From an uncultured delta proteobacterium (lineage in GTDB: Bacteria > Desulfobacterota > Binatia > Binatales > Binataceae): a DNA stretch of 64,000 nt. A program made the position numbers and the translations under genes. This document shows positions 1 through 64,000 of this stretch, in pieces (position 1 is the stretch's first letter; every line of letters begins with the position of its first letter). The stretch lies in the NCBI GenBank assembly GCA_963765675.1, contig CAVXXK010000006.1, forward strand, positions 320,001 through 384,000, given 5' to 3'. The notes below the pieces were generated by a model. That model was not told the DNA's origin and did no database searches. It saw only the letters and a list, made by a program, of their open reading frames with translations.

Positions 1-820
1 ATCCCGCCGCCTCACCGCTGAGCGATCGCATCAGTTCCAGATTCTGCTTGATCGAGAAGGCGCGCGCGTCGGTTTCGGTCATCCCCGAGTATCGATCGAG
101 ATAGCCGCTGGCGCCTTTCAAATCCCTGACTTTGTCCTGCATGTATTTGGCCATGCCCGGCCGCTTGATTGGAAGAATCCCGAACACGACGGCGATTCCG
201 ATCCGGCGGGCCTCGGCGAGAAAGCGGCGGGCGGTCTCGGCCTCGAAGATCGGCTGGGTCAGGACGAACTTCGCGCCGGCGCGCGCGCGGCGCTCGAGCA
301 GCTCGATCTCGCGCTCGAAGTTCTTGCGATAGGGATTCGCAACCGAGCCGGCGTATATCGCCGGCAGCGTTTTGAGGCGATCCCTGCCCTCGCCAGTATC
401 GCCGCAATTGAGCATCGCGATCATCGCGAGCAGGCTGAACGCGTCGAGGTCGTGCACCGCGCTCGGGCCGCCGGGATCGCCGGGCGGAAGCTTGTCGCCG
501 GTCAGAGCGACCACGGCGTCGATTCCGAGCGCGCCCGCGCCGAGCAGATCGGACTTGAGCGCCAGGCGATTGCGATCGCGGCAGGAGACGTTCAACACCA
601 CCGGAATTTGCAGCCGCGTTTTGATGATCGAGGCGAACACGAGGCCCGACATCTTGACCTGTCCCAGAGAGTTGTCGGTCAGGTTGATCGCGTCCACGTG
701 GCCGCGCAGCGCAGCCAGATGGCGCAGCAGCAACTCAGGGTTCACGCCGCGCGGAGGAGAGACTTCAACCCACAGAGCGGGACGGCGTGAGGCAAGGCTT
801 TCGGCGACTTTACCGGACAC
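1..820 (-). CDS. metF: Methylenetetrahydrofolate reductase (3' end beyond window)
   Basis: Not in the ORF track. Manual minus-strand translation from GTG at 820: VSGKVAESLASRRPALWVEVSPPRG...DAINLTDNSLG...LNVSCRDRNRLALKSDLLGAGALGIDAVVALTGD...AGAKFVLTQPIFE. These are MTHFR motifs. Confidence 0.85.
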   Translation of the reverse strand, partial: MSGKVAESLASRRPALWVEVSPPRGVNPELLLRHLAALRGHVDAINLTDNSLGQVKMSGLVFASIIKTRLQIPVVLNVSCRDRNRLALKSDLLGAGALGIDAVVALTGDKLPPGDPGGPSAVHDLDAFSLLAMIAMLNCGDTGEGRDRLKTLPAIYAGSVANPYRKNFEREIELLERRARAGAKFVLTQPIFEAETARRFLAEARRIGIAVVFGILPIKRPGMAKYMQDKVRDLKGASGYLDRYSGMTETDARAFSIKQNLELMRSLSGEAAG

Positions 821-848
821 TCCGCTTCTCTGCCCCGTCGCGCCGATA

Positions 849-1883
849 TTAGGCCTGGCGCCGCTCGGTCGCCTTTACCTTCTGGTACTTGCGGTAATCG
901 TAGCCGGTCGCCATCGCCATCAACAGCGGCTCCATCCCGCCTTCGCGCTCGCGGCGCAGCACGCGCAGGCGATCGAAGAACTCGTTGAAATCCTTGTCGA
1001 CGCGCGGCCGCCCTTCGAGCGGGGAGAGAAAGAAATCGTGCAGGCGGGTGACGGTGAAGCGCAGCGAGGAAAAGCGCAGCTCGTTGGGAAACGCGTCCCA
1101 TTCCGCGAGCGACAGCGTGCGGACGGATTCGTAACCGCCCAGCAGGGAGCGAAAACGATCTAGCGAGTAGGCGCCGCCGACGAAGCATAGCGCGTTGACA
1201 GCGGTCGCGATGTCGAAAATAAATTTGCCGCGGCATGCGGCCTCGAAATCGAGCACCGCGGTCAGCTTCTCGCCGCGAAACAGCAGGTTGTCGGGAAACA
1301 GATCACCGTGAATTACGCCCTTGGGCAGCTTGCCTTCGAGATAGCGCGTCAGGTACTCGACCTCGTCGTCGAGGGTGCGGCAGATTTTGCGGAAGTAGTT
1401 GGGTAGGCGGCTGCGCACGCTCAGGTAGAGGTCGGCGATCCGCTCGAAGCTGAAGCGGTTGTCGATGCCCTTCTTGTAGGCTTTGCCGATCACGTGCAGG
1501 TCGCCGAGCGCGTGGCCGATCGTCTCGAGATGCGACAGCTTGAGCTTCTCCGCCGGCAGCATCCGGCCTTCCTGGTAGCGGAACAGCGAGACGCACTTGT
1601 TGTTGAGCGAGCGGTAGAAGCGGCCCATCCGATCCTGCATCGGATGCGGACAGGGGAAGCCGTGCTTGCGCACGAACGACAGCAGATCGATCTCGCGCTT
1701 GAGCTCGTTTTCGCTCTTGACCTCGTCGATTCGGAGCAGGAACTTTCCCTTGGCGGTCTCGAGGATATAGTTGCTGTTGACCGAGCCTTCGGCGACGCCG
1801 GTGGCTGAGCTTACGCGTCCGAGCGCGTAATCGTCGGATAGTTCCTTGAGGAACGGTTTGCTTAACTCAGTATAAACTGCCAT
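849..1883 (-). CDS. thrB: Homoserine kinase type II (APH/phosphotransferase fold)
   Basis: MAVYTEL start, GVAEGSVNSNY, GVIHGDLFPDN, LDFEAAC, RFTVTRLHDF. Confidence 0.85.
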   Translation of the reverse strand: MAVYTELSKPFLKELSDDYALGRVSSATGVAEGSVNSNYILETAKGKFLLRIDEVKSENELKREIDLLSFVRKHGFPCPHPMQDRMGRFYRSLNNKCVSLFRYQEGRMLPAEKLKLSHLETIGHALGDLHVIGKAYKKGIDNRFSFERIADLYLSVRSRLPNYFRKICRTLDDEVEYLTRYLEGKLPKGVIHGDLFPDNLLFRGEKLTAVLDFEAACRGKFIFDIATAVNALCFVGGAYSLDRFRSLLGGYESVRTLSLAEWDAFPNELRFSSLRFTVTRLHDFFLSPLEGRPRVDKDFNEFFDRLRVLRREREGGMEPLLMAMATGYDYRKYQKVKATERRQA

Positions 1884-1914
1884 GCGGGAATGATCGATCC
1901 GGTATGTCGCCGGA

Positions 1915-1943
1915 ATAGTAGAGCCATAGCCTTGGTGGGTCAA
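1915..1943 (-). promoter_or_regulatory. Sigma70-like promoter for thrB-metF
   Basis: TTGACC-N17-TACTAT on the minus strand, about 30 nt upstream of the thrB ATG. Confidence 0.6.
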
Positions 1944-2047
1944 CTAGGGTCGGGAAAAATAGCCTTTTCGAGCCTCACTTCGAGAATGTCAGCGCTGCAA
2001 CAAGTCCGTCAGGTTAGAAACCGGACGAATCTAAATGGGAGAATAGC

Positions 2048-2596
2048 ATGCCAGTCAAGAAAAAAACGGTGAAATCGGCGGCTCGGCCGGCCAAACCTGC
2101 GGCGGCAAGCGCGTCGGCGCCGGCTTCGCTTGCGCTGGAGGGTCGTAAAGCGCCGACGTTCGAGCTGCCGTCGGGCGACGGCGCAACGGTCAAGCTTGCC
2201 GACCTGGTCCGCAAGGGCAACGTGGTGCTCTATTTCTATCCGAAAGACCTGACGACAGGATGCACCGCCGAGGCGTGCAGCTTCCGCGACAACCTGGCGG
2301 ACGTGCGCGAGCTTGGCGCGCAGATAATCGGCATCAGCGCCGACACGCCTGCGTCGCATGCGAAGTTCACCGGCAAGTACGAGCTCAATTTTCCGCTGCT
2401 GAGCGACGTCGACAACAAGGTCGGAAAGCTCTACGGCGTGTACAAGATGAAATCGATGTACGGGCGGCAGTACATGGGAATCGAGCGGACGACTTTCGTG
2501 ATCGATCGCGCGGGTGTGGTCCGAAAGGTCTTCCCCAAGGTCAAGGTGACAGGCCACACCGACGAGGTGGTCGCGGCGCTCAGGGCGCTCGACTGA
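2048..2596 (+). CDS. bcp: Peroxiredoxin BCP/PrxQ
   Basis: VLYFYPKDLTTGCTAEACSFRD; GIERTTFVID. Confidence 0.92.
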   Translation: MPVKKKTVKSAARPAKPAAASASAPASLALEGRKAPTFELPSGDGATVKLADLVRKGNVVLYFYPKDLTTGCTAEACSFRDNLADVRELGAQIIGISADTPASHAKFTGKYELNFPLLSDVDNKVGKLYGVYKMKSMYGRQYMGIERTTFVIDRAGVVRKVFPKVKVTGHTDEVVAALRALD

Positions 2597-2619
2597 TCAG
2601 GGCGCGACTGCCGCGAGCA

Positions 2620-3522
2620 TCATGACGCCGCGTCGGTTTCGTTGCCGAGCAGGTTCTGGCGCAGGAACGCTCGCAGGTCGGGCGATACCCGGCCGCCCAG
2701 ATGATGCCCTTGCGGAAAATAGTGCGTCTCGACGTGCGCGCCGCGCTCACGCAGGGCGCTGGCGAGATCCTGAGCCTGGCTGACTGGAGTCGCCTTGTCG
2801 CGGTCGCCGTGGAGGATAAGCACGCTGCATCCGAGGCGGTTCGGCAGATGCCGAATCACGCTGCGCTCGGCCAGCACTCGCTTGCTCGGCCAAACCTCGT
2901 GGAGGATTGCGAGCTTGGTGCGAAGCGTGGTTTCGGGCCACAGACTCAGCATGTCGTAGGCGCCGGATTGCAGGATGAGTGCTCGCGGGCGGGAATCGTA
3001 GTCCATGAGAAGGCCGGCGGCGACAGCGCCATTGCCGAGACCCCAAACTGCGATCCGCGACGCGTCGACGTCTGGCCGCGCAGCCAGCAGATCGAGCGCT
3101 TTGCGCGCCGCGGCGACCGCCTGCGGACCGACGTAGCGGCTCGGGCCGGAAGAATGTCCGTAGCCAGGAATGCTGACGCAGGCGACCTGAATCCCCATCG
3201 CGACGATATAGGCGTTGGAATCGACGCAGCGCTCGGCGGTTTCCTCGCCGTTCAGCACCAGCATCGCGGGCAGCCGCCCCGGCACGTCGCTACGGGTCAG
3301 GTAACCCGCAATCTGGTACTTATTGGGGCCGAGCGAGACGGCGAAATTAAACGGTGCGGTGTTGGGATGCCGTTTCAGGAACGATACGGGGCGGACCCTG
3401 CAAGCGGGCAGCGCCGCAAGCATCGTGATTAGGGCAATCGCTGCGCCAGTGATGCGTACGACCGACCATCGCGATAGCGTGTCCGAGTCGGAGTCGGCCG
3501 AAGCCGCCGTGTGAGTGTCCAT
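2620..3522 (-). CDS. Alpha/beta hydrolase (peptidase S9-like), possible signal/TM segment, nucleophile Ser absent
   Basis: PGYGHSSG, PDVDASRIAVWGLGNGA, LILHGDRDKAT, GHHL; start codon uncertain. Confidence 0.75.
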   Translation of the reverse strand: MDTHTAASADSDSDTLSRWSVVRITGAAIALITMLAALPACRVRPVSFLKRHPNTAPFNFAVSLGPNKYQIAGYLTRSDVPGRLPAMLVLNGEETAERCVDSNAYIVAMGIQVACVSIPGYGHSSGPSRYVGPQAVAAARKALDLLAARPDVDASRIAVWGLGNGAVAAGLLMDYDSRPRALILQSGAYDMLSLWPETTLRTKLAILHEVWPSKRVLAERSVIRHLPNRLGCSVLILHGDRDKATPVSQAQDLASALRERGAHVETHYFPQGHHLGGRVSPDLRAFLRQNLLGNETDAAS

Positions 3523-3711
3523 AGACGGCCCATATCTATACCAGTGCGGCCACAAGGGAAACCATCGAGCCTCTCGCCAATGCACTCGCGATCGGTCACG
3601 GGGTCTTCCGAACCTCCGGAGGGGGCGATTGAATCGTGCGGGACTTTCGCCAATACTTCTTGATTCACCGGGCGTTTTGCCCGCGATCTCTGGACAATAT
3701 CTGGATACATC

Positions 3712-4134
3712 ATGGCCACGCAGTCATCGGCGATAATTGATTTCGACAAGAATGGCGGTGTGATCCCCGTGATTGCGCAGGACTACCGAAATCATCGTGT
3801 GCTGATGCTGGCGTATATGAATCGCGAGGCGTTCGAGGAAACCGTGGCGACGCGGCGCGCCTGCTATTTCTCGCGCTCCCGCAACCGGCTGTGGCGCAAG
3901 GGCGAGGAGTCGGGCAATTTTCAAATCGTGCACGAAATCCGCCTCGATTGCGACGAGGACGCCGTCCTTCTGATGGTCGAGCAGGCGGGCGACGGCGCGG
4001 CCTGCCACGAGGGCTACGAGTCCGACTATTTCCGTGTCCTCGACGGCGAGGATTGGCGCGTCGTCGACAAGCGGATTGTCGACCCCGCGAAGTACGGCCC
4101 AAATTACGGCCATCCGAAGAAACCAGTTGTCTGA
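3712..4134 (+). CDS. hisI: Phosphoribosyl-AMP cyclohydrolase
   Basis: VLMLAYMN, YFSRSRNRLWRKGEESG, LDCDEDA, AACHEG. Confidence 0.93.
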   Translation: MATQSSAIIDFDKNGGVIPVIAQDYRNHRVLMLAYMNREAFEETVATRRACYFSRSRNRLWRKGEESGNFQIVHEIRLDCDEDAVLLMVEQAGDGAACHEGYESDYFRVLDGEDWRVVDKRIVDPAKYGPNYGHPKKPVV

Positions 4135-4156
4135 CGATAAATCCGGCGATAAACAG

Positions 4157-5053
4157 ATGTCCGGCAAGATACTCAAATTCGGAATTCCCAAGGGCAGCCT
4201 CGAGCAGAAGACGCTCGAGCTGATGCGCAAGTCCGGCTGGCGAATTCAGGTGGATGCGCGCTCGTATATTCCGACGATCGACGATCCTGGGCTTGCGTGC
4301 CGCATCCTGCGCCCGCAGGAGATACCGCGCTACATCGCCGACGGCTCGCTCGACGCGGGAATCGCCGGCAGCGACTGGGTGGCGGAAAATAACGTAAGCC
4401 TCGAGCAGGTCGAGAGCTTCATCTATTCGAAAGTCTCGATGCAGCCGGCCAGGTGGGTGCTGTACGTCGCACAGGACTCACCGATCAAGCGCTTGGAGGA
4501 CCTGGCGGGCAAGCGTGTCGCGACCGAGATCGTGCAGTTCGTCAAGCGAACCTTCGCCGAACGAAAAATTAAAGTAGAAGTTGAATTTTCGTGGGGCGCG
4601 ACCGAGGCCAAAGTCGCGGAGGGAATCGTTGACGCCGCGGTGGATGTGACCGAAACCGGCTCTTCGATCCGCGCCAATGGTCTGCGGATCGTCGAGGAGC
4701 TGCTGATCTCGAATCCGGTCCTGGTCGCCAATCCGGCCGCGATGGCCGACGAATGGAAGCGCGCCAAGATTCGGCAGATTGGCGTCCTGATGCGCGCGGC
4801 GCTCGACGCCGAGAACCGCGTGATGATTAAAATGAACGTGCTGCGCGCCAACGTCGAGAAAGTGATCGCGCTTTTGCCCGCGCTGACCGCGCCGACGATC
4901 TCGTATCTCTACGCCTCGCCGGTGCTGAAAGGCGAGGAGTGGCTCGCGGTCGAAACCGTGATTGCGGAACAGACCGTGCGCGAGTTGTTTCCCAAGCTGC
5001 TCGAGGCAGGCGCGGTCGGAATTGTCGAGTTCTCGCTCAACAAGATTATCTGA
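4157..5053 (+). CDS. hisG: ATP phosphoribosyltransferase, long form
   Basis: GIPKGSL, RPQEIP, LDAGIAG, FSWGATEAK, DVTETGSSIRANGL, C-terminal ACT-like domain. Confidence 0.93.
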   Translation: MSGKILKFGIPKGSLEQKTLELMRKSGWRIQVDARSYIPTIDDPGLACRILRPQEIPRYIADGSLDAGIAGSDWVAENNVSLEQVESFIYSKVSMQPARWVLYVAQDSPIKRLEDLAGKRVATEIVQFVKRTFAERKIKVEVEFSWGATEAKVAEGIVDAAVDVTETGSSIRANGLRIVEELLISNPVLVANPAAMADEWKRAKIRQIGVLMRAALDAENRVMIKMNVLRANVEKVIALLPALTAPTISYLYASPVLKGEEWLAVETVIAEQTVRELFPKLLEAGAVGIVEFSLNKII

Positions 5054-5062
5054 CGCGTCTGT

Positions 5063-5782
5063 ATGACGACCCGCGACATCACCTTTCCGGCTAGCGGCGG
5101 TCATCCGATGCGCGCGGCGATCGCCGGCGCAGAAGACGGCGCGAAGCGTCCCGGCGTGATCGTTATCCACGAGATCTTCGGCCTCAACGATGATATCCGC
5201 CGAATCACGGCGCGGATCGCGGGGCTTGGCTACGTCGCGATGGCGCCCGATCTGTACGACGGCTCCGGCGCGCGCGCGATTTGTATCGCTCGCACCTTGT
5301 TGGCGCTGAATCGCGGCACGGGCCAGCCGTTCGAGGATCTGAAATCCGCGCGCGAGTTCCTGGCGGAGCAGCCGGGGGTCGATAGCTCGCGAATCGGTGT
5401 GATCGGATTCTGCATGGGCGGCGGCTTCGCGCTTTTGTATGCGGTGCGCGCGCCGATGAACGCGTGCGCGACATTTTACGGCGACGTTCCGAAGAGCGCC
5501 GAGAAAATTCGCGGAGTATGCCCGGTGCTCGGCGGCTACGGCGCTGACGACAAGCTGTTCGCGTCGCAGGGACGCAGGCTCGAAAAGCTGCTCGCCGAGA
5601 ACGGCGTCGAGCACGACGTGAAGATCTACGACGGCGCCGGGCACAGCTTCATGAGCCGTCACGAGGGCAGGCTCGCGAAGCTTGCGGCCTACGGACCGAT
5701 GAAGGTGGGCTACAATCACGACGCCGCCGAGGATAGCTGGAAACGAATCGACGCATTCTTCGCGCGCCATCTCGGCCGCTGA
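5063..5782 (+). CDS. Dienelactone hydrolase family protein
   Basis: VIHEIFGLN, GFCMGG, YDGAGHSF. Confidence 0.9.
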   Translation: MTTRDITFPASGGHPMRAAIAGAEDGAKRPGVIVIHEIFGLNDDIRRITARIAGLGYVAMAPDLYDGSGARAICIARTLLALNRGTGQPFEDLKSAREFLAEQPGVDSSRIGVIGFCMGGGFALLYAVRAPMNACATFYGDVPKSAEKIRGVCPVLGGYGADDKLFASQGRRLEKLLAENGVEHDVKIYDGAGHSFMSRHEGRLAKLAAYGPMKVGYNHDAAEDSWKRIDAFFARHLGR

Positions 5783-5799
5783 ACGCGGAGCCGGAGCCC

Positions 5800-6468
5800 A
5801 TGCCTATCGCGAAAAAAGAGAGCTCGACCGATCTTGAAAAGCGGGCGGCGCGAATCAGCCGCACTCTGGCGCGGCTTTATCCGAAGGCGCGGATCAGCCT
5901 CGATTTCTCGACGCCGTGGCAATGTCTTGCGGCGACGATTCTGTCCGCTCAATGCACCGACGAGCGCGTCAACAAGGTAACGCCCGCGCTGTTCAAGGAA
6001 TTTCCCGACGCGCGCGCGACCGCGGCGGCGCGGCCCGAGCGGATTAACGAGCTGATCGCGTCCACCGGATTTTTTCGGCAGAAGACCAAATCCCTGATGA
6101 ACACGGCGCGGCTACTGGTCGAGCGTCACGGTGGCGAAGTTCCCGAGGCGATGGAGGATCTCGTCGCGCTGCACGGGGTCGGGCGCAAGACCGCCAACGT
6201 GATCCGCGGCCACGTTTTTGGCCTGCCGGGATTCGTCGTCGATACGCACGTGCGCCGGCTGACGAATCGGCTCGGACTCACGCGCAGCTCCGATCCGGTA
6301 AAGATCGAGAGTGAAGTGTCGGCTCTCCTGCCGCCCAAAGATTGGACCCCGTTCTCGATGCGCCTGATCCTGCACGGCCGCCAAGTCTGCATCGCCCGCG
6401 CCCCCAGGTGCGAAGCCTGCGCACTGTCGCCGGATTGCCCGAAGATCGGGGTTAAGCCTCGACACTGA
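5800..6468 (+). CDS. nth: Endonuclease III
   Basis: LSAQCTDERVN, HhH LHGVGRKTAN, VDTHV, C-x6-C-x2-C-x5-C Fe-S motif. Confidence 0.95.
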   Translation: MPIAKKESSTDLEKRAARISRTLARLYPKARISLDFSTPWQCLAATILSAQCTDERVNKVTPALFKEFPDARATAAARPERINELIASTGFFRQKTKSLMNTARLLVERHGGEVPEAMEDLVALHGVGRKTANVIRGHVFGLPGFVVDTHVRRLTNRLGLTRSSDPVKIESEVSALLPPKDWTPFSMRLILHGRQVCIARAPRCEACALSPDCPKIGVKPRH

Positions 6469-6521
6469 TGTGTCATTCCCTCGCGCGGGCGGCGGCGCGA
6501 CAGCATAAAGAGATTTAGTGC

Positions 6522-6725
6522 AAGGCTGCCCTCACCGGCGCGTCACGGTGATTGCTAAAAAGAGCAATCGCCGCGCCGCTTGCCCTCTCCCGGAAGGAGA
6601 GGGGCAGAAGAGCAGACGGAGAAGAGCAGATAGCGCCGCCGCGAGCGCGCGATGACTGCGCCTCTCCCTCCGGGAGAGGCCGGGTAAGACTTCGTCCGAA
6701 GTCTTACCCGGGTGAGGGCGGCCTT
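6522..6725. repeat. REP doublet (REPIN/BIME-like), family A, two inverted units
   Basis: Ends AAGGCTGCCCTCACC and GGTGAGGGCGGCCTT are inverted repeats; each unit has a CCTCTCC...GGAGAGG hairpin. Confidence 0.8.
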
Positions 6726-6881
6726 ACGATAATTTGGCTCCTGCGATCCGGGATTTCCTCAGCCTTCGCGAGGTAGTCACGCGCTGAAATGACAATCCGG
6801 AACCCGCGAGGTGCGTATTTGAACATCTGTGCCGAAATGCAATAATCTCGTATCGCGTGCCCGGCTACCAGGGCCATTTCC

Positions 6882-7418
6882 GTGAAACTTCGGCTGGACG
6901 ACATAACCGCCGAGGCAAAGGATATCTCCTTTGCCGAGCCGGAATCTGAAATCAACCGTATTCTGGGGCAGGGGCCTGTGCGCGAGTACCAGGTAGAAGG
7001 ACCGATTGCTGTGAATGTTTCGTATTATCGAGCGGGCACCGACCTGTTTTTCTCGGGGCAGATCGAGGCGCGGACCGGAGCCGCATGCGCCCGCTGCGCC
7101 GAGGAATTCGACGCGTCGTCGTCGGCTCCGTTTCGATTCGTTCTGGCGCCGCGCTCGATCGGTCCCGCGAACGAACGTAATCTCAAGGTCGATGACCTCG
7201 AGTTCTCGACTTACGATGGCGACGAGATTGATCTTAGCCCGCTGATTCGCGAGCAGTTGATGCTCTCGCTGCCGACGCGTCCGTTGTGCCGCGAAGATTG
7301 CCGGGGGCTCTGCCCGCATTGCGGGATCAACCTCAATCGGGAATCGTGCGGATGCCGCGAAGAGCGGCTCGATTCGCGCCTGGCCGCGATCCGTTCGCTC
7401 AAGGTCTCGCGCCAGTAG
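6882..7418 (+). CDS. yceD: DUF177/YceD family protein
   Basis: CARCAE, IDLSPLIREQLMLSLP, LCREDCRGLCPHCG; directly upstream of rpmF. Confidence 0.9.
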   Translation: MKLRLDDITAEAKDISFAEPESEINRILGQGPVREYQVEGPIAVNVSYYRAGTDLFFSGQIEARTGAACARCAEEFDASSSAPFRFVLAPRSIGPANERNLKVDDLEFSTYDGDEIDLSPLIREQLMLSLPTRPLCREDCRGLCPHCGINLNRESCGCREERLDSRLAAIRSLKVSRQ

Positions 7419-7452
7419 TTTTGTCCAACTCAAATCGCAGGAAGAAACCTAC

Positions 7453-7632
7453 ATGCAAGCACCCAAACGCCGAACCTCCCACTCGAAGAAGAATCAACGC
7501 CGCTCCCACGACGCCTTGCGCGCCGTGAATCCCGGCACCTGCGCGAGCTGCGGCGAGCCCGCGCTGCCGCATCATGTTTGCAGGCATTGCGGCTCCTACC
7601 GCGGCCGTGAAGTCGCCGCGGTGAAGGAATAG
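7453..7632 (+). CDS. rpmF: 50S ribosomal protein L32
   Basis: Below the ORF-track cutoff. Manual translation MQAPKRRTSHSKKNQRRSHDALRAVNPGTCASCGEPALPHHVCRHCGSYRGREVAAVKE. Confidence 0.95.
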   Translation: MQAPKRRTSHSKKNQRRSHDALRAVNPGTCASCGEPALPHHVCRHCGSYRGREVAAVKE

Positions 7633-7650
7633 CGGGCGCAGGTTATCCAA

Positions 7651-9030
7651 TTGAAGATCGCGCTCGACGCGATGGGGGGCGATCTCGCACCCAAGGCTGC
7701 GGTCGAGGGGGGCGTGCTGGCCGCACGCGATTTCGGTATCGAGATCGTGCTGGTGGGCGACCGCGAGGTCGTCGCCAGAGAGCTCGCCGAACACGACACC
7801 AAGGGGTTGAGCATCCGGATCGAGCACGCGCCCGAAGTCGTGCTGATGGACGATTCGCCGCTCGAATCGATCCTGAGCAAGCCGGGCTCGTCGCTGCATA
7901 TCGGATTTCACCTGGTGAAGGATCTCAAGGCTGACGCTTTCGTCAGCGCCGGAAATTCCGGCGCGATGATGGTCGCCGCGTCGGTCATCCTGGGAAATCT
8001 TCCCCACGTCGATCGCCCCGCGATCGGAACGATCGTGCCGACCACCGAAGGGCAGGCGCTCTTGATCGACGCCGGCGCCAACACCGAGGTCAAGCCGCTC
8101 AACCTCGCGCAGTTCGCGGTGATGGGCGCGGTTTACTGGCGCCGCGTGCGCAACGTCTCGGTCCCGCGTGTCGGGATCCTGTCCAACGGCGAAGAAGCTT
8201 CCAAGGGCACCGAGCTCACGCGCGCCGCGGCCGCGATGCTCGGGCAGATGTCTTCGTACGTCAACTACATCGGCTACGTCGAAGGGCGCGATATCAACCG
8301 CGCCAAGGCCGACGTGATCGTGACCGACGGCTTTACCGGCAACGTCGCGCTCAAGACGATGGAGGGGTTGTCGTCGCTGATCCGCGGAAATCTGCGCGAG
8401 CTTCTGAGCGGAAGCTGGGCCGGAAGAATCGCATACTTGCTTATCCGCAAACGGCTTGGCGGGATGATCGAAAAGCTCGATCCGCACGAAGTCGGCGGCG
8501 CTCCGCTCCTGGGCGTCAACGGAGTTGCGATTATCGCGCATGGATCGTCTAATGCGCGCGCGATTCGCAATGCGGTCCGGGCAGCGGCAAACGAATCGCT
8601 GGTGCGGCACGTCAATCCGGAAATCGTGGAAATCCTCGCCCGCACCCAGAGCGCCGGGACTATCGCCAAGCCCGCGGGCAAAGGTATCCGCGCGCTGTTC
8701 AGCAAGATGCGCGAACGCCTGCAGCGTCATCCGAAAGACGCTGCGGTATTGCTGGGCGATTCACCGTCGGCGCCGAAAGAAGTTGCCGCAGAGGTCGTCT
8801 ATCCCGGCGGCGCGTCGGCACCCTCGAAATCCGCGAACCCAACCGGCGAGCTCGCGCAGACGGAAACCAGACCGCAGCCGGCCGAGAATCACAATCCGGC
8901 GACGCGCGAAACCTCCGCGTCGTCTCAGCCTGCGATTTCGACCAACGGCTCTGCCTCGAGCGGTCACGCCGACTCGACGAAACCGGCTCCCGACTTATCC
9001 AAGGACCCCGCCAACCGCGAATCCAACTGA
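7651..9030 (+). CDS. plsX: Phosphate acyltransferase PlsX with long C-terminal extension
   Basis: IALDAMGGD, SAGNSGA, DRPAI, DAGAN, DGFTGNVALKTMEG, GGAPLLGVNG, AHGSS. Confidence 0.93.
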   Translation: MKIALDAMGGDLAPKAAVEGGVLAARDFGIEIVLVGDREVVARELAEHDTKGLSIRIEHAPEVVLMDDSPLESILSKPGSSLHIGFHLVKDLKADAFVSAGNSGAMMVAASVILGNLPHVDRPAIGTIVPTTEGQALLIDAGANTEVKPLNLAQFAVMGAVYWRRVRNVSVPRVGILSNGEEASKGTELTRAAAAMLGQMSSYVNYIGYVEGRDINRAKADVIVTDGFTGNVALKTMEGLSSLIRGNLRELLSGSWAGRIAYLLIRKRLGGMIEKLDPHEVGGAPLLGVNGVAIIAHGSSNARAIRNAVRAAANESLVRHVNPEIVEILARTQSAGTIAKPAGKGIRALFSKMRERLQRHPKDAAVLLGDSPSAPKEVAAEVVYPGGASAPSKSANPTGELAQTETRPQPAENHNPATRETSASSQPAISTNGSASSGHADSTKPAPDLSKDPANRESN

Positions 9031-9050
9031 CGATTCGGATCGGATCTGCG

Positions 9051-9986
9051 ATGAAACTTGCCTACCTGTTCGACGGACAAGGCTCGCAACGCGTCGGGAT
9101 GGGCGCGGAGCTCGCCGCGAATTTTCCGGTCGCGCGCGCGGCCTTCGACGAAGCCGACGCTGCGCTTGGATTCAAGCTCTCGCGGCTATGCTTTGAAGGC
9201 CCGGAAGACGAGCTGAGGCTGACCGCCAACACGCAGCCCGCAATCGTTGCGGCGTCGATCGCGGCGTTTCGCGTCTTCGAGCAGGAAGTCGGCGCTCGCG
9301 CCGAAGTTACGGCCGGCCACAGCCTCGGCGAATACAGCGCGCTCGTCGCCGCAGGTGCGCTGGGCTATGCCGACGCGCTGCGGGCGGTGCGCGAGCGCGG
9401 TAGGCTGATGCAGGAGGCGTGTCCGCAAGGGCAGGGCGCGATGGCCGCGCTCATCGGCCTCGAGCTCGCCGCTGTCGAGGAGATTTGCGCGCAGGTTTCT
9501 TCCGACGGCCAAATCGCGGTGCCGGCGAATCTCAATGCCCCTGGGCAAATCGTTATCGCGGGTCATGCCGCTCCCGTTCGCCGCGCGCTCGAAATCGCAC
9601 AGGAGCGCGGCGCCAAGGCCTCGCAGGAGCTAAAGGTCAGCGCTCCCTTCCATTGTCCGCTGATGGATCCGGCGCGGCGCGGGATGACGCCGGTGCTCGA
9701 GAGGATCACAGTCGCGGCGCCGAAGATCGGCGTGATCGCGAACGTCACCGCCGAGGTCAATCGCGATCCGGCGCGCGTCGTCCCTCTTTTGCTCGAACAG
9801 ATAACCTCGCCAGTACGCTGGGAGGAATCGATGAAGCAGCTCGTCGCTCTCGGCGTCACCGACGCGGTCGAATTTGGCGGCCGAGTGCTGATGGGATTGC
9901 TGCGCCGAATCGATCGCAACATCAAGGTGAAGCCGCTCGAAGATATGGCGGGCCTGAAGGCGATCAAGGAATCCTTCGGCGCCTGA
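9051..9986 (+). CDS. fabD: Malonyl-CoA:ACP transacylase
   Basis: GQGSQ, NTQPAI, GHSLGEY, VSAPFHC. Confidence 0.95.
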   Translation: MKLAYLFDGQGSQRVGMGAELAANFPVARAAFDEADAALGFKLSRLCFEGPEDELRLTANTQPAIVAASIAAFRVFEQEVGARAEVTAGHSLGEYSALVAAGALGYADALRAVRERGRLMQEACPQGQGAMAALIGLELAAVEEICAQVSSDGQIAVPANLNAPGQIVIAGHAAPVRRALEIAQERGAKASQELKVSAPFHCPLMDPARRGMTPVLERITVAAPKIGVIANVTAEVNRDPARVVPLLLEQITSPVRWEESMKQLVALGVTDAVEFGGRVLMGLLRRIDRNIKVKPLEDMAGLKAIKESFGA

Positions 9987-10165
9987 CGCACACGCTGATA
10001 GTGTGTTTGTCTTTGCGGCGCGAGTGGCTGCCATGAGTGAGAAAAAAACCAGGCACCCCCTCCTTGAATCCTCTACCATGTCAGACAATGGGGAAGGAAT
10101 CAGAGAAAGGAAAATCTTGCGGTGTAATGCGGCCGGAGAAATCAGAAAAAGGGCTTATATCCAAC

Positions 10166-10194
10166 TTGCCTGATCGCCCTTAAGTCCTTATGCT
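10166..10194 (+). promoter_or_regulatory. Sigma70-like promoter upstream of acpP
   Basis: TTGCCT-N17-TATGCT; GGAGG RBS before acpP. Confidence 0.55.
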
Positions 10195-10355
10195 GCCCAG
10201 TTAACTGGCGAAGGCGATGCGACCCGGGTGTCGCGGCTTAAAGTCTGGCGGTCGATTCCGCCGCACAGCGCGCGCAATCCCGCCGGCCAGGCAAATAGAT
10301 TCGCATTTTCAGGAGCGGCCCCCGACGGCGCGCTGCCAGGAGGAACCAGAGCACG

Positions 10356-10595
10356 ATGGCATCAGATATTGAAACCAAGGTTCGCGAGAAAATCAGCGAA
10401 CAACTGGGCGTAGCCGCCGACGAAGTGAAACCCGAGTCGTCCTTTATCGAGGATCTCGGCGCGGACTCACTCGATATCGTCGAGCTCGTGATGGCGCTCG
10501 AAGAGGAGTTCAATATCGAGATCTCCGACGAAGACGCCGAAAAAATTCGCACGGTCAAGGACGTCGTCACCTATATCGAGGCGCACAAGAGCTGA
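10356..10595 (+). CDS. acpP: Acyl carrier protein
   Basis: [20 protein letters not shown]. Confidence 0.97.
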
Positions 10596-10701
10596 ACGTC
10601 CGCCCTCCATCACGATTCTCTGACGCCGCCGCCGAGAGCGCGCTCGCTTTCCGCGGCGGACGCACGATCACGGCGCGATAAGGATCCCGGAGAGACAAGC
10701 G

Positions 10702-11214
10702 ATGCGCTGTCCGTTCTGCAAGCATCGCGGCAACCGCGTCATCGATTCGCGTCTGGCCACGGACGCCTCGACGATCCGCAGGCGCCGGGTCTGCTCGGCG
10801 TGCAAGCGGCGCTTCACCACCCGCGAGCGGGTCGAGGAATCGGCGCCGATGGTGGTGAAGAAGGACGGGCGGCGCGAACCGTTCGATCGCGCGAAAATTA
10901 TCGGCGGGCTCAAACGCGCCTGCGAGAAGCGCCCGGTCTCGATGGAGACGATCGAGGAGATCGCCAACCGGATCGAGGCTCAGGCCGGCGAGAGCGGGGG
11001 CAAGGAGATTCCCAGCTCCGAAGTCGGTTCCGCCGTGATGAACGAGCTGCATCGGATCGACCAGGTCGCCTACGTGCGCTTTGCCTCGGTGTACCGCTCG
11101 TTCAAAGATATCGATGAGTTCATGCACGAGCTCGAAGATCTGATCCGGGTCCGTAAGGAAACCCTTGACGCGCTCGGCGATACGCGGCCAGCGGGCAAAA
11201 AGAGTGATAGCTGA
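10702..11214 (+). CDS. nrdR: Transcriptional repressor NrdR
   Basis: MRCPFC, VIDSR, IRRRRVC, ATP cone, [10 protein letters not shown]. Confidence 0.96.
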
Positions 11215-12334
11215 CGCCGCCTCCGGCGCGCAGCGCTCGCGCGACCGCCGCTTCATGGCGATTGCTCTCGGCCTCGCCCGCGGGCAGCTTGGACGGACCT
11301 CGCCCAATCCCTCCGTCGGATGCGTTATCGTCCGCGCAGGAAAGATCATAGGACGTGGCGCGACCGCGGCCGGCGGCCGTCCGCATGCCGAAGCCGTCGC
11401 GCTCGCCGAGGCGGGAGCTCGCGCTCGCGGAGCGACGGCGTACGTATCGCTCGAGCCGTGTGCGCATCAGGGAAAGACTCCGCCATGCGCGAGCGCACTA
11501 GTCGAGGCGCGAGTCGCGCGGGTGGTTATCGGATGCCTCGATCGCTATCCGGCGGTGCGCGGACGCGGCGCCGCGATTTTGCGCCGCGCGGGAATCGAGG
11601 TCACGGTCGGCGTGCGCGAGGACAAATGCGCCGCCTTGAACGAGGGCTTCTTCACCCGCGTTGCGCGCGGGCGTCCGTTTGGGTTGCTCAAACTCGCGAT
11701 GTCGCTGGATGGACGAATCGCCGCGGCCTCGGGCGATTCGAAATGGATCAGCTCCAAACAGTCGCGCGCGCTGGTGCATCGATGGCGCCGCGAGTGCGAT
11801 GCCGTCGTCGTCGGCGCGGGGACTGTAATCGCCGATAATCCGCGCCTGACGTGCCGCACTCCTGGCGGACGCGATCCGATTCGCGTGATCGTCGATGCGC
11901 GCCTGCGGATTTCTCGCGCCGCGCTCGCGCTGACCGAACCCTCGACGGCGGGCGCGATTATCGTAACGACGCGAGCGAATCTTGCGCGGGCTCGCCGACG
12001 CTACGGCGGTCCTCGCGTCGAGATCCTGGCGATCGGAAGCAAAGGCTCGGGAATCGATCTCGCTTCGATGGTGCGCGAGTTCGGGCGGCGCGGATGGAAC
12101 AAAATCCTGTTCGAGGGCGGAGCGCATCTTGCGGGCGCGGCGCTGGCCGCAGGGATCATCGATCGCGCAGCGTTCTTTGTCGCGCCGAAGATCGTCGGTG
12201 GAGGTTTGGGCGCGATCGAGGGCCTCGCAACGGCGCGGATCACTCAATCGATTGCGTTTGAGGATATGTCGATGCATCAGGTTGGCCCAGATCTTCTGAT
12301 AGAAGGCCGCCCGCGCGTCCGGAAGAAGCGGTGA
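11204..12334 (+). CDS. ribD: Bifunctional pyrimidine deaminase/reductase RibD
   Basis: [45 protein letters not shown]. Confidence 0.95.
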
Positions 12335-12409
12335 GGAGCGGTGCGCAATGAAACGGCCGCCGCTGGCGCGCTAGTCGCGTCCGTAAGGTGGTGATACCAT
12401 CTGATCCGC

Positions 12410-13633
12410 GTGAGCAACTCGATGTCCACTACTTCGCTCGAAGACGTTTTCGGCCGAATCCGCGCCGCAAAAATGGTCGTGATGATCGCCGAAGACCGCG
12501 ATGACGCCGAGGGCGACCTCGTCATGGCGGCGGAAAAAGTCACGCCCAGTCATGTGAACTTCATGGCCCGCGAGGCGCGTGGAATCGTCTCGATCGCGAT
12601 CACCGACAAGCGGATGCGCGAGCTCGGAATCCCGCTGGCAACCTCCTCGGACAGCGACAATCTGCCGGAGCAGGCGGGCGTGCTGGTCGAGGCGCGCGAG
12701 GGCGTCACCACCGGAATCTCGACCAGCGACCGTGCCCGCACAATCCAGGTGGTCGCGTCGAAGACCACCGGCCCCGAAGATATCGTGATGCCCGGGCATG
12801 TGCTGCCGCTGATGGCGTTGGCCGGCGGCGTCATGATGCGGGTCGGACGCGCCGAAGGTGCGGTTGATCTGGTGCGATGCGCGGGGCTCGGGCCGGCAGC
12901 CGCTCTATGCACGATCCTGCGCGACGACGGCGAGGCGGCGCGGATGGCCGACTTGAAGGAATTCGCGGCGCGGCATGAGCTGCCGATTGTGTTCGTGCGC
13001 GAGCTGGTGTCGTATCGGTTGACCAACGAAACCCTGGTGCGCCGCGTCTCGGAGGTTCCGTTCTCGCTGCTCGCGGGATCATTCAAGGCGGTGATTTTTC
13101 GCAATATCGTCGATGGCCGCGAGCACATGGCCCTGGTGAAGGGCAATGTCGGCGGCGGACGTCCCGCTCTGGTGCGGCTGCATTCGGAGTGCTTGACAGG
13201 CGACGTCTTCGAGTCGCGCCGATGCGATTGCGGCGAGCAACTACAGGAATCGGTGAACCGGATTCTCGAGGCTGACGCCGGCGTGATCATTTATTTGCAT
13301 CAGGAAGGGCGGGGGATCGGACTCGGGAATAAGATTCGGGCGTACGCGCTTCAGGACGGCGGGCTGGATACGGTCGAAGCGAACCTCGAGCTCGGCTTCG
13401 ACGACGATCTGCGCGACTACGGAATCGGCGCCCAGATTTTGCGCGACCTTGGCGTCGGCGAAGTGAAGCTCCTGACCAATAATCCGCACAAGATCGAAAG
13501 CCTGCGGCGCTACGGCGTAAACGTCACCCGGGTTCCGCTCGAGGTTGCGCCGCACGACAGCAATATCGGATACCTGCGAACCAAAAAAGAAAAACTCGGC
13601 CATCTGTTCTCCGAGCTCAAACTTCTGACCTGA
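12410..13633 (+). CDS. ribA: RibBA-type fusion: degenerate DHBP synthase domain + intact GTP cyclohydrolase II
   Basis: C-terminal [32 protein letters not shown] intact; N-terminal RibB motifs altered (see findings). Confidence 0.9.
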
Positions 13634-13651
13634 CCGCAGGCGCTAAGACCC

Positions 13652-14101
13652 ATGGGAATCCGGCACGAGGGGCGCGAGCTCGCGCTCAAGGCGCTTTATC
13701 GAATCGATATCTGCGGCGGAGCCTCGAACGAGGACCTGCTGCTGTTCTTCGACAGCTTTCCCGCCGACCCGCGCGTGCGCAGTTTTGCGATGCGCATAGT
13801 CGACGGCGTTTGCGGCGAGATTCCCGCATTGGACAAATCAGTCGGGGACGCGCTCGAGCATTGGAAGATTCGCAGGCTGTCGCGGGTCGATCACAATATC
13901 TTGCGCATGGCGCTGTACGAGCTGATGCGGATCGACGATATCCCCGCGCGGGTCACGATCGACGAGGCGATCGAGCTCGCCAAATGCTACGGCGATCAGG
14001 ATTCGGGGCGCTTCGTCAACGGCGTGCTCGACCAGCTCGCGTCGCGACTCAACCTCAAGCAAAAGGGCGAGCCTGCGGAAGCGGCCAAGCCGCAGCCGTA
14101 G
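13652..14101 (+). CDS. nusB: Transcription antitermination factor NusB
   Basis: RELALKALY, VDHNILR, IDEAIELAK, FVNGVLD. Confidence 0.93.
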   Translation: MGIRHEGRELALKALYRIDICGGASNEDLLLFFDSFPADPRVRSFAMRIVDGVCGEIPALDKSVGDALEHWKIRRLSRVDHNILRMALYELMRIDDIPARVTIDEAIELAKCYGDQDSGRFVNGVLDQLASRLNLKQKGEPAEAAKPQP

Positions 14102-14124
14102 GGTCGCAATGAGCAGAGTTCACG

Positions 14125-15219
14125 ATGCCGCTTGAATCTGCGCTCGCATTTCTCAAGTCTGGCGGGAAATCGCTTCCGCCCGCTATCGTGATTTTCGGAC
14201 CTCATCCGTTTCTCCGCGAAGCCGTGCTCGGATCGATCATCGATGGATTGCTCGAGTCCGGTTACCAGTATCGCTCAATTCACATCTCCTCGAATTCTGA
14301 TTTCGATCGCGCTCTGGAAGAGGTGCGCGCTCCTGATCTATTCGCCGCCAAGCGCGTCGTTGTATGCCGCGTACTCAAGGCGCTTCGCGAGCGCGCCGAT
14401 GACACCGAGGTCGATGCGGACGACGACGCCGAACGCCGCAGCGGACCGTCACGCGGAGGCGAGGCGGAAGTCGCCGAGGCTCTTGAATCCGCGCGCGGGC
14501 CAAATCACCTCGTGCTGGTCTATGAGCGCGACAACGCGCCGGCAAAGATTCGCAAAGCGGCGGAAAAGTCGGCGCTGTTCATCGGATGCGGCCGTCCGTA
14601 TGACAATCAAATCGCCGAATATGCCGACGCAATCGCGCGCGCGCGAAAAATCCGACTCGAGCGCGGAGCTGCGGCCGCGCTGGCGGAGCGCCACGCCGGC
14701 GATCTGGCGGCAATCTCCAATGCTATCTCCAAGGCTGCGATTTTCGCCGAAGCAGGGCAGCCGATTCGTGTCGATGATCTCAACGATCCGGGAATCCGGC
14801 GCATGCCCGACGTGTTCGAAATCGCCGACAGCCTGGCGCGCGGACGCGCCGCCGTGGCGATTGCGCAAATTGATCGCGCGGTCGCGCTCGGACGCGACTC
14901 GATCGAGATTCTGGCGGTCGAGATTATTCCGGTGATGCGGCGGATGATGACGGCGACGGCGATGCTCTCGCGCAGACGCAGCCCGAACGAGATCGCCGCG
15001 GCGCTCGGCGTTTCTCCGATGAGCGGGCTCGCGACTCGCGCGATCGAGGGCGCGCGCCGCTTCGGTCCGCGCCGCCTCGAGCGCGCCTACCGTCGCGCTG
15101 CCGAACTGGATGAAGGTTTCAAGAACGGAACGATCAAGGAACGCGAACAGGCAATTGGCGCGCTACTGATCGAGCTGATGGCCGCGCAAGATTCTCCGCG
15201 CGACGGCGCGCGCACCTGA
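14125..15219 (+). CDS. holA: DNA polymerase III delta subunit
   Basis: VIFGPHPFL, APDLFAAKRVVV, DVFEIADSL; convergent with rpsT, a conserved arrangement. Confidence 0.8.
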   Translation: MPLESALAFLKSGGKSLPPAIVIFGPHPFLREAVLGSIIDGLLESGYQYRSIHISSNSDFDRALEEVRAPDLFAAKRVVVCRVLKALRERADDTEVDADDDAERRSGPSRGGEAEVAEALESARGPNHLVLVYERDNAPAKIRKAAEKSALFIGCGRPYDNQIAEYADAIARARKIRLERGAAAALAERHAGDLAAISNAISKAAIFAEAGQPIRVDDLNDPGIRRMPDVFEIADSLARGRAAVAIAQIDRAVALGRDSIEILAVEIIPVMRRMMTATAMLSRRRSPNEIAAALGVSPMSGLATRAIEGARRFGPRRLERAYRRAAELDEGFKNGTIKEREQAIGALLIELMAAQDSPRDGART

Positions 15220-15240
15220 CGCGCGATAGTCGATTTTTGT

Positions 15241-15316
15241 TCATTCCGAGCGCGAACGGGCGACGCGTAACGCGTGATGCGACAAACGCGTTGTAGCGAA
15301 CGTCGCGAGGAATCTC
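15241..15316 (+). repeat. REP-like half unit, family B, with expanded internal hairpin
   Basis: TCATTCCGAGCG...CGAGGAATCT resembles the GTCATCCTGAGC...CGAAGGATCT units at 15751 and 47763. Confidence 0.5.
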
Positions 15317-15366
15317 GCCCGTCGCACCGACGGCTCCCTCGCAGTGATGGGCGGAGAAAGGCGAAA

Positions 15367-15657
15367 CTACTTGGCTTCGGCTTTGCCGTGCGCCTTGTGA
15401 AAACGCGCGCTCAGCCGTGCGATCTGTCGCCGCGCCGTATTGCGATGCAACGTGCCCTTGCTTTGGGCCTTCTGCAGCGCACGAGTAGCGGCCTTGAGCT
15501 TCGCGGCGCCATCGGCGGCGTCGGCGCCTGCGATCGCCTCGACCGCGAGCTTCACGGTATTGCGCACCTGCGATTTGATCGCATGGTTGCGCTCGGCGCG
15601 TTTAAGGTTTTGGCGATGGCGCTTCTGGGCCGACGGATGAACTGGAATATGCGGCAT
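15367..15657 (-). CDS. rpsT: 30S ribosomal protein S20
   Basis: HPSAQKRHRQNLKRAERN, KGTLHRNTARRQIARL. Confidence 0.95.
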   Translation of the reverse strand: MPHIPVHPSAQKRHRQNLKRAERNHAIKSQVRNTVKLAVEAIAGADAADGAAKLKAATRALQKAQSKGTLHRNTARRQIARLSARFHKAHGKAEAK

Positions 15658-15750
15658 GACCCCGAATAGCTAACAGCGCCCGCCGCACGGGTCAACACTA
15701 CCGCTTCTGATTCCTCCTCGTTCTTTTGAGAGACTATCGATTTAGCTGTA

Positions 15751-15868
15751 GTCATCCTGAGCCGTAGGCGAAGGATCTCCGCGAAGCGATTAGTGCAAAC
15801 AACCTGGGATTTCCGCACTAATCGCTTCGCGGAGATCCTTCACTCCGGCAACCTCCGTTCAGGATGAC
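15751..15868. repeat. REP doublet, family B (long palindrome)
   Basis: GTCATCCTGAGCCGTAGGCGAAGGATCTCCGCGAAGCGATTAGTGC ... GCACTAATCGCTTCGCGGAGATCCTTC...TTCAGGATGAC forms an extended inverted repeat. Confidence 0.8.
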
Positions 15869-15961
15869 GGATAAGAATTCGGGGTTTATCGACACGGCGA
15901 CTGGTAACTCGCCTTCGATACCGCCGGTAGGGGGCGCAAAATAACCGTCGAGAACCATGCG

Positions 15962-16165
15962 ACAGATTCCAGTTCCAGCGAGAAGTGTACGTATCCGTTT
16001 AACGGCTATGCGGTCGAGATGTTTCTTGACGATCAGGCCGACTATGTCGCGCATTTTGCGGAATTGCCCAACGTGTCCGCCTTCGGACGCACTCCTGCCA
16101 GGGCACTGGCCGAACTCGCCGTTGCTTGGAACCTCGTGAAAGCGTGTATCCTCGGGATTCCTTAG
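15962..16165 (+). pseudogene. HicB-like antitoxin remnant
   Basis: The frame from 15962 reads TDSSSEKCTYPFNGYAVEMFLDDQADYVAHFAELPNVSAFGRTPARALAELAVAWNLVKACILGIP*, resembling the HicB N-terminal domain. The upstream ATG at 15957 is out of frame and the C-terminal part is missing. Confidence 0.6.
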
Positions 16166-16956
16166 TCGTCGGCGACACTGATTTTCTTCGCTTCCTGCCA
16201 GAGCGATTCTACCTGCTCAGGAGACATCGCTTTCAGGTCGAGGCCGCGGGTGGCGGCCAGGCGCTCAAGGTTCGCGAACCTTGCGATGAACTTGTCGCAG
16301 GCGCGGCGTAGAACTTCTTCGGGGTTGGTGCCAATGAAGCGGGGAATGTTTGCGGCCGCGAGCATCAGGTCGCCGAGTTCTTCCGACAGCATCGCGAGGT
16401 CTCCGCGTGCGAGCGCGTTCTCTGCCTCCTCGAGCTCTTCGCGAACCTTCGCGAGCACCTCGCGCGCGTCGGCCCAGTCCATCCCGAGGCGGCGCGCCTT
16501 TTCACCGAGCTTCTCCGCGCGCATCAGGGCGGGCAGGGCGCGTCCCGTGTCAGCAAGCGACGACGCGCTGGTGACGCGCTTGCCGGCCTTTTCCTGCGCC
16601 TTGATTTTGTCCCATTGGACTAGCACCTGCGCCGAGGTTTCGGCCTTCACGTCGCCGTATACATGCGGATGACGCCGCACGAGCTTGTCCGCGGCCCGCG
16701 CGAGCACATTCGCAAGGTCGGGCGCGCCCGCTTCCGCTGCCAGCGTGCATGAGAAAATCGCCTGGACGATCAGGTCGCCAAGCTCTTCGACGATCTCTGC
16801 GTTGTCGCCCGACGCGATCGCATCCGCCGATTCGTAGGCTTCTTCAATCAGGTGGCGCGATGAGCCTACCAGTGTCTGCTCGCGATCCCACGCGCATTTC
16901 TGGCGCAGCTCGCGCACGATCTCGGCCAGCCGCGCGAATTCCTGCGCTTCGTTCAT
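16162..16956 (-). CDS. mazG: Nucleoside triphosphate pyrophosphohydrolase MazG
   Basis: CAWDREQT, IEEAYE, EELGDL, KLVRRHPHVYG, second EELGDL repeat. Confidence 0.93.
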   Translation of the reverse strand: MNEAQEFARLAEIVRELRQKCAWDREQTLVGSSRHLIEEAYESADAIASGDNAEIVEELGDLIVQAIFSCTLAAEAGAPDLANVLARAADKLVRRHPHVYGDVKAETSAQVLVQWDKIKAQEKAGKRVTSASSLADTGRALPALMRAEKLGEKARRLGMDWADAREVLAKVREELEEAENALARGDLAMLSEELGDLMLAAANIPRFIGTNPEEVLRRACDKFIARFANLERLAATRGLDLKAMSPEQVESLWQEAKKISVADD

Positions 16957-17615
16957 GCGGTAAGAATCGGAGAAAGTACTTTGGAGGTCAGGAACTCGCT
17001 TAAGTCCTCGAGGCCGTCCGCCGTGATCTCGTGTCCGCAGTCATATTCTTTGTAAACGAGCGGCACACGCAGCTCGCGCAAGTTCTCGACCGAGGTTCGC
17101 GCGCGCGCGATTTCGATCATCTCGTCGCCGCGTCCGTGCTGGACCATCGTGGGCAGCCGCTCGAGCGCGGCGCGGTCGGTCACGGCGTCCTTCAAGTCGG
17201 GCGGGAACCAGGTCGAAAGCGCAACCAGCGCCGCGAAGCGCGACGGGTTCGTCATCGCCAGCGTGTAAGCCATATATCCGCCCTGGCTGAAGCCGAGCAC
17301 CACGAGTTTGCGCCGATCAATCGGATAACGCTCGAGCGCGGAATCGACGAAGCGCTCCGCCGCTTTACCCGCGGTCTCGATCGCGTCCCGATCAGGTGTG
17401 CCACCCATCCGGATCGGGAACCATCCGTAGCCGCGCGTTGGTCCGACCGGCACTTCAATGGCTCCCTGCGGACAGATGACCATGAACTTTCCGCCGGCGA
17501 TGTATGGCGCGAGGCCGATCAGGTCGAGTGCGCTCGCTCCCCACCCGTGCATCGCGATAATCGCCGGATGCGGTCCTGCACCTGCGGGTTCATAGACGGT
17601 GTGAATCAGATCCAT
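16953..17615 (-). CDS. Phospholipase/carboxylesterase
   Basis: MHGWGA, GFSQGG, HGRGDEMI, GHEI. Confidence 0.9.
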   Translation of the reverse strand: MDLIHTVYEPAGAGPHPAIIAMHGWGASALDLIGLAPYIAGGKFMVICPQGAIEVPVGPTRGYGWFPIRMGGTPDRDAIETAGKAAERFVDSALERYPIDRRKLVVLGFSQGGYMAYTLAMTNPSRFAALVALSTWFPPDLKDAVTDRAALERLPTMVQHGRGDEMIEIARARTSVENLRELRVPLVYKEYDCGHEITADGLEDLSEFLTSKVLSPILTA

Positions 17616-17799
17616 GCGGCGAAACCTCCGGGAGCGATCCTGCGGGCATCATAGGATGCGCGGAAACCGATACGCCAGCACCCTGTTCATCAGGCTGTCC
17701 ATCTCCGGTATGGTATCGGGCGGCGCCCAAGCGCGCGTGACTCCTTGAGCGATGTGCTGATCTTGAGCAACCTGACGGTCTGGCGATGAATTGGCGGTG

Positions 17800-20701
17800 A
17801 TGAATAGGGAGGGCACGCGCGCGTTTCGCGCATCGAATCCGGTTTGGGCGCGAATTGCGCTAGCAGCGATGGCGCTGGTCACGCTCGGCGCTTCGCCCGC
17901 AGGTACCGGAGGTCCGAGCGGCAAGCTTATCGGCATTTTCTCGGCGATCGTGCTGATGGCGATCGTCGCGTATGCGTTCTCGCTCGGCGTCGGATCGCTG
18001 CGCGGCGACGATGAGGCGGGTCTCGACTCCGCGATTATCGGGCTTGCGGCACTGGCGGTGATAAAGACCGCGATGTTGCCGTTCTTTCCGGGGTTCGGCC
18101 CGGACGTCGGCAGTTACCAGGCGTGGGCGCTGCAGATCTCGAGTCTCGGGCCCGCGCATACCTATCAGCAGGGTTATTTTCTCGATTATCCACCCGGCTA
18201 TCTCTACGCGCTGTGGGTCGCCGGATTGATCGCCGGCCTGATGCACGCGACCGGCGACACGCTGCGCGTGATCGTCGAGAGCCCCGCGATCGTCGCGGAC
18301 TTTTTTCTTGCCTTCACACTGTTTGCGTTCGTTCGCCGCACCTCGCGCCCGTCGATCGCGTACGCCGCGATGCTGATGGTCGCGCTCAATCCCGCGCTGC
18401 TGTTCGACACGGTGGTCTGGGGCCAGAGCGACTCAGTCCTGACCTTCACGATGTGGCTCAGCATAATCGCGATTCTTGACGAGCAGTACGAAGTCGGATG
18501 GGCGATGGCCGCGATCTCGGTACTGGTCAAGCCTCAGGGTCTGATGCTGCTGCCGCCGCTGGCGTGGTGGACGATGCTCGAGACGCCGGTGTGGCGATGG
18601 GTGCGCGTTGGCGTGGTCGGGTTCGCGGTGTTCATCATCGGGATCGCGCCGTTTCAAATCGGCCACCATTGGAACTGGATTCTCGACCTCTACACTTCGA
18701 CCGCGGCGTACTATCACGAGACCTCCGTCAACGCGTTCAATCTAATCGCGCTGCTGGGCGGCCTCCGGCAGCAGGACAGCGGAACAGTCCTGGGAATCTC
18801 GTGGTTTGGATTAGGGATGTCCCTGCTCGCTCCGCTGTATGGGTTCGTCGCGTGGATTCTGTGGCGCAAGCGCAGCGCGCAGACGATGGTGTACGCGGCG
18901 TTCATCACCGTGTTCGGGTTTTTTATGGTCGCGCCGCGGATGCACGAGCGTTATCTCTACCCGGCGCTGGTCTTCTCGATTCCGCTCGCGCTCGAATCGA
19001 CCGAGATGCTGGCGGTGTTCGTGGTTCTCTCGCTCACGACGCTGTTCAATCTCGCGTATGTCCTGCACACCCTGCAGACCGTGGTGTTCCTCGACTCGCG
19101 CGACACGTTGGCGATGGTGGCGTCGGCGGCCAATGTGCTGATTCTTGCGGCCTCGGTCTATTACGGCGCGGTCAAGCTCGACGGCGCGTCGGCGGGCGAA
19201 GGTACGAGCGCGAGAGAGCTTTTCCTGCGCATCTTTCCGCCCCGGCCTGCTGAGACTCGCATCGAGCCGCGCGGCGCACCGCTTAAGTGGATCAATCTCG
19301 ACACGCTGGTCGTCGCGGGTCTGCTCGCGGTCGCTATCGTGACGCGCTTCTGGCATCTGGGGCATCCGAACGAAATAGTTTTCGACGAAGTTCATTTCGT
19401 CGGCCAGGCGCGCAACTACCTGCACGGCGAGCGGTTCCTCGATCCGCATCCTCCGCTGGCGAAGCTCGTGATCGCGCTCGGTATCTGGCTATTCGGAGAT
19501 CATTCATGGAGCTGGCGGGTTGGCAACGCGTGTATCGGAACGATGTTGATCGGCGTGACCTACCTGCTCGGCCGGCGGATGACGCGATCGCGCCTGGCGG
19601 GCGCTCTGGGAGCCGGGGCGGTGTTGCTGGACGGGATGTACCTGGTCGATTCGCGCGTCGCGGTGATCGATATCGTATATCTGACGCTGGCCGCGGTATC
19701 GTACGCTGATTTTTTTTCGTATCGTCGATACGCCGGGAGTCGCCGCGAGGCGCAGGCTGCTCATTGTCCTGGGCGCGGCTCTTGGACTGTGCGTGGGAAG
19801 CAAGCTCATGATTCCGGCGGTCACCTTTCTGCTGGTGATGGGATTCCTGGTCTGGATCCTGGCGACCGAACCCTCGCTCACGCGGCGCGACAAGCGAATC
19901 ACCGGCGCGATTCTGCTCACGGGAGGAGTTGCCTCGATCTTTTATATCGGCACGTTCCTGCCGCATTACTATCTCGGATGGTGGGGGGGAATTCAGGACC
20001 TCTTCCAGTATTACAAAGACATAATCGGCTACGAGAAGAGCGTCTCCACCGCAACGCATCCCTACTCGTCCAAGTGGTGGAGTTGGCCGATGATGCTGCG
20101 GCCGATTGCGTATTGGCAGAATTTTCCCAAGGTCGGCAAAGTTGAGACCATCTGGGGCGGTGGTAATCCGATTCTATGGTGGGGCGCGTTAACCGCGATC
20201 ACGATCACCGCGGTGGATGCGTTCGAGCGTCCACGGCTGGAACGCAGCTTCCTGGTGATTGGCTATCTTGGCTATCTTGTGATCTGGATTCCAATTGGCC
20301 GCACCTTGTTTCTGTATCACTACATGGGTTCGGTCTATCTCGGATACGTCGCACTCGGATGGCTGCTGGCGCAATGCTGGAATGACTATGCCGAGCCGTG
20401 GGTTCATCTGGCGTTGATGTTCACGCTGGTGCCGGCGTTTATCCTGGGGCTCGGATGGGGATGGGGAGCGATCGCGGTGCTCGTGCTGTTCGTGAGTTAC
20501 TTGCTGATCTCCTACAATGTGTTTTCCGGCAAAATCGGATCGTCGTATCCGGGAAAGTATGTATGCGCGGTCTTCTGCGCCACCGCGATTATACTGTTCA
20601 TCTACTATTTTCCGATATGGACCGGAATGCCTATTGATCGAGCGGGTTACTACTCGCGGATGTGGCTACAAGAGGCCGGCACGGTCCGAAACTGGATTTG
20701 A
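17800..20701 (+). CDS. Double GT-C membrane glycosyltransferase: N-terminal GT-C domain fused to a protein O-mannosyltransferase (PMT/GT39-like) domain; +1 frameshift near 19705-19717
   Basis: First domain: DYPPGYLY, WGQSDS, KPQG, SVNAFN, MHERYLYP. PMT domain: FDEVHF, DPHPPLAK, WSWR, and after the frameshift HPYSSKWWSWP, GNPILWW, RTLFLYHY. Removing one base joins ORFs 17791..20145 and 19793..20701. Confidence 0.8.
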
Positions 20702-20706
20702 TCGCG

Positions 20707-21489
20707 ATGACGCCGAGTAGCTATCACCAGGAATCATGCGCCGCGACGCTTCTCGCGGCGCTGGCGATTATACTTTCGATCATCGCGCCGTCACCCGTGC
20801 GCGCGGCCTCCGCAAACCTGCTCGTCAACGGAGATCTTTCGAAAGGCTCGGAACATCAGCCCGACGAATGGCGCACCGAAGCGTGGCTCAACGATCCCGA
20901 TGCGTTCGCCTATGACTGGACGCATCCGGCCGCAGGTGGCCCGGGTGAGCTCAAGGTCACCGCGCTCAAGGCCAACGACGCGCGCTGGATGCAGTCGCTA
21001 TCGCTGCAGCCGGGCTGGTATCACATCACGGCCGAGGTCCGCACCGAGAACGTCGGGACGCAGGCGACGGGTGCCACCGTGTCGATCATGGAGGACGGGA
21101 TTATGTCCGCCGACATCCGGGGAACAACCGGATGGCAGCCGATCGGCCTCTATATGAAAGTCGGCGCGAAGGGCGCCGACGTTCAGGTCGCGTTGCGTGT
21201 GGGAGGTTTCGGCAGCCTGAACACCGGAACCGCATATTTTCGCAATGCGCGGGTCGAGAAGATCGTGGCGCCTCCTGCGGGTGCGGCCCAGGTTTACGAT
21301 CTCGCCGCGATTCGCAAGGCTTCGGAACCGCTGCCTATCGGACAGCCGATCACGCTGGTCGCAGTGTTCGTGATTCTGGGCGTGGTATCGGCCTACGGAT
21401 GGTGGATGTTCGGGGTCGAGGAGCCGATCCGCAAGCCGACGCTGCCGAACCGCGCTGAGCGACGCGCACAGGCACGGCGCGCCCGATGA
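20707..21489 (+). CDS. Exported, C-terminally anchored carbohydrate-binding (CBM4/9-like beta-sandwich) protein
   Basis: Signal peptide ending VRA-A, NLLVNGDLSKG, WMQSLSLQPGWYHITAEVRT, GTAYFRNARV, C-terminal TM helix and basic tail. Confidence 0.65.
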   Translation: MTPSSYHQESCAATLLAALAIILSIIAPSPVRAASANLLVNGDLSKGSEHQPDEWRTEAWLNDPDAFAYDWTHPAAGGPGELKVTALKANDARWMQSLSLQPGWYHITAEVRTENVGTQATGATVSIMEDGIMSADIRGTTGWQPIGLYMKVGAKGADVQVALRVGGFGSLNTGTAYFRNARVEKIVAPPAGAAQVYDLAAIRKASEPLPIGQPITLVAVFVILGVVSAYGWWMFGVEEPIRKPTLPNRAERRAQARRAR

Positions 21490-23461
21490 TTACCGACGCG
21501 CGGCGCACCCGGCGCATCGAGTGGACGCTCTTCTTCCTCCCATTCATCAGTTACGCATATTTCTACCAGGCCGCGGATCAGAGCACGGCCGCGCGCTTCG
21601 ATCTGATGCGCTCGATCCTCGAGCGGCGCTCGCTGTGGATCGACGGCTTCGCGGGCTACAACACCGCCGACATCATCAATTACGCCGGGCATATCTATTC
21701 GGTCAAAGCGCCCGGGACCTCAATCGTCGCGATGCTGCCGTGGGCCGCGATTCGGCTCTGGCTGTGGCCGCTTTTGGCTAATCACGAGGACCTCTACTGG
21801 GCGCTCACGACCTATTTCACGATCGTGCTGACGACCGGGCTCTTGATCTCGATCCTGTGCGTCGTGATGTACCGGTTCGCGCGATTCTTGGGCGCGAGCG
21901 AAGGCCGCAGCGCCGCACTCGCGTTGATCCTCGGATTTGGCACGATCGCATTTCCCTACGCGACCGAGATGACCGGCGAGCCGTTTGCTGCGGCGTTCGC
22001 GTTTATCGCTTTTTATTTGATCGCGACCTTCGCCGAGGATCCAAAATGGCCGCGCGCGTTTCTGGCCGGACTTCTGGCGGGGTTCGCGGTGCTGAATGAT
22101 TATCCCACGCTACTTCTCGCCGCTGCGATCGGGTTTTACATGCTTTACCGCGTGCGGCGCCTCGACGGTATTGTCGCATTCTCGGCCGGCGCGGCGATCG
22201 CTGCGGCGCTGATGTTCGGATACAACTGGGGCGCCTTCGGCAGTCCGCTGTTCTTTAGCTATCAGGCATTCAAGCTGCCGGGGAACACCCAGTTCCCGGA
22301 GCAGGCCAAGGGCTTCGTCGGACTCACATATCCGAAGCTGGACAACCTTTGGAACATCCTGATCGATCCGCAGCGCGGGCTGTTCGTTTGCAATCCGATC
22401 CTGCTGCTCGCGATTCCTGGTATCGGCTACTTCTTTCGCCGCCGCGTCTTTCGCGCCGAATGGATCGTCACGATCATCGCGATCGCCGGGATGATTCTGT
22501 TCAACGCTTCCTACGGCGAGTCGATTGTTTCATGGGGCGGCGGCACCGCCACCGGACCCCGGCAGATCGTGGCTGCCGTGCCATTCATGGTGCTGACCCT
22601 CGTGTTTGTGCCGCGCTCATGGAACTGGCTAATCGGCGCGCTGGCGGTGGTGTCGGTATTCATAATGCTGGCGGCGACCGCGACCAATCCGCACTTTCCC
22701 TACGAGTACCACAATCCGGTGCGTGACTTCGCGATGCAGCAATTCATGCGCGGCGACTTCGCCACCAATCGCGATGCCTATTTTGGCGGCGGGATGATCG
22801 TTGGCGACTCGACCGCCTTCAACCTCGGCAAGCTGGCCGGCCTGCCGGGTCCGTTGCAGCTATGGCCCCTGGCATTTCTATGGATCGGCGGCGCGTTTGA
22901 ACTGACCGACACGCTGCAAATCTTTTCGAGCGGCTCGCGCGCGAGGCTAGGCCGCGCCGCAATCGCGCTCGCGAATCGCGACGGATCTTTCTGTCGTCGA
23001 TGATCGGGCGGATCCGCCAACCCTTCGATTTGATCGCGCAGCACGGGCTTTTGGGGCGCTACTTCGTCGGCCAGGAGGCGGGATTCACGGCGCCGCATCT
23101 AGTTCGGATAGATCCGCAGATCGACTTCGACAGCGTGGCCGAGCTCGGTGCGATGCCGTTTCCGTCGGTCGCGCAATGGACCGGCGAACTCATCGCGCCG
23201 CGAACCGGAGTTTACCGGTTCAGTATCGACGCCGACGACGCCGGATGGCTCTCCATCGATGGCCGCGTCGTGATTCCCGATCCCGGCCAGGTGAATCGCC
23301 CGCACGCGACAGGGCTGGCCTATTTGATCGCGGGGCGGCACCGAATCATGGTTGCCGAGCGCAACTTGGCGGGCGACGCATCGATCCAGCTCTACTGGAG
23401 GGTGCCGGGCAATCAACCCGAACTGGTGCCGTCCGCCGCGCTCATTCCGGAAACTCCGTAG
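21486..23461 (+). CDS. GT-C-like polytopic membrane protein with C-terminal PA14 domain; frameshifted near 22970-22985
   Basis: Many TM helices, YSVKAPG, GPRQIV. Downstream ORF 23000..23461 has PA14 motifs (FSIDADDAGWLSIDG, LYWRVPG...VPSAAL). Deleting two bases gives the in-frame linker AIALAIATIFLSSMIGR. Confidence 0.7.
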
Positions 23462-23476
23462 GCTGGCCGCAACGGC

Positions 23477-24559
23477 TTACCCTTGTTGCGGGAGCAGGCC
23501 TGCGCGCGTGATCTCGCGCCGCTCGCTGCGATCGAGCGCCTCGGCCGCGCGCGATAGCGGAAAGCTTGCGTCGCATAGCTCGCCGTAAGGATAACGATCC
23601 ATGTGCGTCGCCAGGAAATCGAGCGACTTCTTCAGGTAGTGCGGCGGATAGGTCGCAACGCCGATAATCTCGAGCGACTTGAACGTGATCATCGAAGGCG
23701 GAATCGAGACCTTCAGCCCGGCCGAGATATTACCGACCTCGATCACGCGGCCTCCGGCCCGCACCATCTTCATCGCCTCCATGAATGCGTCGGGCACGCC
23801 CGCAACTTCCAGCACCATGTCGGGCCATCCGTGGCAAAGCTCGCGCACGCGTTTGTCGCGCGCCTCGGGGTCGGCATATTCGCGCATATCGATCGTCTCG
23901 TCGGCGCCGAAGCGGCGTGCCTGCCGGAGCCGCAGGTCGAAGCTGTCGATTGCGATCACCCGCGCGCCGCGCGCCTTCGCAATCGCCATCGCATGCAGCC
24001 CCAGTCCGCCCGCGCCCAGGACGACGATCGTCTCGCCATAGGCGAGCCGTCCGCGATCGACGCTCCAGTAGACCTGCGACATCGCGCAATTCGCCGCCGA
24101 GGCAACCGCGTCGGGAACATTGTCGGGCACCTTGTAGAAATGCTGCCCTGGTCTGATGACGTAGTGCGTGGCGAAGGTCGCGGTGAAATGCGGCGGCTCA
24201 TCCGGATGACGCGAGCCCATCACTTTGTTGATGCACGCCGCGTGATTCCCCACCACGCAATTCACGCATCGGTTGCACACCGTGTAATAGACCGGCGCGA
24301 TCCTGTCGCCCTCGCGAATCGGCGCGCCCGCATAATCGGCGGAGACACCCGCGCCCAGCGCATGCACCCGTCCCGACATCTCGTGGCCGGGCATGATCCC
24401 GCGCCGTCCGAATTCGCCCTTCCACATGTGCACTTCGGAGCCGCAGACGTTGGTCTGAGTGACCGACGCGACCAGACCGCCGGCGGGAGGCGTCGGAACC
24501 TCGTATTCATGAAACTCGATCTCGTGACCAGCCGGGATGTAAGCGATTTTGCCTTTCAT
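23477..24559 (-). CDS. Zinc-binding alcohol dehydrogenase (MDR)
   Basis: VCGSE, GHE, C-x2-C-x2-C-x7-C, GAGGLG. Confidence 0.9.
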   Translation of the reverse strand: MKGKIAYIPAGHEIEFHEYEVPTPPAGGLVASVTQTNVCGSEVHMWKGEFGRRGIMPGHEMSGRVHALGAGVSADYAGAPIREGDRIAPVYYTVCNRCVNCVVGNHAACINKVMGSRHPDEPPHFTATFATHYVIRPGQHFYKVPDNVPDAVASAANCAMSQVYWSVDRGRLAYGETIVVLGAGGLGLHAMAIAKARGARVIAIDSFDLRLRQARRFGADETIDMREYADPEARDKRVRELCHGWPDMVLEVAGVPDAFMEAMKMVRAGGRVIEVGNISAGLKVSIPPSMITFKSLEIIGVATYPPHYLKKSLDFLATHMDRYPYGELCDASFPLSRAAEALDRSERREITRAGLLPQQG

Positions 24560-24721
24560 CGGAGACCTCCATCAGGCGAGGAGCAGTAAACACGGTTTCC
24601 CGCCGTCGCGATGATATGTCAAGCCGACGCGAAGCAGGATCAGGAGTCGTAGCAAAAAAAGATATCTCTGCGAACGGAAAACCGTTGTACCCGCCGCTCG
24701 TAGTCCCCCTTCCCGTGGTCG

Positions 24722-25333
24722 TCAGCTTCCCGGCTTCTTCAGGACGTCCGGACCCAAGAGCGTTGGCCGGCTAGGACCGAAAGGCTGCTCGTTGTGAGAA
24801 GCCGCGGCAGCGGGAGCGTTCTTATACACCGGCGGATGCGTGATGCGCGCCTGAGCGAGAACTTGTTGCAGCAGGCGCGACTCCTGTGCCCCGCGCGATA
24901 TGCATTGCTCGTCGCGCACGGGTCGCAGTGGCACGCTGACCGGAGAGTCGAAGGTCGCGTTTATCGCGACCCGGCTCGATTCGTTCGAGACTGCCTTCAC
25001 GTGGAAGTTGTATACGCTGGTCGAGTCAGGCTCGGGCACGGCAGCATAGGTGCCGACCACGCTCTTGATCTCGCCGCAATCCGCATCCTGGAGCGAGAAC
25101 GGGCGTCCCAAAACCTCGATAATTCCGTGATTCGGATCCGTTGCCTGCACGTTGTAGCTGTTCGAGCGGATCACGTCGTTGACCGCCGTCCACGCGAGGT
25201 CATAGGGCAACGGTACGATCGTGCTGGTCTTGTCGTCCGGCGGTGCCTGCGCGGTCGGCGGATAGAAGCATCCAGAGGCGACGAGCGCGAGAATCGCGCC
25301 GAAGAGAATCAGGCGTATTTTATCGAACTCCAT
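24722..25333 (-). CDS. Lipoprotein of unknown function (possible BamC-like helix-grip fold)
   Basis: Lipobox LVASGC, PYDLAWTAVNDVI...DPNHGII; TGCTATGAT extended -10 at 25365-25373. Confidence 0.6.
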   Translation of the reverse strand: MEFDKIRLILFGAILALVASGCFYPPTAQAPPDDKTSTIVPLPYDLAWTAVNDVIRSNSYNVQATDPNHGIIEVLGRPFSLQDADCGEIKSVVGTYAAVPEPDSTSVYNFHVKAVSNESSRVAINATFDSPVSVPLRPVRDEQCISRGAQESRLLQQVLAQARITHPPVYKNAPAAAASHNEQPFGPSRPTLLGPDVLKKPGS

Positions 25334-25527
25334 GACCCGGGCTTTCAACGTATCCGATCGCGGCATCATAGCAGAGGTCGGGCGTCCGCTGTCCAATCTT
25401 TCGCGTGAATTCGCCTGAATCGGAACCGCATTCGCCCACGGCCCTCGCGGATGTTCCCCCTTGTCGCGATCTTTGTGATAATAGTCGCGCTTCGGGCCGC
25501 CACATCTTGGCCGCCCGCATGGAAACA

Positions 25528-26280
25528 ATGTCAGGTCATTCCAAATGGTCATCGATCAAGCATAAGAAGGCGGCGCGCGACGCCAAGCGCGGCAAAGTCT
25601 TCACCAAGCTGATCAAAGAAATCACCATCGCGGCCCGGCTGGGTGGCGGCGATATCAACGCCAATCCTCGCCTGCGCACGGCGGTCCTGACCGCGCGGCA
25701 GCAGTCGATGCCCAACGACAATATCGATCGCGCGATCAAGAAAGGCACCGGCGAGCTCGGCGGCGGCCAGATCGAGGAAGTCACCTACGAAGGCTATGGC
25801 AGCGGCGGCGTCGCGATCATGGTCGAGGTGCTGACCGACAATCGCAATCGCACAGTCGCGGAAATCCGCTTCATGTTTTCGCGGCATGGCGGGAACCTTG
25901 GCGAGGCCGGATGCGTCGGCTGGATGTTCAAAAAGCATGGGATGCTCTCGATCGACAAGGGCGCGATCGATGAAGACAAGCTGCTTGAGCTAGCGCTCGA
26001 AGCCGGCGCCGACGACGTGCAGAGCGACGCCGATTCGTACACCGTGATGACCGCGCCCGACAAGTACGGCGCGGTGCGTGAAGCGATCGAGAAGGCCCAG
26101 ATTCCGATCGCCAACGGCGAGATTGCTCTAGTGCCGGAAAACACGGTGCCGGTTTCCGGGCATACGGCCGAGCAGGTGCTCAAGCTGATCGAGGACCTCG
26201 AAGAGCACGATGACGTGCAGAGCGTCTCGGCCAATTTCGATATCAGCGACGAGGAAATGGCGCAGATTTCCGCGGCGTGA
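25528..26280 (+). CDS. yebC: YebC/PmpR family protein
   Basis: MSGHSKWSSIKHKK, YEGYG, LTDNRNRT, DDVQSVSANF. Confidence 0.96.
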   Translation: MSGHSKWSSIKHKKAARDAKRGKVFTKLIKEITIAARLGGGDINANPRLRTAVLTARQQSMPNDNIDRAIKKGTGELGGGQIEEVTYEGYGSGGVAIMVEVLTDNRNRTVAEIRFMFSRHGGNLGEAGCVGWMFKKHGMLSIDKGAIDEDKLLELALEAGADDVQSDADSYTVMTAPDKYGAVREAIEKAQIPIANGEIALVPENTVPVSGHTAEQVLKLIEDLEEHDDVQSVSANFDISDEEMAQISAA

Positions 26281-26320
26281 TTCCCTTCACAACGCGCGCG
26301 GTGACGCCTGGGGGACGAGG

Positions 26321-26869
26321 ATGCGGGTGCTCGGGGTTGACCCGGGAAGCGCGGTTACAGGCTTCGGGATCGTCGAAGGCGCCCCCGGAAAGTTTCAGTT
26401 TATCGCGGCGGACACCATCCGGACCCGCCCGGGCGAGCCTATGCCCGAGCGTCTGCGCGCTATCCATCACGGACTGCTCAGAGTTATCGACGAATTCGGG
26501 CCCGCTGCGATGAGCCTCGAGCGCAACTTCGTTGCGCGCAATATCCAGAGCGCTTTTCGGATCGGAGAGGTGCGGGCGGTCGCGATGCTCGCGGCGGCCG
26601 AGCGCGGACTTCCACTCTACGAATATCCGCCCAACGAAGTGAAACTCGCGGTCGCGGCGTTCGGCCACGCCGACAAGCTCCAGGTCAAATTCATGGTCCG
26701 GCGTACCCTGGCACTCGACGTGGATTACGAGCTCGCCGACGACGCATCCGACGCTCTCGCGCTTGCGGTATGCCATCTTGGCCGCTCGCGGCCCCCGCGT
26801 ATCACGGACGCGGTCGAACGTCCTGCGCGCGGCGACGCATCGCGCGCAATCAGGAACCGCAAACGATGA
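26321..26869 (+). CDS. ruvC: Holliday junction resolvase RuvC
   Basis: VLGVDPG, SLE, DDASDALALAVCH. Confidence 0.94.
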   Translation: MRVLGVDPGSAVTGFGIVEGAPGKFQFIAADTIRTRPGEPMPERLRAIHHGLLRVIDEFGPAAMSLERNFVARNIQSAFRIGEVRAVAMLAAAERGLPLYEYPPNEVKLAVAAFGHADKLQVKFMVRRTLALDVDYELADDASDALALAVCHLGRSRPPRITDAVERPARGDASRAIRNRKR

Positions 26870-26887
26870 TCGCGAATAGCAAATAAG

Positions 26888-27520
26888 ATGATCGCGTCAA
26901 TCAATGGAACCCTCGCGGTGCGCGACGCCGGCCGTGTGATCGTCGAGACTGCGGGCGTCGGCTATGAGGTCTTCATCCCGCTCAGCACGTTCTATCGGCT
27001 GCCCGCGCTCGGTGAACAGGTGCGGCTGCAGGTCCGGCAGGTCGTCCGCGAAGACGCGCTGATGCTGTATGGATTCGCCGAGCCGCTCGAGAAGCGCGCC
27101 TTCGACCTCCTGATGTCGGTGCAGCACGTCGGTCCAAAGCTGGCGCTCGCGATCCTGTCGGTGCTCGAACCGATCGAGCTGGTCGCCGCGATCGGACGCG
27201 AGGACGTCGAAAAGATCGACGCGGTGCCCGGCGTCGGTCCCAAGGTCGCCGAACGCGTGGTCCGCGAGCTACGCGACAAAATCGGAGATCTGAAGCTCGC
27301 CGATTCCGCCGTCGCCAACGGAACCTCCGGCCCACGAGCGATCAGCAATACGCCGGCGACGCCGATCGACGACGCGGTTTCCGCGCTGATAAATCTCGGC
27401 GTCAAACCGATCGAGGCCAAACGCACGATCGATTCGGTCGTTGCCGCCGACCCCGCCGCCGCGAACGATCTGCAAGTGATGGTGCGCAAGTCGCTGGGCG
27501 CGATCTATGGCGAAAAATAA
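26888..27520 (+). CDS. ruvA: Holliday junction branch migration protein RuvA
   Basis: [38 protein letters not shown]. Confidence 0.95.
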
Positions 27521-28556
27521 GCGCCAGAATCCTCGCGAAGGTATCGACGACGCCGAGCGCGTCGCCTCGCCCGCCGAGCTCGGCGACGACCATCGCCTCG
27601 ACCTTTCGCTGCGCCCGCATTCGCTCGGCGAGTTCGTCGGACAGGAAAAGCTAAAGAGCGTCCTTGGTATGTCGATAACCGCGGCCCGCCAACGCGGCGA
27701 GACTCTCGATCACGTGCTTTTCGCCGGACCGCCCGGACTCGGCAAAACCTCGCTCGCGCACATTATCGCGCGCGAGATGGGCGTTAGCGTTCACGTCACC
27801 TCGGGACCCGCGATCGAGCGCGCCGCGGACCTTGCGGCAATCGTCAACAACCTGGAAGAGGGCGATATCCTGTTCATCGACGAGATTCATCGCCTGCAGC
27901 GTCCGGTCGAAGAACGGCTCTACTCCGCGATGGAAGATTACGAGTTCCATATCGTGGTGGGCGAGGGGATGGGCGCGCGCACGATGAAGCTGGCGGTGAA
28001 TCCATTCACCCTGGTCGGGGCGACCACGCGCTCGGGCCTGCTCAGCTCTCCGCTGCGCGACCGCTTCGGGCAGAATTATCATCTCGAATTCTACAATCAC
28101 ACCGAGTTGACCGAGATCGTTGCGCGCTCGGCCCGGTTGCTGAAAATCGCTATCGACGGCGCCGGCGCGACGGAACTGGCCTCGCGCTCGCGCGGAACGC
28201 CGCGAATCGCCAATCGTCTGCTGCGCCGGGTGCGCGACTTCGCGCAGGTCAACGAAGCCGCTCTCGTCACGCGTGAGGTCGCGCTCGGAGCGCTCGAGAT
28301 GCTGGATATCGACGGGGCGGGGTTCGACAAGATGGACCGCGCGATCCTCGAAGCTGTCATCGACAAATTCGGCGGCGGACCGGTCGGCGTCGAAACCCTC
28401 GCCGCAGCTATCGGCGAAGAGCCCGACACGATCGAAGAAGTGTACGAGCCCTATCTCCTGCAGGAGGGCTTTCTGATGCGCACGCCGCGCGGCCGCGCCG
28501 CCACTGATCGAGCATTCAAGCACCTGGGCCGCAAGCGCGCAGGCACCATGTTTTAG
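27507..28556 (+). CDS. ruvB: Holliday junction helicase RuvB
   Basis: [35 protein letters not shown]. Confidence 0.97.
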
Positions 28557-28570
28557 CGACGGGAACTCAT

Positions 28571-29281
28571 ATGGCTAAGATCATAGTCTTGCAGCATCAT
28601 CCGGCCGAAAATCTCGGCGCGATCGCGGGCGCGCTCGAAAGCGCCGCGCTCGCCTGGCAGTACGTGCGAATCCATGACGGTCATCCGGTCCCGAAAGACA
28701 TGAAGGGCGCAGGCGGGCTGATCGTTATGGGCGGCCCGATGTCCGTGTATCAGACCGACCGGTATCCGTTTCTACTCCACGAAATGAAGCTGATCGAAGA
28801 CGCGATCAAGCAGGGGCGTCCGGTTCTCGGCATCTGCCTCGGCGCGCAGATCGTGGCGGCGGCGCTGGGTGCGAAGGTCGCGAAGAATCCGGCAGGAAAA
28901 GAAATCGGATGGTTCCCCGTCCGGCTGTCGGCGGCGGCGCGCGAGGGTCCATTGTTTCACGGTGTCGCGGAAACCTTCACGCCGTTTCATTGGCATGGCG
29001 ATCACTTCGAGCCTCCAAACAGCGCGATCTCGCTCGCATCGTCGGAGAAAACGCCATGCCAGGCGTTCCGCTACGGCGAAAAAACCTGGGCGCTCCAATT
29101 TCATCTGGAAGTGACGCGGGACGGAATCGAGAACATGTCCAACGCTTTTGCCCGCGAACTCGAGCGGGAGAAAATCCAGCCGAACGCGATGCTGGCACAA
29201 TCGGACCAGCACCTGTCGGCCCTCGAAACGATCGGCGACACAATCTTCACCCGCTGGGCCGCCCCAATTCAAGGCACTTAG
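28571..29281 (+). CDS. Type 1 glutamine amidotransferase
   Basis: MGGPMSV, LGICLGAQ, WHGD, QFHLE. Confidence 0.9.
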   Translation: MAKIIVLQHHPAENLGAIAGALESAALAWQYVRIHDGHPVPKDMKGAGGLIVMGGPMSVYQTDRYPFLLHEMKLIEDAIKQGRPVLGICLGAQIVAAALGAKVAKNPAGKEIGWFPVRLSAAAREGPLFHGVAETFTPFHWHGDHFEPPNSAISLASSEKTPCQAFRYGEKTWALQFHLEVTRDGIENMSNAFARELEREKIQPNAMLAQSDQHLSALETIGDTIFTRWAAPIQGT

Positions 29282-29302
29282 CGCGCCGCCGCTTCTGTCA
29301 AA

Positions 29303-29387
29303 TTCCCTCTCCTCCGGGAGAGGGCAAGCGGCGGCGATTGCTTCTTTCAGCAATCGCCGTGACGCGCGGGTGAGGGCGGCCTTGCTC
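29303..29387 (-). repeat. REP-like unit, family A
   Basis: Reverse complement of the units at 6522 and 32707 (CCCTCTCC..GGGAGAGGG; GGCGATTGC..GCAATCGCC; GGTGAGGGCGGCCTTGCTC); lies between convergent genes. Confidence 0.8.
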
Positions 29388-29410
29388 GATAGCGGATCGT
29401 TTCGACCTCT

Positions 29411-30670
29411 TTATCTGGATTCCGAGACCGCCGAGGCACCCGCGCTGGCGCGCTGGGGCGTGAAGCGCACAGGCATGTGCTTGATGCCGGCGACGAAGTT
29501 CGAGCGCAGCCGCTCGACCGGCCCCGCGAGTTCCAGGTCGGGCATCCGCCGGTTGATCGCTTCAATCATTACCTTGAGTTCGATCCGCGCGAGGTTCGCG
29601 CCCAGGCAGAAATGCTCGCCGTGGCCGAACGCCAGGTGATCATTCGGCGTCCGCGTCAGGTCGAACGCGTCAGGATTCGGAAACGCCGCGGCGTCGCGGT
29701 TTGCCGACGCGTTCCAGATTACGACGCGGTCGCCATTCTTGATCTTCTGCCCGCGCAGCTCGCCGTCCTTCTTCGCGGTGCGCAGGATGTGTGTGACCGG
29801 ACTGGTGTAGCGGAGAAATTCCTCGATCGCGGTCGCGGTGATATCCGGGTTGCGGCGCAGCAGCGCGCGCTGATCCGGGTTTTCCAGAATTGCCAGCATC
29901 CCGCCCGAGGTCGCGTTGCGCGTCGTCTCCTGGCCGGCGACCAGCAGCAGCAGGCAGTTGAATAGGATCTCCATGTCGTTCAGGCGGTCGCCCTCGGCTT
30001 CGCCGCTTACCAGCGCGGTCAGCAAATCCTCGCCGGGATTTTTGCGCCGCTCTTCGATCAGCTTCGAGAAGAAGCTGAAGAACTGCATCTGCGCGTACTG
30101 CCCGGTCTCGATCGCGCTGCGGCCTTGCTGATACTCGGGATCCTCGAATCCGATCGACATGTTGGCGAGCGTGAACATAAGATCGTAATGCTCGCGATCC
30201 ACGCCCATCATCTCGCAGATCACGGCGGTCGGCAGCTTCGCCGCCACGTCGACCACGAAATCGCATTCGCCGCGCTCGATCACGCCGTCGATTATTTCCT
30301 CGCAGAGGCGGCGCACCTGCACCTCGTACGGCGCGAGCGCCTTGGGTGTAAAGCGGCGGTTTACGATCTGGCGCAGCTTGCCATGACGCGGAGGATCGGT
30401 CGTCAGCAGCATCATGCCGAAGCCGGACTGCGCCCCCGCGTCGGCGTTGAAGTTGAATTGCAGCGACATCCCGCGCTCGGAGCTGTAGGTATTCGGATCG
30501 TGATAGACCTTCAGGCTGTCGTCATAGCGAGCGACCGACCAGAAACCTTGTCCCGCGGCGCGCTCGTGCCAATAGACAGGAGCCTCGGCGCGCAGCACCT
30601 TGAATGCCTCGAGATGCTCTCCGCGCAGGAACATTTCGTTATCCATCAGGTCGATATCTTGAAGCTTCAT
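29411..30670 (-). CDS. Cytochrome P450 (CYP125/142-like)
   Basis: DPPRH, AGQETT I-helix, EEFLR, FGHGEHFCLGA heme motif. Confidence 0.95.
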   Translation of the reverse strand: MKLQDIDLMDNEMFLRGEHLEAFKVLRAEAPVYWHERAAGQGFWSVARYDDSLKVYHDPNTYSSERGMSLQFNFNADAGAQSGFGMMLLTTDPPRHGKLRQIVNRRFTPKALAPYEVQVRRLCEEIIDGVIERGECDFVVDVAAKLPTAVICEMMGVDREHYDLMFTLANMSIGFEDPEYQQGRSAIETGQYAQMQFFSFFSKLIEERRKNPGEDLLTALVSGEAEGDRLNDMEILFNCLLLLVAGQETTRNATSGGMLAILENPDQRALLRRNPDITATAIEEFLRYTSPVTHILRTAKKDGELRGQKIKNGDRVVIWNASANRDAAAFPNPDAFDLTRTPNDHLAFGHGEHFCLGANLARIELKVMIEAINRRMPDLELAGPVERLRSNFVAGIKHMPVRFTPQRASAGASAVSESR

Positions 30671-30760
30671 GGTGCGGCCTCCGGCGCGAACGCGCTTTCG
30701 CGAGATCGAAATTGTAGGGAATTTCGCGCGCGGTGACTAACGACTGAACCGCGAAAATAG

Positions 30761-31342
30761 TCAGTGCCGGAAGGCCTCGATTTCGAGCAACCGGCGCTTG
30801 GCCTCAAGTCCCCAGCGGTAGTTGTGCAGCGCGCCATCAAAGGCGACAGCGCGATGGCACGGAATCAGGATCGAGACCGGGTTCGCTCCGACCGCGGCGC
30901 CAGTTGCGCGGGCCGCAGCGGGATTGCCAACGCGCCGTGCGACTTCGCCGTAGGTGCGAGTGGTGCCTGCAGGAATAGCGACCAGCTCGCGCCAGACACG
31001 GAGCTGAAATTCAGTGCCGCGAATATCGAGCGGGAGCGCCGGCATCGCGGTTTCGCCCGCCGCGTATTTCGCCAGGCCAGCGGCCCAATCCGCCACGACG
31101 CCATCGGCGCGGCTGATCGACGCGGCGTCGCGAAAATCGCGTCGCAATTCCGCAATCAGATAGTCGTCACCGCGATCGCTCGTGCGCTCCGCGCCGATCG
31201 CGGCAAAGCAGATGCCGCGGCGCGTGCCCGCGACCAGAATTCGTCCGAGAGGAGAATCCGTGATCGCGAAACCAATCTGCGCACCACGTCCGTGCGCGCC
31301 GTATTCCGACGTTGATAGGAGTTGAGAAGTTGTTGTCGTCAT
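30761..31342 (-). CDS. ogt: Methylated-DNA-protein-cysteine methyltransferase
   Basis: GTEFQLRVW, TYGEVA, IPCHR, YRWGLEAKRRLL; start codon uncertain. Confidence 0.9.
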   Translation of the reverse strand: MTTTTSQLLSTSEYGAHGRGAQIGFAITDSPLGRILVAGTRRGICFAAIGAERTSDRGDDYLIAELRRDFRDAASISRADGVVADWAAGLAKYAAGETAMPALPLDIRGTEFQLRVWRELVAIPAGTTRTYGEVARRVGNPAAARATGAAVGANPVSILIPCHRAVAFDGALHNYRWGLEAKRRLLEIEAFRH

Positions 31343-31410
31343 GACGGGGTATAACCCCGCGCTCACGCGATCGTGAGAGCTCGCCAATCCGAATTTTCTG
31401 GCATCGGAGT

Positions 31411-32622
31411 TCAGCCCTTGGGTAGTTTGAGGACTCGCTCGCCGATGATGTTGTGCTGAATCTCGCTCGAACCGGCCGCGATCGTCAGGCCGCGCGCAGC
31501 CAGCAATCGATGCGCCCACTTGCCGTGCTCGATCGCGTCCTTGCCGCCTTCGAGCGCGGCATACGGACCGAGCAATTCATCGGCGAACATCGCGACGCGC
31601 AAATTCAGCTCGGTCGCGAATAGCTTTCCGAACGAGCTCTCTGGTCCCGGCACGCGTCCGCGCAACTGCGCGCTGAGCGAGCGATAACGCGACAGCCGGA
31701 GGCATCGCGAGTCGCTCGAAAACTGCGCCAGCCGCTGCCTGACATACGGATGCTCTCGCGCGGGGACGCCCTGGAAATCTACCTTCTTCGCCAGCTCGAC
31801 CAGCTCATTGATCGTGCGTTCGATCGGATGGCGCGTGCCGCCGGAGACACGCTCGTACATCAGCGTCGCGATCGAGACCTGCCATCCCTGGTTGATCTCA
31901 CCGACCAGGTTTTCTTTCGGCACTTTCACGTTGTCGTAAAATACTTCGTTGAACCCCGACTCGCCGGTTATCTGCACCAGCGGACGAACCGTGATTCCGG
32001 GCGAGTGCATATCGACCAGCAGATACGAGATTCCTTTGTGCTTGGGCGCGGACGGATCGGTGCGCACCAGCAGCACCTGCCAGTCGGCGCGATGAGCAAG
32101 ACTGGTCCAGACCTTCTGCCCGTTGACGACGAAGTTGTCCCCCTCGAGGACGGCGCGCGTCTGGAGACCCGCCAGGTCGGAGCCTGCATTCGGCTCGGAA
32201 TACCCCTGGCACCAAATTTCCTCGCCGGTCAGCATCTTGGGCAGATAGCGCTTGCGTTGCGCCTCGTTGCCCATCAGCGCGATGGTCGGGCCGATTCTAT
32301 CGAGCGCGAGTTGGTTGCATCCGTAGAGCGGCAGGCCGAGGCGCAGCACTTCGTCCTGGTAGATCGACTGCTCGATTATTCCCGCGCCGGTGCCGCCCCA
32401 TTCGACCGGCCAGTGCAGCGCGGCGTATCCCGCGGAGAAGAGCCTGCGATGATACTCGCGCATCTTGTTCCACTGCGCGTCGTCGCGGACGTCGAGCAGG
32501 CTCGCGGTCGAGGCGCCCATGCCCTCGCCGCCGCGGCCGAGAACCTCCCGTGAATTCTTTTCGAGCCACCCGCGCAGCTCTGCGCGGAATGCATCCTGTT
32601 CGGGCGTATAGCTGAAGTCCAT
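31411..32622 (-). CDS. Acyl-CoA dehydrogenase family protein
   Basis: WCQGYSEPNAGSDL, NGQKVWTS, FNEVFYD, TIAAGSSEIQHNII. Confidence 0.93.
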   Translation of the reverse strand: MDFSYTPEQDAFRAELRGWLEKNSREVLGRGGEGMGASTASLLDVRDDAQWNKMREYHRRLFSAGYAALHWPVEWGGTGAGIIEQSIYQDEVLRLGLPLYGCNQLALDRIGPTIALMGNEAQRKRYLPKMLTGEEIWCQGYSEPNAGSDLAGLQTRAVLEGDNFVVNGQKVWTSLAHRADWQVLLVRTDPSAPKHKGISYLLVDMHSPGITVRPLVQITGESGFNEVFYDNVKVPKENLVGEINQGWQVSIATLMYERVSGGTRHPIERTINELVELAKKVDFQGVPAREHPYVRQRLAQFSSDSRCLRLSRYRSLSAQLRGRVPGPESSFGKLFATELNLRVAMFADELLGPYAALEGGKDAIEHGKWAHRLLAARGLTIAAGSSEIQHNIIGERVLKLPKG

Positions 32623-32706
32623 CGGTTTCTCCGCGAGGTAGGATAACGCGCGAGAGTATAGCGCCGAGGCAGCAGAGTTTTGAAACGCGCGCAGAGCCAG
32701 CGGTTA

Positions 32707-32795
32707 GAGCAAGGCCGCCCTCACCCCCGCGGCACGGCGATTGCTGATAAAGAGCAATCGCCGCGCCGCGGACCCTCTCCCGGCGGGAGAGGGAA
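32707..32795 (+). repeat. REP-like unit, family A
   Basis: GAGCAAGGCCGCCCTCACC..CGGCGATTGCT..AGCAATCGCCG..CCCTCTCCCGGCGGGAGAGGG. Confidence 0.8.
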
Positions 32796-32812
32796 ATAGG
32801 GTAGGCGAAGCG

Positions 32813-33658
32813 CTACTTCTCGAAGGACGGGCCGATAAACCCTTGCGCCGGAATCGCCGTCTGCTGGCGAGGCGAGTCAGGCCGCTCGAAGAACTGGCTC
32901 CCGATCGTCAGGCCGCCATCGACGACCATCGCCTGTCCCGTGATCCACTGCGAGTCGTCGCTGGCGAGGAACAGCGCCATGTTCGCGATATCCTCAGGAT
33001 GCCCCGCGCGCTGGATCGGCTGGCCATGCGCCATCCACTGTTCCATCGCGTCCTTCATCCCGGGCTGATTGCGATGCAGGATCGGAGTGTTGATTCCGCC
33101 CGGACAGATGCAGTTGACGCGAATCTTGTCCTTGGCGAATTCGAGCGCCGCCGAGCGCGTCAGGTTGACGACTCCGGCTTTCGCCGCGCAATAGGCATGG
33201 AGACCCGCAAAGCCGCGGATGCCGGCGACTGACGCGGTAGAGATGATAGATCCGCCGCCCGCCTTGCGCATCTCGGGCACCGCGTGTTTCATTCCAAGGA
33301 ACACTGAGCGCATCAGGACCGCGAAGCTCTTATCCCAATCCTCGACGCTGATCTGTTCGAGCGGTCCGACCGCTCCGCCGATACCGGCGTTGTTGTAGAT
33401 AACGTCGAGGCGGCCGAATTCCTTGATCGCGCGGGCGATGAGAGTTTTGATTTCTGCCTCGCCCGAGACGTCGGCCTTTTGAAAGACTGCGCGGCCGCCG
33501 TTCTCCTTGCAGTCGCGAACCGCTGCCTCGCCGCCTTCGGCATTCAGGTCCGCGATTACGACCGCCGCGCCTTCACCCGCAAAACGGATCGCGGTGCCGC
33601 GTCCGATTCCGCTCGCCGCGCCGGTGATGATTGCGACTTTTCCATCGAGTCTGCCCAT
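32813..33658 (-). CDS. SDR oxidoreductase (paralogue 3)
   Basis: TGAASGIG, NNAG, STAS, YCAAK, CPGGINT. Confidence 0.93.
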   Translation of the reverse strand: MGRLDGKVAIITGAASGIGRGTAIRFAGEGAAVVIADLNAEGGEAAVRDCKENGGRAVFQKADVSGEAEIKTLIARAIKEFGRLDVIYNNAGIGGAVGPLEQISVEDWDKSFAVLMRSVFLGMKHAVPEMRKAGGGSIISTASVAGIRGFAGLHAYCAAKAGVVNLTRSAALEFAKDKIRVNCICPGGINTPILHRNQPGMKDAMEQWMAHGQPIQRAGHPEDIANMALFLASDDSQWITGQAMVVDGGLTIGSQFFERPDSPRQQTAIPAQGFIGPSFEK

Positions 33659-33691
33659 GATGATTACTCCTCAGAAGATAAAAGCTTGCGC

Positions 33692-34540
33692 CTATTTTCG
33701 ATCTGTCCTGGTGAATGATGGACCCGCAAAGTTTCCGGGAACCGCCGGCGGCGCCGGGCGATTGTTCCCGATCACCGTGCCGCCTGCTGTCATGCCGCCG
33801 TCTACGACCATCGCGGCCCCCGTGACCCATTCCGCTTCGTCGCTGGCCAAGTATAGCGCCATGTTCGCAATATCATCGGGACGTCCCGCGCGCGGAATCG
33901 GCTGAATCAGCGCGAGGAATTGCGCCGCGGTCTCCTCGCCTCCTGGCAGCCTGCCGTTAATGAGCGGAGTGTTGATTCCACCCGGACAAATACAGTTGAC
34001 GCGAATCCTGTCTTTGCCGACTTCGAGCGCCACCGAGCGCGTGAGATTGATCACTCCCGCCTTCGCCGCACTGTAGGCGTGAGGACCCGCGCCTCCGCGC
34101 AAGCCTGCGACCGAGGCGGTCGAGATGATCGAGCCTCCGCCGGCCTTGCGCATCTCGGGCACGGCATATTTCATTCCGGCGAACACCGCGCGCAGCAGTA
34201 TCGCCATCGTCATGTCCCAATTCTCGAACGTGATCTCGTCGATCGCTCCGATCGCACCTCCCAGGCCCGCGTTGTTGAACATCGTATCGAGCTTGCCGAA
34301 TTCGTTGACCGCGCGATCGACGGCGCCTTTGACATCCTCGCCGACGGCGACATCGGTCTTCTGGAACACCGCGTGGCCGCCATTCTCCCTGCACGCGCGC
34401 ACCGCGGACTCTCCGCCCTCCTGGTTGAGGTCGGCTATCACCACCGATGCGCCTTCGCCCGCAAACCGGATCGCGGTCGCGCGGCCGATACCGCTGGCCG
34501 CGCCGGTGATCACCGCCACTTTGCCTTCGAGTCTGCCCAT
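33692..34540 (-). CDS. SDR oxidoreductase (paralogue 2)
   Basis: TGAASGIG, NNAG, YSAAK. Confidence 0.93.
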   Translation of the reverse strand: MGRLEGKVAVITGAASGIGRATAIRFAGEGASVVIADLNQEGGESAVRACRENGGHAVFQKTDVAVGEDVKGAVDRAVNEFGKLDTMFNNAGLGGAIGAIDEITFENWDMTMAILLRAVFAGMKYAVPEMRKAGGGSIISTASVAGLRGGAGPHAYSAAKAGVINLTRSVALEVGKDRIRVNCICPGGINTPLINGRLPGGEETAAQFLALIQPIPRAGRPDDIANMALYLASDEAEWVTGAAMVVDGGMTAGGTVIGNNRPAPPAVPGNFAGPSFTRTDRK

Positions 34541-34688
34541 GGTCGTTCTTCCCTTTAAGAAATAACTTTCCGCCGCGACGCGGTGCCCCTCAACCTAATA
34601 GCCGTTAGGGCGATCTGACGCAAAGCGCGGTCCGCCCGCCGTGGACGGTCGGTAGCCTCCCCGCCATCGTTCCGTGCGCGGCGACGGA

Positions 34689-35525
34689 CTACTTCCCGTG
34701 CTTTTCGAACGACGGACCCGAGAAGACGCCGTCGCCCGGGATACCCGGAAGGCGAAAGCGGGCGTTGCCGGTATTCACGCCGCCATCTACCACCATCGCG
34801 GTGCCGGTTATCCATTCCGAATCATCGCTGGCCAGGAACAGCGCCATCTTCGCGATATCCTCAGGACGTCCCGCGCGAGGGATCGGTTGCATCCGCGCCA
34901 TATTCTTCTCGGCGGCTTCCTCGGCGCCCGGCCTCCCGCGATGAATTAGCGGAGTGTTGACGCCACCCGGACAGATGCAGTTGACGCGGATCCTGTCGTG
35001 CCCGACCTCGATCGCAACTGCCTCGGTCAGGTTGACGACCGCGGCCTTGGCCGCGCTGTATGGGGCGAGGAATCCGACCCCGCGCAGCCCGGCGACTGAG
35101 GCGGTCGAGATGATCGATCCGCCGCCCGACTTGCGGATTGCGGGAATCGAGTACTTCATCCCCAGGAACGCCGCCCGCAGCAGAATCGCGATGGTCTGGT
35201 CGAAATCCTGCGCCGCAACTTTGTCTATCGGGCCCACCGCGCCGGCCACACCGGCGTTGTTGTACATGATATCCAGCCTGCCGTATTCGCGGACCGCGCG
35301 ATCGACGGCGGCTTTGATATCGGGCTCGCTGGTCACGTCGGTGCGCTGGAACACCGCGCGTCCGCCGGCCGCGGCGCATTCCGCGACGGCGGTCTCTCCG
35401 CCCTGTGAATTCAGATCGGTCAGAACGACCGCGGCGCCTTCCTTCGCGAACAGGATCGCCGTCGCGCGTCCCATCCCGCTGGCGGCGCCGGTGATAACCG
35501 CAACTTTTCCATTGAGTTTGCCCAT
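34689..35525 (-). CDS. SDR oxidoreductase (paralogue 1)
   Basis: MGKLNGKVAVITGAASGMG, NNAG, YSAAK; start placed by homology with the other two paralogues. Confidence 0.93.
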   Translation of the reverse strand: MGKLNGKVAVITGAASGMGRATAILFAKEGAAVVLTDLNSQGGETAVAECAAAGGRAVFQRTDVTSEPDIKAAVDRAVREYGRLDIMYNNAGVAGAVGPIDKVAAQDFDQTIAILLRAAFLGMKYSIPAIRKSGGGSIISTASVAGLRGVGFLAPYSAAKAAVVNLTEAVAIEVGHDRIRVNCICPGGVNTPLIHRGRPGAEEAAEKNMARMQPIPRAGRPEDIAKMALFLASDDSEWITGTAMVVDGGVNTGNARFRLPGIPGDGVFSGPSFEKHGK

Positions 35526-35706
35526 CACGATAACCTCGCTTGCTGAATAGCAAGCAATGGCGTCCGACTGGAAGCGGCGCAAGCAACCGGAAAGCAAAGA
35601 CTCGAGGGATTGAGATAGAAGTGTGCGCTGATCTGGAGGCCAACCAGCGAGCGAGAAAAGTGTCGAAACCGGATTCCCGAACGGAATCCCGCCGCGACGG
35701 TGCAAA

Positions 35707-36336
35707 CTATCTGAGCGTAACGCGTCGCCGCCGCAAGAGGCGCGACCATGACGATGCGGGCTTTTGCGGCGTTTCCTCCAGTATCGCGATAGCCGCAACG
35801 CGAATCCGCTCGGTCATCGCTTTGAAGTCTCGGGGAGATTCTTCAATGAGCTCATCAGGGAGCGGGCCGGATTCGACGGCGGCGCTTGCCTCCGCGCCCG
35901 CCGTCGATCCCTCGCGAATTTGGCGCAGGATGAAAAGCAAGTCCGCTTTGCCGCGCAGAGATCCGAACAGAGAAGAGCGCGACAGCGCTTGGAGTTCCTC
36001 AGGCGTCACGCTCAGGCGCTCAAGGAGTTCATGGTCGCTGGAGAACTCCTCAAAGATCCGATGGCGCGGGACGCCTTCGCCGTCAAGAGCTGCCGAATCC
36101 TCGCAACATTCGGGAGGCTCCGAAGCTGACCCGCATTCCGCTGCATCGGCAGCCGAAATCAGATCGCTTTCCGGCTGTGGTTCTGATTCGTGCCTCAATG
36201 AGTTTGAAAGCCCGGAGTCTGCCAATCTTATCGAATCGGCGAGACACTTAACTGCCGCCAGAAATTCGCGCATTATGCGTTCCGCTCGTTCCGCGTTGAG
36301 GTTAGAGTTAACAGTGTTCAATTCCGACGCCTTCAT
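35707..36336 (-). CDS. Hypothetical protein
   Basis: 209-aa ORF with a GGGGG RBS-like run upstream; co-oriented with neighbours; helical core flanked by acidic linkers. Confidence 0.6.
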   Translation of the reverse strand: MKASELNTVNSNLNAERAERIMREFLAAVKCLADSIRLADSGLSNSLRHESEPQPESDLISAADAAECGSASEPPECCEDSAALDGEGVPRHRIFEEFSSDHELLERLSVTPEELQALSRSSLFGSLRGKADLLFILRQIREGSTAGAEASAAVESGPLPDELIEESPRDFKAMTERIRVAAIAILEETPQKPASSWSRLLRRRRVTLR

Positions 36337-36382
36337 GACGCGCTAGTGAACACCCCCTTTTGCGTGCTCCGCGTCTGAAAAT

Positions 36383-36844
36383 TTACTGAGCCAAACCCCG
36401 TGACTTTCCGTCGAAACTCTCGGCCAAAGCCGAGAACTCCTGATGCAGGACCTTGGCCGGCTCAAAAGCGTTGACCAAATCCGCAAGCCGCTCCTGCAGA
36501 TTAGCTGCCGGCTCCAACGCTTCGGTCAGCTGCCGCAAACTTTCGCCAAATGCAGCCGCGAGCTGATCGAGTTGGGTGTTGAGATCCCGCAGCGGCGTGA
36601 ATTGCTGCAACACCGTGCGGAGTTGACTGCGGAAATTGTGCATCGGCTCGAGCACCTTGGCGAGCTCCTCGATCTGCGCCGCGAATTCCTTCAAGGGCTT
36701 GAACACCGCCGTCAACTGGGCAAGCTGCTGCATCGGCTCCAGAATGTGCGAGAGTCCAGCTAACTGGTCCTGCAAAGGTTTGACCCGCTCAAAGATGGTG
36801 GACACGGCGATTGTGGACTCAAACGATCCTTGTTGATCCGACAT
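36383..36844 (-). CDS. Hypothetical amphipathic helical-repeat protein
   Basis: GAGGA RBS before the ATG at 36844; repeated [LF]-x-P-[LMA] units. Confidence 0.7.
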   Translation of the reverse strand: MSDQQGSFESTIAVSTIFERVKPLQDQLAGLSHILEPMQQLAQLTAVFKPLKEFAAQIEELAKVLEPMHNFRSQLRTVLQQFTPLRDLNTQLDQLAAAFGESLRQLTEALEPAANLQERLADLVNAFEPAKVLHQEFSALAESFDGKSRGLAQ

Positions 36845-37164
36845 GTTTTTATCCTCTACAAGCAAAAACTTATAATTTTCGAAAACCACGTTCCCGGTAC
36901 CTACTTAGGCAACGCTTGTCCAAAGCATGAAATGTGCCGCCTTGTTGTGGACTTCGCGCTACTCAAAGATGCAAGGATTTATCGCGCCCGCGGTCATCGA
37001 GTAGCCTCGCGGCGTATCAGATCCGACACAATAAGGGATTTCCGCGCGGTCAGTTTGTCACTTTTATACTACAAAATGGTTTACAAAAGTGATTTTCCTT
37101 ACGCCTACGAGATTCGTTCCCGATGCGCCGAATGAAACGATGGCAGATTGGAGCCGACCCTCGA

Positions 37165-37173
37165 TGCTATAAT
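37165..37173 (+). promoter_or_regulatory. Extended -10 promoter of uvrC
   Basis: Perfect TG-C-TATAAT ending 10 nt before an in-frame ATG at 37184. Confidence 0.6.
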
Positions 37174-37183
37174 TGCGCCCGCG

Positions 37184-39298
37184 ATGGCGAGCGAAGACGA
37201 GAGGGGGCGGGGGACGCCGATCGGGCCGAGCTATAGCTCCCTGGTCGAGTATCCTGAGGATCCGGCTGCGCGAGCGCCGGCCGTGCTCGAGCTGAAGCCA
37301 GAGAACACCGCGTCCGAGGACGACCCGATCGAGCGCAAACTCGCGATCACGCCGCCAGCGCCGGGTGTCTATCTGCTGAAGGATCGCGCGGGCAAAGTCC
37401 TTTACGTCGGTAAGGCCAAGTCGCTGCGTCCTCGCGTGCGCTCGTACTTTCGTCCTGCCCGCGAGGGTGAGGCCGGCGACGGGCGCTACCAGGTGCGCTT
37501 CCTGATGCGCAAGGTGCGCGACTTCGACACGATCGTCACCGCGAGCGAGAAAGAAGCGCTCATCCTCGAAAACAATCTGATCAAACAGTACAAGCCGCGC
37601 TACAACATCCGGCTGAAAGACGACAAATCCTACCTGAGCGCCAAGGTCACCAAGCACGCGTGGCCGCGAATCACCGTTACGCGACGCATCGTGAAGGACG
37701 GCGGGCGCTACTTCGGCCCATTTGGATCGGCTGACGGACTGCGCGAGACGATCGACGTTATCCGCAAGGTGTTTCCGCTGCGGACTTGCTCCGACGGCGT
37801 GTTCCGCAATCGCACGCGGCCGTGCCTCGAGTATCAGATCAAGCGATGCCTCGGGCCGTGCTGCCTGCCCGTCGATCGCGAGGAGTACGAAAAGCATCTG
37901 CACGCCGCCGAGCTATTGCTCGAGGGCAAGAACCTGGAGCTCTTGCGCGAGATGCGCGATCAGATGAAGGCGCATGCTTCGCGCCTCGAATTCGAAGACG
38001 CCGCGCGCGTTCGCGACCGGGTCAAGGCGATCGAGAAAACCGTCGAGCGCCAGACCGTGCTCCATCACATGGGAATCGATCAGGACGTGTTCGGCCTCTA
38101 CCGCGAAGGCGGCGAGATCGAGGCGATCGTCCTGATCGTGCGCGGCGGCAAGCTGACCAGCACGCAGAGCTGGAGTTTCCAGGATCTGGAATTCTCGGAT
38201 CACGACGTGTTGTCAGATCTGCTGACGCAATACTATCAGGGCGCGCGTGCGATTCCTGATGAAGTGATCGTTCCGGTCGAGCTCGAGGATGCGGCCGTGC
38301 GCGCCGAGCTGCTAACCGAGCGGCGCGGCAAGAAATGCGAGTTCGTCGTGCCGCAGCGGGGAGACAAGGTGCGGCTGATCGAGATGGCGCAGGAAAACGC
38401 GCGCCAGAGCTTCGCCGCGCGCCGCGACAAGGAACAGACCCGCGAGAAGATGCTCGAGGATCTGCGCACGCGGCTGCATCTCAAGAATTCTCCGAAGCGA
38501 ATCGAATGCTACGACATCTCGAATCTGCAGGGCTCGATGGTGGTCGGCTCGCAGGTCACGTTCGACGAGGGCGAGCCGCTGAAGGCTCAATACCGCCGCT
38601 ACCGGATTCGTGGCTTCGAGGGGCAGGACGATTTCGCAAGCCTCGATGAAGTGCTCGGCCGCCGCGTCAAGCGCGCCAAGCAGGAGAATCAATTTCCCGA
38701 CCTGTGGGTGATCGACGGCGGCAAAGGTCAGCTCAACGTTGCGCTGCAAGTGCTGCGCGAGAACGATCTGCTCGATCAGATCGATTGCATCTCGCTCGCC
38801 AAGCAGCACGTCCTCGACAGGCGCTACGACAAGGAAGTCTCGAAGTCCGAGGAGCGGGTGTTCCTGCCCGGGCGCAAGGATCCGATCGTGCTGCCCAAGA
38901 ACTCGACCGCGCTGTTCCTGCTGGTGCGCGTGCGCGACGAGGCGCATCGCTTCGCGATCACCTACAACCGCGAGCTGCGCCGGCGCGCGCGGATGCGCTC
39001 GGTCCTCGACGATATCGAGGGGATCGGCCCGGTGCGGCGCCGCGCGATGCTCCGGCATTTCGGCAGCCTGAAAAGAATTCGCGAAGCCTCGATCGAGGAG
39101 ATAGCGCAGGTCAAAGGCATCAACCTGGATCTCGCCGGCGAGATCCGGCGGCATCTTGATGCGATGGCATCAATCATCGACCGCGCAATGCAGGAAGAAG
39201 CCACCGAAGACGCGCGGGAAGATGCAGCGCGAGATGCCGGTGGCGTCAAAGCGGTTGCGCCCGATCTGCCTCGGGCCGAGGACGATGTCGTCTGGTAA
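37184..39298 (+). CDS. uvrC: Excinuclease ABC subunit C
   Basis: PGVYLLKD, LYVGKAKSLR, EALILENNLIK, IECYDISN, IDGGKGQ, RDEAHRFA, HhH. Confidence 0.96.
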   Translation: MASEDERGRGTPIGPSYSSLVEYPEDPAARAPAVLELKPENTASEDDPIERKLAITPPAPGVYLLKDRAGKVLYVGKAKSLRPRVRSYFRPAREGEAGDGRYQVRFLMRKVRDFDTIVTASEKEALILENNLIKQYKPRYNIRLKDDKSYLSAKVTKHAWPRITVTRRIVKDGGRYFGPFGSADGLRETIDVIRKVFPLRTCSDGVFRNRTRPCLEYQIKRCLGPCCLPVDREEYEKHLHAAELLLEGKNLELLREMRDQMKAHASRLEFEDAARVRDRVKAIEKTVERQTVLHHMGIDQDVFGLYREGGEIEAIVLIVRGGKLTSTQSWSFQDLEFSDHDVLSDLLTQYYQGARAIPDEVIVPVELEDAAVRAELLTERRGKKCEFVVPQRGDKVRLIEMAQENARQSFAARRDKEQTREKMLEDLRTRLHLKNSPKRIECYDISNLQGSMVVGSQVTFDEGEPLKAQYRRYRIRGFEGQDDFASLDEVLGRRVKRAKQENQFPDLWVIDGGKGQLNVALQVLRENDLLDQIDCISLAKQHVLDRRYDKEVSKSEERVFLPGRKDPIVLPKNSTALFLLVRVRDEAHRFAITYNRELRRRARMRSVLDDIEGIGPVRRRAMLRHFGSLKRIREASIEEIAQVKGINLDLAGEIRRHLDAMASIIDRAMQEEATEDAREDAARDAGGVKAVAPDLPRAEDDVVW

Positions 39299-39478
39299 CG
39301 ACCGTGCCACCTGACAATTGCGCCGGTCAGAGCGCGGGTCTGGAATCCGCGCGCGGTTACTATATGATTAGCAGCGTCGAATAATTAGCCGCCGTCCGAT
39401 AAGCGCGACTGCTCCCCGCGTCGGGCGCGAAATCGCATCCATCAAGCGCACTCAGCAGGAAGGAAAGTAACAAGCGAC

Positions 39479-40726
39479 ATGGCCTACAAGCACATCAAGG
39501 TTCCCAGCGACGGACAGAAAATCACCCTCGGCAAAAATCATACGCTGAACGTTCCCGACCGGCCGATTATCCCGTTTATCGAAGGCGACGGCACCGGTCC
39601 CGATATCTGGCGCGCGTCGCAGTATGTCTTCGACAACGCAGTCGCGAAAATCTATGGCGGCAAGCGCAAGATCGCGTGGATGGAAGTCTACGCCGGCGAG
39701 AAGCCATTCAAGGAGCAGAACACCTGGCTCCCGGATGAGACCGTCGAGGCGTTCAAGGAATTTCTGGTCGGGATCAAGGGTCCTCTCACCACTCCGATCG
39801 GCGGTGGAATCCGTTCGCTTAACGTCGCGCTGCGCCAGATGCTCGACCTCTATGTATGCCTGCGGCCGGTGCGCTACTTCACCGGCGTGCCCAGTCCGGT
39901 CAAGCATCCCGAAAAGCTCGACGTCGTGATCTTCCGCGAGAACACCGAAGATATCTACGCCGGAATCGAATGGCCGGCCGAGTCGCCCGAAGCGAAGAAG
40001 CTCATCAAGTTCCTGCAGGAGGAAATGGGCGTCAAGAATATCCGCTTCCCGAATACTTCCGGAATCGGCGTCAAGCCGATCTCGCGCGAGGGCTCCGAAC
40101 GCCTGATTCGCGCCGCGCTGGACTACGCGCTCCTGCGCAAACGCAAGAGCGTGACCTTCGTCCACAAGGGCAACATCATGAAGTTCACCGAAGGCGCGTT
40201 CCGAGACTGGGGCTATGAACTGGTCCGGCGCGAGTACAAGGGCAAGGCGGTAGGATGGGACGATTGCGGAGGCAAGCCTCCCGCAGGCGAGCTGCTGGTC
40301 AAAGACGCGATCGCGGATATCACCTTGCAGCAGATTCTGACGCGGCCCGATGAGTTCGACGTCGTCGCGACGATGAATCTCAACGGCGACTACATTTCCG
40401 ATGCGCTAGCGGCGCAGGTCGGAGGAATCGGAATCGCGCCGGGCGCCAATATCAACTACCTGACCGGCCACGCGATCTTCGAGGCGACCCACGGCACCGC
40501 GCCCAAGTACGCGAATCAGGACAAGGTGAATCCGGGCTCGGTGATTCTTTCGGGCGTCCTGATGTTTGAGCATATGGGATGGCAGGAAGCCGCCGACGGA
40601 ATCATCCGCGGGCTCGAAAAGACCATCGCGAACAAGACCGTCACCTACGATTTCGAGCGTTTGATGACCGGCGCCAAGCTGCTCAAATGCTCCGAGTTCG
40701 GCAAGGCGATCGTCGATAATATCTAG
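39479..40726 (+). CDS. icd: NADP-dependent isocitrate dehydrogenase
   Basis: [53 protein letters not shown]. Confidence 0.97.
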
Positions 40727-40807
40727 GCAGCGTGAATCGATTTGAATGTTACCGGGACCGGCGCGCCGGCGTGGCACGCCGGTCCCGTTGCGTTTGCCGC
40801 TGAAACG

Positions 40808-41566
40808 ATGCGCCAGCGAATCAGGATTGCAGCGCGCGCCCTGGCGATCGCTTTCGCAGCCAGTGTGCTGGCCGGATGCTCGTCCGGCGTGGTGCAGCCG
40901 CTCAATCAGAGTCCCGCTTCCGCGAAGGAACCACGGCAGCCGCCCGACGCCGCACTATCAGCCGGCACAGGGTTCCTGCCCGATCCGGCGCGAATGATGG
41001 CGGATAGCCGTTTTCCGTTTCACCTGTCCTGGGTCCAGCCGGGCACTGATTTCAAAAACTACACTGAGGTGATGCTGGCGCCGATCAGCCTCCAGTATCT
41101 CGCGGCTCCGCCGACCGCGAGCGCCGCGACTCCCCAAGGCAACCGGCATGCGTCGGTTGACGTCGCGGTCTTCGCGGGCGACGCGTTCATCCAAGCAGTG
41201 CGGGACGATCCGTCGCATCGGCTCACGATAGTGACGAAGGCGGATGCGAAAACGATCGTGGTCGAGATGGCGATCGTCGCGCTTGCGCCGAGCGTGCGCC
41301 CGTCCTCGGCGGACGCGTTCGGCATCCCGACCACGACCTCAGCGTCGTCGGCGCTTCAGCGCGAGGCGAACTTGAACGGACGCGGAACGATCGCGATGCA
41401 GCTAAAGCTGCGCGACGGCAAGACCAGTCAAGTGATCGCGATCTTCGCCGACGCGCGCCGCGCCAACGCGCCGCCGGGCGACGAGAAACTCACGCCAGGC
41501 TACGGGTTCGCGAATCAGATCGTGGGCGATTGGATGCGCCAGATCGTGGCGATGCTAAATTCCTGA
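40808..41566 (+). CDS. Lipoprotein (DUF3313-like)
   Basis: Lipobox VLAGC; TGFLPD, DFKNYTEVMLAPI, LRDGKTSQVIA. Confidence 0.65.
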   Translation: MRQRIRIAARALAIAFAASVLAGCSSGVVQPLNQSPASAKEPRQPPDAALSAGTGFLPDPARMMADSRFPFHLSWVQPGTDFKNYTEVMLAPISLQYLAAPPTASAATPQGNRHASVDVAVFAGDAFIQAVRDDPSHRLTIVTKADAKTIVVEMAIVALAPSVRPSSADAFGIPTTTSASSALQREANLNGRGTIAMQLKLRDGKTSQVIAIFADARRANAPPGDEKLTPGYGFANQIVGDWMRQIVAMLNS

Positions 41567-41572
41567 GTCGCG

Positions 41573-43036
41573 ATGGTGATGCGGCAACCGGCACTTTTCA
41601 TTGCGGCGCTGATATTCGCGCTCGCTCAGCTCTCCGGGTGCGCGCCGAATCCCGCTACCGGAGGCTCGAGCCTGACCGGCTTCAGCTCGACTGCGGCCGA
41701 AACGCAGACCGGCGCCGATCAGAATCCCGCCGTGCTTGCGGCTCTTGGCGGCGCGTACGCCGATGCATCGCTTGCTGCCTACGTGAGCGAGGTCGGACAG
41801 CGGGTTGCCGCGGGCAGCGAGCGCAAGGACATCACCTACAAGTTCCAGGTGCTCGACACGCCGATCGTCAATGCGCTCGCGATTCCCGGCGGCTATATCT
41901 ACGTCTCGCGCGGACTGCTCGCGCTGGTCAACAACGAAGCCGAACTCGCAGGCGTGCTGGGGCACGAGGTCGGGCACGTCGCCGCGATGCATCATGCGCA
42001 GGGGCAGATGCGCGACACGATCGCGCAGGTCGGGATGCTGCCGCTTGCGATCGTCTCTCCGCTGCTGCTCGGGGCTCCGCAGATGGCCGCGCAGAGCTAC
42101 CTGCGCTCATTCTCGCGCGATGCCGAGTACGAGGCCGACACACTCGGGATCAGGTATGTCGCGCGCGCCGGATACGATCCGGCCGCGACTGCGACGTTCC
42201 TCAACACGATGCGCAACTACGAGCAGGTGCAGGCAGTGATTGACGGCCGCAGCGCAGGCTCGATCGATCAGTTCGATTACATGGCGACGCATCCCAACGC
42301 TCTCGAGCGCTATCGCCGCGCGCTCGCGCAGGCGTCGCAGACTCCGGTTGCGAATCCGATCGTCAGGCGGCGCGAATACCTTGCGCAGATTAACGGCGTC
42401 ATCTACGGCGAGTCGCCAGAGCAGGGCTTTATCCGCGGCCGGATGTTCGCGCATCCGAAACTCCGCTTCGCCTTCGAGGTGCCGAAAGGCTTCGAGCTGT
42501 TCGATACCTCCGATGCGATCTACGCGGCCGGCCCCGACAACGCGATGATCATCTTCGATAGCGCGCCCGAGACCAGCAGCCTCGCGATGACCGGATATAT
42601 CCGTCAGGTGTGGGCCAAGGGTATCGAGGTGCGCGAGGTCAGGCGCGGCGAGATAAACGGCCTCGAGGCGGCGACCGCGATCGCGACGGCGCAAACCAAG
42701 CAGGGTCCGGTCACGATGCGAATCGTCGCGATTCGGATGGACCCGACACATATTTACCGCTTTCGATTCATCGCCCCCGCGCCCCGTGCACAGACACTCG
42801 CACCCGCATTCGCACAGACCGCAGGCACGTTCAAGAGACTTACGGCGGCCGAAGCTGCTTCCCTCAAACCGCGCAAAATAAAGCTCGTCACGGTTGCGAA
42901 GAACGATACGGTTGCGACCCTCGCCAAGCGCTGCGCTTTCGACAAATTTCCGCAGGAGCAGTTTCACGCGCTCAACGGCCTCGCTCCCGACAGCACCCAA
43001 ATCCCTTTGCAGCAGGTAAAACTGATCGTCGAGTGA
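41573..43036 (+). CDS. M48 family Zn metalloprotease lipoprotein with C-terminal LysM-like domain
   Basis: Lipobox LSGC, VNALAIPGG, HEVGH, FSRDAEYEAD, THP, C-terminal DTVATLA...LNGL. Confidence 0.88.
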   Translation: MVMRQPALFIAALIFALAQLSGCAPNPATGGSSLTGFSSTAAETQTGADQNPAVLAALGGAYADASLAAYVSEVGQRVAAGSERKDITYKFQVLDTPIVNALAIPGGYIYVSRGLLALVNNEAELAGVLGHEVGHVAAMHHAQGQMRDTIAQVGMLPLAIVSPLLLGAPQMAAQSYLRSFSRDAEYEADTLGIRYVARAGYDPAATATFLNTMRNYEQVQAVIDGRSAGSIDQFDYMATHPNALERYRRALAQASQTPVANPIVRRREYLAQINGVIYGESPEQGFIRGRMFAHPKLRFAFEVPKGFELFDTSDAIYAAGPDNAMIIFDSAPETSSLAMTGYIRQVWAKGIEVREVRRGEINGLEAATAIATAQTKQGPVTMRIVAIRMDPTHIYRFRFIAPAPRAQTLAPAFAQTAGTFKRLTAAEAASLKPRKIKLVTVAKNDTVATLAKRCAFDKFPQEQFHALNGLAPDSTQIPLQQVKLIVE

Positions 43037-43085
43037 TTGGAAATTGTAGCCGCGACGACTGTAGAATCCGCCCGAGGTCATCGTC

Positions 43086-43880
43086 ATGCCGGCAAAACAC
43101 TTTGCGTTTCGTCTGCTATTCGCGCTCGCTTTCTCGTTCGTTCTCTCGGCATCCGCATATGCTGCGAACGTCGGCGAAATGGGTGCGATGGGCGCGATGG
43201 ATATGAATAATCCAAATGGCGGCGCGATGGCGATGAGCCCGGGCGATACCGACGCGATGTCCTCGATGAATATGAGCGATATGCACGACTCGCACATGGC
43301 CAGCGGCGAGATGGGCAACATGAAGGATCACATGAAGTGGACCGACCTCCGCCCCGCGAATCCCGCCGATACCGAACGCGCCGACAAGCTCGTCGATACG
43401 CTCAAGACCGCGCTCGCCAAGTACCAGGACTATCACGCCGCCGAAGCCGCCGGCTTTAAGCCGTTTCATCCCGAGCTCAAGGCGCAGAAGGTCGTCCACT
43501 TCACCAAGTGGTGGTACGGGCTCAAGTCCGCCTTCGAGTTCAATCCCGCGGAACCGACCTCGCTGCTCTATGAACGCACCGCCAACGGCGGATACAAGCT
43601 CATTGGCGCGATGTACACCGCACCGCGAAAGTGGGACCCCGACGAGCTCAACCAGCGCGTGCCGCTGAGCGTCGCCCGATGGCATCAGCACATCGATATT
43701 TGCATTCCCAAAAAGGGTACCATGGCCTCCGCCGATTGGACCAAGTTCGGTCCCCGAGGTTCGATTGTGACCGAGCAGGCCTGTACCGCCGCGGGCGGCA
43801 GATTCTTTCCGGTCCTGTTCGGATGGATGGTGCATGTCTATCCCTGGGAGACCAATCCGCAGCAAGTCTGGGCGCACTGA
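43086..43880 (+). CDS. Exported Met/His-rich protein of unknown function
   Basis: Signal peptide ending AYA-A, Met-rich N-terminal segment, HFT / WHQHIDIC / WMVHVYP motifs. Confidence 0.7.
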   Translation: MPAKHFAFRLLFALAFSFVLSASAYAANVGEMGAMGAMDMNNPNGGAMAMSPGDTDAMSSMNMSDMHDSHMASGEMGNMKDHMKWTDLRPANPADTERADKLVDTLKTALAKYQDYHAAEAAGFKPFHPELKAQKVVHFTKWWYGLKSAFEFNPAEPTSLLYERTANGGYKLIGAMYTAPRKWDPDELNQRVPLSVARWHQHIDICIPKKGTMASADWTKFGPRGSIVTEQACTAAGGRFFPVLFGWMVHVYPWETNPQQVWAH

Positions 43881-43886
43881 GCCGCG

Positions 43887-44792
43887 ATGCCGCTAACCGT
43901 CGAGCTCGAGCGCGCGCGCAAGTGCTACGACGGCCTGGTTGCGGTCGATAGCCTGTCGCTCTCGATCTCCGGCGGAGAAATTTTCGGCCTGCTCGGGCCC
44001 AACGGATCGGGCAAGACCAGCACGATCCGCATGATGATCGGGATCACGCGGCCCGATAGCGGGGTGGTCCGGGTTTTCGGCAAACCGCTGGAGCGCGCGA
44101 GCCTCAGCAGGATCGGCTACCTGCCTGAAGAGCGCGGACTCTACCGCCGGATGACGGTGCGCGAGAACTTGTCGTTCCTCGGCCAGCTCGCCGGCCTGAC
44201 CGCGGCGCAGGCGCTCGAGCGGGGACGCGCGTGGACGGCCAGGCTCGAACTCAGCGACTGGTTCGAGCGCCGGGTCGAAGAGCTGTCCAAGGGGATGCAG
44301 CAGAAGATCCAGTTCGTCGCGGCGCTGATTCACGACCCGGAATTTATCGTGATGGACGAGCCGTTTGGCGGGCTCGATCCGGTCAATGCCAACGAGCTCA
44401 AAGAGATACTGCTCGAACTGAAAGGGCAGGGACGCACGATCGTACTTTCGACGCATCGGATGGACCAGGCCGAGAAACTCTGCGACGCGATCTGCCTAAT
44501 CAACAGCGGACGTGCGATCCTGCAAGGCAACCTGCGCGAGATAAAATCGCAACACGGCGAGCGCTTCGTGCAGATCGATTACGCGGGCGCAAATGGGCTG
44601 CTCGCGGGGCATCCGATGGTCGAGTCGCGCCGCGACTTCGGCAACCATCTCGAACTCAAGCTCCACACTGGCGCCGATCCGCAGGAGCTCCTGCACGCCG
44701 CGGCCGCGTCGGCGCGAATCTCACGCTTCGAGCTGATGGAACCGTCGCTCGAAGAAATCTTCATCAATCGCGTCCGGCGCCGCGATGGGTAG
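43887..44792 (+). CDS. ABC transporter ATP-binding protein (NatA-like)
   Basis: GPNGSGKT, LPEERGLY, LSKGMQQK, MDEPFGGLD. Confidence 0.92.
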   Translation: MPLTVELERARKCYDGLVAVDSLSLSISGGEIFGLLGPNGSGKTSTIRMMIGITRPDSGVVRVFGKPLERASLSRIGYLPEERGLYRRMTVRENLSFLGQLAGLTAAQALERGRAWTARLELSDWFERRVEELSKGMQQKIQFVAALIHDPEFIVMDEPFGGLDPVNANELKEILLELKGQGRTIVLSTHRMDQAEKLCDAICLINSGRAILQGNLREIKSQHGERFVQIDYAGANGLLAGHPMVESRRDFGNHLELKLHTGADPQELLHAAAASARISRFELMEPSLEEIFINRVRRRDG

Positions 44793-46062
44793 CCGAGTAA
44801 GCCTCCGCAATCTCTGGCTGATCGCGCGGCGCGAATATCTCGAGCGCGTGCGCACGCGGTCGTTCTGGTTCTCGACCCTGATTCTGCCGGTGATCTTCAG
44901 CTCGATGCTGCTGTTGCCGCGGATGGTCGCCAGCGAAGTCGCGGCCGGTTTCGGTGCAGGGGCTCATCCGACCATGCGAATCGCGATCGTCTCGGCGGAC
45001 CGGGAACTCGGCGCCGCGATCGCCGCGGATTTGGCGCGAACTGATCCGCACGGATTTCTCGTCACCCTCGAATCGACTCCGTCGCCAGAGTTGCGCGCGG
45101 AACTGCACCGCCAAATCCGCTCGCGCGAGATCGACGGCTATCTGTGGATCGACTCCGATCCGTCCGGAGCCCGTCGCGCCGTATTTGCGCGTCCGGCTTC
45201 GCTCGGATTCGGCGTGACGAGCAAGCTCAACGCCGCAGTGTGGTTTGCCTGGACCGAGCGTGAACTCGCGCCCTTCGGAATTGAAACCGATCTGGCTCGC
45301 AAGCTGCTCGCGCGAGTGGACTTCCGCACTGCCGACGTAAATCCGCCATCGCTGTATGCGCAGAGCGAGGTCGCGATCGTGATGGTCGCGATGCTGGTAT
45401 TCGTAATGTTCATCTCGCTGATGTCGTACGGGATCATGGTGATGCGCGCGGTGCTGGACGAGAAAAGCTCGCGGATTACTGAGGTGCTGCTGTGCTCGAC
45501 GAGCGCGGACGAGTTGATGGCCGGCAAGGTAATCGGAATCGGCGCGCTCGGAGTTACCCAAGTGGCGATCTGGTTTATCGCGGCGGCGCTGATCGTGGCC
45601 GCGAGCCCGATGGCAGGGGTTGCCGCGCAGGCGCTTCAGTCCGGCGGGAGTGTGATCGGATGGTTCGCGTTTTATTACATCCTTGGCTACCTGCTTTACA
45701 GCTCGATCTACGCGGCCGTCGGCGCGTCTTTCAATTCTCCGGACGAAGCCCAGCAATGGACCTTCGTGATCATGCTGCCGCTCATCGCGACCACGGTATT
45801 GGTCGAGCCGGCGATTCTTTCGCCCGGCACACCGATCGTTGTCGCGGGATCGATGTTTCCGTTCTCCTCGCCGGTGCTGATGTACGCGCGAATCCTGATG
45901 GGGCATCCGCCGCTATGGCAGATCGCGCTGTCGGCTGCGATCCTGCTCGTGACGGTCTGGATCGCGCTTTCGATCTCGGCGCGGATCTACCGGGTTGGAA
46001 TCTTGATGTACGGCAAGCGCCCGACGCTGCGCGAGATCGTCAAGTGGCTGCGCTACGCCTAA
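44785..46062 (+). CDS. ABC-2 permease (NatB-like)
   Basis: IARREYLERVR, EKSSRITEVLL, LMAGKVIG, RIYRVGILMYGK. Confidence 0.9.
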   Translation: MGSRVSLRNLWLIARREYLERVRTRSFWFSTLILPVIFSSMLLLPRMVASEVAAGFGAGAHPTMRIAIVSADRELGAAIAADLARTDPHGFLVTLESTPSPELRAELHRQIRSREIDGYLWIDSDPSGARRAVFARPASLGFGVTSKLNAAVWFAWTERELAPFGIETDLARKLLARVDFRTADVNPPSLYAQSEVAIVMVAMLVFVMFISLMSYGIMVMRAVLDEKSSRITEVLLCSTSADELMAGKVIGIGALGVTQVAIWFIAAALIVAASPMAGVAAQALQSGGSVIGWFAFYYILGYLLYSSIYAAVGASFNSPDEAQQWTFVIMLPLIATTVLVEPAILSPGTPIVVAGSMFPFSSPVLMYARILMGHPPLWQIALSAAILLVTVWIALSISARIYRVGILMYGKRPTLREIVKWLRYA

Positions 46063-46603
46063 GCGCCGCAAATTCCTTGGATGTGATTCGATAAAGCACG
46101 TGCGGTAATCCCGCGTGAATGATATTGCGCTCAAAACGCATCCCGCAGGTTTCCATCACGCCGCGCGATCCGCGATTGTGCGGCAGCGTGAAGGCGATCA
46201 CACTTTCCGGAGCGAGGTCGCGAAAGCCTAGCCGCAGAACCTCGGCCGCGGCCTCGCTCGCGTATCCCATACGCCACCGGTCGGATCTAATCGCGTAGAG
46301 CAGCTCGATCTCCGGCGCGCCTTGGAGTTCGATATGCCGAATTCCGGCATAGCCGACAAAACGGTTATCGGCCTTTTCAAACAGCATCCACACGCCAAAA
46401 CCATAACGCTCCCAATGCTCGCGTATCCGCGCCAGCATGCCGGAACTGTACTCCTCGCTTGCGGGCTGCCCGTCGGCTGACAGCGTTGCCATCGCGCGAG
46501 GATCGCTGTGAATCACGCGCAGATGTGGCAAGTCGGTTTCGAGCGGCGCACGCCCGCAAAGGCGCGCGGTCTCGAGCACGGTCATCGCGGTTTCCGGATT
46601 CAT
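46040..46603 (-). CDS. GNAT N-acetyltransferase (RimL-like)
   Basis: LETARL, HWERYGFGVW, WRMGYASEAA, NRGSRGVMETCGM. Confidence 0.85.
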   Translation of the reverse strand: MNPETAMTVLETARLCGRAPLETDLPHLRVIHSDPRAMATLSADGQPASEEYSSGMLARIREHWERYGFGVWMLFEKADNRFVGYAGIRHIELQGAPEIELLYAIRSDRWRMGYASEAAAEVLRLGFRDLAPESVIAFTLPHNRGSRGVMETCGMRFERNIIHAGLPHVLYRITSKEFAALRRSAAT

Positions 46604-46797
46604 TCAGTAAAATTCGCGCTTCGCCAAGTCTGGTTATTTCAAGCGGCTTCACTTCCATATCGAAGGTTGCTATTTAACTCGACGCCCGAGGCATCGATCC
46701 GGCGGCGAGGCGCTTCACTTAAGATTGCCTCATTAGCAGAAAACCGACTATAAGAGATTCTTTAGACAGGACATCCTGCTCAGGCGGTAATTCAGGC

Positions 46798-47742
46798 GTG
46801 GCTAGAAGAAAAATTGCGTTTATCGGCGCCGGCAACGTCGGCGCGACCTGCGCGCATCTCTGCTTTCTGCGCAACCTCGGCGACATCGTCCTCTACGATA
46901 TTATCGACGGCCTGCCGCAGGGCAAAGCGCTCGATATGGCGGAAAGCGCGCCGGTCCTCGGAATCGACGCCCAGGTTACCGGCACCACCGATATCAAGGA
47001 TATCGCCGGCGCCGATTGCTGCGTCGTCACCTCCGGTTCGCCGCGCAAGCCCGGCATGAGCCGCGACGATCTGCTGAAAATCAACGCCAAGGTGATGAAC
47101 GACGTCGGCGGCGCGATCAAACAGTACGCTCCCCAATCGTTCGTGATCGCGGTGACCAATCCGCTCGACGCGATGGTGACGCAGCTCAAGCGCGTGACCG
47201 GCTTCCCGAAGCATCGCATAGTCGGACAGGCGGGTGTGCTTGATTCCGCGCGTTACCGGACCTTCCTTGCGATGGAGCTGAAAGTCTCGGTCGAGAGCGT
47301 GAATGCGACGGTTTTAGGCGGCCACGGCGACGACATGGTCCCAGTCCGCAGCTATACGACGATCGGCGGAGTGCCGGTGGCCAAGCTGATATCGGCCAAG
47401 CGGCTCGACGAAATCGAAACCCGTACCCGCAACGGCGGCGGCGAAATCGTCAACCTGATGAAGACCTCGTCCTACTACGCCGCGGGAAGTGCGACCTACA
47501 AGATGGTCGAATCATACATGCTCGATCGCAAGGAAGTGGTCCCGTGCGCGGCGTACCTCGAAGGCGAATACGGCGTGAAGGGATTGTACGCGGGCGTGCC
47601 GGTAGTGATCGGAGGCGGCGGAGTCGAGCGCGTGATCGAAATCGAGCTGACCGCGGCCGAGAAACAGGCCTTCGACAGCTCGGTCGCACACGTGAAGGAA
47701 CTGGTTGACGCGATGGACAAGGTAATCGCGGCGGGCAATTGA
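46798..47742 (+). CDS. mdh: Malate dehydrogenase
   Basis: [33 protein letters not shown]. Confidence 0.96.
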
Positions 47743-47762
47743 CCGCGAGGCGTGCCCGAGCG

Positions 47763-47788
47763 GTCATCCTGAGCGAAGCGAAGGATCT
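47763..47788 (+). repeat. REP-like half unit, family B
   Basis: GTCATCCTGAGCGAAGCGAAGGATCT, matching the unit at 15751. Confidence 0.75.
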
Positions 47789-47863
47789 CGGCGAGCGAAG
47801 CGAAGCGTCGCTGGCGGTCCGGGGTTCGAGATTTTTCCCATAAGTTGTTTCAGAGGGTAGTTG

Positions 47864-49033
47864 ATGAACATCCACGAATTTCAGGCCAAGCAGATTCTCG
47901 GACGCTTCGGCGCGCCCGTTCCGAGGGGGCAATCCGCCGCGACCGCCGACGAGGCTGCGGCCGCGTTCACCGCGCTCGGCGTGCCGAAGGCCGTTATCAA
48001 GGCGCAGATTCATGCGGGCGGACGCGGCAAGGCCGGCGGAGTGAAGCTGATCTCCTCCGCCGATGAGGCGCGCAAGTTCGCCGCCGGCCTGCTCGGCAAG
48101 CCGCTGGTCACGCACCAGACTGGTCCCGAGGGCCGTGTCGTCGGGCGCGTGTATGTCGAAGAGGCCAGCGCTGTCGCGCGCGAGCTTTACCTCGGGATGC
48201 TGGTCGATCGAAAAGCGGGTGCGGTGTCGGTTATCGCCAGCACCGAAGGCGGCATGGAGATCGAGGAGGTCGCCGCCAAGACACCTGAGCGGATCATCAC
48301 CAAGGTCGTTGACCCGCTTCTCGGATTGTCGCCGTTTCTGGCGCGCGAGATCGCATTCGCGCTGGGACTCAAGGACAAGCAAGTCAATCAGTTCGTGGGG
48401 TTGCTCAGCGCGATTTACAAAGCGTTTGTCGAGACCGATGCGTCGCTGGTCGAGATCAATCCGCTGGTCGTGACGCAGGACGGACGCGTCATCTGCCTGG
48501 ACGCCAAGATGTCGTTCGACGACAACGGACTTTTCCGCCATCCCGATATCCGCGAGCTGCGCGACCCTAACGAGGAAGACAAAGACGAAACCGAGGCCGC
48601 GAAATACGATCTGAGTTTCGTGCATCTGGACGGGAACATCGGATGCATGGTCAATGGCGCGGGTCTGGCGATGGCGACGATGGATATCGTCAAATTCTTC
48701 GGCGCCGAGCCGGCCAATTTTCTCGACGTCGGCGGCGGCGCCAACACCGAGAAAGTCGCGGCCGCGTTCCGGATCCTGCTCTCCGACAGGCGCGTCAAAG
48801 CCGTGCTGATCAACATCTTCGGCGGGATCATGCAATGCGACGTGCTCGCGCAGGGCGTGGTCGAAGCCGCCCGGCAGGTGAAGCTCAGCATCCCGCTCGT
48901 GGTCAGGATGGAAGGGACCAACGTCGACAAGGGCAAGAAGATTCTGGCCGAGTCGGGAATCAAGGTGATCGCCGCGGCCGACATGGCCGACGCCGCGCGG
49001 CGCGTGACCCAGGCAATCGGAGTGGGGAAGTAA
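47864..49033 (+). CDS. sucC: Succinyl-CoA synthetase beta subunit
   Basis: [43 protein letters not shown]. Confidence 0.97.
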
Positions 49034-49039
49034 CCGGCA

Positions 49040-49927
49040 ATGAGTATTCTCGTCAACAAGAACACCCGCGTCCTGACCCAGGGCATCACCGGCGCGACCG
49101 GACAGTTTCACACCCGCGCGTGCAAGGAATACGGCACCCAGATGGTGGGCGGAGTGGTGCCGGGCAAGGGCGGCACAACCTTCGAGGGGATTCCGATCTT
49201 CGACACCGTCGAGCAGGCGGTGCGCGCGACGGGCGCCAATGCGGCGGTCAGTTATGTACCGCCGGCGTTCGCGGCCGACGCGATCCTCGAGGCGATCGCG
49301 GCCGAGCTTCCACTGGTCATCTGCATCACCGAGGGCATCCCGGTGCTCGACATGGTGAAAGTAAAGCATTACTTGAAGTCTTCAAAGTCGCGCCTGATCG
49401 GACCGAACTGCCCCGGAATCATCACCCCGGGCGAGTGCAAGATCGGGATCATGCCGGGCTATATCCACAAGCCGGGCCGCGTCGGGGTGGTCTCGCGCTC
49501 GGGAACCCTGACCTACGAGGCTGTGCATCAGCTCACGCAGCTCGGGATCGGTCAATCGAGCTGTATCGGAATCGGCGGAGACCCAATCGTCGGGACCAAT
49601 CACACCGAGGCGATGCGCTTGTTCAACGAGGATCCTGCGACCGACGCGGTGATCATGATTGGAGAGATCGGCGGAACGGCCGAAGAAGAGGCCGCCGATT
49701 ATGTGAAGCATCACTTTAAGAAACCGGTCGTGGCGTTTATCGCCGGGCAGACCGCTCCCAAGGGCCGCAGAATGGGCCATGCGGGCGCGATAATCTCGGG
49801 CGGGCGCGGCACCGCCGCGGACAAGATCGCGGCGCTCAAGGCGGCCGGAATCACCGTCGCGATGAGCCCCGCCGATTTGGGCTCGACGATGAAGGCCGTG
49901 CTCGAAGGCAAAGCTCCAAAGAATTGA
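49040..49927 (+). CDS. sucD: Succinyl-CoA synthetase alpha subunit
   Basis: [27 protein letters not shown]. Confidence 0.97.
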
Positions 49928-49945
49928 GCGCACGAGATCAACCAG

Positions 49946-50362
49946 ATGGAAAAGACTCTCGCAATCATCAAGCCTGACGCGGTTTCGCGCGGACTGACCG
50001 GCGACATCCTGAAGCGTATCGAGGCCTCGGGACTCTCGATTCGCGCGCTGCGCAAGCTGCATCTCTCGCAGGAGCAGGCGCAGATGTTTTACGCGGTGCA
50101 CAAGGCGCGTCCGTTCTACGGCGACCTGTGCAAGTACATGACCTCGGGACCGGTGGTGGTCGCCGTACTCGGCGCCGACGGCGCGATCACGAAGTGGCGC
50201 GAGTTGATGGGCGCGACCGATCCAAAAAAAGCCGCGCCGGGAACGATTCGCCGCGAATTCGGCCAGAACATCGAAGCCAACGCGACCCACGGTTCCGACG
50301 CGCCGGAAACCGCCGCCCAGGAAATCGCCTTCTTCTTCCCCGCGATGGAAATTCTGCCCTGA
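49946..50362 (+). CDS. ndk: Nucleoside diphosphate kinase
   Basis: IIKPDAV, PGTIR, NATHGSD. Confidence 0.97.
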
Positions 50363-50453
50363 TGCTCGCCTGAACTCATCGTTTTGAGACATGAATAATC
50401 GGGCGAGAGGCGTCCTGCTCTCACGCGCGCATTTCGGTTAGAATTGCGGGTTC

Positions 50454-51590
50454 ATGAACCCCCCCGACGAGCATACTGACGACTCGCCCGATTCTTCCGG
50501 CGCACGCCGCGATATCCGCGACCTGCTGCTGGAGGACCTCGAGGCTGTGGTCGCAAGCCTTGGCGAGCGTCCGTATCGCGCGCGGCAGATTGCGCATTGG
50601 CTATGGCAGAAGGGCGTCGATTCGTTCGACGCGATGCGCGATCTTCCGGCCGCCCTGCGAATCGAATTGTCGGAGCGCTTCACGCTCGCTCCCGCCGCAG
50701 TCTCTATCGTCAGGCGCTCGACTGACGGCACGCGCAAGCTCCTGCTGCGGCTCGCCGACGGTGAGGAAATCGAGACCGTCATTATACCGTCGGAGGATCG
50801 CACGACGCTCTGCCTCTCGTCGCAGGCGGGATGCGCGATGGGATGCGAGTTCTGCGCGACGGCGCGGATGGGATTGCATCGCAATTTGACCACCGCCGAG
50901 ATCGCGGGACAGATTTTCGCCGCGCGGCGCGAGCTTAATCCCGACGAGCGTTTGACCAACTACGTCTTCATGGGGATGGGCGAGCCTTTGGCCAACTATC
51001 CGCGCCTTATTCGCACGCTAATTGCAATGACTGCGGCGTGGGGGATGGCGATCTCGCCGCGGCGCATCACCGTCTCGACCGTCGGGCTGGTCCCGATGAT
51101 GGAAAAACTGCTAGCCGAAATTCCGGTCAACCTGGCGGTGTCGCTGCACGCAACGACGGACGAACTTCGCGACCGGTTGGCGCCGATCAATCAACGCTAT
51201 CCTCTGGGCCAGCTGCTCGACGCGTGCCGCCGCTTGCCGCTCAAGGGCCGCAGCAGGATTACGTTCGAATACGTGATGCTGGCGGGGGTGAACGACAGCG
51301 TCGACGACGCGCGCAGGCTGGTTGCGCTGCTCGCGCCGCAGCGCGCAAAGATCAACCTGATTTTCTTCAACCCCTTCGCCGACAGCGTCCTGGAGCGCAG
51401 CCCGCGCGCTGCGGTAGAGGCCTTTCAAGCGATCCTGCATCGCGGTAACTTGACCGCTACCATCCGCGAGAGCAGGGGACTCGATATCGCGGCGGCATGC
51501 GGCCAACTCTACGCGGAGCTTCATCTCGACAAGGGCGCGAGCGCGTTCGAGGCCGGGGCTGCTGAGGCTGGGACGGAGGGGCGGGACTAG
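50454..51590 (+). CDS. rlmN: 23S rRNA/tRNA m2A methyltransferase RlmN
   Basis: CLSSQAGCAMGCEFC, MGMGEP, SLHA, IAAACGQL. Confidence 0.95.
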   Translation: MNPPDEHTDDSPDSSGARRDIRDLLLEDLEAVVASLGERPYRARQIAHWLWQKGVDSFDAMRDLPAALRIELSERFTLAPAAVSIVRRSTDGTRKLLLRLADGEEIETVIIPSEDRTTLCLSSQAGCAMGCEFCATARMGLHRNLTTAEIAGQIFAARRELNPDERLTNYVFMGMGEPLANYPRLIRTLIAMTAAWGMAISPRRITVSTVGLVPMMEKLLAEIPVNLAVSLHATTDELRDRLAPINQRYPLGQLLDACRRLPLKGRSRITFEYVMLAGVNDSVDDARRLVALLAPQRAKINLIFFNPFADSVLERSPRAAVEAFQAILHRGNLTATIRESRGLDIAAACGQLYAELHLDKGASAFEAGAAEAGTEGRD

Positions 51591-51592
51591 CG

Positions 51593-52459
51593 ATGGCGCG
51601 AAAAACACTGGGCGTAATCGGGGGTAGCGGCTTCTACAATATGCCCGGACTCGAACAGGTCGAGCAAATCGAACTCGACACGCCCTTCGGCAAACCGTCG
51701 GACCCGTACTATCGCGGCCGAATCGGCGAGATCGAAGTGGTATTTCTCGCGCGCCACGGCAAGGGTCACCGGATTTTGCCGAGCGAAATAAATTACCGCG
51801 CGAACATTTTTGGGATGAAGCAGCTCGGCGCCGAGTACCTGGTCTCGGTCAGCACGGCGGGCTCGCTCAAGGAAGATATTCATCCGGGCGAACTCGTGGT
51901 GCCCAACCAGTTCATCGATCGCACCTTCAAACGACCTTCGTCGTTTTTTGGCAACGGGATGGTGGTGCACGTGTCGCTGGCCGATCCGGTCTGCCCCGAT
52001 CTCGCGCGCGATCTCGCCGCCGCGGGACGCAGCATCGATCCAAAGCTGCACGAGGGTGGCGCCTACCTCTGCATGGAGGGGCCGCAATTCTCGACCCGTG
52101 CGGAATCAAATCTTTTTCGCATGTGGAACGCCGACGTGATCAGCATGACCGCGATGCAGGAAGCGCGGCTCGCGCGCGAGGCCGAACTTTGCTACGCGGT
52201 GCTGACGCTGGTCACCGACTATGATTGCTGGCACAAGAGCGTCGCGGCGGTCGATATCGGCGAGATCCTGCGCGTGATGCGCGCGAACGTCGAGAAGGCG
52301 CAGGCTGCCGTGGCGCGGATGGCGGCAACGCTCGCCCGACGCGAACGCACCTGCAAATGCGCAAACGCGCTGGCCGGCACGATCATTACCGATCCGGCGG
52401 TAATCCCCTCGAAGATGAAACGGGAGCTCGGGCTCCTGGTCGGCAAATATCTAAACTGA
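51593..52459 (+). CDS. mtnP: S-methyl-5'-thioadenosine phosphorylase
   Basis: IGGSG, TPFGKPS, RHG, EGPQFSTRAES, TDYDCW. Confidence 0.92.
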   Translation: MARKTLGVIGGSGFYNMPGLEQVEQIELDTPFGKPSDPYYRGRIGEIEVVFLARHGKGHRILPSEINYRANIFGMKQLGAEYLVSVSTAGSLKEDIHPGELVVPNQFIDRTFKRPSSFFGNGMVVHVSLADPVCPDLARDLAAAGRSIDPKLHEGGAYLCMEGPQFSTRAESNLFRMWNADVISMTAMQEARLAREAELCYAVLTLVTDYDCWHKSVAAVDIGEILRVMRANVEKAQAAVARMAATLARRERTCKCANALAGTIITDPAVIPSKMKRELGLLVGKYLN

Positions 52460-52479
52460 ACCGGGAGCATGCATAACAG

Positions 52480-53403
52480 ATGAGTATCGTGGTGGTCGGC
52501 TCTGTTGCCTATGATTCGCTCGAGACGCCCGGTGGCAACGCGCCCGACGTGCTGGGCGGCTCGGCGACGTATTTTTCGGTGGCGGCGCGTTTTTTCGCAC
52601 CGGTCAGTATCGTCGCGGTGGTGGGCTCCGACTTCAGGCCAGAGTCGCGCCAATTGCTCGTCGATCGGAGCATCGACTTGCGCGGGCTCGAGCAGCGTCC
52701 AGGCAAGACCTTCAGGTGGCACGGGCGCTATCACGAGGACATGAATCATCGCGATACGCTGTTGCTTGCGCTGAACGTATTTGAAACTTTTTCTCCGGTG
52801 CTGCTGCCGGACCAGCGGCGCTGCGATTATTTGTTCCTCGGCAATATTGCGCCCGAGCTGCAGGAACGCGTGCTCGCGCAGGTACAGAGTCCCAAGCTGG
52901 TGGCCGGCGACACGATGAATCACTGGATCGAGAACTTCGGCCCGGAGCTGAAGCGGCTGCTGTCGCATCTGGATATTTTGACGGTGAATGACGAAGAGGC
53001 GCGGATGCTTTCGGGCGAGCACAACCTGGTCAAAGCGGGGCGCGCGATCCTGAAGATGGGGCCGAAGACCGTGCTCGTGAAGCGCGGCGAGTACGGCGTG
53101 CTGCAATTCTCGCGCGAGGCGATGTTCGCGGTGCCGGCCTATCCACTGGAAGAGGTGATCGATCCAACCGGCGCGGGCGATACGTTCGCGGGCGCGTTCA
53201 TGGGCTACCTTGCGCGCAACGGCCGCGTCACCGAAGCCTCGCTGCGCACGGCAGTCGTTTACGGCAGCGTGCTCGCCTCGTTCGTGGTCGAAAAATTCTC
53301 GCTTGACCGCCTGCTCTCGCTGACCTGGGAAGAGATCGACAACCGCTACCGCGCGTTTATCGAACTTACCGACTCGCATCACAGCCGATGGACCTCTCAA
53401 TAG
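52480..53403 (+). CDS. PfkB family carbohydrate/nucleoside kinase
   Basis: GSVAYD, LGGSATY, DPTGAGDTFAG. Confidence 0.9.
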   Translation: MSIVVVGSVAYDSLETPGGNAPDVLGGSATYFSVAARFFAPVSIVAVVGSDFRPESRQLLVDRSIDLRGLEQRPGKTFRWHGRYHEDMNHRDTLLLALNVFETFSPVLLPDQRRCDYLFLGNIAPELQERVLAQVQSPKLVAGDTMNHWIENFGPELKRLLSHLDILTVNDEEARMLSGEHNLVKAGRAILKMGPKTVLVKRGEYGVLQFSREAMFAVPAYPLEEVIDPTGAGDTFAGAFMGYLARNGRVTEASLRTAVVYGSVLASFVVEKFSLDRLLSLTWEEIDNRYRAFIELTDSHHSRWTSQ

Positions 53404-54326
53404 TCGTCCCGCTGTATAACGAGCGCGACAATCTTGGGCCGCTGCATCACGATCTTGCGGCGGTGCTCGAGCCGCTCGGCATCTCGTACGAGATGATCTT
53501 TGTCGACGACGGCTCCGATGACGGCTCGCTCGAAGTGCTGCGCCGCGTCAAGGAATCCGACCCTCACGTTCGTGTGATCCGCCTTGCACGCAACTCGGGC
53601 CAGACCGCGGCGCTCGCCTGCGGATTTACAAACTCGAAGGGCGATATCGTGGTCGCGATCGACGGCGACGGAGAGAACGATCCGAACGATATCCCGCGCC
53701 TGCTCGAGCGCTTCAATGGTGGGTTCGATCTGGTGAGTGGATGGCGCACCGAGCGCTGGAAGGGCGCGCGCCTGACGCGGCGGCTGCCGTCGGTCGCGGC
53801 GAATTCTCTCATCTCGAAAATCACCGGCGTGCGGCTGCACGATTACGGATGCACGCTCAAGGCGTATCGCGGCGACATGGTCCGCCAACTGCGTCTCTAC
53901 GGGGAGATGCACCGCTTCGTCCCCGCGATCGCGGCGGAGCAGGGCGCGCGAATCACCGAGCTGGAAGTGGGCTTCCGCCCGCGGCGCTCCGGCGCCTCGA
54001 AGTACGGACCGGGCCGAATCCTGCGCACGTTTCTGGATCTGATCACGGTCCGATTTCTCTCCGGATACTCGACGCGCCCGATCCAGGTGTTCGGCGCGAT
54101 CGGCGTGGTGCTGGGCGGCTTGGGAACCCTATGGACCGCGTGGCTGGTGTTCGAGAAAATCATTCTGGGGCATCCGCTCGCCGATCGTCCCGCGCTGTTG
54201 CTGGCGGTCCTGCTGGTGGTGGTCGGCGTGCAGTTGGTCAGTATCGGGCTTCTGGGAGAGATGCTCGCGCGGACCTATCACGAGTCGCAGAACAAGCAGA
54301 TTTACGTGATCAAGGAAGAGTTCTAA
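53388..54326 (+). CDS. GT2 polyprenyl-phosphate glycosyltransferase (ArnC/GtrB-like)
   Basis: VPLYNE, VDDGSDD, RNSGQ, DGD, HDYGC, two C-terminal TM helices. Confidence 0.9.
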   Translation: MDLSIVVPLYNERDNLGPLHHDLAAVLEPLGISYEMIFVDDGSDDGSLEVLRRVKESDPHVRVIRLARNSGQTAALACGFTNSKGDIVVAIDGDGENDPNDIPRLLERFNGGFDLVSGWRTERWKGARLTRRLPSVAANSLISKITGVRLHDYGCTLKAYRGDMVRQLRLYGEMHRFVPAIAAEQGARITELEVGFRPRRSGASKYGPGRILRTFLDLITVRFLSGYSTRPIQVFGAIGVVLGGLGTLWTAWLVFEKIILGHPLADRPALLLAVLLVVVGVQLVSIGLLGEMLARTYHESQNKQIYVIKEEF

Positions 54327-54341
54327 GGCGAGACGATCCCT

Positions 54342-55650
54342 ATGAATATTGCAGTCATCGGCACCGGCTATGTCGGGCTGGTCAGCGGGACTTGCTACGC
54401 AGAGAGCGGCAACGAGGTGATCTGCGTCGATATCGACGCCAAGCGAATCGCCGCGTTGAACGAGGGCAAGGTTCCGATCTACGAGCCGGGCCTCGAAGAG
54501 CTGGTCCGCCGCAACAGCAAGGAAGGCCGGTTGCAGTTCACGCTCGACACCGCTGAGGCAGTCGCGCAATCGATGGTTTCGTTTATCGCGGTCGGCACGC
54601 CGATGAGCAAATCGGGCGCCGCCGATCTGAGCGGCGTGTTCAAGGCGGTCGAGGACGTCGCCAAATCAGTCACCGGCTATCACGTGATCGTGATCAAGAG
54701 CACCGTTCCGGTCGGCACCAATGAAAAAGTACGCGAGCTCCTCACGCGGATGGGAAAGCATCAGGTGGACGTCTGCTCGGTGCCGGAATTTCTGAAGGAA
54801 GGCTCGGCGGTCGAGGACTTCATGCGTCCGGACCGCGTCATAATCGGCAGCCGCAGCGACCGCGCGACCGCGATCCTGCGCGAGATTCACGCGCCGTTTG
54901 TCCGCACCGATAATCCGATCCTCGTGATGGATCCGAAATCGGCGGAGTTATCGAAGTACGCCGCCAACTCGATGCTGGCGATCAGGATCTCGTTTATCAA
55001 TCAGATCGCGAATCTGTGCGACGCGGTCGGTGCGGATATCAACGCGGTGCGGCGCGGCCTCGGCTCCGATCGGCGGATCGGCTCGCAGTTCCTGTTTCCC
55101 GGGCGTCGGTTATGGCGGCTCGTGCTTTCCCAAGGACGTGCAGGCGCTGATTCATACCGCGTCGGAGAACAAGCTGAATTTTTCACTGCTCAAGGCCGCT
55201 CAGGAGATTAACGCCGGGCAGAAACGCGTACTGCCGATTCGTGTGAAGGAGCATTTCGGCGACGACCTGACCGGAAGGACCTTCGCGATCTGGGGCCTCG
55301 CGTTCAAGCCGCGCACCGATGATATGCGCGAAGCCCCGTCGCTGGTGGTGATCGACGAACTGGTCGCGGCGGGCGCGAAGGTTCAGGTCCACGATCCCGA
55401 GTCACTCGAGAACGCGCGCGCGATGCTCGGTGCTCGCGTGAGCTACCACAAAACCAATTACGCGGCATTAAAGGGCGCCGACGCGCTCCTGATATGCACC
55501 GAATGGAACGAATTCCGCCATCCGAATTTCCAGCGGATAAAGGCCGAGCTCAAACAGCCGGTGATATTCGACGGCCGTAACCTGTATGATCCAGATCTCA
55601 TGAAAGCGCTGGATTTCAAATACTACTCGATCGGACGCTCCCCGGTCTGA
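54342..55650 (+). CDS. ugd: UDP-glucose 6-dehydrogenase; +1 frameshift near 55098-55103
   Basis: GTGYVG, KSTVPVG, PEFLKEG, KYAAN; catalytic GYGGSCFPKD lies in the next frame (ORF 55030..55650); junction TTTCCCGGGCGTC. Confidence 0.9.
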
Positions 55651-55667
55651 GTGCGGAAGACCTCACG

Positions 55668-56601
55668 ATGCGAATTCTCGTAACCGGCGGCGCGGGCTTT
55701 ATCGGGTCGCATACTGTCGATGCGCTGATCAAAGAGGGCGCAGGCGACGTCGCGATCCTCGACGATCTGTCGGCCGGCAAGCGCCATCAGGTCAATCCGA
55801 AGGCGCGGCTGCATCAGGTGGATCTTCGCGACGCGCCCGCGGTGAGAGAGGTCATCGCACGCGAGCGTCCCGAGGCGATTTACCATATGGCCGCGCAGAT
55901 GGACGTGCGGCGCTCCGTTGCGGACCCGGCCTTCGATGCGCAGGTTAATATCGTCGGATTCCTCAACCTGATTGAGGCCGCCCGCAAGCATGGACTGAAG
56001 CGCGTGATGTTTTCCTCGACCGGAGGAGCGATCTACGGCGAGCAGGATACGTTCCCCGCCGGCGAAGAGCATCCGTGCCGCCCGGTCAGTCCTTACGGAA
56101 TCGCCAAGCTATCGACCGAGGCATATCTGTTTTTCTACCGCGTGGAGTACGGAATCGATTACCTGGCGCTGCGCTACGGCAACGTCTATGGGCCGCGCCA
56201 GGATCCTCACGGCGAGGCCGGCGTGGTCGCGATTTTCAGCGGACGAATTCTCGAAGGGCAAACCGTGCACGATTTATGGCGACGGCTCGCAGACGCGCGA
56301 CTACGTTTTCGTGGGCGACGTGGTGCGCGCCAATGTCGCTGCGCTCAGTGCCAAGGCGTCCGGGATCGCGATCAATATCGGCACCGGAATTGAAACCAGC
56401 GTCAACGATCTCTACTCGAACCTTGCGTCGATAGCGGATTTTCCGACCGCCGCGGAGCATGGTCCAGCGCGGCCCGGCGAGCAGAAACGCTCGGTGATCT
56501 CGCCTGCGCGCGCGGAGAAAGAGCTCGGATGGCGTCCGACGGCGGCGCTGCGCGACGGGCTGGCCGAGACCTTCAAATACTTCAAGGCGCACAGAAAGTA
56601 G
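55668..56601 (+). CDS. NAD-dependent epimerase/dehydratase (GalE-like); +1 frameshift near 56256-56262
   Basis: TGGAGFIG, SSTGGAIYG, YGIAK, NVYGPRQ; IYGDGSQTRDYV continues in ORF 56188..56601; junction GAAGGGCAAACC. Confidence 0.88.
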
Positions 56602-56610
56602 CGGGCCTCA

Positions 56611-58413
56611 ATGACGGACCCGGCATCGATTCGCAATTTTTCGATTATCGCGCATATCGATCACGGCAAATCCACGCTTGCCGATCGATTGTTGGAGCGC
56701 ACCGGTGCGCTCACCAAGCGCGAGTTGAAGGAACAGTTCCTCGACTCGATGGACTTGGAGCGTGAGCGCGGCATCACGATCAAAGCGCGCAGCGTGCGCC
56801 TGTCCTACACTTCGCGTGCGGGCAAAACCTACGTGCTCAACCTGATCGACACTCCCGGCCACGTGGATTTCGCCTACGAGGTCTCGCGCAGCCTGGCCGC
56901 GTGCGAGGGCGCGCTGCTGGTCGTCGACGCGAGCCAGGGGGTCGAGGCGCAGACGCTGGCCAATGTTTACCTCGCGCTCGATCACGGGCTTGAAATTATC
57001 CCGGTGATCAACAAGATCGATCTGCCCGGCGCCGACGTCGAGCGAACCCGCCAGCAGATCGAGGAAGTGATCGGCCTGCCCGCCGATGACGCGATTCTAA
57101 CCAGCGCGAAAGAGGGCGTCGGCATCGACGACGTGCTCGAGGCGATCGTAGCGAGAATTCCCGCACCCAAGGCAAATCGCGACGAGCCGCTGCGCGCTCT
57201 CATCTTCGATAGCTGGTACGACAGCTACGAAGGCGTGGTCGGACTGGTGCGCGTCACCAGCGGCGAGCTTCGCCCCGAAATGAAGATCCGCCTCATGGCG
57301 ACGGGTGCGGCGGGCGAAGTGATGCGCCTGGGTCATTTCACACCGCACGAGCAATCCGCCGACATGCTCGGCCCGGGCGAGGTCGGCTACGTCGTCGCGG
57401 GAATCAAGACCGTCGCTGACATGCGCGTGGGCGACACGGTCACCGACGCGGAGCATCCGGCGGCCGAGCCGCTTCCCGGCTTCAAGGAACTCAAGCCGAT
57501 GGTCTTCGCCGGGCTCTACCCGACCGAGGCGAACCAGTATCCCGCTCTGCGCGACGCGATCGAGAAGCTGACGCTCAACGACGCGAGCCTCATCTGCGAG
57601 CCGGAATCCTCGCAGGCGCTGGGCTTCGGCTTCCGCGCCGGATTCCTCGGGTTGCTGCACATGGAGATCGCGCAGGAGCGGCTCGAGCGCGAATTCGGAA
57701 TCAACCTGATCGTCACCGCGCCCACCGTCGCCTACCAGATTCGCACGACTTCCGGTACGACCATGATGGTTGATAATCCGGCGCTGCTTCCGCCCGAGAA
57801 TTCGATCGAGGCGATCGAGGAGCCGTTCATCATCTCGTCGATTCACATGCCCGAGGAATTTTTGGGCGCGGTGATGAAGCTGTGCGAGGACCGCCGCGGC
57901 CTGCAGCGCGATCTCAAGTACCTGGGCGACAAGCGCGTTATCCTGCACTACGAGCTTCCGCTGGCGGAGATTGTGTTCGACTTCTACGACCGGCTCAAAT
58001 CGGTCAGCCGCGGCTACGCGTCGCTCGATTATGACTTTCTGGACTTCCGGTCCGGGCCTCTGGTTAAATTGGATATCAGGATCAACGGTGAGATAATCGA
58101 CGCGCTCTCGATAATTGTGCATCGCGACAAGGCCTACGAACGAGGCCGCGCGCTTTGCTCGAAGATGCGCGAGCTGATTCCGCGCCAGATGTTCGAGGTC
58201 GCGATTCAAGCCGCGATCGGCGCCAAGATTATCGCGCGGGAAACCGTAAGCGCACTGCGCAAGAACGTCACCGCGAAATGCTACGGCGGCGATATCACGC
58301 GCAAACGCAAACTCCTCGAGAAGCAGAAGGAAGGCAAAAAGCGGATGAAGCAAGTCGGCCGCGTCGAAATTCCGCAGGAGGCCTTCCTGGCCCTGCTGAA
58401 GGTCGGGGAGTAA
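56611..58413 (+). CDS. lepA: Elongation factor 4
   Basis: [34 protein letters not shown]. Confidence 0.98.
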
Positions 58414-58418
58414 CCGCG

Positions 58419-59126
58419 GTGAGCGAACCCCTGCGCTCCGCTGAGCGCCGCGAAGTCGCCGCGAGGGCGGTTCCCGCTGCGCGAAAGTCGGTCCTGCGCG
58501 AGTACGGCGAGGCGCTCGGAATCGCGCTGCTCCTGGCGATTCTGATCCGCACTTTCTTTATCCAGGCCTACGAAATTCCGTCGGGTTCGATGGAGCCGAC
58601 GCTGCTGGTCGGCGATCATATCCTGGCCAACAAGCTGGTCTATGGTTTCCGGATGCCGGATTCGATCTTCGGCCTGACTCCCTTCGGTCTGCCTTACGGG
58701 CACTATCTCTTTCGCTTTGAGCCGATTCATCGCGGCGACGTGGTCGTGTTCGTCTATCCGCGCAACCCGAGCGAGGACTATATCAAGCGCGTAGTCGGAA
58801 TCGCGGGCGACGTTGTCCAGATCAAGGACGGCAAGGTATGGCTCAACGGCGCGCCGATGGACGATCCGCACGGGCACTTCGAAGTGCCCGACGCCGACCG
58901 CTCAACCTCGCAGGTGCGCGACTACTTCGGTCCGGTCACCGTGCCGCCGGGCAATCTGTTCATGATGGGCGATAATCGCGACGATAGCTCTGACAGCCGC
59001 TTCTGGGGCTTCGCGCCCGAGGAAAATGTCGAAGGCCGTGCGATGGTGATCTACTGGTCGTGGGACAGCGACGAGGGTGGTATCCTGCCACTGCGATGGT
59101 CGCGTTTCGGGATGCCGGTCCGGTAG
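58419..59126 (+). CDS. lepB: Signal peptidase I (copy 1)
   Basis: IPSGSMEPTL, DYIKRV, GDNRDDSSDSRFWG; GTG start after the lepA stop. Confidence 0.92.
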   Translation: MSEPLRSAERREVAARAVPAARKSVLREYGEALGIALLLAILIRTFFIQAYEIPSGSMEPTLLVGDHILANKLVYGFRMPDSIFGLTPFGLPYGHYLFRFEPIHRGDVVVFVYPRNPSEDYIKRVVGIAGDVVQIKDGKVWLNGAPMDDPHGHFEVPDADRSTSQVRDYFGPVTVPPGNLFMMGDNRDDSSDSRFWGFAPEENVEGRAMVIYWSWDSDEGGILPLRWSRFGMPVR

Positions 59127-59212
59127 GATTGCACGGCACGCGGCAGAGTCGTCAGGAAAGGCGCTGATGATTGATCAGGAATGTATCGCGGAGATGGCGG
59201 AGTAGGGTGGCG

Positions 59213-59962
59213 ATGGGCGAGCCGTTGCGTACGCTGAAGCCTTCCGCGAAGCCGTCGGGATCGTCGCGCCCGGCGCCGCCGCCGGCGCAGAAATCGATCA
59301 CCCGCGAGTACGTCGAGGCGCTCGTGATCGCGCTGCTTCTCGCGGTCGTGATCCGGACGTTTTTCGTCCAGGCCTACAAGATTCCTTCCGGATCGATGGA
59401 GCCCACGCTGCTGGTGGGCGACCACATTCTCGTCAACAAGCTTATCTACGGCTTGCGAATGCCCGATACGCTCTTCGGGATCGACATTGGGTCAGCGCCC
59501 TTCGGCAGGTACCTGTTTCGAATTGAACCGATTCATCATGGCGACGTGGTGGTGTTCGTGTTCCCACCCGACCCGACCAAAGACTTTATCAAGCGGGTGA
59601 TCGGACTTCCGGGCGACATTGTTGCGGTCAAGAATGGCAAAGTATGGCTCAACGGCGCACTGATGCCCGATCCTCACGCGCATTTCGAGGTGCCAGACGC
59701 CGAACGCTCAGCCGTCTCGCCTCGTGACAACTTTCCGCAGATCGGCACGGGAGCCGACACGCTCGGCGCGGTGACCGTTCCGCCGGGAAAGATTTTCGTG
59801 ATGGGGGATAATCGCGATCGGAGCTACGATAGCCGCTTCTGGGGTTTCGTCCCGGAAGACAATGTCGAAGGGCGCGCGATGATTATCTACTGGTCGTGGG
59901 ACTCCGATGGCAGCAGCTTTCTGCCTGTCAGATGGTCGCGCTTCGGGATGATTGTCGAATAG
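59213..59962 (+). CDS. lepB: Signal peptidase I (copy 2)
   Basis: IPSGSMEPTL, DFIKRV, GDNRDRSYDSRFWG. Confidence 0.92.
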   Translation: MGEPLRTLKPSAKPSGSSRPAPPPAQKSITREYVEALVIALLLAVVIRTFFVQAYKIPSGSMEPTLLVGDHILVNKLIYGLRMPDTLFGIDIGSAPFGRYLFRIEPIHHGDVVVFVFPPDPTKDFIKRVIGLPGDIVAVKNGKVWLNGALMPDPHAHFEVPDAERSAVSPRDNFPQIGTGADTLGAVTVPPGKIFVMGDNRDRSYDSRFWGFVPEDNVEGRAMIIYWSWDSDGSSFLPVRWSRFGMIVE

Positions 59963-59978
59963 CCGAAAGGAGCGTCGT

Positions 59979-60557
59979 GTGGCTGCTGCTGAAGATGGCG
60001 TAACAAGAATCGGCGCGATGCTTGAAGAGATGAGCGCGCGCTTCGAACTGGTAATCGAAGCGGTGTCGGGCTACGGCGGCCGTCTCGATGCGCTGCGCCA
60101 GGAGCTCTTCGCCCAATTCGCCGAGGTTGGAAGCCAGATCCGCTTTCTCTCGGATCAGATCGGCGAGAATCGGCGCGGAATCGCGACCATCCGGGCCGAC
60201 CTCGGCGCGGAGATGGTCCGCCTGGGCGAGACGCTGGGCCGCACCCGCGTCGAGTTTCGCGAACAGATCGGAGCCGCCGAGCGCGCGCTGCAGCAGGAGA
60301 TCGGCGCACGCGCCGCCGAGTCGCGCGAGCATACCACCGCCGCAACGGTCCGCGCCGCCGACGATACCGGCGCGAAACTCGGCGAAATCACGGGCACCGC
60401 CGCCAAAAAAATCACCGCCGAGCTCGCCAAGACCAACAAGGCGCTGACGAGCCTCGCGCGCAAATTCGAGCGCTTCGACGATCGAATCACGGTAGCGACC
60501 CGCGACCAGGACCAGCGCCTCCGCAAACTGGAGCAGCGCCGCAAATCCGCGGGCTGA
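59979..60557 (+). CDS. Hypothetical coiled-coil protein
   Basis: AAAGGAG RBS before GTG 59979; almost entirely heptad-like helical sequence. Confidence 0.7.
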   Translation: MAAAEDGVTRIGAMLEEMSARFELVIEAVSGYGGRLDALRQELFAQFAEVGSQIRFLSDQIGENRRGIATIRADLGAEMVRLGETLGRTRVEFREQIGAAERALQQEIGARAAESREHTTAATVRAADDTGAKLGEITGTAAKKITAELAKTNKALTSLARKFERFDDRITVATRDQDQRLRKLEQRRKSAG

Positions 60558-60661
60558 TCAGGAGGCGGTTCTTTTTCGTCATCCCCCGTGTTTTACGGGG
60601 GAGGAATAAGGAGGGGGTGCAGCGCTTGATTTTCTGAGGCGACAGCGTAATAGTAGTCCTA

Positions 60662-60692
60662 CCTTTAATCCGTTACTGAGATAGCGGGAAGG
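60662..60692 (+). promoter_or_regulatory. PyrR-binding stem-loop (pyr attenuator anti-antiterminator)
   Basis: CCTTTAAT-CCGTTA-CTGAGA-TAGCGG-GAAGG: CUUUAA 5' element, CNGNGA hexaloop, AAGG closing strand; upstream of pyrR. Confidence 0.8.
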
Positions 60693-60724
60693 TTAACATG
60701 ATGAATTTCCCTAGCTTTGGCGTA

Positions 60725-60755
60725 CCCGGCTGCATCTGCGGTCGGGATTTTTTTT
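60725..60755 (+). terminator. Intrinsic terminator (attenuator) in the pyrR leader
   Basis: CCCGGCTGCATCTGCGGTCGGG hairpin followed by A and a T8 run. Confidence 0.8.
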
Positions 60756-60786
60756 CGCTCCGAGCGCTTCCGGCAGGGCTCTCACG

Positions 60787-61329
60787 ATGACGCCCAAGCC
60801 GGAAGTCGCGCTCGACGCCAATGCGATCGCGCGTTCGGTCAAGCGAATCGCGCATGAGATTGTCGAGCATAGTGATGGCGCAGGTGCGCTCGTGCTGATC
60901 GGAATCGTGCGCCGCGGTGCGTTCCTGGCCGAGCGAATCGCGGCGGAATTGATACGCGCAGGCCATACCGAGATCCCTGTCGGCACGCTCGATATTTCGT
61001 CTTATCGCGACGACGGCAAAGGCGCGCCCGGCGACCCGCGCCTGCTCGCCCGCGATATCCCGTTTTCGCTCGACGACAAGCGCGTCGTGCTGGTGGATGA
61101 CGTCCTCTACACCGGACGCACCGTGCGCGCCGCACTCGATGCGCTGTCCGACCTCGGGCGGGCTGATTCGATTCAGCTAGCGGTGCTGGTCGATCGCGGC
61201 GAGCGCGAACTTCCTATCCGCGCCGACTTTATCGGCAAGAATATCCAGGCCCCGGCCGGGCAGCGGGTCTATGTCCGGCTGGCCGAGGTTGACGGAACCG
61301 ACGCGGTCGTGGTCGGCAACGGAAAATGA
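60787..61329 (+). CDS. pyrR: Pyr operon attenuation regulator / uracil phosphoribosyltransferase
   Basis: KRIAHEIVE, GTLDISSYRDD, LVDDVLYTGRTVRAA, DRGERELPIRADFIGKN. Confidence 0.95.
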   Translation: MTPKPEVALDANAIARSVKRIAHEIVEHSDGAGALVLIGIVRRGAFLAERIAAELIRAGHTEIPVGTLDISSYRDDGKGAPGDPRLLARDIPFSLDDKRVVLVDDVLYTGRTVRAALDALSDLGRADSIQLAVLVDRGERELPIRADFIGKNIQAPAGQRVYVRLAEVDGTDAVVVGNGK

Positions 61330-63272
61330 CGCGTCTTGGCAAAATCGATCTCGTTTCGATCGAGGATCTCGCGCTGCCCGAGATCGAGCGCATCTTTACG
61401 CTCGCCGACGGTTTCGCCGGTGCGCTCGAGCGTGGGGAATCGCTCACGCTCGCAAGCGGGCTCATCATGGCGACGCTCTTTTACGAGCCCTCGACTCGCA
61501 CGCGGCTCAGTTTCGAATCCGCGATGCATCGGCTTGGCGGCGCCGTGATCAGCTCAGCCGACATGAGTGCGAGCTCGGCAGCCAAAGGCGAGAGCCTGGC
61601 CGACACGGCGCGGATCGTCAGCGGCTACGCGGACCTGATCGTGCTTCGGCATCCGCACGACGGCGCGGCGCGCGTCGCGGCCGACTACGCGCCGTGCCCG
61701 ATCATCAACGCCGGCGACGGCAGCAGGGAGCATCCGACTCAGACGCTGTGCGATCTGTTCACGCTGCGGCGCAAGAAGGGTCAGCTAAAGGGACTCACCG
61801 TTGCGCTTTGCGGAGATTTGAAATTCGGCCGCACCGTCCATTCGCTGATTTACGCGCTCGCGCGCTTCGGCGCGAATATCGTCGCGGTTCCTACCGCCGG
61901 CATGAACGTGCCCGATTACGTGCTCGAACGTCTGGCGGCGGAACGCCACTACAGTTTTTCGACCGTTACGATGGACGAGCTCAAGTCGCTGGCCGGCGGC
62001 CTCGACGCGCTTTACCTGACGCCGAGTGCGCCGCATCAGATGGCGCTGTTCACCGGCGAGGTTCCACTCGACAAGATTCCTGCCGCCGAGCCGCCAGCCT
62101 CGCTCGACGCATTTTATGTCACGCGGCTGCAGAAGGAGCGAATCGCAAGCAAGGACGCAAAGCCTGCCGATTATGTCCGCTTCGACGCGAGCGCGCTAAA
62201 GGGGCATCGTGCACAGGAAGCCGTCGTGATGCATCCGCTGCCGCGCACCGGCGAACTTGCCTACGAACTTGATTCCGATCCGCGAGCGGTATACTTCGAG
62301 CAAGCCGCCGCCGGCGTGCCTGTGAGAATGGCGCTGATCGCTTGGCTCCTGGAGCAGACGCGAGGGGCGCGGCGCGCGCCAGTCGCAGCGCTTGAGAATA
62401 TCCGTATCCAGGCCGAACCGTCGCCGCGATGCGCGAACCCGAATTGCATAACTCGGTTCGAGGGCGCGCATCTGCATCCGCGGTTCAAGCTCACGCGCGC
62501 AGTCGAGCGCAGCGCGCTGCCACTGCGCTGCGATTTTTGCGAGCGCGAATTGCGGGTGGAATTCGTCGGCCACGCGCGAACTCATCGCTACTACCGCTAC
62601 GATGAGAGCCTGTACGGTTACGTCCGCCAGTGGATCGCCGAGGATTCCATGGCCGTGTTCGAAAACGTCAAGCAGGCCGAGGAGACCGGCTACGAACCCT
62701 ACAAGCGCGGGCCTCAGCGCGAAGTGATGAACGCGGACGAAATCGAGCGCGCGGTAGATTCGATGGCTGCGCAAGTGATTGCCGACGTCGCGGACCTCAC
62801 CAATGTCTCGATCGTCGGCGTCGTCAGCCACGGCGCGATGCTCGCGATACGAATGCGCGATCGGATCGCAGCCAAATCCGGAGTCCGTCCGCCTACCGCC
62901 GCGCTGGACCTCTACAATCCCGCCGAGACAGTCGTCGCACTCGACAGCGGCGAGCCGCTCGCGGTCGCGGATCGCGTGATCATAATCGTTGACGATGTGC
63001 TCAACAGCGGGTGGACCGTGCAGCGCGCGATGACCACGCTATGGCAGCAGGGGCGGCCCGCGTCGGTGAAGCTGGCCGTGCTGATCGACCGCGGACATCG
63101 CCTGGTTCCGATTCGCCCCAACTACGTCGGCAAAAACATTCCGACCTCGCGCACCGATCGCGTGCAGGTGCGGCTCGAGCCGCCCGACCGCGAAGGAAAA
63201 CACCCCGCGCATGACCGCGCGATGGTCTATTCGATGGTCGAGGCGCTGAAAGCACCGGAGAGCGTCGGATGA
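61326..63272 (+). CDS. pyrB: Aspartate carbamoyltransferase fused to a PyrI Zn domain, an Ada-like domain and a PyrR-like PRTase domain
   Basis: [50 protein letters not shown]; then CANPNC...CDFCER; then [11 protein letters not shown] and [22 protein letters not shown]. Confidence 0.92.
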
Positions 63273-64000
63273 CCACCGCAGTGCTTATCCGCGGCGGACG
63301 CGTGATCGATCCCGCCTCGGGAATCGACGGGAGCTTCGATCTACTCGTGCAGGACGGCGAGATCGAAGCGCTCGAACCCGCCGGAACGATCGAAGATCCC
63401 GGCAATGTGACCATGATCCACGCCGCGGGATGCTGGGTCGTGCCGGGCCTTATCGACGCGCACGTGCATCTGCGCGACCCCGGCTTCCCGGAAAAGGAAA
63501 CCATCGCGACCGGCCTGCGCGCTGCCGCCGCCGGCGGATTCACCGCCGTCGCTGCGATGGCTAACACCAATCCGGTGAACGACTCGCCCGCGACGACCGC
63601 GTACATGCTCGGGCGTGCCGACGACGCGCATGCTGCGCGCTTGATTCCAGTCTCTGCAGTAACTCGAGGATTGGCGGGCGTCGAGTGTGTGGACTACGCC
63701 GCCATGGCTCAAGCCGGCGCGCGACTCTTCTCCGACGACGGGATGCCGGTTGACGACCCTGTGCTGCTCGGCCGCGCGATGGACGAAATCGGACGATTGA
63801 ATTTGGCTATCTCTCTGCACGAGGAAGATCGCGGCCTGTCCTGCAACGGCGCGGCCAACGCCGGCGAGGTCTCGCGCAGCCTCGGCGTCACCGGATACAG
63901 CGATGCGGCGGAAGCGAAGCGAATCCGGCGCGACTTGGCGCTCGCGATCGGATCCGGTGCGCCGGTTCATATCGCGCACGTATCGACGCGCGAATCGCTC
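63269..64000 (+). CDS. pyrC: Dihydroorotase, long type (runs off window)
   Basis: Not in the ORF track. ATG overlaps the pyrB stop (ATGA); [15 protein letters not shown]...[26 protein letters not shown]...MANT...FSDDG...LHEED...HIAHVST. Confidence 0.92.

Follow-up and report, generated by a model that had tools for sequence, protein, structure and literature searches.

A PyrR-derived domain joined to aspartate transcarbamoylase through a PyrI-type zinc domain: a candidate regulatory architecture

Introduction

The standard textbook example of allosteric control is aspartate transcarbamoylase (ATCase), for which few regulatory solutions are known. Class B enzymes, of c6r6-type assembly, are inhibited by CTP/UTP and activated by ATP; they are controlled by PyrI chains, in which a zinc domain docks the regulatory chain onto the catalytic chain. 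Class A enzymes have an inactive dihydroorotase as partner, with nucleotide sites at the N-terminus, plant enzymes bind UMP directly, and class C has no regulation. The locus analysed here raises the question of whether a sensor of another origin has been attached to this enzyme. An earlier note on the window (the whole 64,000-nucleotide stretch of DNA), made from the sequence alone, described one uninterrupted open reading frame of 648 residues. In that description a complete PyrB (residues ~1-345) is followed by the four-Cys zinc domain of PyrI without its N-terminal nucleotide-binding domain, by an Ada-like domain and by a second PyrR-like phosphoribosyltransferase (PRTase) domain (residues ~466-648), and a true PyrR is encoded next to it. 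The note proposed that the PyrR-derived domain had replaced the CTP/ATP domain of PyrI, in an architecture that it did not know to be characterised. Is this one protein, what are its parts, and what might the PRTase domain do for the enzyme?

Results

The fused gene is a single open frame

The gene combining PyrB, zinc domain, connector and PyrR-like domain lies at 61326..63272 on the forward strand. It encodes 648 residues in one open frame, as first described, and overlaps pyrR upstream and pyrC downstream by four bases each. An HMM scan, which the earlier note had suggested as a check, matches OTCace_N, OTCace, PyrI_C and Pribosyltran in that order on the protein. The whole protein also passes the NCBIfam ATCase model TIGR00670, with 290.1 bits for a cutoff of 236.95, and in a TIGR00670 profile scan of the genome the fused frame is the sole match above the ATCase cut-off (293.3 bits).

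Such a frame could arise if a sequencing or assembly error had joined two or three neighbouring genes. Frame breaks do occur within the gene in 5 of 80 named loci, and there are also some short gene calls, near 310 residues in length. However, a frame of at least 624 residues is open through the module in 56 of the 59 carrier genomes, a count that bears directly on the stop codons between domains that the earlier note had asked about in relatives. The breaks are scattered, and none falls at the PyrB/Zn junction (residues 345-367). The fused frame is therefore not an assembly artefact; for the family as a whole that explanation is refuted, and the probability that we leave to it is negligible.

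The short calls were also considered as a split regulatory chain (~310 residues, PyrI_C plus PRTase), a candidate that we rejected: most of them start within the final PyrB helix or sit on contigs of about 1 kb, and are thus truncated calls. Two short forms, P0131 and P0135, sit on long contigs and start just past the PyrB part. In four public sequencing runs, the contig fragments were at most 390 bases long, with none over positions 62305-62505 and no indels listed. A search of public sequencing runs listed no RNA run and none containing half of the query words.

The catalytic half is a complete PyrB with a family-specific insertion

The carbamoyl-phosphate-binding domain (residues 8-148; 61347..61769, forward strand) matches PF02729 (OTCace_N) with an E-value of 3e-44 and contains STRTR, R108-H109 and HPTQ. 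The aspartate-binding domain with the C-terminal helix (residues 149-345; 61770..62360, forward strand) contains R169, TRLQKER and HPLPR; the Pfam family OTCace (PF00185) matches it in two stretches, the best of which covers residues 259-341 (E 2e-18). All the ATCase catalytic motifs (S-T-R-T-R, R-H, H-P-T-Q, R169, T-R-x-Q and H-P-L-P-R), which we place by a presumed correspondence to E. coli residue numbering, are present, and none varies among the 43 full-length relatives. With the Pfam and TIGR00670 matches, this conservation agrees with the description of a complete PyrB. The closest solved chains of the catalytic half are 2rgw (268 bits), 1ml4 (260 bits) and the E. coli enzyme (~221 bits), compared to 120 bits for Bacillus 2at2, and by sequence score it is nearest to the PyrI-partnered ATCases.

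An insertion of about 39 residues (residues ~220-258; 61983..62099, forward strand), not mentioned in the earlier note, remains unaligned against 2rgw and lies just ahead of the strand bearing R267 and Q269. D227, Y230, P233, Q238 and L241 are invariant within it in all 43 fused relatives, including those of divergent clades, and the insertion is absent in the PyrB of four non-carrier relatives. The full-length model has low confidence over residues 233-327 (pLDDT <50), and the insertion region likewise has pLDDT values below 50.

The zinc domain is of the PyrI type and is followed by a conserved connector

Residues 367-410 (62424..62555, forward strand) form a PyrI-type zinc domain with the ligands C369, C374, C402 and C405. 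Pfam PyrI_C (PF02748) matches residues 368-410 with 31.4 bits, above the cutoff of 23.4, and the isolated piece reaches 35.2 bits; a profile built from 20 relatives matches the PyrI chains of the PDB with an E-value of ~1e-4. The four Cys are invariant in the 43 full-length relatives and in all 20 pieces comprising the zinc domain and connector. Both the position and the identity of the segment CANPNCIT...LRCDFCER (residues 369-407; 62430-62546) are thereby confirmed. The absence of the PyrI nucleotide-binding domain is confirmed as well: PF01948 has no match in the fused protein or in the 95.6%-complete genome, in a search that recovered this domain in 7 of 14 reference genomes, T. maritima among them.

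Between the zinc and PRTase domains lies a conserved connector of 55 residues (residues 411-465; 62556..62720, forward strand) with a beta-beta-beta-alpha-beta-alpha order, modelled with pLDDT values of 71-87. Its motif F-x-S-[IV]-K-[QE]-A-E-E-x-G-Y-E-P-[YF]-K-x-G-P-Q-R is kept in both clades compared, and W436, F445, A451, P458 and Y459 are invariant among the 43 full-length relatives. This is the segment that had been called Ada-like, a name with weak support from fold matches. In a fold search of 48,161 chains with the connector, the N-domain of Ada (1u8b_A) ranks first, although weakly (Z 4.8, rmsd 3.7, 63 residues), with 1eyf_A, also from Ada, weak at Z 3.6; Foldseek places the Ada N-domain second for the connector, again as a weak match (E 1.1, TM 0.31). 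In its motif the connector presumably resembles the stretch of Ada that closes with the final two Cys ligands.

The sequence-based part of the name did not hold. No Pfam family matches the connector at E<=10 (a 65-residue piece gave none, and a 111-residue piece gave PyrI_C alone), and a profile search of PDB sequences returned no Ada chain at E<=10. A feature search of the ESM Atlas gave no usable match for the connector, and Foldseek with the model of the zinc domain and connector together found nothing at E<=0.001. Residues 411-465 contain no Cys, so that all four Cys ligands of Ada, at the positions where we take them to lie, are missing; some other fused clades retain one connector Cys (R-Y-C-x-Y-D). 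Nothing suggests that the connector transfers methyl groups or binds DNA.

The PRTase domain is an old PyrR paralogue with an altered pocket

The C-terminal part (residues 466-648; 62721..63269, forward strand) is a PyrR-derived type I PRTase domain. Pfam Pribosyltran (PF00156) matches residues 469-602 with an E-value of 2e-14 and 54 bits against 26.3. The best NCBIfam match, over residues 464-623, is the PyrR model NF003549, with 129.6 bits and thus below its cutoff of 138, and the other PyrR models score lower still. The best solved relatives are the PyrR proteins of the PDB (E 3.5e-29), as expected from the first description of a PyrR-like domain with a PRPP loop. This PRPP/phosphate-binding loop of 14 residues is located at residues 552-565 (62979..63020, forward strand), with Trp563 in place of the Arg of PyrR. 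Across the fused clades, the V-D-D-V...S-G-x-T motif and the pocket core (D556, D557, G562, T564, D588-R-G-H-R592, P595, G602 and K603) are invariant. The fused domains form a clade apart from all stand-alone PyrRs (SH-aLRT 96), and the PyrRs encoded next to them group together (SH-aLRT 98) within the ordinary PyrRs. The fused domain is thus an old PyrR paralogue, not a duplicate of the PyrR next to it.

The columns of 36 sequences from the window's family were compared with those of 83 PyrRs, using functional roles that we presume for the PyrR residues. The R-D-D loop, 96-98% conserved in the PyrRs, is degenerate in the window's family, and the loop Arg (R111), found in 99% of the PyrRs, is replaced by Trp in all 36; most other fused clades retain the Arg. 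In the same 36 sequences, R114 is changed to Gln, D147 to Asn and R20 of helix 1 to Ser or Glu. The last change agrees with the loss of basic residues that had been pointed out in a ten-residue segment of helix 1, relative to RSVKRIAHEI in the adjacent PyrR. The deepest fused lineages (the P0247 group and P0288) still have the R-D-D loop and the loop Arg. The column comparison is in agreement with a PyrR origin of the domain. The fused paralogue keeps the ribose-phosphate-binding core of type I PRTases and has lost features whose conservation in PyrR serves catalysis and the binding of RNA. Since the R-D-D loop and the loop Arg are lost, the ligand set in the window's family may differ from that of PyrR, and with both the loop Arg and R114 gone the pocket might have stopped binding nucleotides there.

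Structure prediction of two copies of the PRTase domain gave a symmetric homodimer with a median score of 0.43, compared to 0.00 for the best control. This value narrowly passes the mark of 0.42; among solved one-chain pairs 20 of 30 score at least that high, as does 1 of 23 single chains. At least 95% of the contacts are shared between runs, and the partner has pLDDT values of 81-82. The predicted interface involves residues 554, 565-573, 579-583 and 593-599, and substitutions specific to the fused domains fall within these segments, at 566, 567, 593, 594 and 599. As PyrR dimers have already been solved, the pass may reflect likeness to them and not binding.

A genuine PyrR and its leader precede the fused gene

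The gene directly upstream, pyrR (60787..61329, forward strand; 180 residues), encodes a genuine PyrR with 211.5 bits against the NF003549 cutoff of 138, as the first reading had assumed, and it occupies the same position in 11 of 11 loci. Just ahead of it, at 60658..60756 on the forward strand, lies a leader resembling the PyrR-binding attenuator, with a binding loop, a terminator hairpin and a U-run. It covers the full RF00515 model at 33.7 bits, where the gathering threshold is 54 (E 0.11). An RF00515 element precedes pyrR in four of five other carrier loci (L022, 57.4 bits and above gathering; L019, 48.6; L020, 46.3; L026, 33.7), and the fifth, L027, has no match at E<=1. With a genuine PyrR and its leader directly upstream of the fused gene, two PyrR-type proteins therefore coexist at this locus. 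Downstream, pyrC (dihydroorotase; 63269..64000, forward strand) matches PF12890 and PF01979 and runs past the window end. Its 455-residue full-length product scores 358 bits against TIGR00857 (pyrC_multi; cutoff 279), and carA and carB come after it. A search of the 95.6%-complete genome with TIGR01091 returned no upp gene.

The architecture is fixed in one bacterial class

The fused ATCase characterises an uncultured bacterial lineage, Binataceae and its relatives. The layout is present in 58 of 60 genomes from five families of the window's class and in none of 140 genomes from 15 other families; the non-carriers searched have a different PyrB type, without the zinc domain. Identity between families is 55-59% in the catalytic part, 36-46% in the zinc domain plus connector and 32-43% in the PRTase domain. 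The same four Pfam domains also recur in three forms that are only 30-39% identical over the C-terminal 303 residues. The architecture is thus fixed over a long divergence.

Spread outside the class was considered and set aside. A few metagenome-assembled genomes have odd labels (Limnocylindrales on a 5-kb contig, Trinickia on one of 1.6 kb, and Acidiferrales at 75% identity), which look like binning or labelling noise. An Acidoferrales form, P0245, sits on a 250-kb contig and falls within the fused clade of the class, so that transfer and mis-binning look alike there. Our literature search found no description of the fused layout, in line with the earlier note's impression.

Discussion

The protein is the sole ATCase of its genome. 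By a small balance, we favour a reading in which its PyrR-derived domain senses nucleotide non-catalytically and bridges catalytic trimers. The zinc domain would attach to the catalytic chain in the class B manner, and the PRTase domains would pair across two catalytic trimers like the dimers of PyrI allosteric domains, giving a (fused chain)6 particle. A phosphoribosyl ligand, for which UMP/UTP, a guanine nucleotide and PRPP are candidates, would bind in the PRTase pocket. Its signal would pass through the connector to the zinc domain, perhaps via the insertion beside the 240s-loop region, and change ATCase activity. The stand-alone PyrR would retain attenuation of the operon via the leader RNA, and the pathway would be read twice by PyrR-type proteins, at transcription and at the enzyme. 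With the sensor C-terminal to the zinc domain, the arrangement need not resemble that of PyrI. The idea that a PyrR domain has replaced the CTP/ATP domain is to be taken loosely: the PyrI domain is absent and a PyrR-derived domain present, but the latter is placed behind an extra connector and cannot have the same geometry as PyrI.

The predicted homodimer could also belong to a scaffold, in which the PRTase dimer holds two trimers together, for stability or in a dihydroorotase complex, while its pocket is a remnant with no sensing role. The alteration of several PyrR pocket residues and the 'pyrC_multi'-type pyrC that comes next in some families would suit such a role. We nevertheless hold it to be unlikely: the pocket residues outside the interface (D556, D557, G562, T564, G498, G503 and R509) are invariant across clades 30-40% identical, which indicates selection on the pocket itself. 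In another reading the C-terminal domain would be an active uracil phosphoribosyltransferase (UPRTase), combining salvage and de novo synthesis on one chain with no sensor. Such a bifunctional enzyme is suggested by the lack of a upp match, by the intact acidic D-D pair and phosphate loop, and by the persistence of R-D-D and the loop Arg in the deepest fused lineages; UPRTase activity is, moreover, attributed to PyrR proteins in a review (PMC7430163). The degenerate R-D-D loop and the uniform Trp of the window's family make it quite improbable, all the more so because the adjacent genuine PyrR keeps all these residues and could supply the activity, and because a retained PyrI zinc domain is hard to explain in a mere fusion of enzymes.

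The constant neighbourhood of the two PyrR-type genes leads to another possibility, in which either the stand-alone PyrR or pyr mRNA is a binding partner of the fused domain and attenuation is physically coupled to the enzyme. The co-inheritance of pyrR in all the loci compared, with the two clades branching in parallel, and the predicted dimer surface of PyrR type point in this direction. However, the interface substitutions are specific to the fused domains, as expected for mutually insulated paralogues, and the basic residue of helix 1 is gone. The His that PyrR presumably needs for RNA binding is, in an alignment with PDB PyrR, Ala in the fused protein. We therefore regard direct partnership as very improbable, and return to the sensor that bridges trimers.

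This architecture is probably an unstudied way of feedback-controlling ATCase. A wider proposal, which we make tentatively and as a real possibility short of a probable one, is that it adds a fourth class to the ways in which ATCase is regulated. Recruited as an allosteric module, a PyrR paralogue would be anchored by a zinc domain borrowed from PyrI together with a new connector, its dimers bridging two trimers. The enzyme would follow PyrR ligand logic (pyrimidine versus purine nucleotides or PRPP) instead of CTP/ATP, and in the window's family the Arg-to-Trp change would have retuned the pocket further, to another ligand. If true, a single sensor family would govern one pathway twice over, through RNA attenuation and through the activity of the enzyme. 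A PyrI docking domain kept throughout a lineage with a swapped, PyrR-type sensor would amount to a natural domain-swap experiment on how allosteric control can be rebuilt.

Comparison with known systems

The likeness to the N-terminal zinc domain of Ada (PF02805; 1u8b, 1eyf) is a weak, top-ranked fold match of the connector alone; Ada has four Cys ligands there and the connector none, with no HMM or profile match between them. Fused PyrB-PyrI ATCases of the Thermotoga/Treponema type (NF009916/PRK13376) likewise carry catalytic and regulatory parts on a single chain. However, they contain the whole PyrI, including PF01948, and no PRTase domain, and the window protein scores 82.5 bits against the NF009916 cutoff of 800. 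With PyrR (1a3c, 1non, 1ufr, 1w30, 4p81), the fused domain shares the fold and the signature LAVL-D-R-G-H-R-x-x-P-I-R...G-K-N, and its predicted symmetric dimer is PyrR-like; PyrR is free-standing, whereas the fused domain is tethered to an enzyme. The class B enzymes (PyrB6-PyrI6; E. coli, and archaea such as M. jannaschii, 2rgw, and P. abyssi, 1ml4) share the type of catalytic chain, provide its best PDB matches and also have the four-Cys zinc domain, and their bridging sensor dimer has a predicted counterpart in the fused chain. Unlike them, the fused chain lacks the PyrI allosteric domain, carries all its parts on one chain and has a 39-residue insertion in the aspartate domain. The class B sensor lies N-terminal to the zinc domain, whereas that of the fused chain would lie C-terminal to it, beyond an extra connector, and has the PRTase fold of PyrR.

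Integrity and domain composition of the fused ATCase

The fused ATCase gene occupies 61326..63272 on the forward strand as a single open frame of 648 residues without interruption, as the earlier note had proposed, and all the sequence strings quoted there were found at their positions. It shares 4 bases with each neighbor: a 180-aa gene upstream ends on its start, and the downstream gene begins on its stop. The HMM scan that the note named as a check returned all four Pfam families, with OTCace_N at residues 8-148, OTCace in two stretches, PyrI_C at 368-410 (31.4 bits, cutoff 23.4), and Pribosyltran at 469-602. With NCBIfam, the N-terminal part matches the ATCase model TIGR00670 (290 bits vs a cutoff of 237), and residues 464-623 are best matched by PyrR models, slightly below their cutoffs (129.6 vs 138). 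Automatic database names of these proteins are "aspartate carbamoyltransferase catalytic subunit" or "phosphoribosyltransferase family protein".

The single-frame reading also holds against stop codons in relatives. Frames of at least 624 residues are found in 56 of the 59 carriers in the class sample, and in-gene frame breaks occur in 5 of 80 named loci, scattered over residues ~117-156, ~545, ~250, 289/531, and ~220. None of the 80 loci is broken at the junction between PyrB and the zinc domain, and the short gene calls of ~310 residues start mostly within the last PyrB helix. Contig fragments from public sequencing runs are small, miss this junction, and so carry no weight on either side. 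An artefact of assembly or of a split gene was therefore rejected, and we give it practically no weight.

Zinc domain and connector

The four cysteines of the zinc domain are invariant among the aligned relatives, and a profile of 20 zinc domain-connector relatives matched PyrI regulatory chains in the PDB (E ~1e-4, positions 9-56). Together with the PyrI_C score, this agrees with the PyrI-type zinc domain described in the earlier note. The 55 residues that follow are conserved as a unit of their own, carry a strong motif, and are modeled as beta-beta-beta-alpha-beta-alpha with moderate confidence (pLDDT 71-87). The note had called this unit Ada-like. Two independent structure searches rank the N-terminal domain of Ada at the top, weakly: in VIA-align, 1u8b_A comes first of 48,161 chains (Z 4.8, rmsd 3.7 Å, 63 residues) and a second Ada structure, 1eyf, reaches Z 3.6, where a Z below 8 may reflect a common arrangement, and Foldseek places 1u8b second (E 1.1). 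No Pfam family matches the connector at E<=10, the 20-relative profile retrieved no Ada chain among PDB sequences, and the connector of the window protein contains no cysteine. The Ada-like assignment is thus an unproven fold resemblance, and we name the unit the connector.

Origin of the PRTase domain

The C-terminal domain had been described as a PyrR-like PRTase, in line with the leading NCBIfam models and with its solved relatives, among which PyrR proteins are best (E 3.5e-29). Its position was analyzed in a tree of 111 rows comprising 78 short PyrR-like representatives, 22 fused domains, and 11 PyrRs encoded beside fusions; 31 of 43 aligned fused rows were omitted as near-duplicates. The fused domains of the class and that of P0245, a full-length fused relative, are set apart by one branch (SH-aLRT 96), together with six short rows, clearly pieces of fused proteins. 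The PyrRs adjacent to fusions form their own clade (SH-aLRT 98) amid ordinary PyrRs; family by family, the branching of one clade parallels that of the other. These separate clades, and the 31-43% identity between the fused domain and the neighboring PyrR in every locus, thus identify the domain as an old paralogue of PyrR.

Three further fused proteins, P0247, P0383, and P0288, are placed on the PyrR side, apart from the other fused domains, with branching that is not resolved. P0247/P0383 and P0288 are the most divergent fused forms, and keep the R-D-D loop and the loop arginine. They could be relics of an earlier stage closer to PyrR, or the fusion could have arisen a second time.

Residues were compared by column between 83 PyrRs and 36, 11, and 6 fused sequences, with 6 fragments excluded. 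The fused domain keeps G498, G503, R509, D556, D557, G562, T564, G576-R-P, D588-R-G-H-R592, P595, G602, and K603, showing at the level of aligned residues that the paralogue retains the phosphoribosyl-binding core. Other positions have changed. The R-D-D of the flexible loop (96-98% in the PyrRs) varies in the window's family and in the sister clades, with the deep lineages keeping it, while the phosphate-loop arginine (99%) is Trp in 36/36 of the window's family and Arg in most others. R114 (94%) is replaced by Gln in the window's family, Lys in sister clades, and Ser in deep lineages; D147 (93%) by Asn or Gln; and R20 of helix 1 (87%) by Ser or Glu, or mostly Lys in deep lineages. Asp478 and Ala482 align with the helix-1 Thr and His of PyrR, which are reportedly important for RNA binding. 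A review describes the UMP-bound PyrR dimer as binding RNA through a basic concave surface, with GMP antagonizing the binding (PMC7430163).

Distribution of the architecture

A word-indexed search with residues 346-648 returned 583 proteins at E<=0.001; the four Pfam domains are complete in 112 of the 120 matches listed, while in 6 the N-terminus is cut off and in 2 PyrI_C alone goes uncalled. An exhaustive search at 50% clustering gave 3836 matches, just 20 of them at E<=1e-30, the others being plain PyrRs of ~180 residues. The full-length fused forms P0245, P0247, and P0288 share 39%, 34%, and 30% identity with the C-terminal 303 residues of the window protein and have the same four domains. 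A zinc domain-connector probe was positive in 6 of 301 genomes of the phylum sample and in 59 of 201 of the class sample, the own genome being counted in both. Carriers belong to families f1 (25/25, a count that takes in the unpublished genome G378, used in no other), f102 (19/19), f6 (11/13), f108 (2/2), and f100 (1/1), and the probe found none among 140 genomes of the other 15 families of the class. A relative of the probe is encoded in 236 genomes of the named species collection; carriers are named as Candidatus Binataceae, Binatus, or "delta proteobacterium" MAGs. The literature searched contained no description of this domain layout, consistent with the earlier note, which knew of no characterization of it.

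PyrI_C is absent from five high-quality non-carriers of the class. The PyrB of four of them is of another type (34-37% identity, H-P-G-P for H-P-L-P-R), lacking an insertion present in the fused protein, and the fifth, G320, has no match at E<=1e-20. These differences make the fused gene as a whole a separate ATCase lineage within the class rather than a decorated local PyrB.

Operon context

At 211.5 bits vs a cutoff of 138, the product of the upstream 180-aa gene is a genuine PyrR. On the other side of the fused gene come a dihydroorotase gene of pyrC_multi type and then carA and carB. The PyrR-binding leader model RF00515 is matched over its full length 30 bases ahead of pyrR, terminator hairpin and U-run included (60658-60756, forward strand; 33.7 bits, E 0.11, below the gathering score of 54). 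The element also precedes pyrR in four of five other carrier loci (57.4 bits, above gathering, 48.6, 46.3, and 33.7); the fifth, L027, has none at E<=1. The fused gene has pyrR immediately before it and carB after it in 11/11 loci. A pyrC lies between the fused gene and carB in six (f1, f102, f100) and was not detected there by BLAST in five (L019, L024, L021, L023, L028; f6, f108), so the fused ATCase is not always beside a dihydroorotase gene.

About 1.5 kb past the window end, carA changes frame within its GATase domain (L115:~2290-2330): one frame closes after "...LALGGK" and a different one carries what remains of the domain, while the same-genus locus L027 reads through. The change may be an error of the assembly or a genuine frameshift. 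Between lepB and the pyr leader, a 201-aa ORF (59952-60557, forward strand) matches no NCBIfam model at E<=1e-5; relatives within the family conserve it, with 97% identity in L027 and 58% in locus L026. A 600-aa GTPase-like gene (56611-58413) is followed by a tandem pair of paralogues that share 64% identity (58155-59126 and 59171-59962, forward strand); motif resemblance suggests signal peptidase I for both members of the pair and lepA for the GTPase-like gene.

Predicted dimer and possible role of the PRTase domain

Modeling residues 466-648 as a pair, with the alignment supplied, predicted a symmetric dimer with a median score of 0.43, vs 0.00 for the best control; among solved one-chain pairs 20 of 30 attain this mark, and among single chains 1 of 23 does. 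Contacts agree by at least 95% between runs, with partner pLDDT of 81-82. The pass is marginal and the family has solved dimers, so the predicted homodimer may reflect likeness to solved PyrR dimers alone. The interface (residues 554, 565-573, 579-583, and 593-599) takes in several positions that differ systematically between the fused domain and PyrR, the pattern that would be expected of a paralogue insulated from pairing with PyrR.

We lean slightly towards a regulatory role, in which docking of the zinc domain on the catalytic chain would follow the class B pattern, PRTase domains would pair across catalytic trimers, and ligand occupancy would modulate ATCase activity. That the domain serves as a pure scaffold seems rather unlikely. 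An active UPRTase is decidedly unlikely. In its favor, no upp (uracil phosphoribosyltransferase, TIGR01091) was found in the 95.6%-complete own genome, and PyrR-type proteins may therefore be its sole UPRTase candidates, but the R-D-D loop is degenerate and the loop arginine lost to Trp throughout the window's family. We consider a partner of PyrR or RNA very improbable, the systematic interface differences speaking against pairing with PyrR.

The catalytic part among known ATCases

In the own genome (4.5 Mb, 95.6% complete), no gene but the fused one exceeds the ATCase cut-off; one further match, on contig C1 (144 bits), falls short of it and may be an ornithine carbamoyltransferase. The PyrI nucleotide-binding allosteric domain, absent from the protein as the earlier note stated, is also missing from the whole genome (PF01948). 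The protein has the catalytic motifs, which are unchanged in 43/43 aligned relatives. Residues ~220-258 have no counterpart in the alignment with the M. jannaschii ATCase 2rgw and form an insertion directly ahead of the strand bearing R267 and Q269; it holds residues invariant across all fused relatives and is the one missing from the four non-carrier PyrBs. The fused gene is shown to be the sole ATCase and intact, of PyrI-partnered type and joined to a PyrI zinc domain, the connector, and the old PyrR paralogue, with all parts under long purifying selection. By sequence, its catalytic half is closest to the PyrI-partnered enzymes of M. jannaschii (2rgw, 268 bits), P. abyssi (1ml4, 260), and E. 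coli (~221), and much farther from those of Aquifex (94 bits) and Bacillus (120 bits). The Bacillus ATCase is unregulated; the catalytic half of the fused protein sides instead with the enzymes that work with PyrI.
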